Notes: generated by a model from the letters alone, not told the origin. 64,000 bases of DNA from Salpingoeca rosetta (GCA_033442325.1 JAWQFM010000033.1:351029-415028), one strand, 5' to 3'. Positions 1-64,000 are shown, counted from the first letter of the stretch. Program-made: numbers and translations.

Positions 1-75
<75 letters not shown>

Positions 76-82
76 ACGGCAC

Positions 83-362
83 CTTTGTCTCCTTGACGGG
101 CATGGCGGCAATGTCCTCGAGTTGCGGCAGGCCGTCGCCCTCCGCCCGCTCGTGCTTGTACTCGTGGATAAGATAGTTCTGCAGATACCTGTTTGGGTGG
201 TTCGTTGGTGTGTTGGTTGCGTGTGTCGATTTGCCATGAACATTTATCGTGCATCTTCAGTGAGGCGAGTGGCTGGTTCGATACACCAACGGCAACAAAA
301 TACAAATACAAGGAAAACAAGACCAAGAAGGACAACAAGGACAACAAAGACAACAAGAACAC

Positions 363-442
<80 letters not shown>

Positions 443-760
443 CCACCACAAAACGACACGATCACACCACCACCACCACAAAACGACACGATCACACCAC
501 CACCACCACAAAACGACACGATCACACCACGCCACGCATGTTTGACGTACTTCTTGATTGTCTCTGCGTGTGAAATGCAGGGGTCGTTGAGCGAATCGTA
601 GAAGATGACGCACGGATATCGCTCCACACGAGGAGGTGCAGCTGCTCATTGCGATCAATCGTGATTGCGTTGATTGGGGCGCCCGCATGGGGTGAGGAGA
701 TGATAAGTTGAGCGCACACCAAGGACACATGTTCCACTTCCCAAACACCACACACACACA

Positions 761-792
<32 letters not shown>

Positions 793-3042
793 TACACACA
801 CACACACCTCCGGTGATCTTTGCTCGTTTGCGGGCGGATGTGTCCTTCACTTTTCCAACACAGTCCTCAACGACACTGCGACCACCATCGCGTTTGTCAC
901 CATCACCGCCATCACCGCCATCACTGTCTGCTTCAGCATCACCACCGTCGCCATCATTATTGTCACCATCATCAACAACTTCGACAGAGTGGCGTCCTTG
1001 TTTTCCCTTCGCTCCACCACTTCCTCCTCCCCGCTTTCCGCTGCTCTTTCCTCTGCTTCCGCGCTGCTGCTGCCGTTGTCGTTGCTTTTGTCCGTCTTGG
1101 GCAACAGCACCACCATCACCATCACCATCACCATCACCATCACCATCGTCATTGTCATCACCATCACCGTCATCAGCACGCAGCATCAGCTTGTGCTGCT
1201 GTTGCTCCAACCACTTCTTGTTCTGCCGTGTAATTGGTCGACTTGCTTTCCTGTCCACAAGAAGTCGAAAGACGTACGACGGCACGCGGCAAAAACGGGT
1301 GAATGAGATGTGGTTCGTACGTGCATGTTCATAGCTGAGCGTGGCATCATGTCAATGTACGCGCGTTCGCAAATGAACGCACGCGTGCATGCAGGGGTGC
1401 GTGCGACAGCACGTGTTCATGACTTACAACTCCTCTGCCAGTTGCGTGCGCTGCGCAATTTCGCGGTCGCGGCGCTCTGGAAATACACATACGCACAGAC
1501 ACGCACGCACAGACACGCACACACACGCACAGACACGCACACACACACACAGACACACGCACGCACACACACGCGCGCGCATAGACAGACGGCCGTATAC
1601 AGCAACACAAAACAGGCAAAGGGTGAGGGATTGCGCATTGGAGAGAGGGAGACACGCTGTGGAGGCTACAGACAGCAGCATGATGCACGTGCACAAGCGA
1701 ACAACACAGCGCTGTGTGCAGAAGAGTTTGAGCACACGCGTAAACGACAACAGCACCTTGCTCCGAAGCAGGCCCGGTGACATCAGCAAACGCATCATCG
1801 TCGCTGTCTGTGGCATCAACCATGTTCATCTCAATGTCATTGTCATTGTCATCGCCATCACCATCACCATCATCATGGTCGTGAATGGTTTTTGTTGGTG
1901 CGCGTTCGCCTGTATTAGCTGCTGCTGTTTCAGCTGCTGTTGCAGCGGTTGGCGGCGGTGTTGCTGTGGCCACTGTTGACTGCAGCTCACCAGTGCATCT
2001 GTTGCGGTCGTGCGCTCCATCGCCATCAGCATCGTCAACATCTTCGTCCATGTCAACATCCCGACGTGTTCCACTGCTGCTATCGCCACCACCAACACGG
2101 TCAGCGCCAGCACGGTCACCATCACCGTCACGTGACACGGCGACGACCCCAGCATTCTTCGCATCGCTCCCGCCGTCTTCATTATCCTTGCTGCCAAGCG
2201 GTGGTGTCGCACGGTCATCATCACTGTCACCGTCATCGTCATCGTGGCTGTTGTTGTTGCTGTTGTCGCTGCTGTTGTTGACGTTGACGGGTGCTGGAAC
2301 AGGCAGTGTAATCTTGTCGTCCTCATCATCACCACTGTCATCCTCAGCCACAGCGTGCCCTGGTCCTTGACTACGATCACGAGTGTCGTGAGCAGGAGTG
2401 TCGATGTCGTCGACGTCAGTCAAGGGAGACGATGACGCCCGTCGTTGGCGGCGGCACTGCACCACAACAGTGACATCACCGCCATCATCGTCGTTGTTGT
2501 TGTTGTTGTCACCTTCACTACCATCACCAGCGTCGTCGTTGGGGTTGTTGTTGTGACCAACCCCGCAGGTGTTTTTGGCCGTTGTCGCTTTGATGGCGGC
2601 GAGAGCGTCAGACATCATGTTGGTATAGTGCGAGTCATCCTCACCGCCAGCACTTGCATCATCATTAGTGACAGCAGTCTTATTACCACCATCGTTATCG
2701 TTGAATGGTGTCGTGTGCCCGTTGTTGGTGGGCACAACCTTCACAGCACCATCAGCACCACCTGTACTGTCACCCACACGACCAGCACCAGCATCACCAT
2801 CACCATCAGCACCGTCACCATCAGCAGCATCATCATCAGCACGAACAACATCATCCTCACGACAGTCCATGTCCATGCCCAGATCCTGACCGCCGCCATC
2901 ACCATCACCATCACCACCGGGGATGTCTTGGCTGCAGTCCATCATGGCGCTTGCTCGTCCACGACTCCCACCATCCGTCGGTGCCGCTACCACCGTCGTT
3001 CTCACGCCATGGCCAGCAGCAGTGGCCGTCACCGATGACGAC

Positions 3043-3075
<33 letters not shown>

Positions 3076-4472
3076 ACTGTTGGTGTCGCCATCACCACGT
3101 CTGGCGTGGCAGTAGCGGTACCAGCACTGTTCACATCACCGCCGTGTGCTCGGTGTGCTGTTGTTGGTGTTGCCAACGGTGTGATAATTGTTGTTGCTGG
3201 TGTTGATGTTGATGTTGTTGCTGGTGTTGATGTTGTTGCTGCCGCTGGTGTTGATGTTGTTGCTGTCCGTGGTTGTGGTGATGGACTTGTTGGGGAAATG
3301 ATCGTTGTCGTTTGTGCTGGGGAACTGATCGTCGTCGGCGTCACGACGGTTGTTGTCGTGTTGACTGGTGGCACAGACAACGAGACTGCGTTGCCTGGTG
3401 GCGGTGGGGTCGTCGTTGCACCTGCAGCTCTTGTCAATGGCGATACAGGGGCGCTGGTGGTTCCGCGTCGAAGTTGAGGCGACGCAGGCGTTGCCACAGC
3501 CCTCACAATCGTGGTTTGTGGCGTCGGTATTGCCGTGGTCTCATTGTCTGTGACAGCGTCGTGGTCGGTAATGGTCACCTCTTCACGCGTGTCTGCGTCC
3601 TCCTCCTCCTCCTCCTCCTCCTGATCTTCCTGCCCGTCCCCTGGTGGCTGCGATCTCGGCTCGCAAACACCACCACCACCGCCACCACCATCGCCATCGC
3701 AGTCGCGATCACCGCTGCAGTCGTCGTTGTCGTCGAGAATCCGTACAATCACTGCAGACCAAAGAAAATGAGCACACCCCACACATGTGAGACGAGCCGT
3801 AAAATGTTGCGCACATGATGGCAGTGGCAGGGGTAATAATGGTGGTTGGCGGTGATAGCATGAATTTGCAACGTTTCACGCTCACACCTTCACTCAGCGA
3901 GCAAACACAATCACACGAATGTAGCCACAACCATCACAACCACAGCCACCAACATAAATAGCGATACTGACTGTGCTCGAGTTGGGGTTTCTTTCGACGA
4001 AAAGCAGTCTGCTTCACAACGTCATCACCACCACCACCACGATCACCACGACTGCGACCCAAGACGTGTGCGTCCAGTGGCACTTCCGTCCCAGAGCCGA
4101 GGACGCGTCCCAATGGCGGCGCTGCCAACTGCTTGCCTCTCCGCCCCTGGTTCTTCCTCTTACCACCAGCTTTGTTGGCACCTCCAGCAGTGGTGGTGCT
4201 GGCGGTGTTCGTTTTGCCTGCAGGCACGTTGCAGTGGGTGTCCGTGGCTGATGACGTGCGGTAAACGGCGTCGCGCGCATAGTGCGGGATGCTGCCGGCA
4301 CCGGTGCTACTGCGCGTACCGTAACGCGGGGGTGGCGACGAGAGTGTCCAGGGGTTGTTGAGCGATGACGACGGCGGTGCCGTCGATTGGAGGGATTGCA
4401 GTGCTGTCCCGTTGCCACTGCGCCGTGTGCGCACGCTCGTGATAACTGGGGCAGACGCATCGCCAATCGTCC

Positions 4473-4555
<83 letters not shown>

Positions 4556-5035
4556 CACAGTGAGTGGTGAACAATGACCAGCTGGATAACGCAACCGCCA
4601 GCGACCAGGGAACAACAGCTTATCCTCTCCGACAACGCGCCATCGCCGTCATTACACGCCACTACCCTGCTCACCTCCACAGCGGGCGGTTTCATAAAGG
4701 GAAAGCACACAATCGCCAGGTACCAGTGGGCGCTGTGCACACACACATGCGAAGGTGCGCAACAGCGACAACAGCGTGAGCGGGTGGATTGGATACGCTG
4801 AGACAAGACACAGCGCAGACACAGACACGCCTCCTTCACACGCACACGCACACGCACAGACACGCACACGCACACGCACACGCACACGCACGCACACGCA
4901 CACGCAGCCAGTAGGAACTCACTGTTCGTTGATGGGGATGATCAGAAAGTCCTTTTCAAACAGGCTGACGTGCTTTGTCCAGCGCTTCACGCTGTCGTAC
5001 CCGCCCTGCACCCCGGCCAATGATGGTGATGATGA

Positions 5036-5069
<34 letters not shown>

Positions 5070-5098
5070 GGTGATGATGGTGGTGATGATGGTGGTGG

Positions 5099-5169
<71 letters not shown>

Positions 5170-8100
5170 GTGATTATAGATGAGGGAGGTGGTGGAAGTA
5201 AAGCAATGCAGCAAGCATCCACAGGAAGCGCAAACATGTGGATGTAAACGAAGTGCGTGCCAGAACATGAGGGCATCTTGTACAGAGAAACACAAGCAAA
5301 CACACAACACACAACGCACAACACACAACACACAACACACAACGCACAACGCACAACACACAACACACACATGCAACCCCCCCCCCCCACACACACACAC
5401 ACACATGCAACCCCCAGAGCACTAACGTCGCAGAGTTTGGAGAAGAAGTAAGTGTTGAAGACGTGGACGTTTGAGCGTGCGGTGTTCATCTCGTATTGGC
5501 GGTGGAGATACGCCAGCCAGAAGTTAACCAGCTCGTCATCAAGAAACTCCCTGCCGTGCAGCCTGGCCGGCCATTCGGGTGCACACGGTGGTGGTGGTGG
5601 TGGTGGTGGTGGTGGTGGTGGTTTGTGAGATATAGGGAACGTACGGAAGGCAAAAGTGCAAACATACACGCACAGGTGTCGACAGCAGCCACCACATGAT
5701 CACAGTAAGTACACGATCACAGCCACCATCACAAACCAGCACCACACGAATAAAAACCACACATCCCTCCCTCTCTCCCTCCCCCACCACCACCACCACC
5801 ACCACCAGCACCACCGCCGCCGCACCCGCCGCCGCACCTGTTGTAGCTGCCGCGCGTGAGGTTGAGCGTGCGCGCTCCACTGGTGTCCACGGCGACCATC
5901 ACCTCCGCGTCGTCCAGCCGGCGCTGCTCCTGCCGCCGCTTTCGCCGCGGTAGCTTGATTGCCTTCTTCCCATCGCTCGCGCTGGCACCACCATCACCAT
6001 CACCATCACCATCACCATCACCATCGCCATCACCACTGCCACGTGTCGACCTCCTCCTCCCCCTCCTGCTGCTGCTCCTGCGACCGGTTTTGTTGTTGTC
6101 ATCGTCATCGTCATCATCGTCATCATCATTGCCGCTGCTGCGTGTCTTATGCCTCCTCACTGCTGGCGTGTCGTCCTTGGTGTTGGTGCTGCCATCATCA
6201 TCGCCATTTGCACGTCCGCTGCCGCGTCCTCCACGACTCTTCTTGCCGCCACCAGCACCATCACCATTGCCATTACCATCACCACTGCCATCATCGTCGT
6301 CGTCGTCGTCGTCAGTGCGTTGGCGCTGGGAGCGGGTGGAGCTGCGAGTCACGGGCCGCCGCGCAGCCGTCACAACCAGCGCTTTCGCAGCTGTGGCCGG
6401 TGCCTCTGTGGCTGTCGTTGTTGTCGTTATTGTTGCTGCTGCGTTTCCTGCTTTTATCTTGTGCTTTGAGCCGCTTCCCCCATCGCTGTCACCGGCACTA
6501 TCACTGTTACTGTTACTGTCACCATCATCAGCGCGGCTGCTCTCCGGTCGATGTTTGCCGGTCATTGTTGCGAAGACGTTGCCACCACTGCGCGGGTGAT
6601 TGCGCTTGTGTTCGCTGCCGCGTTCCATCGCAGACAGCGGGTTGGGCAACGCAATCAACTGGTCAGAATCCCAAGCATCAGCAGCATCAGCAGCTCCAGC
6701 TCCATTGCCGCCACCATGATCACCACTGGTGCCTTGTGATTGTGAGGACGACAGCAGGGATGACTCGTGTTTCAACTTGGGTGGTCGTCGCCGCCGCCGC
6801 TGGCCCCCACTTGTCGCCGCACCCCCACCATCACCACCACCATCACCATCATCACCGCTGACATCGTCATCAACATGGATCGGGTGCTGCTGGTGCGGCT
6901 GTTGTTGCGGCTGCGATGGTGAGAGGGCGAATGCAGGTGGGAGGTCGTCATCGTCGTGATCATTGCCACCATCCTCGTCACTCTCGTCATCACCATCGTC
7001 GTCATCGACGGGATGGACGGTCTCAGGCGCCTGGTGACGCGTGCAACCACGAGAGGTGGTGGCAAATCAATAAGTGAGCGTGTGCGTGCATCGTTGTTTC
7101 ACGTGTGCATCTGTGTGCGTGTGTGTTTGTGTGTGCATGAATGTAGATGTATGTGTGTATGTGTGTGTACGCGCGCTTGCAGGTTCACACACACAGAATG
7201 CTCAGTGGACAGGAGATGGGGTCACTACAGATGCGCACCTGATTCAGCGTCGAAAAGCGACCACCACCAGCACCATCATCATCATGATCACGACTGTGAT
7301 TATGATCGCCATCCTTGTTGTTGTCATCATCGTCATCATCAAGAAGAACAACCACCTCATCAACGTCACGCTCCGCACCACCACCGCGACTGCTTCTGCT
7401 TCTGCTTCTGCTTCTGCTGCTTCTGCTGCTGGTTTTGTCGCCGCCATCAACAACACCGCCCACGATGCGACCGCCCCACTTGCGTATTTTTGACAGTAAC
7501 GACGGCGACGACGATGATGATGATGGTGGTGGTGGCGATGACTGCCGTGGCTGTTGTTGGTGTGCATGGCTGCTGGAATGACGCGCATAGAAGTTCTTCA
7601 CGCGTGCTGAACGCGCCGACGACGTCGTTGATCGCGTTGTCGGGTGTGTGCCTGTTGTCGGTGTCGAGGGTGATGAAGGGCGAGTGCGGGGCTCTTTAGG
7701 TGTCTCAATGAGCACGGGAGGATAGCGGGACGTCACTGGCAGCATCGACAGAGGCCGGTGGAGGAGGTGGAGGAGAAGAAGAAGAAGCAGGAGGGGGCGG
7801 GGCGGGGTTGGGGTGAGGGTTAGAAGAGTGAGGGCCACGAGGAGAAAGGGGGAGCTGGGGCGAGGGGCGGAATGGAGGACCAAAGCGGGTTCTGGAGGCT
7901 GCTGTGACATGAAGCAATTACTCGCAGACACAGACACACTATCATACACGTATGATCACACACCATCATACACGTGTGCTCACACGTATTACGCGTTCAC
8001 ACATTCACTCACATGTGCACATGTTCGCATGCACATGTGCTCACCGGTTGACCTCTGGGCAGCGGGGGGCGCGGCCTTGCGCCGTGAGGGCTTGCTCTGC

Positions 8101-9051
8101 CGCGAACCCATTCTGGAGAGGTTATTCAAGTTGTGGCTGCCACCTTTGTGTGTGGTCCGGAGAACGTTGGTGGTGGGGGAAAGCGTGAGGTACCCCAGGC
8201 CACGAACAGAAGGCAGAGAGGAAGGACGAGTAGACAGATGAGCAACTCGACAAGCATCGTGCAGAAGCAACTATCACGCAGGTGGTTGGTCCTGGCACAT
8301 ACGTACACGATACCTGGCACAAACGTGGGCAAGTTTTGTAATGCAGCAGTATCCAGGCTGTGGGGCTCAGGCTTCTGTGCACACACATACACACACACGT
8401 GTCAGAAAACAAACTGTGTTGCGTGGGTGTGCGTGTATGTGTGCGCGTATGATGTTGGAGCGAGAGAAACAACACGGACAATGCCAATGCTACGCACCCA
8501 AGTATATTGGTCACTTTGAAATGGATCCAGGTTCTTGTCGATCGGCTGCGGGCGCTTACTACAGGCGACAAACAACAAGGTGATATGAGGGTGTGTGTGT
8601 GTGCGGGTTAGCGAAAGCAAGCACGGTGTGCACACACGCGGCGCAAGCGCGACATCAAACGACAATACACTCGGGGCTGTGCGACCACATTGCAGGCATC
8701 ACAAGAAAACATGTATGGCTTCCAGTCCTGCCATCATGTTCGCCCCGCGAGCACTAACGTCGAGGTGTCCTTGGCCGATTTGAATATGTCCTTCTACAAC
8801 GAAGAGCCAACAGAAGCAAGCAGGCAGCCGTGAGCACATGTGGGCACGGACAAAGCATTGGTTTGTAGCGCGTTGTGTGTGGAGCGCTGGGTGCTGTAGG
8901 CACGTAGCCGAGGCGTTGTTTCGCAACCCTGAGGTCTTTGACAGCAGGGCAAAGTGTCTGCCTTCATACGACTACCCCATAAACAACACATCGCCACGGA
9001 CAAGCCTGCCAGTGAATGTACCTTTGTCCGCTTGCTCCGCTTCTTTGTCAT
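83..9051 (-). CDS. SUMO/sentrin-specific protease, Ulp2/SENP6-7-like (peptidase C48), multi-exon, 3' end beyond left window edge
   Basis: Spliced exons give LNLTRGSYNR|LHGREFLDDELVNFWLAYL...VHVFNTYFFSKLCD (5427-5562)|GGYDSVKRWTKHVSLFEKDFLIIPINEH (4923-5005)|AHWYLAIVCFP (4675-4732, catalytic His)...PCVIFYDSL (551-641, catalytic Asp)|YLQNYLIHEYK (83-188). GT/AG and phases are consistent. The Q..N..DCG Cys motif is expected left of position 1. Start MTKKRSKRTK at 9051 and the 5' exons are less certain. Confidence 0.9.
364..530. repeat. (CAT)n microsatellite followed by three copies of a 30-bp unit (CACCACCACAAAACGACACGATCACACCAC), intronic
   Basis: Directly visible inside the SENP intron 189-550. 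Confidence 0.9.
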
Positions 9052-9970
9052 GGTGCTTGGAGGGCGTTCCTTGTCGACCTTGGAATTTACGCACAGGGAA
9101 GAAAAGAAGAGAGAGGGGGGAGAGGAAGAGAGAGAGAGAGAGCGAGAGAGAGAGAGAGAGCGAGAGAGAGAGAGAAGAAGAAGAAGAAGAAGGAGGAGGA
9201 GGGAGGAAAGCGCAGACGGACGAGTGAATGGACGGATGGATGGACGGATGGCCGTGCGGACGGCTGGGCTGTGCTCGTCGTCGCCGCTCTGAGGTTGTTG
9301 TGGGGATTTGCCGCAAGATGCACACAACACAGGCACACAGCAGAACACGCAGCGCCAAACAAAAATGGTGTTGGGGAAAAGGACGCTGCTTGTGGCACTG
9401 CCCACGTATGTATGACTGGAGGTGTGCGATGTGGCTGCGGAGGTGTGCAGCTGGTGCGGGTATGCTGTTGTGGCTGGTGTGGTCGTCGAGTGTTGTTGAT
9501 GTTGTGGTGTGGTGGTGTTGTCGTCTCGTTTCCCGCCACCACCATTGCAGAAAAATGGCCATCAGGTACACAATAACCGTGAATCTTTTTATGATGTTGA
9601 TAACTGTGGCAGGCAGGTCCTTGTTGGTGTTCGTGTTGTGCGAGCCCAGACACACCGCAAGCGGAAGAGGACGCAAGTGAACAGGCGCGCAAGCGACAAA
9701 GGGAAGAGCAGAAGCCAATAACGAGCACAGAATATGTGAAATAACGCGGCAACAACAAGGGCAGGAGCAAAAAACAAGAAGAACAAGAACAAGAACAAGA
9801 ACAAGAACAAGAACAAGAAGAAGAAGAAGAAAGTGGCGAAAAGCCAAAAGCAACTGAAGGAAACACGGCGTACGTAAGCCAAGACAAACCGTGAGTGGTA
9901 ACAAAGGGTGCAAATCAAAGCTACAAGCACAGATGCAAGAGGGCAACTCATGCGCGCTTACGCACATGCG

Positions 9971-10005
<35 letters not shown>

Positions 10006-10164
10006 ACAAACTCACTCACACACACACACACACACACGAACAAACTCACAGACATACACACACACACACACACAAACAAACACAAACACACAACCTCACC
10101 AAACTCACCAAACTCACACACACACACATGCATAAACGCATGACAACAACCCTACAACCGTCCG

Positions 10165-11408
10165 TCACCAAGCAAACGGCTGGTGACAGATGGTGTTGAT
10201 GACAAGAATGTTCTGGGAATATGATGGGATGGCGTAAATGTTACCGTTGGAGGCAAGCACGCCCGTGGACCAGCGAAAGGGCGATGTTCTAGTGTCAAAA
10301 GCAAGGGATGTCGTGTCGGCGGTGTCGTCAAACGGGTTGATGACAAGCACGGTGAAGTAGTTGCGGGGAATGCCGTAGATGAGCCCGCTGCCTGCAAGCA
10401 CGCCGCCCGTCCACTTGAAGTCATCCATGTCCGGAAGGCCCACAATGGACGTGGTGTCGATGGTGTTGGTTTCGGGGTCGATGATGAGCACAAAGTCCGC
10501 GTGGGATGGGATGGCGTAGATCTTGCCGTTGTCGGCCAGCACGCCCCCGCGCCACTGATCGGCATCCGGGATGTCAGATATGGTGGTCATGTCCAGCGAG
10601 TGGAGCTTGGGGTCGATGATGAGCACGGAGTCCTCATTACCGGGCATGCAGTAGATGCGGCCGTTGTTGGCCAGGACGGCGCCAAACCACTTGTTCGTGG
10701 CCAGCGGGAGACCGCCCATCTTGTTAGGGTATGCGGTGTTGGTGGCTGGGTCGATGATGAGCACGTGGGTTGCGTGCGACGGGCATGCGTAGATGAGCCC
10801 GTCGTGTGCCTGCACCGCGCCATCGTACTTGTAATTGCCACTGGGAATGTTGGTGATGGTCGTGGTGTCGACGCTGTTGGTGGCGGGGTCGAGGATGAGC
10901 ACATTGGAGGCGTGCGAGGGAATGCCGTAGATGATGCCGTTGCTGGCCAGGATGCCGCCACGCCACTTTCGTTCTTGGTCAGACAGCGAGGCGATGCTGG
11001 TCGTGTCAAACGTGTTGAGATCGGGGTTGATGATCAGCACGCTCGTGCCGGAGAAAGGGATGCCGTAAATAAGGCCGTTGGGGGCCTCCACACCACCGTA
11101 CCACTTTTCTATGTCATCCATGTCGGTGTTGATGGTGGTAATGATGTCCTCGCTGCCGCCAGGACACCTCGCCTCAGCCACAGACTCCGTCGCTGCGCGT
11201 AGCGCGGCCGTGGTGCTTTGCAGCGCCTCCAGTTCTGCGGCAATGTCGACATCATTCATCAAAACACGCCCACGCGTGCCCGTGGCTTCGTTCACGCCAG
11301 CCATGACATGCAGCGTGCCGTTCCCATCCTCCTCAAAGCCAGCGAACAACGGCGGCGGCGTTGGCGTGGTTGTTGTGGTTGTGGTTGTTGTGGTTGTTGT
11401 GGTTGTGG

Positions 11409-11440
<32 letters not shown>

Positions 11441-11628
11441 GGTGGTGGTAGTGTTGTTGGTGGAGTTATTGTAATTGGCGGTGTTGTTGTTGTGGTTGTT
11501 GTGGTTGTGGTTGTGGTTGTTGGTGGTGCAGGTGGGGATGGAGAGGCCGGTTGAGCTGAGCCAACATCCGACACCACAACCACAGCAGCAGCAGCAGCGC
11601 ACACGAACACCACCGCCCACCACCTCAT
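10165..11628 (-). CDS. Secreted protein: signal peptide, Pro/Thr stalk, short coiled coil, seven ~46-aa W-x-GGVLA-x-NG-x-IY-x-IP repeats (predicted 7-bladed beta-propeller)
   Basis: Uninterrupted ORF. MRWWAVVFVCAAAAAVVVV is a hydrophobic N-terminus directly after a ttttttgcag acceptor-like site. Seven clear tandem repeats lie between 11106 and 10190. Confidence 0.85.
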
Positions 11629-12219
11629 CCTGCAAAAAAGAGGAGGAGGAGTTGTCGTTCTCATCATCGTGCTTGGCGTCTGGGATTGACGAAAATTGGC
11701 ACAAATTATTCACTGGCTTTCCGCAGTGGAGATGGCAGTGAGTGGAGATGGTAGTGGGTGGTGTCTGTGTGCCGCAACACTCATGTGTACATGACCACCA
11801 AGACCAGCGAGATAGAGGAGTGGACACGCAAGTGTGTGTGTGTGTGTGTGTGTGTGCGTGTGCACGTGGAGTTCGCTTTGCCTGCGGCGCTCTCATGTCA
11901 CATAGGCGGGTGTTGAAGTATTGCAGCTCTGTTCTTTACTCAAAGTGTGATGAAACTGAAGAACTGAACGACTGTCGCGGAGGAGACAACAAGCACAGAA
12001 AGACAGAAGCATGCTCATTGAAACAAAAGAAACAAAGTGCAGTGAATCCTCAAGCATGCACGTACATGCAGGCGTAGGTGGGCATGCCACGCACATGCAC
12101 CAGCTGCAGGTACACAATGACACAAGCACACCGAGCATTGATGCAAACAGATGCAAGCAGGCGCACGCACACACAAATACTCAAACACACGCACGCACAC
12201 ACACACACACAATGCCGCC

Positions 12220-12597
12220 TCAGCATGTGGGCCCGAGGGTGAACCACGTCGTGGGCAGGGCCTTGGTTGCCTCGATGAGTTTTGCGTTCTTGGTGTCCTC
12301 CTCGGATCCGACGAAGGTCACCATGGTAATGTCTGCAAACTCGCCCATCTCCTCCAGGTGCTTGCCGACGTTGGCCAGGTGCACAAGGAAGGCATCGGCG
12401 TTCTTGTAGTGCTCGCGGCACACGAAGACGCTAGGGTCGCTGGTTGAGCGCGCGAACCCGTAGAAGAACATGTCCGCCTCCTTGGAGGTTGTCTCGACAA
12501 AACGCTGCATGACAGGCACGACGTCCTTGTCGTAGTCCTTGCCTTGCTTCAGCTTGAAGGAAACGAGCGCGCTGAAGTTGTTGCCGGGAATCGCCAT
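12220..12597 (-). CDS. Antibiotic-biosynthesis-monooxygenase (ABM)/dimeric alpha-beta barrel family protein, 125 aa, intronless
   Basis: MAIPGNNFSALVSFKLK...RFVETTSKEADMFFYGF...FVCREHYKNADAFLVHL matches the ABM/YgiN-type pattern (E-x-Y...A-F-x-x-H). Codon usage is strongly GC3-rich. Confidence 0.8.
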   Translation of the reverse strand: MAIPGNNFSALVSFKLKQGKDYDKDVVPVMQRFVETTSKEADMFFYGFARSTSDPSVFVCREHYKNADAFLVHLANVGKHLEEMGEFADITMVTFVGSEEDTKNAKLIEATKALPTTWFTLGPTC

Positions 12598-12877
12598 GGC
12601 TGTGTGTTTTGCTGCCCTTGCTGGTGCGCTATGTGCAGAAGAGTTGAAGAGACTGATCAAAGGCGGGGGGGGGAGAAGGGGGTTGAATGTGTGCAGGTGT
12701 GTGTGTGGGGGGGGCGCTTGTTGAATGTTTTGCTGTGGAGGTGCTGAGGTGAAAGAAAGGTGCGATCGCAGGTTTGTTTGTTTTTTTCTGAGGTTCTGTT
12801 TGAAGACAGCAAAATGGAGTTGTGACAGATTTGACATGAGAAATAAACTTGCCGCTGTTCTGCTCGGATTTGTCGCA

Positions 12878-12887
12878 ATGACGTCAT
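12878..12887. promoter_or_regulatory. Perfect CRE/ATF-type palindrome ATGACGTCAT upstream of the ABM gene
   Basis: 10-bp palindrome about 280 bp upstream of the ATG at 12597. Function is inferred. Confidence 0.4.
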
Positions 12888-13161
12888 CACTGGTGTTGTT
12901 TTTTGTGTGCGCTTGTGCGTGCTTTCTTGATTCAATGTGTTTGTTTGCATCGTGATGTTGTAGTGTTGTGCACTCTGACATCGACGGCCCCAGCCACTGT
13001 CTCACACGCACACACACACACAGAGAGAAGGAAAACACACAGACATAGACCCAAGGACACACACACACACACACACACGCAGCAGGAGCCATAGTACTTT
13101 GCTGCCTGGGCTCCTCCAGCAAACGCGCGCGCGCTTGTTTGCCACCTCAGCTTCACTCCTC

Positions 13162-15798
13162 TCACATGCCCGCAAACTTTGGGAAGAGGTTGTGTGGGTC
13201 GTACTTGGCCTTGACATCCGCCAACTTCTGAGTGCAGTCTCCATAGGGCTTGTTGTGGTCGTCTGTGTAGTTCACGTACGCAGCAACGCCGACACCAATG
13301 TCCTTGGCCAGTGCCTTGAACTGCGACAGTGCGATGAAATTCAGGAGGAGAAAATGGTGATGGTACAGGCGGCGGTGGTGGCAGCGGTGCAGGAAGGAGT
13401 GAGCGCACGTTTATGCTCACAATATCCCAATCAACACACTACACTGACTGATGAGAAAAAGGCGCGTACCATGAGGACCACACACCAAGTCACACTCTCA
13501 AACACCCCACACCCACAGAGAGAGAGGGGGGAGGAGGGAGGGAGACACACACATGCATACACATACACACACATGCATACACATACACACACATGCATAC
13601 ACATACACACACATACACACACAGACGCACACATACGCATTCGCGCAGACACACAGCCACACCACACACCACAGACACGCGTGGCCTTCAAACCTGCTGG
13701 AGCCATTCAAGAGACTTCTTTGCGGTGGAAGGGTCATCGAGGTTGCCAAGGCACATGACGGAGTATGGGCGACGCGTGCCGTACACCAAGTCGTCCTCGG
13801 GTTTGCGGTCGACACCCACAATCTGCCCGCCCCAGTGCTCAACAAGATACACGCTTGCCGGTGTGCGGTATTTCTCGGAAGCGAGAATCTGTGTCGGACG
13901 TTGATGCACAACAGCAAGGTAAAAGAATGGCAGCATGTCTCAGCTGAGGTTTGAAAGCAGTTGCACGTGCAGTGCAACACACGCACACACGCACGCACAC
14001 ACGCACACACACATTGAAATGAGGAGACAGGCATGCACACAAAAAAAGGCCAACCGAGCAAACAAAGACACACTCGACCAACAGACCAACCAACCAACCA
14101 AGCAGACAAGCACAGACAATGTCAACGCACGAGCTTGACGAGGGCCTGACAGTCATCGGTGCTGGCGCCCGTGGAGCGCTTCTTGTGGCCATACCCGCCA
14201 ACGACATCCTGCATGCAGTTGAACACAGCATACGGCTTTGGGTCGATGGCATTGATGAGGGGCTTCTTGTCCATGAGCGGGGCGAGGTGCGTGTTCATGA
14301 GCTCCTGTGCCTGCTGCATGGGCTCGTCACCAAGCCACGCCGTGTGGATGATGAACGTGCGACGGCCGTTGAAGGGCGGCGGAGGCGGCGAGTCGATCAC
14401 CATGGAGCAGTACAGGTTCGGTTCGTCCTTATCGACAATCTCCGCCCACTTCCTGACGCGGTCTGCAAACTCCTCATCAGACTCGGCAATCCAGAACGCC
14501 TGCCCGGAGCACATCATGTCCTTCTCGGGCAGCTGCTCGCCACCGGAGCAGGTATGATGCATGTTGGTGAGGAGAGGTGTATGTGGTGAGTTGGGTGAGG
14601 GAAAAGCGGAGGTGTGCGTGGTGTTGTGATGTGATGTGATGTGATGTGATGTGATGTGATGTGAGGTGAATAAGCGGAGGGACCCAGTTGTAGAATAAAA
14701 CCGTGGACAGGGAGGGGAAGAGGGGGAGGGTAAGCAGAGCACGGCAAGGACAAAGGGTGTCTTGGAGGAACAAATCATATCTTGGCTGGGCATTGCACAC
14801 TTGGCGCAAGGTGACGTTGCGAGTGACACAACACGAGTGCGCTCACTCACAGGGTAGAGGCGGACTTTAAGGGAGGTGACAATGCCAATGGAGCTTGCAG
14901 CACCGCGAATGGCAAAGAAGAGGTCAGGGTTCTTCGTCTCCGTTGCCTCAACCATGGTGCCGTCCGCGAGTACGACGCGCGCAGCGAGGATGTTGTCGAC
15001 ACCGAGCCCGTAACGGCGGGAGATGGCGCCATATCCGCCGTGCAGCGTGAACCCGCCCATGCCCGTGTGCGACACCTGGCCGCCAACACCGCACAGGTTG
15101 AAGGCTGTTCGTGTGCAGTGTGCGGTGTGCGGTGTGCGGTGTGCGTGTGTGTGTGTGTGTGTGCGTGTGTGTGTGTGTGTGTAAGCAAGGGAAGTGTAAG
15201 AATAGCATGTGGCGCGCACACTTGGCTTGTAAGATGGGTGCGCGAAAACAGCAATGTATGATTGCACCGATGTGCAGACGGCACACATGCTGCACCGTTT
15301 GTTTCGAGGTCAAAGTCCTTGACAGTGGCGCCCATGCCAACCCATGCGGTGCGCTCCTCTGGGTCGACGTGCACGAAGTTCATGCGGGTCAGGCGGATGA
15401 GCACAGCGCCATCCTTGACGGAGCGGCCGGAGATGGAATGACCGCCGCTCATAACGGCAAACTGCAGGTTGTTGGAGCGAACCCAGTTCACTGCCACTTG
15501 GACATCTGTCGCTCCGAGTGGCAGCAGCACAACGCTGTCACCAACATGCGCACAGGAGAGGGAGGGGGAAGCGGCGTCAGAAAGATGCTTAGATTGTCCA
15601 TCGACACGACCAGCCCCCCCCCCGCAAACAACAAGTAATGCACTCAATGTCACGTGACATGATGCGACCGCTGGCTTACCTGGGCTTCTTGTGCTCGTGG
15701 TCAGCGTTCCACGGCCTGCGGTACTTGTCGTAAGCGGGGTCTGACGGGAGAAGAAACTCCCCACGGAACCCCTCGGGCCTGGTCAGCGTCGAGGCCAT
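13162..15798 (-). CDS. FAD-linked oxidoreductase (FAD_binding_4 + BBE domain; 6-hydroxy-D-nicotine oxidase/McrA-like), about 6 exons
   Basis: Exons give MASTLTRPEGFRGEFLLPSDPAYDKYRRPWN (15680-15798), VMSGGHS (covalent-FAD His motif), GGQVSHTGMGGFTLHGGYG...GLGVDNILAARVVLADG, NPDLFFAIRGA, and C-terminal YVNY...LADVKAKYDPHNLF (BBE). Stop at 13162-13164. Confidence 0.92.
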
Positions 15799-15901
15799 TG
15801 TCGGGGTGGTGGTGATGTGAGGATGGAAGTGCGTGGAAAGTAAAGATGTAACATAACATAGCGCGCGTTGTTGTCTCTGCTGCTGCTGCTGCGCTTGCTG
15901 C

Positions 15902-15943
<42 letters not shown>

Positions 15944-15965
15944 ACTTGCCGGCCTTCGTGGCTTC

Positions 15966-15975
15966 ATGACGTCAT
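15966..15975. promoter_or_regulatory. Perfect CRE/ATF-type palindrome ATGACGTCAT in the divergent promoter between the FAD oxidase and the Ubl gene
   Basis: Same 10-mer plus the following C as at 12878. It sits in a 393-bp head-to-head interval (ATGs at 15798 and 16192). Confidence 0.4.
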
Positions 15976-16191
15976 CTCTGGCTGCCGTGGCCGCCAACCA
16001 ACGCAGCAAACGTAGTGCGAGGACTGTTTGACGAACTTTATTTGAAGATGTGTGCAAATTTTCTACAACCGCAACCGCACTTGCCAACAACGAACAGATA
16101 CGAAGACAGACACACACACAGACAGACACACACACACACACACAGACACAGGCACACACAGACACACACAGAGACACACAGATACACAACG

Positions 16192-17240
<1,049 letters not shown>

Positions 17241-17258
17241 CCGTTCTGCGTTGTGCTT

Positions 17259-17343
<85 letters not shown>

Positions 17344-17869
17344 GTTGTGTGCGTGTTGTGTGTACATTTGCGTTTGTGTTGTACGTGCGTGTGCGTGTGT
17401 TTTGTGTGTACATTTGCGTTTGTTGTGTGCATGCCGTGATACACCACGTTCTTTGTGTTGTGTGCAGGCGTGGCTTAATCTCACGCGCAGTGCTGTCAGC
17501 ATGAATGTGTTGGTGTGTGTGAATGTTTCTATGTGCATGCGTTTGCGGGTTGTTTCACTACCTTTGTCATCATTTCACTACGTTCGCCAACCGTCGCCCC
17601 TTGCTGCTTGCTGCCCCTTTTGCATGTCATCATGTGTGTGTGCATGTCACTTTATGTGTGTGGTCTCATGCACTCCCGCTGTCATCTTGGTTTCGGGGCA
17701 AGCCTTAGCCTCACCTTGACCCGTGTTACATCCACCTCCACAATACACAAATCAAGACGTTGCCGTTCTTGTTGTGTTGCGTGTGTAACTGCACACAAAC
17801 AGCACAAATACAACCACACATGCTCGCAAACTTTAAGAAAAGGCAATGTCATCACATCACTGCATCCAA

Positions 17870-17926
<57 letters not shown>

Positions 17927-18008
17927 CAAGTACACACACACACACGCACACACGCACCCTCACACAAAACAAAACAAACCAGAAGAGGCGCCAGGGTCAT
18001 CAACGTGT

Positions 18009-18857
18009 TCACTTGTTTGCGTTCTTGTCAGGCGACTGCTGCTGCTGCTGCTTGCTTTGTGCTGTGTAGCGGTTGGCAAACAGCGGCGAAGGCTTCATAC
18101 CACCACCACCGCTGCTGTTGCTGAAGAGGCCCTTGCCAAATGCTGTTGGCCCCTTGGCAGACGACGACAGAGGTGACGACAGTGACGATGGCGTGGTCGT
18201 CGGTGTCGCCTTGGCTGCGGTCGTCGATGTTGATGGGGTTGCAACCTTGCTGCTGGTGGTGCTGCTGGTGGTGCTGGTGGTGGTGGCGGGGAAGGAGACT
18301 GGCGTTGTGGGTTTGCTGCTGCTGTTGGTGCTGCTGCCACCGCTGCCAAAGCTCATGCCTGCAGACAGGCTCGTGCCCTTTGGCGTGAACTTCCCGCCAA
18401 ACAGCGACTGGCCCGGTGTCGTCGTCGTCGTCGTCGTGCCGGTGGTGGAGGATGGGGAGGAGAAGAGGCTACCACCACCGCTGCCAGTGGTCTTGTTGCC
18501 GAAGCTAAACGGCTTTGTGCCGGGAGTGCTGGCTGCAGACTTCATTCCAAACAGCCCGCTCTTGCTCATAGACGACGCTGGCGGCGTAGTGATGGCGATG
18601 GTGATGGTGGTGGTAATGCAATGATAATGAGGCGAGGGCGGGAGGAAAGGAAATACAAACAAGGCAAGGGGCGACATGCAAACTGGGGTGGATGTGAACA
18701 GGGAGAGGGGGGACTCACACACTGTCACACACATGCTGTCACACACACACACACAAAAAAAAAAAAACGTGCACACACACACACACAAAAAAAAACGTGC
18801 ACACACACACACACAAAAAAAAAAACGTGCACACACACACACAAAAAAAAAAAACGT

Positions 18858-18905
<48 letters not shown>

Positions 18906-19886
18906 GCTCTCTCTCTCTCTCAAACACACACACACTCTCACGTCACAAATGCGCGTGTGTGCATGTACATACCTGGCGTCGTGGTTGTCGACGATGGCGG
19001 CGTGGTCTTCTGGGCGGGCGAGATCCAGCCGCCAGAAGCAAACGAAAACTGGCCAGGTGTCGCGCTGCCAAAGCTCGCATTCACAGTACCATCCCCTTCC
19101 TCATCCTCATCCTCTTCGTCTTCATCTTCGTCATCCTCGTCTTCATACTCTGCGTATTCGTCGTCGTCGTCGTCGTCTTCCTCCTCCTCATCCTCATCAT
19201 CATCATCCTCATCCTCATCCTCGTCGTCGTCGTCGCCTTGTGTGTCGCCCTCATACTCTTCAAGTTCATCCTCTTCATCTTCCTCTTCTTCATCTTCATC
19301 GTCTTCAACGTCTTCAGTCGTGTCGCTCTCGTCACTCAACTCCTCGCCTTCTTCCTCAGCCTCATCATCATCCGCAACAACAACATCACCCCACTCCTCT
19401 TCATCATCATCCCCCTCATCCTCCTCCTCCTCATCCTCGTCGCTGTCGTCGCTGTCGTCGTCATCATCCACCTCCACGCTTCGCGTGAACGGCTTGCCGA
19501 GCGACAGGCTACCACTTGCTGCCGTAAACGCAGGCGACAGCTTCAGCCCGCCAAACACACCGCCACCGCCACCGCTGCTGCTGCTGGTGGGTGTTGAAGC
19601 AGTGATCGAAGCCGTGGTTGGCGTCGTGGGTGTGATGGTGGTGCCCTTGCCAAAGCCAACACCACCACCAACACCAGCACCAGTGCGTGCGGCTGGCGTT
19701 GCTGGTGTCGTGGACGGTTTGCTGCCAAACGAAAACGCGGGTGTGCCGCCCGTAAACGGGGACGAGCCCGATGACAGCGCAGGCGTGGACGAAAACGACA
19801 GCGACGTCGACGACGATGATGATGGCGGGGTTGCCTTCGTCATAGGCGCTGTTGTTGCTGGTTTGAAACCAAGCAGTCCTGGCTTC

Positions 19887-19921
<35 letters not shown>

Positions 19922-20045
19922 AGTAGATGGGGATGACGCAGCAAAAGGGGAGGAGAAGGATGTCGCTGGCTTGGCTGCAAACGGCGATGACGTGGTGAAC
20001 CCAGGCGCGGTCTTGAACAGCCCTGGCTTCGGCTGTTGTTGTTGT

Positions 20046-20077
<32 letters not shown>

Positions 20078-21063
20078 CTGTGGTGTGGATGGCTTCGGGG
20101 AGAACGAAAACGACGACTTGGCGGCGGCAAAGTTGAAGGAAAGCTTGGGCTTGTCATCATCATCACCACCACCAACAACAGCCTGCTGCTGCTGCTGCTG
20201 CTGTTGCTGCTGTTGCTGCTGCTTCTTGGCTGCTGCTGCCTTTTCTTCCTCCATCTTCTTCCTCCTCTCCTCCTCCTTCTGCTGCTTCGTGCTGATCATC
20301 GACTGCATCGCCTTGCCGAGACCAAACCCAAGCCCAGACGTCACACCCGCCGACGGTGCCGCTGTCGTGAACTGCGCCCCCGTTGTCGCTGCAAAAGGCG
20401 ATGTTGATAGTGGTGCTGCTGCTGTTATTGGTGTTGTTGCTGCTGCTGACGATGGCGAGTGCTTGTGTTGCGTGAGTGCAAACGGCTTGCCAAAGGGGGA
20501 CGATGACGTGGGCATGGCCGCGGTCGGCTTCACCGGCGGCACCGTCACGCTCGGGGCGCAGTCGCCAGGCACCAGACCCTGCAGCAGTGGCACCAAGGCG
20601 GAAAGAGGGGGGGGGGTGCATGTGTGCGAATGTGTGTGTGTATTTGTGTGTTTGTGTGTGTGTGTGTGTGTGCGCGAATGAGGAATCAAGTCACCACACA
20701 GAGCGTGCAAGCGAGCAAGCCAGCCCAACGCAACACCTACAGCCACAGGCAACAAAACAAAACAACACAATTCGCCATGGAACGTGCCGCGCCACCTGGT
20801 CGTTCTCTGCGGTGGTGTCTGCGCCGGCGGATATGAGCGCAGCGGCCGTGTCGTCGTGGCCGCCCGTCCGCGCGTCGTGCAGCGGGGTGTCGCCCTGAGA
20901 GGATTAAGGGGTTGGGAGGGGGGGAGAGAGGTGGAGAAATGAAAGGATTGTATTCGTGTGTGTGTGTGTATGTATGTCATGTGTATTGTGTATGTGTGTG
21001 TGTGTGCAGAGCTGTCGTCTGTCTGTCTGTCTGTCTGTCTGTATGTCTGTATGTCTGTCTGTA

Positions 21064-21096
<33 letters not shown>

Positions 21097-21389
21097 CCCT
21101 CCCTCCCTCTCTCGTCCCACTGTGTGCGCGCACGTTGTTGTCGACGGCGTTCACGGGGGCCCCGCGAGCAGTGAGCGCCCGCACGGCGGCGGCGTGGCCA
21201 AAGAACGACGCCAGGTGCAGCGCAGTCCGACCCTGGTGATGAAGATGACGAGTGGCAGATGAGGTGAGGGGGACGAGCAAGGGTATGGTGGGGACGATGG
21301 GGAGGAGCGAGGGATGGATGAGGCCAGACACGGCAAACACACACACGTAACACACGTAACACACACACGTAACACACGTAACACACGTA

Positions 21390-21420
<31 letters not shown>

Positions 21421-21464
21421 CGTAACACACGTAACACACACACACACGCACACACGTAACACAC

Positions 21465-21514
<50 letters not shown>

Positions 21515-22014
21515 CGTAACACACGTAACACACGTAACACACACACACACACACGTAACACTGCGCACGTTGGCGGTGGTGGCGGCGATGGTTGCTTTTC
21601 CGAGGGCATCAATGACATCTGTGCAGCCGTTCATGGCCGCCAGGTGCAGCGGCGTCTTGTTCTACACACACACACACAAACGCACACACACACACATGTC
21701 GACAAGTGGTTGAGAATAATACAAACGTGGGCGTTGGCTGGGCCAGTGACATGAAAGTGTGACAAGACAGCAACGCCGAAAAACCGCAGGTGGCCGCAGC
21801 CTTTGCACAGCCCTCCAACGACAACCAGTCAAGCCAACACACACATACACACACACTTAACACACTGACCGTCTTGTCGGTGATGGTGGCCTTGGCATGG
21901 TGGCTGAGAAGGATGCGGACAACGTCGACATGGCCATTGCCGCTCGCGCAGTGCAGCGGCGTCCACCCCTGTACACACACAGACACGCACACACACATGC
22001 ACACACACACACAT

Positions 22015-22049
<35 letters not shown>

Positions 22050-22847
22050 CACACACACACACACATACACACACAGGCACACACACACACACACATGCAC
22101 ACATACGCGCTCGCAGAGTGAGCCGGGGTGTATTCGTATTGTGATGCGCGACAACCGCAGCCATGTCTGCTCGTGCAACACACAGCTACAAACTGCATGT
22201 ACGACGCAAAACCACAACGGGTGACGTGCGAATGGCTGGCTACCTTGCTGTCTTGAGCGTCGACCTTGACCTTGTGCTGCAGCAGTAGCTCAACGGCCGA
22301 CACTTTGCCGTGCAGGCTCGCCGTATGGAGCGGCGTCATGCCCTGAAACACACGGTTGTTGGGCGGAGTGTGAGGATTACCGTCAGAAGTGACAGGGAAT
22401 GGGCCGAGTGCTGCTCACGTCCACACGCAAACAAGGGGAGGTGTAGACAAACCCTACCGTTGGTACACACACACACAGCACAGACACGGCCACAGGCACA
22501 GACAGAGATACACACACACACACACAGCACAGACACGGCCACAGGCACAGACAGACACACACAGCACAGACACGGCCACAGGCACAGACAGAGATACACA
22601 CACGCGCGCACGCACGCACGCAAGCAAGCAAACACACCACAAACACAAACACACACACACACACACACCACAAACGCAAACACCACAGACGCAAACACCA
22701 CAAACGCAAACACCACAAACACACACACTTGTCCTCATTCCTCACCCAGACGTTGGTTGCGGACGGGCTTGTGCCGGTCTTCAGTTGCTTGTCAATGGCA
22801 GCAACATCACCAGAGGCACATGCCTCGTGAAGCTCCCACTCACTCAT
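18009..22847 (-). CDS. Ankyrin-repeat (6 repeats) protein with FG-repeat, polyQ and acidic low-complexity C-terminal region
   Basis: Exons 22746-22847, 22244-22342, 21870-21968, 21569-21661, 21134-21232, 20796-20894 (GxTPLH ankyrin repeats), 18973-20578 and 18009-18577. All are GT/AG and in phase. Confidence 0.88.
18741..18862. repeat. Intronic minisatellite, four copies of (CA)n-A(10-14)-CGTG
   Basis: Directly visible. Confidence 0.85.
21340..21561. repeat. Intronic compound repeat of (CA)n with recurrent CACGTAA units
   Basis: Directly visible. Confidence 0.85.
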
Positions 22848-23404
22848 CACGGTCACGGTCACGGTGCGTGTGCAGAGTGTCAACAGGAAAGGATGGGGAC
22901 ACCAGCGTCAGTGCTCACCACTTGCTCGCTCCGTTGCTTGTGTCTGTGCTGGTGTTCCACGTGTGTGTGTGTTCTCTTCGTCTTGCTTGCTTGCTTGCTT
23001 GCTTCCTTCTTGTTGTTTGCACAAGAAACGGTCCGACAATTTGCGAAAGATTCGCATTAAGTTTCCGCACTGCACTGGAGTTTCAGTGGCACACAAGAGA
23101 AAGGTTTTGTTTTGGTTGTTGTGTGTTGGAGAAAGTGTGTGCGGGTTGTGGAGAGGTGGCATGATGTGGCATGATGGTGTGCTCTTGCTCTGGTTGCTTT
23201 GCTGGTGTCTGTTGCGGTGTTTTGTTGATCGCAGCTATACTGCTGATCGAAGGTCGAATGGTGTATGATAGGACGGCACTCACACTCACACTCGCCTGCC
23301 TCATTCTCTCTGTGTTTGTGTGGTGGTGTTTGTTTCTCCCGTGTGTGTTTGTGTTGCCAGTCTGATCAACAAAGCGAGTGACCAACCCGACGAGGACGAC
23401 GACG

Positions 23405-32324
<8,920 letters not shown>

Positions 32325-34373
32325 CTCTGGCCACTGATGCACTGTACTGACTTCTGCCACCTTCCAGAATGTGTTGTTGTTTTGTTTGGTTTTGGTTCCC
32401 CTTTGGTGCTTTGTTTCTCATTGTTCTGTTTTCTTCGTTTGTGTGTTCTGTGTGTGTGTGTGAAACCACCATCTCGTCTCTTCGCGAAGAACAACAGTCA
32501 CACACCAGCACCAACTTCAACAACAAGCAACCAAGACAGGACGACAAACCACAACAAACCACCACAACAAACAACAACAGACAATCATTTCAATGCACAA
32601 CCAACCAAAGCACCTGAAACGAAAAGGGACGCGGGCTCGATTGCTGTGAATGTTATGGAGAATATTCTTTGCAACGCGCGCCTTTTCGTGTCACGTTGGC
32701 GTGCACGTGAGTGCTCGAGGACAAGCTGCAAGTTGTCCACATTCGATACAAACGCGTTCCCAACGGTTCGCGCTGTCCCGCTCTCCCAACACCTGTCCCA
32801 CCCAGCATTGCAATCTGCGTGCGGAAAATGTGCTGAAGTCTTTGGTAATATATTGGCAGTTCCCATCGTAGGGCACGTCATTACGCAACACGTCATGTCT
32901 AAACCCCGCCCGGTTGCTCGCGTCAGAAACGAATTGTCCCAGATGTCCCGTTTGACACACATGCCAGCACGCAGCCCCATGCGGCATGCAAGTGCTGGAA
33001 CGAAACAGGGCTGGGCTCACCTGCAATCCAAGAAGAAGAAGCAAGTGCAAGAAGGCATGAGAAGCAAGCAAGCAAGCAAGCAAGAGCAAGATGAAGGCAA
33101 GCAACGGCAACCAACTCACATCACCAAAATCAAAACCGCCAGCCAAACGTTGTGTGTGTGTGTGCCCGCTGTGTGTGTGTGCGCGTCGTCGTCTGCCTCC
33201 CACCCCCTTCCCGCTCTCTCATCGCGTTCGCCAACTGCTCTTGCGCGCGCCCAGCGTCAAACCACCACAACCCCCCCCCCCGAACAGCACAAACCTTCAC
33301 TCACAAGCATCATCTTGTCCCCCCCCCCACAACTACTATCATCATCAAGAGGTTGCGGGTGTTTGCGGGGGGTTTTGATTGGGTGAAGCGCCAGTTGTGG
33401 GTGTGTTTGTTGATGCTTTGACGTAACGCAGCGACTAGCGTGAGTGAACCTAGCAGAGGGAAACACAGACCCACCTCAACACCCTCAACACCACTGCACA
33501 CTCATTGCGTTTGAGACTGTGCGTTGGTGTGTTTGCACACCCAACCTATCTGCACGGCGCACGGCCATCATCCACATTGCTCTTCTTCAACCAGCGAAAG
33601 CAAGGTGGGTGGCTGTGCGTGCGCTGTTGTTGACAGCCGTTGTTCTGTCTGTTGCTGTTGTTGGTTGATGTTGTTCGTTGGTGGTGTTGCTTCTTCTTCC
33701 CCTTCTTCCCTTGGCTGTAAGGACTGTGCTGCTGTTGGGCGCATGTTGGCTGTTCCTGCAAATTGGCTTGTCGTTTCGTCTTGCATACATTTGCCATCCC
33801 CACTTTCCGCCCCTGCAACTCCACATCCCTTCGCGTCTCGTGTTGCTCTTGCGCACCGCGTGTTGCTTTCGTTTCTCGTTCCTCTCCCCTCCTCTTTCTT
33901 TCTCTCTCAACAACAACCACCACCACCACCAGCTCCACCTCCACCACTGCCAAGCCTTACACCTTTGCTTGCGATCACCTGGTACACACGCTGTTGTTGC
34001 CTGTCTCCTCTTCCTCGTGCAGTCGTGCCCTTCGTCTTGTCCCACACGCCTTCCTTGCACCTGCACGTTGCATGCACATGCCACACGCGCGCAAGGGGGA
34101 GTGAGTGCTTGCGTCGTGCTCTCCCTCGCCATCGTCTCACACGTCTTCTCTCACGGTTGCTTCCCCTTTGCAACACCATCACTGTGCGACTGCGCACCAA
34201 TCTCCACACCGCTTCATTTGGCATTTACCGACGTGTCATCATCATCACTGCTGTTGACGTTCTTCGTTACCTGAACCGCACCCACCCTTGCGTCATTGCT
34301 TGCTCCGCGCACACGACGTGTGCATCCTGTGCCGTACATCTCACATCACACCGTTCTCCTCCCTGCTGTCTGA

Positions 34374-34427
<54 letters not shown>

Positions 34428-36744
34428 CCACACCAATCGAATCTTCACCCGTCCTATCAACGTTTGGTGTTTGAAACCCTGCACACCAGGTGTGACTTCA
34501 CCTATTCGTGTGCGTCTGTGTATTTGTGCTGCGACATCGACACTCGCGATCAAACTCAAGGTAACCAACCCGCACATCTGCACACGTGCACGCGCGTGCA
34601 CACACGCAAACCACACACACCACATACGCACACACCCAACTTGTCAACGCTGCAACGTGACCTTGCCTGCCTGCGCCACAACAGCCAGCATGACACAATC
34701 CAACACTTCCCACCGCCGTTGCACACGCGTCAACGCCTCAGCCTACACGCACAACATCAACGATTGCCACCCCCATCAATCACAATTCCCCTCAACCCAC
34801 ATGCGCACAAGGCACATCAGCAGTGGCAAGACCGGTCAGCACCAGCCACCCCCACCCCACACCACGCACTCACGCACGCACAAGCACACACACGCCCGTT
34901 CGCAATCACACTCTTTGCATGGCGAGTTGGTGACAGCCTCAACACACGTTGCTTGCCTTTCCAACGCTCGCCCCACCCGCGCGTGCGCGCGCGCACACAC
35001 ACGCACCCAACGTCCATTCTCATCATCATGCATGGTCTTTGCTGACCCCGATCTTGGCCATTCTCCCCACGCAGTTGCTCACTCACCCGTGCATCCGCCT
35101 ACTTGCTTGTCGTGTGCTCTTGAATCCATGTCCCTCTTCGCTCTGCATCATCTGCCAACAACGATCAAAACCATCACCGGCGACGTCGACTCTCCCACTC
35201 CTTCACACCAACACACACACACACACACACACACACATATTGGTGCTCGTCTTTTTTCTTGGCGTTGGCCCAACGGCACCATCGCTTCTCCTCCTGCGGT
35301 GTCAATCACAACTCAACGCCTGATTCTCTCGGTGCATCCACACACACACACACACACATACACATACACACCTACGTACACACACACACACACACATACG
35401 CACACCGTTGTTGTTTTGACGTTCTTCAAACGACACACCCGCTTGCTGACCTTTTCGTTGACCGTCCTTGTTGTTGTTTGCTCTTCTTCTTCTGTCTGTG
35501 GCCTCGTTTCATTGTTCTTGTTCTTCTGTTGTGTGCGCGGCTCGTTTGCACGTCCCCTCGATCCCTCGTTGCACATTGTGGTTCATGCCTGTCTCCATCG
35601 TCACTCCCGCAGCACACACGTGACTGCACACACCCACCACACAAACACGAGCACGCACCTGAGCCCCGAAACATCTCAACGGTGAGTGGGACGACCCAGT
35701 TGTCTTGTTGCTCGCACTCGTCGCTCCTCTCCCACCGCCTTCCATCCCACGACACCTAGATCTGTATTTTCTCTCAAGGCCCCCTGACTTTCTTTCTTTC
35801 CCCCCTTCCGCATACCCCCCCCCCACCCCCCAACCTCCACCCTTCCCAATCTTCTCCCTGTTCATGTGTGTTGCTCCGTGCCACCCACACCACTCGTTTG
35901 CAACGCCAGCTGTGCTTGTGGCAAGACTTGGCACATCACATGTGCCCTCGTTCAAAGCTGGTTTGCCTGCAAGCATCTTGGTGTGATTTTTTTCGACCCC
36001 ATTCGTTTTTTCCCCTCCCCTCGCCGCCACCCCATTCAGTCAACAACCCTACTGGTTTCCGTTGTTTCCCTCTCCTTCTCCAAAACCAACTCCAAGGCAC
36101 AACAAGCAACAACGTTTCCCCCCTGATTCTGAACTTTTACCCCTCTACTTCAAGCTCGTCCATCCGCTTTTGATTTTGACCTAGCCACCCCCCCCCCTCT
36201 TCCTATCTCTCTTCCTCTCTCTCGGTTCCTTTGTGTGCCACCACCGAGTGGCGACAAAGCCGTTGCACAGAGCTGTGTGTGTTCGCCAGCACTGTCTGGC
36301 CTACATATTGTTGACCAGCCACTTTCTTCTTCCCAACCTCCACACACGGCAAGCGACCAAGCAAGTGGTTGCAGCCGCTGAGCCGACACTGCGGCTTCTG
36401 GGTCGTCGTTGCCTCCTCCTTCCCGTTATTCATCACTGCTTGTTTTCCCCTCCGCATTGTTTCTCGTGGCTTCTGTTTGCCCCCCCCCCCTCCCACATAC
36501 CTGTGCATCTCTGCTTGCCTCCCTTGTCTCATCGACTTGTCTCCGCTCGCCTCCGCTTGCCTCCGCTTGCCTCCTCTCTCTCTCTCTCTCTACAAAGTCT
36601 GTCATCACCGTTGCCTGTTTCAAACAATTGTGTACCCCTCTCCTCACTTGGGCCAAACCGCTTGTGTTCTGCACCTGATCTCAGTGGTCAGCACCCTTGC
36701 CCCCCCTCCTTCTCTTGCTCGTTTTCGCTGCTCTCAACACACAC

Positions 36745-36887
<143 letters not shown>

Positions 36888-37216
36888 GATCTTTGGTGTT
36901 GCTGCTGCCCTGTTGTGATCGGCCCTCTTTTGTTTTCTCCACGTGCATGCTGTCTGTTCCTTCACACTCGCTAACTTCATTGCTCCTGTCGCTCACGATT
37001 GCGTGCACGGTCTTTGATTGTTTGCCTTGTGATTGCGTTAGGGTCAGTCCAAACCGAGGCAGGCATTGAGCCACTGCTACGCACGTGTCCACAACGCACA
37101 AGCCCGCTTTCGTCGAGACAGCCACCTCTTCTTGATCTGCCTGTTCCGTCGTTGCCGGGTCTTTGCGGCCTCTGCGTGTTGCGGGTGCAGCAAGGTGACG
37201 TGACCTCATTAGCACA

Positions 37217-38674
37217 ATGGCGCAACGCCCAGCAGCGCCGGCAACAACCGCGGGTGCAACAGTACATTTGCAGCACCCTACACCTCAGCAGCAGCTACAG
37301 CAACAGCAGCAGCAAATGCACCAGCATCCCGGACCGTTTCCAGGCATGCTCGGATTCCAGTCACCACAAATGCACGCATTGCAACAGCAACCCCAGCAGC
37401 AACAGCAACAACCTACACACATGTACCAGCAGTGGATGCATGCACCGCACATGCAGCACCAGCAGCAACAACCAGGGGCGCAGCAAGTGATACCGTCCGT
37501 GTTCAACCATCCGCAACTCTACAGCTTCATGCACGGGCAACAACAGCCACATCAGCAACCACAACAGCAGCAACAGCAACCCTCAGTGAGCAATGCGACC
37601 GGTACAGGGGGCGGCGGCTACGTCCCACCCGATGGTGGGGTGTTGCAGCAACAGCGCATGTTCCACGCGCCGCCGTTTTCCCTGCCATCGTGGCTACAGG
37701 TGAGCGGTGCACATCCTTGGGCGCAGCACGGCCACCACCACCAGCAACACCAGCAACACCAGCAACCGCAGCAACAGTTTTTGCAACAACAGCAACCCAT
37801 CCAGCCCCAGCAGAAGAAGCAAGCGGTGATACCCTCGGTCGTGGCTGGCCCAGGCACGGCTCGTGGCAAGCGCACCTCGTCCCCGCTCGCCATCGCAACA
37901 TCCACTGGCGGGAAAGCGGCAAAGACAACCGGCTCAACGTCGTCGGTGAAGGCGCGGCGACAGCGTGCAGGAAAGGGTGACAGGCGGCAGCACCGCAGAC
38001 AGCAGCAGCAGCAGCACGCAAGGGGTGCAGGGCGCGCGGTCTCATCTGGGCGGTCGTCTAGCGACAAAGGCATGGACACGCACACGGACATTGAATGCTC
38101 GGGCGTGACCGCGGCAGGCCGTCGGCGTGGTGGAGCTGACGGTTACGATGAAGTCGGTGGGGAACAAGACGAGGGAGGTGATGAAGATGAAGGCAGGGGC
38201 CAGGGAGAAACCGCCTCTGCTCAACAACAGCAGCAACAGCAACGGCAACGGCATCAGGTGCAGCCTGGTCCGGGCACGCTTGCTCTGCAGCAGTCATCAG
38301 CATCTCCCCAACCGTCGTCATCCTCTGTGCGCGGGGCAAAGAAGCCCGTAGGTGGTGACGGGAGCCAAGGCGCAGGGCACGGCATGCATGCCTGGCCAGG
38401 CTCCATGTCTGCGTGGATGTCGTCGCACCTGTGGCCAAAGTCGGAGCAAACGGCAACAGAGCCCACCGCCCCGTCGGCACAGCTGCAAATCAAGCAGGAG
38501 CAGCAAGCGGCGTCACCGCAGCAGCCGCAGCAGCACCCTGGCGTGCTGTCGTCTGCGTTGCAGTCGATGTTGCACCCAGGCATGCCTCCGGCAGCGATGG
38601 CACAAGCACTACAACAGCTGCAGCAGCACCCACACCAGCAAACGGCGTTCGCGCCGCAGGCAATGCTGCAAATG

Positions 38675-38706
<32 letters not shown>

Positions 38707-40851
38707 ACAGCAGCAGCAGGACCCAGGCGGCAGCTTGACATCTGTGCCGCCGTCACAGGTTATGGCACAACTTGCTGCGCAGAATATGCAAGGTGGCCAC
38801 CCTGGGTTGGCAAACTTCGCGGGTCTGCCATCACAGGGTATGCAGCCTGCTGGTATGCAGCAGTTTGCTCAGCTTCAGCAGTACCTGCAACAGCAGCAAC
38901 AGCAGCAACAACAGCAGCAACAGCAACAGCAACACCAGCAGCCACAAATACCCTCTGTGCTCGGGCCACATGGAGGCTTTCCTTTCCTACCACCACCGCA
39001 TGGCATGCAGTACCCAGGATCCGCGCAGGGGCAGGGGATGGGCATGCCCATTGCGCTGCCGCCAACAAACATGGATGCGCACCTCTCAAGCACCGTGATG
39101 CCACCGCCACATCTGCGCGGCCTTCCAACAGACCCTGCTGTGCGCTCACGCGAGTTGTTGCAGACCATGCCAGAACAGCACCGCCACCCGCAACCGCCGC
39201 CGGGCCAGGCTGGCAGCCAGGTCGTCTGTCCCATCTGCCATCGACGCGGCCGTCAATCGCCCACGAGGTGTGTGTTTGGTTGTGTGTGTGTTTGGTTGTG
39301 TGTGTGTTTGGTTGTGTGTGTGTTTGGTTGTGTTGTGGTGTGTGTTGTGTTCTGCTGACAGTTGCACATTGATCGTGTGATTTCTTGCTGACCGCGGATG
39401 ATTGGCGAATAATTTTCGCTGATTTTCACCGTTCCCAATGAATTGTGATCGCGTGTTGGGCGATTTCTTCTGCAATGCAGAATATGCTCCGTCTGCTACA
39501 GGTGCGGTGCATCGGTTGTGTGCGCGCGCGCGTGTGTGTGCTGGCGTATGTGTGTGTGTGTGTGTGTGTGCGCGCGTGCGTGTGTGTGTGTGTGTGTGCT
39601 GGCGTATGTGTGTGTATCCTGAGATGGGCTTCGCTGGTCTTCTGTGGCAGAGGCGTAGCCCATCAACAGATGTGTTCATTGCTGAAATGCACCCTCACGC
39701 ACACACTCCCACGCACGCACTCACACGCACGCACTCACACGCATGCACTCACACTTACCTGCACCTGTATTGCAGTGGGCTGTACAATGACGTGCGCAAG
39801 TGGAAACGAATGGTCGGCAACGATGTAGATCCTCACATGACCATGGAAGACTTTTTGCAACGTACGGAGTGGTGTACGGCTGTGTATGTGTGTGTGCACG
39901 CGCGTGTGTTTCGTTGTGTGTTGTGTGTGTGTTTGTTTTGTGTGTGCATTGTGGGTACTTTTTCATGTGCATGTGCATGCGTGTGCACAAGTGCGAGCGT
40001 CATTTTATTCTTCCCCTCTTTCTGTTCGTTGGTTTTGTCTGTTGGTTCTCGCTGTGCGCGTGCACGTAAACATGGTGTGGATGAGCTGTTGTCGCACGTG
40101 TGGTGCATAGTTGCGAATGGATTATGCTTTCTTGCTCAGCTCACACCTGGCACTCATTCCCTCCTCCCCTCTTCCCCACACTCGCATACAACACTTCAGA
40201 ATTGAAAGCCATGCCTCGTGGGTGCACCAATGGCTATCGCTGCAACTATGAACGAACCAGTGGTGGGTTGATTTCTTCATGTCAATTGTGTGTGTGTACG
40301 GGTGTGTTGTGTGACCGAGCGCGCGCACGTGTGTATTGAACACCTGTGTGAATGCATGTGTATGCGTGTGACAGACAACAGTCGGTCGCGCCACACATTT
40401 ATCGTTTTCGAAGCCATTTTGTTCGCCTGACGTTCCCCATTGCATTGCGGATGACACGGCGCTACAATCATGCCGCTTCTCTTCATTTCATCCTCCCCGC
40501 TCTAACATTGTTGCATCATAACCCACTCTTGATACTGAAGCCTCGCCGCAGTGCACACGCTGCCGCACCCTCAAAGTCTGCGCATTTGCGCCTGAACTGC
40601 TGCAGCGAAGTAAGCGCGCGCGTGTGTGTTTGTGCGTGTGCATGTGTGTTTCCGTTCACGTGCGTGTGCGTTTGCGTAAGGCTCATATATCTGAGCCTGC
40701 GTTTGCGTCAGAGTGGCCTTGGGTTGATGTGAAACGAGGGCACAGCATTTCCCAGCCAAACCCATTGTCCACTCACTCTCCCTGCAACTGAACCCACAAC
40801 GCTTTGTCTTCTCACTCCCTCCCTCCCTCCACCACCATCACGCCAACACGC

Positions 40852-40901
<50 letters not shown>

Positions 40902-40927
40902 CTTAAACAACAACAACAACAACAACT

Positions 40928-40982
<55 letters not shown>

Positions 40983-40996
40983 CTTAAACAACAACT

Positions 40997-41033
<37 letters not shown>

Positions 41034-41035
41034 CT

Positions 41036-41129
<94 letters not shown>

Positions 41130-41588
41130 AAACCACCTCTTCCCAATGAATGCAGTTCTGCGTCGCATGGTGCTCAGGCGCGGGCCTGCCTCTGCTGTCA
41201 AGGGAGGCGAGGACGACTTTGAGCCCGGCGACAGCGACGACTTGGTGGGCAGTGGCCGGCCAAGCGACGACGATGACGATGATGATGATGATGACGACGA
41301 TGACGAAAAGGTGCATGGTCGCGGCGGCAGCGGAAGCAGTGGCAGCAGCAGCAGTAGTAGTGATGGTGGTGGTGGTGGTCACGGCGAGACCGGCCCTGTT
41401 GTAAAGAATGACGACGACGCAGAGGTAAACGCGGTTGCTGAAGCGTTGCGTGCAGGCACACGACCAGCGACAAGCACAGCCGATGACGACGACGACGACG
41501 ACGACAACAACAGCAACCAAAACAACAGCAACCACAACAGCAACAGCAACCACAACAGCAACAGCAACAACAACAACAACAAAAGCAA

Positions 41589-41623
<35 letters not shown>

Positions 41624-42150
41624 ACACCAGCAATGACACGAGTAACGACAGCGATGGTGATGGCGCTGGCGAGTGCACGGATGGGCACCACTGCCCCAAA
41701 CCCATGGATGTGGGGATGGACATGCGTGCGGCTGCCAACGCAAGCTCACGCGCGTCGAGCGAAATTGCCGATTCTGAGGAGAAGTTAGGTCGTGTTGAAG
41801 TGCGCCCGGGCCCTGCAGCGGAAGGTAGCAACGCCAACAACAACAACACCAACAACGCCAACATCACCAAAACCAACAACGGCAATGGGCATAAGGCAAC
41901 AGCGCGCACGGCCAGGGCTTCCCCGCCACTACGGCCACACTTGACAATGATGCAGCCAATGGTTGAGACGCGTGCCACTGGGCGTACAACAACGCAGCCG
42001 GCACCAGCTACATCTGCTACTGCCACTCCACCGACCGCCATGGCCACCGATGACGATGACGGTGATGATGGCAGCGGTACAGGCTCGTGTGGTGGCAGTG
42101 GTGGTGATGAGCGCACGAAGCTGCTGACAACGTCGCTCAGCCGCTCATGA
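37217..42150 (+). CDS. Putative transcription factor: Q/P-rich N-terminus, two C4 zinc fingers with nuclear-receptor-like spacing, low-complexity C-terminus
   Basis: Exons 37217-39267, 39481-39501, 39776-39861, 40200-40262, 40541-40609 and 41156-42150 are all GT/AG and phase-consistent. They yield CPIC-x11-CSVC-x38-C-x5-C-x10[10 protein letters not shown]. Confidence 0.75.
40851..41128. repeat. (AAC)n satellite with in-register TTA interruptions, intronic (reverse complement of the 27420 repeat type)
   Basis: Directly visible just upstream of the acceptor at 41155. Confidence 0.95.
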
Positions 42151-43482
42151 CCCGGTTGGCCTGTCAAGCTGAATGGCACGGATGGTTGCCTGCAGGGCAA
42201 CGATGCGTGCTGAAGGAAGGGTGCGTGCTGAGGGTTCGCTACTGCCACACGTGGATACGTGGAGTTCGTGGCCGAATTGCGAACACGAGCGCGCGTGGCC
42301 CTAATAGAGCACCTGTCTGTGATGCTGACCCTGTCCACTGTAATTTTGTTATTTTGTGCTGACCACAGTGGACCTGCGATCACGTATGAATTACCTGTAT
42401 GCTGGCTGTCCTGGCACTGTGTTGTGATTCGCTTCGTTGGCGACACGCTGTGTATAAGCGGGCGCGTGTGCATGTGTGTGAGTGTGCGTGCGTGCGTGTG
42501 TGTGTGTGGGTGTGTTTGCACGTGCGCACGTTGCTCTTGTGCGCACGTTGCTTGTGTGCATGTGTATGGATAGATTTCCGAGCGTGGTGTTGACAACCAT
42601 GCTCCTTCCTTGCGTGTTCTGTTTACTTGGCAGTATGAGGTAGCCTTTCATAGATTCTACACCCCATTATTGAAGGGTGGTCGTTGGCTTGATCCCTTGG
42701 CCTGCGTAGACCTTGGCCTGTTGTTTTGTATGTATGATTAGAAGTGTGTTTGCGTTTTTGGTTTTGCGTGATATCCTTCTTCAACCCTCGTTAGTGCAAC
42801 CGTGTGTGGTCTCACTGGTGTGGGGTGTGCGGTCTTTGTTCATTTTTACCCTTCGTCGTTCACCGTCATCACCTGTTTGAGCAAGTGGCTCCCCCATGCA
42901 TGTGTTTTTTGTTTGCCTTGTCTCGTTACATTAAAACAACAACCTCCTCTCCCGTCGTCGTCCCCCCCCCCCCGTCTCCTTCTGCTGTCCCCTCCCCCCT
43001 AGCCAACCGCCGAAGCAAAGCGAAGCAAAGCGAAGCAAAGCAAGCAAGCCCACACAATCACCCACACACTTCCCTGACCGGCCAACCACGGCACAACCAC
43101 CATCCAACCCGCATCGCCAACCCCAAAGCATGCAGGGTTGTGTCACACAGCATGTTGAAACGCGCCGTTCGGTCAGGATTCACGCAACGCCACGACGGTG
43201 TTTTGCTATATTTTCATACAATTATCGATGTATTACATCATGAGGGCGCGCGAATCTCGCGCTGGTTGGCGGCGTGCAAAATTGCGTGGGTAAAGACGAG
43301 GCTGGCGATTGGGCGTTGTGCTGCGTTTGTGCTGTGCGTTTGTGTGAGCGGACGATTGATGTTGGTGTGCAAGGATGCACGCAGCCCAACCCAGCAAACC
43401 CTCTCCTCCAACCAGCAAAGGTTTTGATTTGGCCACACCACCACCACGTTTCTCGCATGCATGTGCGCTTCTCGCGTGTTCC

Positions 43483-63999
<20,517 letters not shown>

Positions 64000-64000
64000 C

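Follow-up and report, generated by a model that had tools for sequence, protein, structure and literature searches.

In textbooks, nuclear receptors figure as an innovation of animals, so any relative of their DNA-binding domain that predates animals is informative about the origin of animal gene regulation. The question is raised here by a gene of the choanoflagellate Salpingoeca rosetta, which lies within a stretch of 64,000 nucleotides (the window; C33:351029-415028 in assembly G000). An original prediction, made from the sequence alone, had joined five short exons of this gene into a domain resembling the double C4 zinc finger of nuclear receptors, and had proposed a non-animal holozoan factor that was either a 'proto-NR' or carried a convergent pair of zinc modules. 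The source is indeed a non-animal holozoan. We ask whether the gene is real, whether it has relatives, and whether its zinc domain can be linked to that of the receptors.

Gene structure and encoded protein

The gene (C33:~388-393k) was modelled with six exons (Table 1), and its five introns all have GT..AG borders and consistent phases. Public transcript runs were compared with the window over positions 39150-40700, a range that stops short of the (AAC)n repeat in intron 5. Two intron-free contigs were retrieved: run X7 (study P3, 2017) gave one of 1028 nt, run X8 (study P4, 2011) one of 1033 nt. They jump exactly over 39268-39480, 39502-39775, 39862-40199 and 40263-40540, and so contain the joints 39267/39481, 39501/39776, 39861/40200 and 40262/40541. 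Both runs bear only the label 'RNA?', which is a guess, yet the introns are missing from their contigs. Splicing of these four introns, out of five in all, and of the micro-exon is therefore seen in two independent studies. In the RNA-Seq raw-read runs X21 and X22 there was almost no depth here and not one joint, the joints being seen exclusively in the contigs. The contigs diverge from the genome at ~40609 and continue for a further 428 nt. The putative fifth joint, 40609/41156, is supported by this departure and by homology, LLQR/ILRRMVL being comparable with HMLLRRAIL of an intronless paralogue. No further coding sequence was found downstream of exon 6, to ~48000. The exons and junctions of the original prediction were thus correct, with four joints in contigs from two studies, and the eight-cysteine domain hidden across these exons exists and is expressed, its transcript basis being the contigs of runs labelled 'RNA?'.

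Table 1. Coordinates of exons and introns (counted from the first letter of the window) and of family loci (contig and position in assembly G000)
Feature	Position	Strand	Basis
Exon 1 (contains the start codon)	37217-39267	+	Open frame; donor 39267 in spliced contigs
Exon 2 (21-nt micro-exon, ICSVCY(S))	39481-39501	+	Both joints in contigs of X7 and X8
Intron 2	39502-39775	+	MFE hairpin prediction
Exon 3	39776-39861	+	Spliced contigs; homology profile of the exon recovers 13-14 genome loci
Exon 4	40200-40262	+	Spliced contigs; family conservation
Exon 5	40541-40609	+	Spliced contigs; family conservation
Intron 5	40610-41155	+	Sequence read directly
Exon 6 (with stop codon)	41156-42150	+	Frame, stop, paralogue homology
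Family locus 1	C33:234557		Profile search
Family locus 2	C28:580811		Profile search
Family locus 3	C18:787911		Profile search
Family locus 4	C30:444880		Profile search
Family locus 5	C8:124155		Profile search
Family locus 6	C36:199813		Profile search
Family locus 7	C13:1015452		Profile search
Family locus 8 (flagged gene)	C33:390802		Profile search
Family locus 9	C7:1625338		Profile search
Family locus 10	C13:1454084		Profile search
Family locus 11	C11:572510		Profile search
Family locus 12	C33:318597		Profile search
Family locus 13	C30:460801		Profile search
Family locus 14	C3:557479		Profile search

The spliced model encodes a protein of 1094 aa. Residues 1-668 are of low complexity and rich in Q, P, G and H (24% Q, 11% P), with a single Cys, in agreement with the Q/P-rich N-terminus originally described. 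They are followed by 104 aa (residues 669-772) that hold 9 of the protein's 13 Cys, contain 15% Arg and have a pI of 10, and then by an acidic tail of 322 aa (residues 773-1094) rich in D, S, N and G, with a pI of 4.2. No Pfam family was found in exon 1 and none above threshold in exon 6, where Utp14 was sub-threshold (E 0.045, 12.8 bits vs a cut-off of 30.2 bits). The ligand-binding domain Hormone_recep (PF00104) is absent from the C-terminal tail according to Pfam, as the original prediction had stated. A homologue search of protein collections gave no matches, whether the query was residues 200-470 of exon 1 or the tail of that exon; these collections appear to lack records from the organism's own genome. 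A peptide of 13 aa from exon 1 recurs identically in a short stop-bounded frame of the metagenome contig Ga0124853_1186028 (L009:1554-1631). This contig was rejected as a relative, and the identity was put down to chance in GC-rich DNA.

The cysteines of the domain are spaced C-x2-C-x11-C-x2-C-x38-C-x5-C-x10-C-x2-C-x5-C, the first eight of them as originally written. The last 16 codons of exon 1 encode the first zinc knuckle (Cys671 and Cys674), and the micro-exon supplies Cys686 and Cys689, which complete putative zinc site 1 as its second ligand pair; omission of this exon would leave the reading frame intact but take away two ligands. Exon 3 encodes a predicted helix that follows site 1 and includes the invariant residues N695, D696 and K699, and a linker helix. 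The invariant residues R726, G727, C728 and C734 are encoded by exon 4, C728 and C734 forming the first ligand pair of putative site 2. Exon 5 contributes the invariant CTRCR (C745, C748), a ninth cysteine (C754) and the onset of a basic C-terminal helix, whose end, ILRRMVLRR, opens exon 6 before the acidic tail begins.

Two of the introns have features of their own. In intron 2, a GU-rich 5' half and a CA-rich 3' half are predicted to pair as a long hairpin, with an MFE of -144.8 kcal/mol vs -120.6 +/- 5.8 for shuffles (z -4.15; none of 200 shuffles as good). Intron 3 gave no hairpin signal in the same folding test (z +0.73). As modelled, the hairpin would juxtapose the micro-exon donor and the exon 3 acceptor, and the pairing could aid the spliceosome in finding an exon of 21 nt. 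Half of intron 5 is occupied by an (AAC)n microsatellite of ~280 bp (40850-41125) with TTAAAC interruptions. Read in frame, it encodes poly-Asn, and a listing of ORFs merges it with exon 6 into an ORF of 448 aa.

A multicopy family in the same genome

Paralogues were retrieved from the organism's own genome (55.4 Mb, 68 contigs) with a profile of the exon-3-type exon, which detected 13-14 loci (Table 1), including the flagged locus with an E of 3.4e-8. Single short-exon queries (22 and 28 aa) missed all paralogues, and a 40-aa paralogue exon used as query retrieved 8 loci, vs the 13-14 of the profile of that same exon. On the same contig, 115 kb upstream, a paralogue has four exons (..ELVCPICTGPGRSSDSR, ICPVCYAGLYNDIRKW.., IPRGCRNGYNC.. 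and GDRCTRCRSLAIC..), which judging by their sequence are plainly homologous to those of the flagged gene. Three copies lie on C33, one of them (318597) 32 kb upstream of the window, two on C30, 16 kb apart, and two on C13. This partial clustering suggests local duplication.

Ten paralogue domains were assembled locally, with splice sites picked by homology. Their mean pairwise identity is 40%, the flagged copy is 38-45% identical to each, and their flanks are of low complexity. In the paralogue at G000:C13:1454084 (L028:1444-1800), a single exon spans the entire domain and a stop follows directly. This copy, L028, shares 39% identity with the flagged domain over 108 aligned positions, and all nine cysteines of the flagged domain are matched in the pairwise alignment. 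The tails differ, the flagged copy having 322 aa and L028 none. Q-rich exons are present upstream of the first knuckle in L011, L012, L020 and L028. Recurrent intron positions in the family follow S-x-x-[KR] and ..DF.. or separate the finger 2 halves. The ICxxCY piece is joined to the next exon in most copies and to the previous exon in C3:557k; as the flagged gene has both introns around this piece, it becomes a micro-exon.

Seventeen residues are invariant in the ten paralogues, all of which are kept in the flagged copy: C671, P672, C674, C686, C689, N695, D696, K699, R726, G727, C728, C734, C745, T746, R747, C748 and R749. The set comprises the eight Cys together with the motifs CP.C, ND..K, RGC and CTRCR, within a longer family signature of CP.C / IC..CY.G.YNDI.KW / PRGC...Y.C / CTRCR. 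Conservation of the eight cysteines, which a genuine domain would be expected to show among its homologues, therefore extends to all ten paralogues from the organism's own genome. The ninth, C754, is not conserved among them, so that eight ligands and two zinc ions are the natural reading. Spacing at site 1 is constant across the family (C-x2-C-x11-C-x2-C). The finger 2 loop is x14 in eight of the ten paralogues, including C18:787k, where finger 2 lies in one exon; L028 has x12, and the flagged copy alone has x10. The x10 loop is thus a shortening by four residues of a family-wide x14, which makes its near-receptor spacing derived and not ancestral.

By sequence, neither a Pfam family nor a solved structure corresponds to this family, and no paper on it was found. 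Its proteins are glutamine-rich and mostly disordered, and their sole conserved part is the eight-Cys module of ~100 aa.

Comparison with nuclear receptor DNA-binding domains

Like the flagged domain, the receptor DNA-binding domain (zf-C4) has eight Cys in two C4 sites, a C-x5-C that opens site 2, and C-x2-C-R; its helix at the second Cys pair of the first site has a predicted counterpart in the paralogue model. The receptor spacing C-x2-C-x13-C-x2-C-x15-17-C-x5-C-x9-C-x2-C is not that of the flagged domain (x2, x11, x2, x38, x5, x10, x2), the differences falling on x11, x38 and x10 (x14 in the family) vs x13, x15-17 and x9. The flagged domain also lacks the receptor core motifs C-E/x-G-C-K-G-F-F-R/K-R and C-R-x-x-K-C-x3-G-M, that is, the CEGCKGFFRR helix and the KC..GM motif, and shares no sequence or profile similarity with receptors. 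According to the models, the family further differs in having two additional predicted linker helices and a terminal helix that is long, and it has no ligand-binding domain.

Searches with sequences and profiles gave concordant results. The zf-C4 profile (PF00105; membership threshold, a gathering score of 21.1 bits) matched neither the spliced domain nor four paralogue pieces, including the whole single-exon domain, at E<=10. Pfam matches of the spliced domain were all below cut-off (zf-Di19, E 0.021; DZR_2, E 0.092), with DZR_2 at E 0.012-0.09 over the spliced domain and the paralogue pieces. Among all PDB sequences, nothing real and no receptor was retrieved with the spliced domain, and nothing at E<=10 with the family profile. 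Local receptor HMMs were built from 66 receptor domain fragments, with cysteine-fixed shuffles as controls. The whole-domain HMM gave -1.4 bits for the flagged domain vs -2.1 +/- 3.3 for the shuffles, and the finger 1 HMM gave 2.7 bits, with 44 of 300 shuffles as good. The second finger, which the original prediction had singled out as receptor-like, did not bear this out: it scored -0.8 bits, 139 of 300 shuffles were as good, and its x10 loop is derived. In hhalign, probabilities were 5.6% for the flagged domain alone against the receptor alignment and 6.6% for the ten-member family profile against the receptor profile. The family alignment placed its second finger-2 Cys on the first of the receptors, a register other than that originally proposed. 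Patterns of GATA, RING, PHD, LIM, MYND and ZZ fingers, compared by eye, did not fit, and these candidates, which also had no Pfam match, were rejected.

A second gene of the same genome served as positive control. In the scan of the organism's own assembly with PF00105, two matches were retrieved, on C31 and C23. The C23 match (C23:207872-208114, locus L003; 16.1 bits) lies within an open frame of 886 aa and reads RCGAC..CTYCIKFF..CFGCLYQRCLDVGIR. Its best PDB sequence matches are SF-1, VDR, RXR and GR, and homologues were retrieved from Salpingoeca infusionum and Choanoeca flexa (EukProt), which also speaks for a choanoflagellate as source of the assembly. The L003 family aligned with receptor domains in hhalign at 88% probability (E 2.9e-6). 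In Foldseek, the 50 best matches of the L003 AlphaFold model (pLDDT 72.9) were without exception receptor DNA-binding domains, with E 0.015-0.07 and TM up to 0.67. L003 really does represent a single-locus family that resembles the receptor DNA-binding domain. Like the flagged family, it consists of Q-rich low-complexity proteins of the same organism, with two C4 sites and no ligand-binding domain. The two families nevertheless share no detectable similarity, the pairwise score being below the shuffle mean, the HMM score -1.1 bits and the hhalign probability 0.3%. Proteins with zf-C4 alone, without a hormone-receptor domain, have been described in choanoflagellates, placing the DNA-binding domain before animals (Lopez-Escardo et al. 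2019; PMC6792448). The L003 family probably corresponds to these 'zf-C4 alone' proteins. The general idea that choanoflagellates have zinc domains of the receptor type with no ligand-binding domain attached has been in print since 2019 (PMC6792448), and that report most likely concerns a family other than the flagged one.

The C31 match (G000:C31:210311-210472; L001:1501-1662) scored above the gathering cut-off, with 24.1 bits, and its peptide reads ..CTANTVFLRRSFKDGRSGVEC..CAGERLQDC. It was rejected, as most ligand Cys are missing and the frame is not coding-like. It is probably a chance match or the remnant of a receptor-like exon.

The structural comparison was made with a model of the paralogue L028, 39% identical to the flagged domain. 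The AlphaFold input (A7) was a patchwork of 24 paralogue exon pieces and held no window sequence; CTRCR exon pieces, which MAFFT had set on the C-R-x4-C of finger 2a, were excluded. The model has a mean pLDDT of 79.8 and a pTM of 0.62, and all five models reached 75-80. It shows a short hairpin at the first knuckle, a helix (22-38) from the second Cys pair, linker helices (40-44 and 50-59) and a long, arginine-rich terminal helix (92-118), which begins 6 residues past the last ligand Cys. Confidence is lower in finger 2 (pLDDT 65-72), and basic residues are few in the predicted helix that follows site 1; both points weigh against the main reading given below.

Receptor DNA-binding domains ranked first when the L028 model was compared with the PDB in Foldseek, with E 1-7, probability <=0.33 and TM 0.3-0.44, in sub-alignments of ~32-37 residues with rmsd 1.5-2.5. 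A similarity of the predicted fold to receptor domains is thus present, but weak (E >=1). An ESM Atlas fold search gave archaeal hypothetical proteins (TM 0.60/0.46) and a nematode zf-C4 cluster (0.50/0.50), together with double zinc ribbons and, at 0.43, an NR5A cluster; by ESM features, MYND fingers were nearest (0.88; a lead only). Judged on the predicted model, the nearest named zinc-finger fold is the receptor DNA-binding domain, and the likeness is weak. It reaches about half the strength seen with the model of the L003 family, and is indistinguishable from a generic layout of two C4 sites with helices.

Alternative readings and biological meaning

With moderate confidence, we read the flagged gene as one copy in a lineage-expanded family of at least 13 loci, whose Q-rich eight-Cys proteins carry a basic zinc module and act as nucleic-acid-binding transcription regulators, without demonstrable homology to receptors. 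The module most likely binds two zinc ions, at site 1 through C671, C674, C686 and C689 and at site 2 through C728, C734, C745 and C748. As predicted, the zinc knuckle would be followed by a treble-clef-like helix at the second Cys pair and two short linker helices, and then by the second Cys4 site, modelled less confidently, and the long arginine-rich C-terminal helix. The module (pI 10, 15% Arg) would bind nucleic acid, most likely DNA, and the Q-rich N-terminus and the acidic tail may be activation or condensation regions. The protein would then be a nuclear, lineage-specific transcription regulator. This is suggested because the basic module lies between Q-rich and acidic disordered regions and the family is a lineage-specific expansion; such expansions are common among transcription-factor families. 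The resemblance to receptors is that of the generic layout only, in which two C4 sites are each followed by a helix.

Alternatively, the two-zinc module may serve protein-protein contacts or RNA binding, in the manner of MYND fingers or double zinc ribbons, and the family may consist of co-regulators or scaffolds. We give this a small but appreciable likelihood, considering the MYND clusters nearest in ESM features (a lead only), the weak Pfam matches to DZR_2 and zf-Di19, the double-zinc-ribbon clusters in the Atlas fold search, and the VIA-wide best matches, which are helical interaction modules (NuA4 subunit, FF domains). With the double zinc ribbon (DZR_2, PF18912), the domain shares a site 1 of two CxxC knuckles 11 residues apart, in addition to Pfam matches that are all below curated cut-offs and its Atlas fold neighbours. 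However, none of these matches is significant, the MYND cysteine/histidine pattern is absent, and the helix Y.G.YNDI.KW and the C-x5-C pair of the family are missing in zinc ribbons. Nucleic-acid binding fits better with a strongly basic module in which R726, R747 and R749 are invariant and the terminal helix is rich in Arg. That the flagged copy is a chance cluster of cysteines or a decaying gene copy without function is very improbable. Its low-complexity flanks and a finger-2 loop four residues shorter than in the rest of the family might point that way, but five introns are precisely placed, the spliced contigs come from two studies, the open frame runs to 1094 aa, and 17 of 17 family-invariant residues are retained.

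We hold it to be unlikely that the domain is a true, highly diverged homologue of the receptor DNA-binding domain, with a long inter-finger insertion, no ligand-binding domain, and DNA contacted via the helix after site 1. Such a 'proto-NR' would account for the first rank of receptors in Foldseek with the paralogue model and for the nematode zf-C4 cluster in the Atlas search. The hhalign comparison of the flagged domain with receptors does align finger 2 with finger 2, and zf-C4-like domains do occur in choanoflagellates (PMC6792448). Against it stand the Foldseek values (E >=1, probability <=0.33), sequence and profile tests that are all at shuffle level, and the lack of similarity to L003, the zf-C4-like family of this genome (hhalign 0.3%, HMM -1.1 bits). 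The finger-2 loop of the family is x14 vs x9 in receptors, and the last helix of the model starts six residues after the last ligand Cys instead of at it. Of the two options originally offered, the convergent pair of zinc modules fits better, and the 'proto-NR' is left without a sequence signal. An origin of the flagged family, the L003 family and the animal receptor domains from one double-zinc ancestor on the choanoflagellate-animal stem, with the flagged family as a diverged and expanded sister lineage, appears improbable.

Two things are thereby separated within one choanoflagellate genome: an expanded, unnamed two-zinc family and a single-locus receptor-like family. The receptor likeness of the flagged copy is weak and stems in part from a derived loop length. 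Its value lies in a transcript-supported gene model and defined invariant residues, and in a candidate family of lineage-specific transcription factors, in an organism amenable to genetics.
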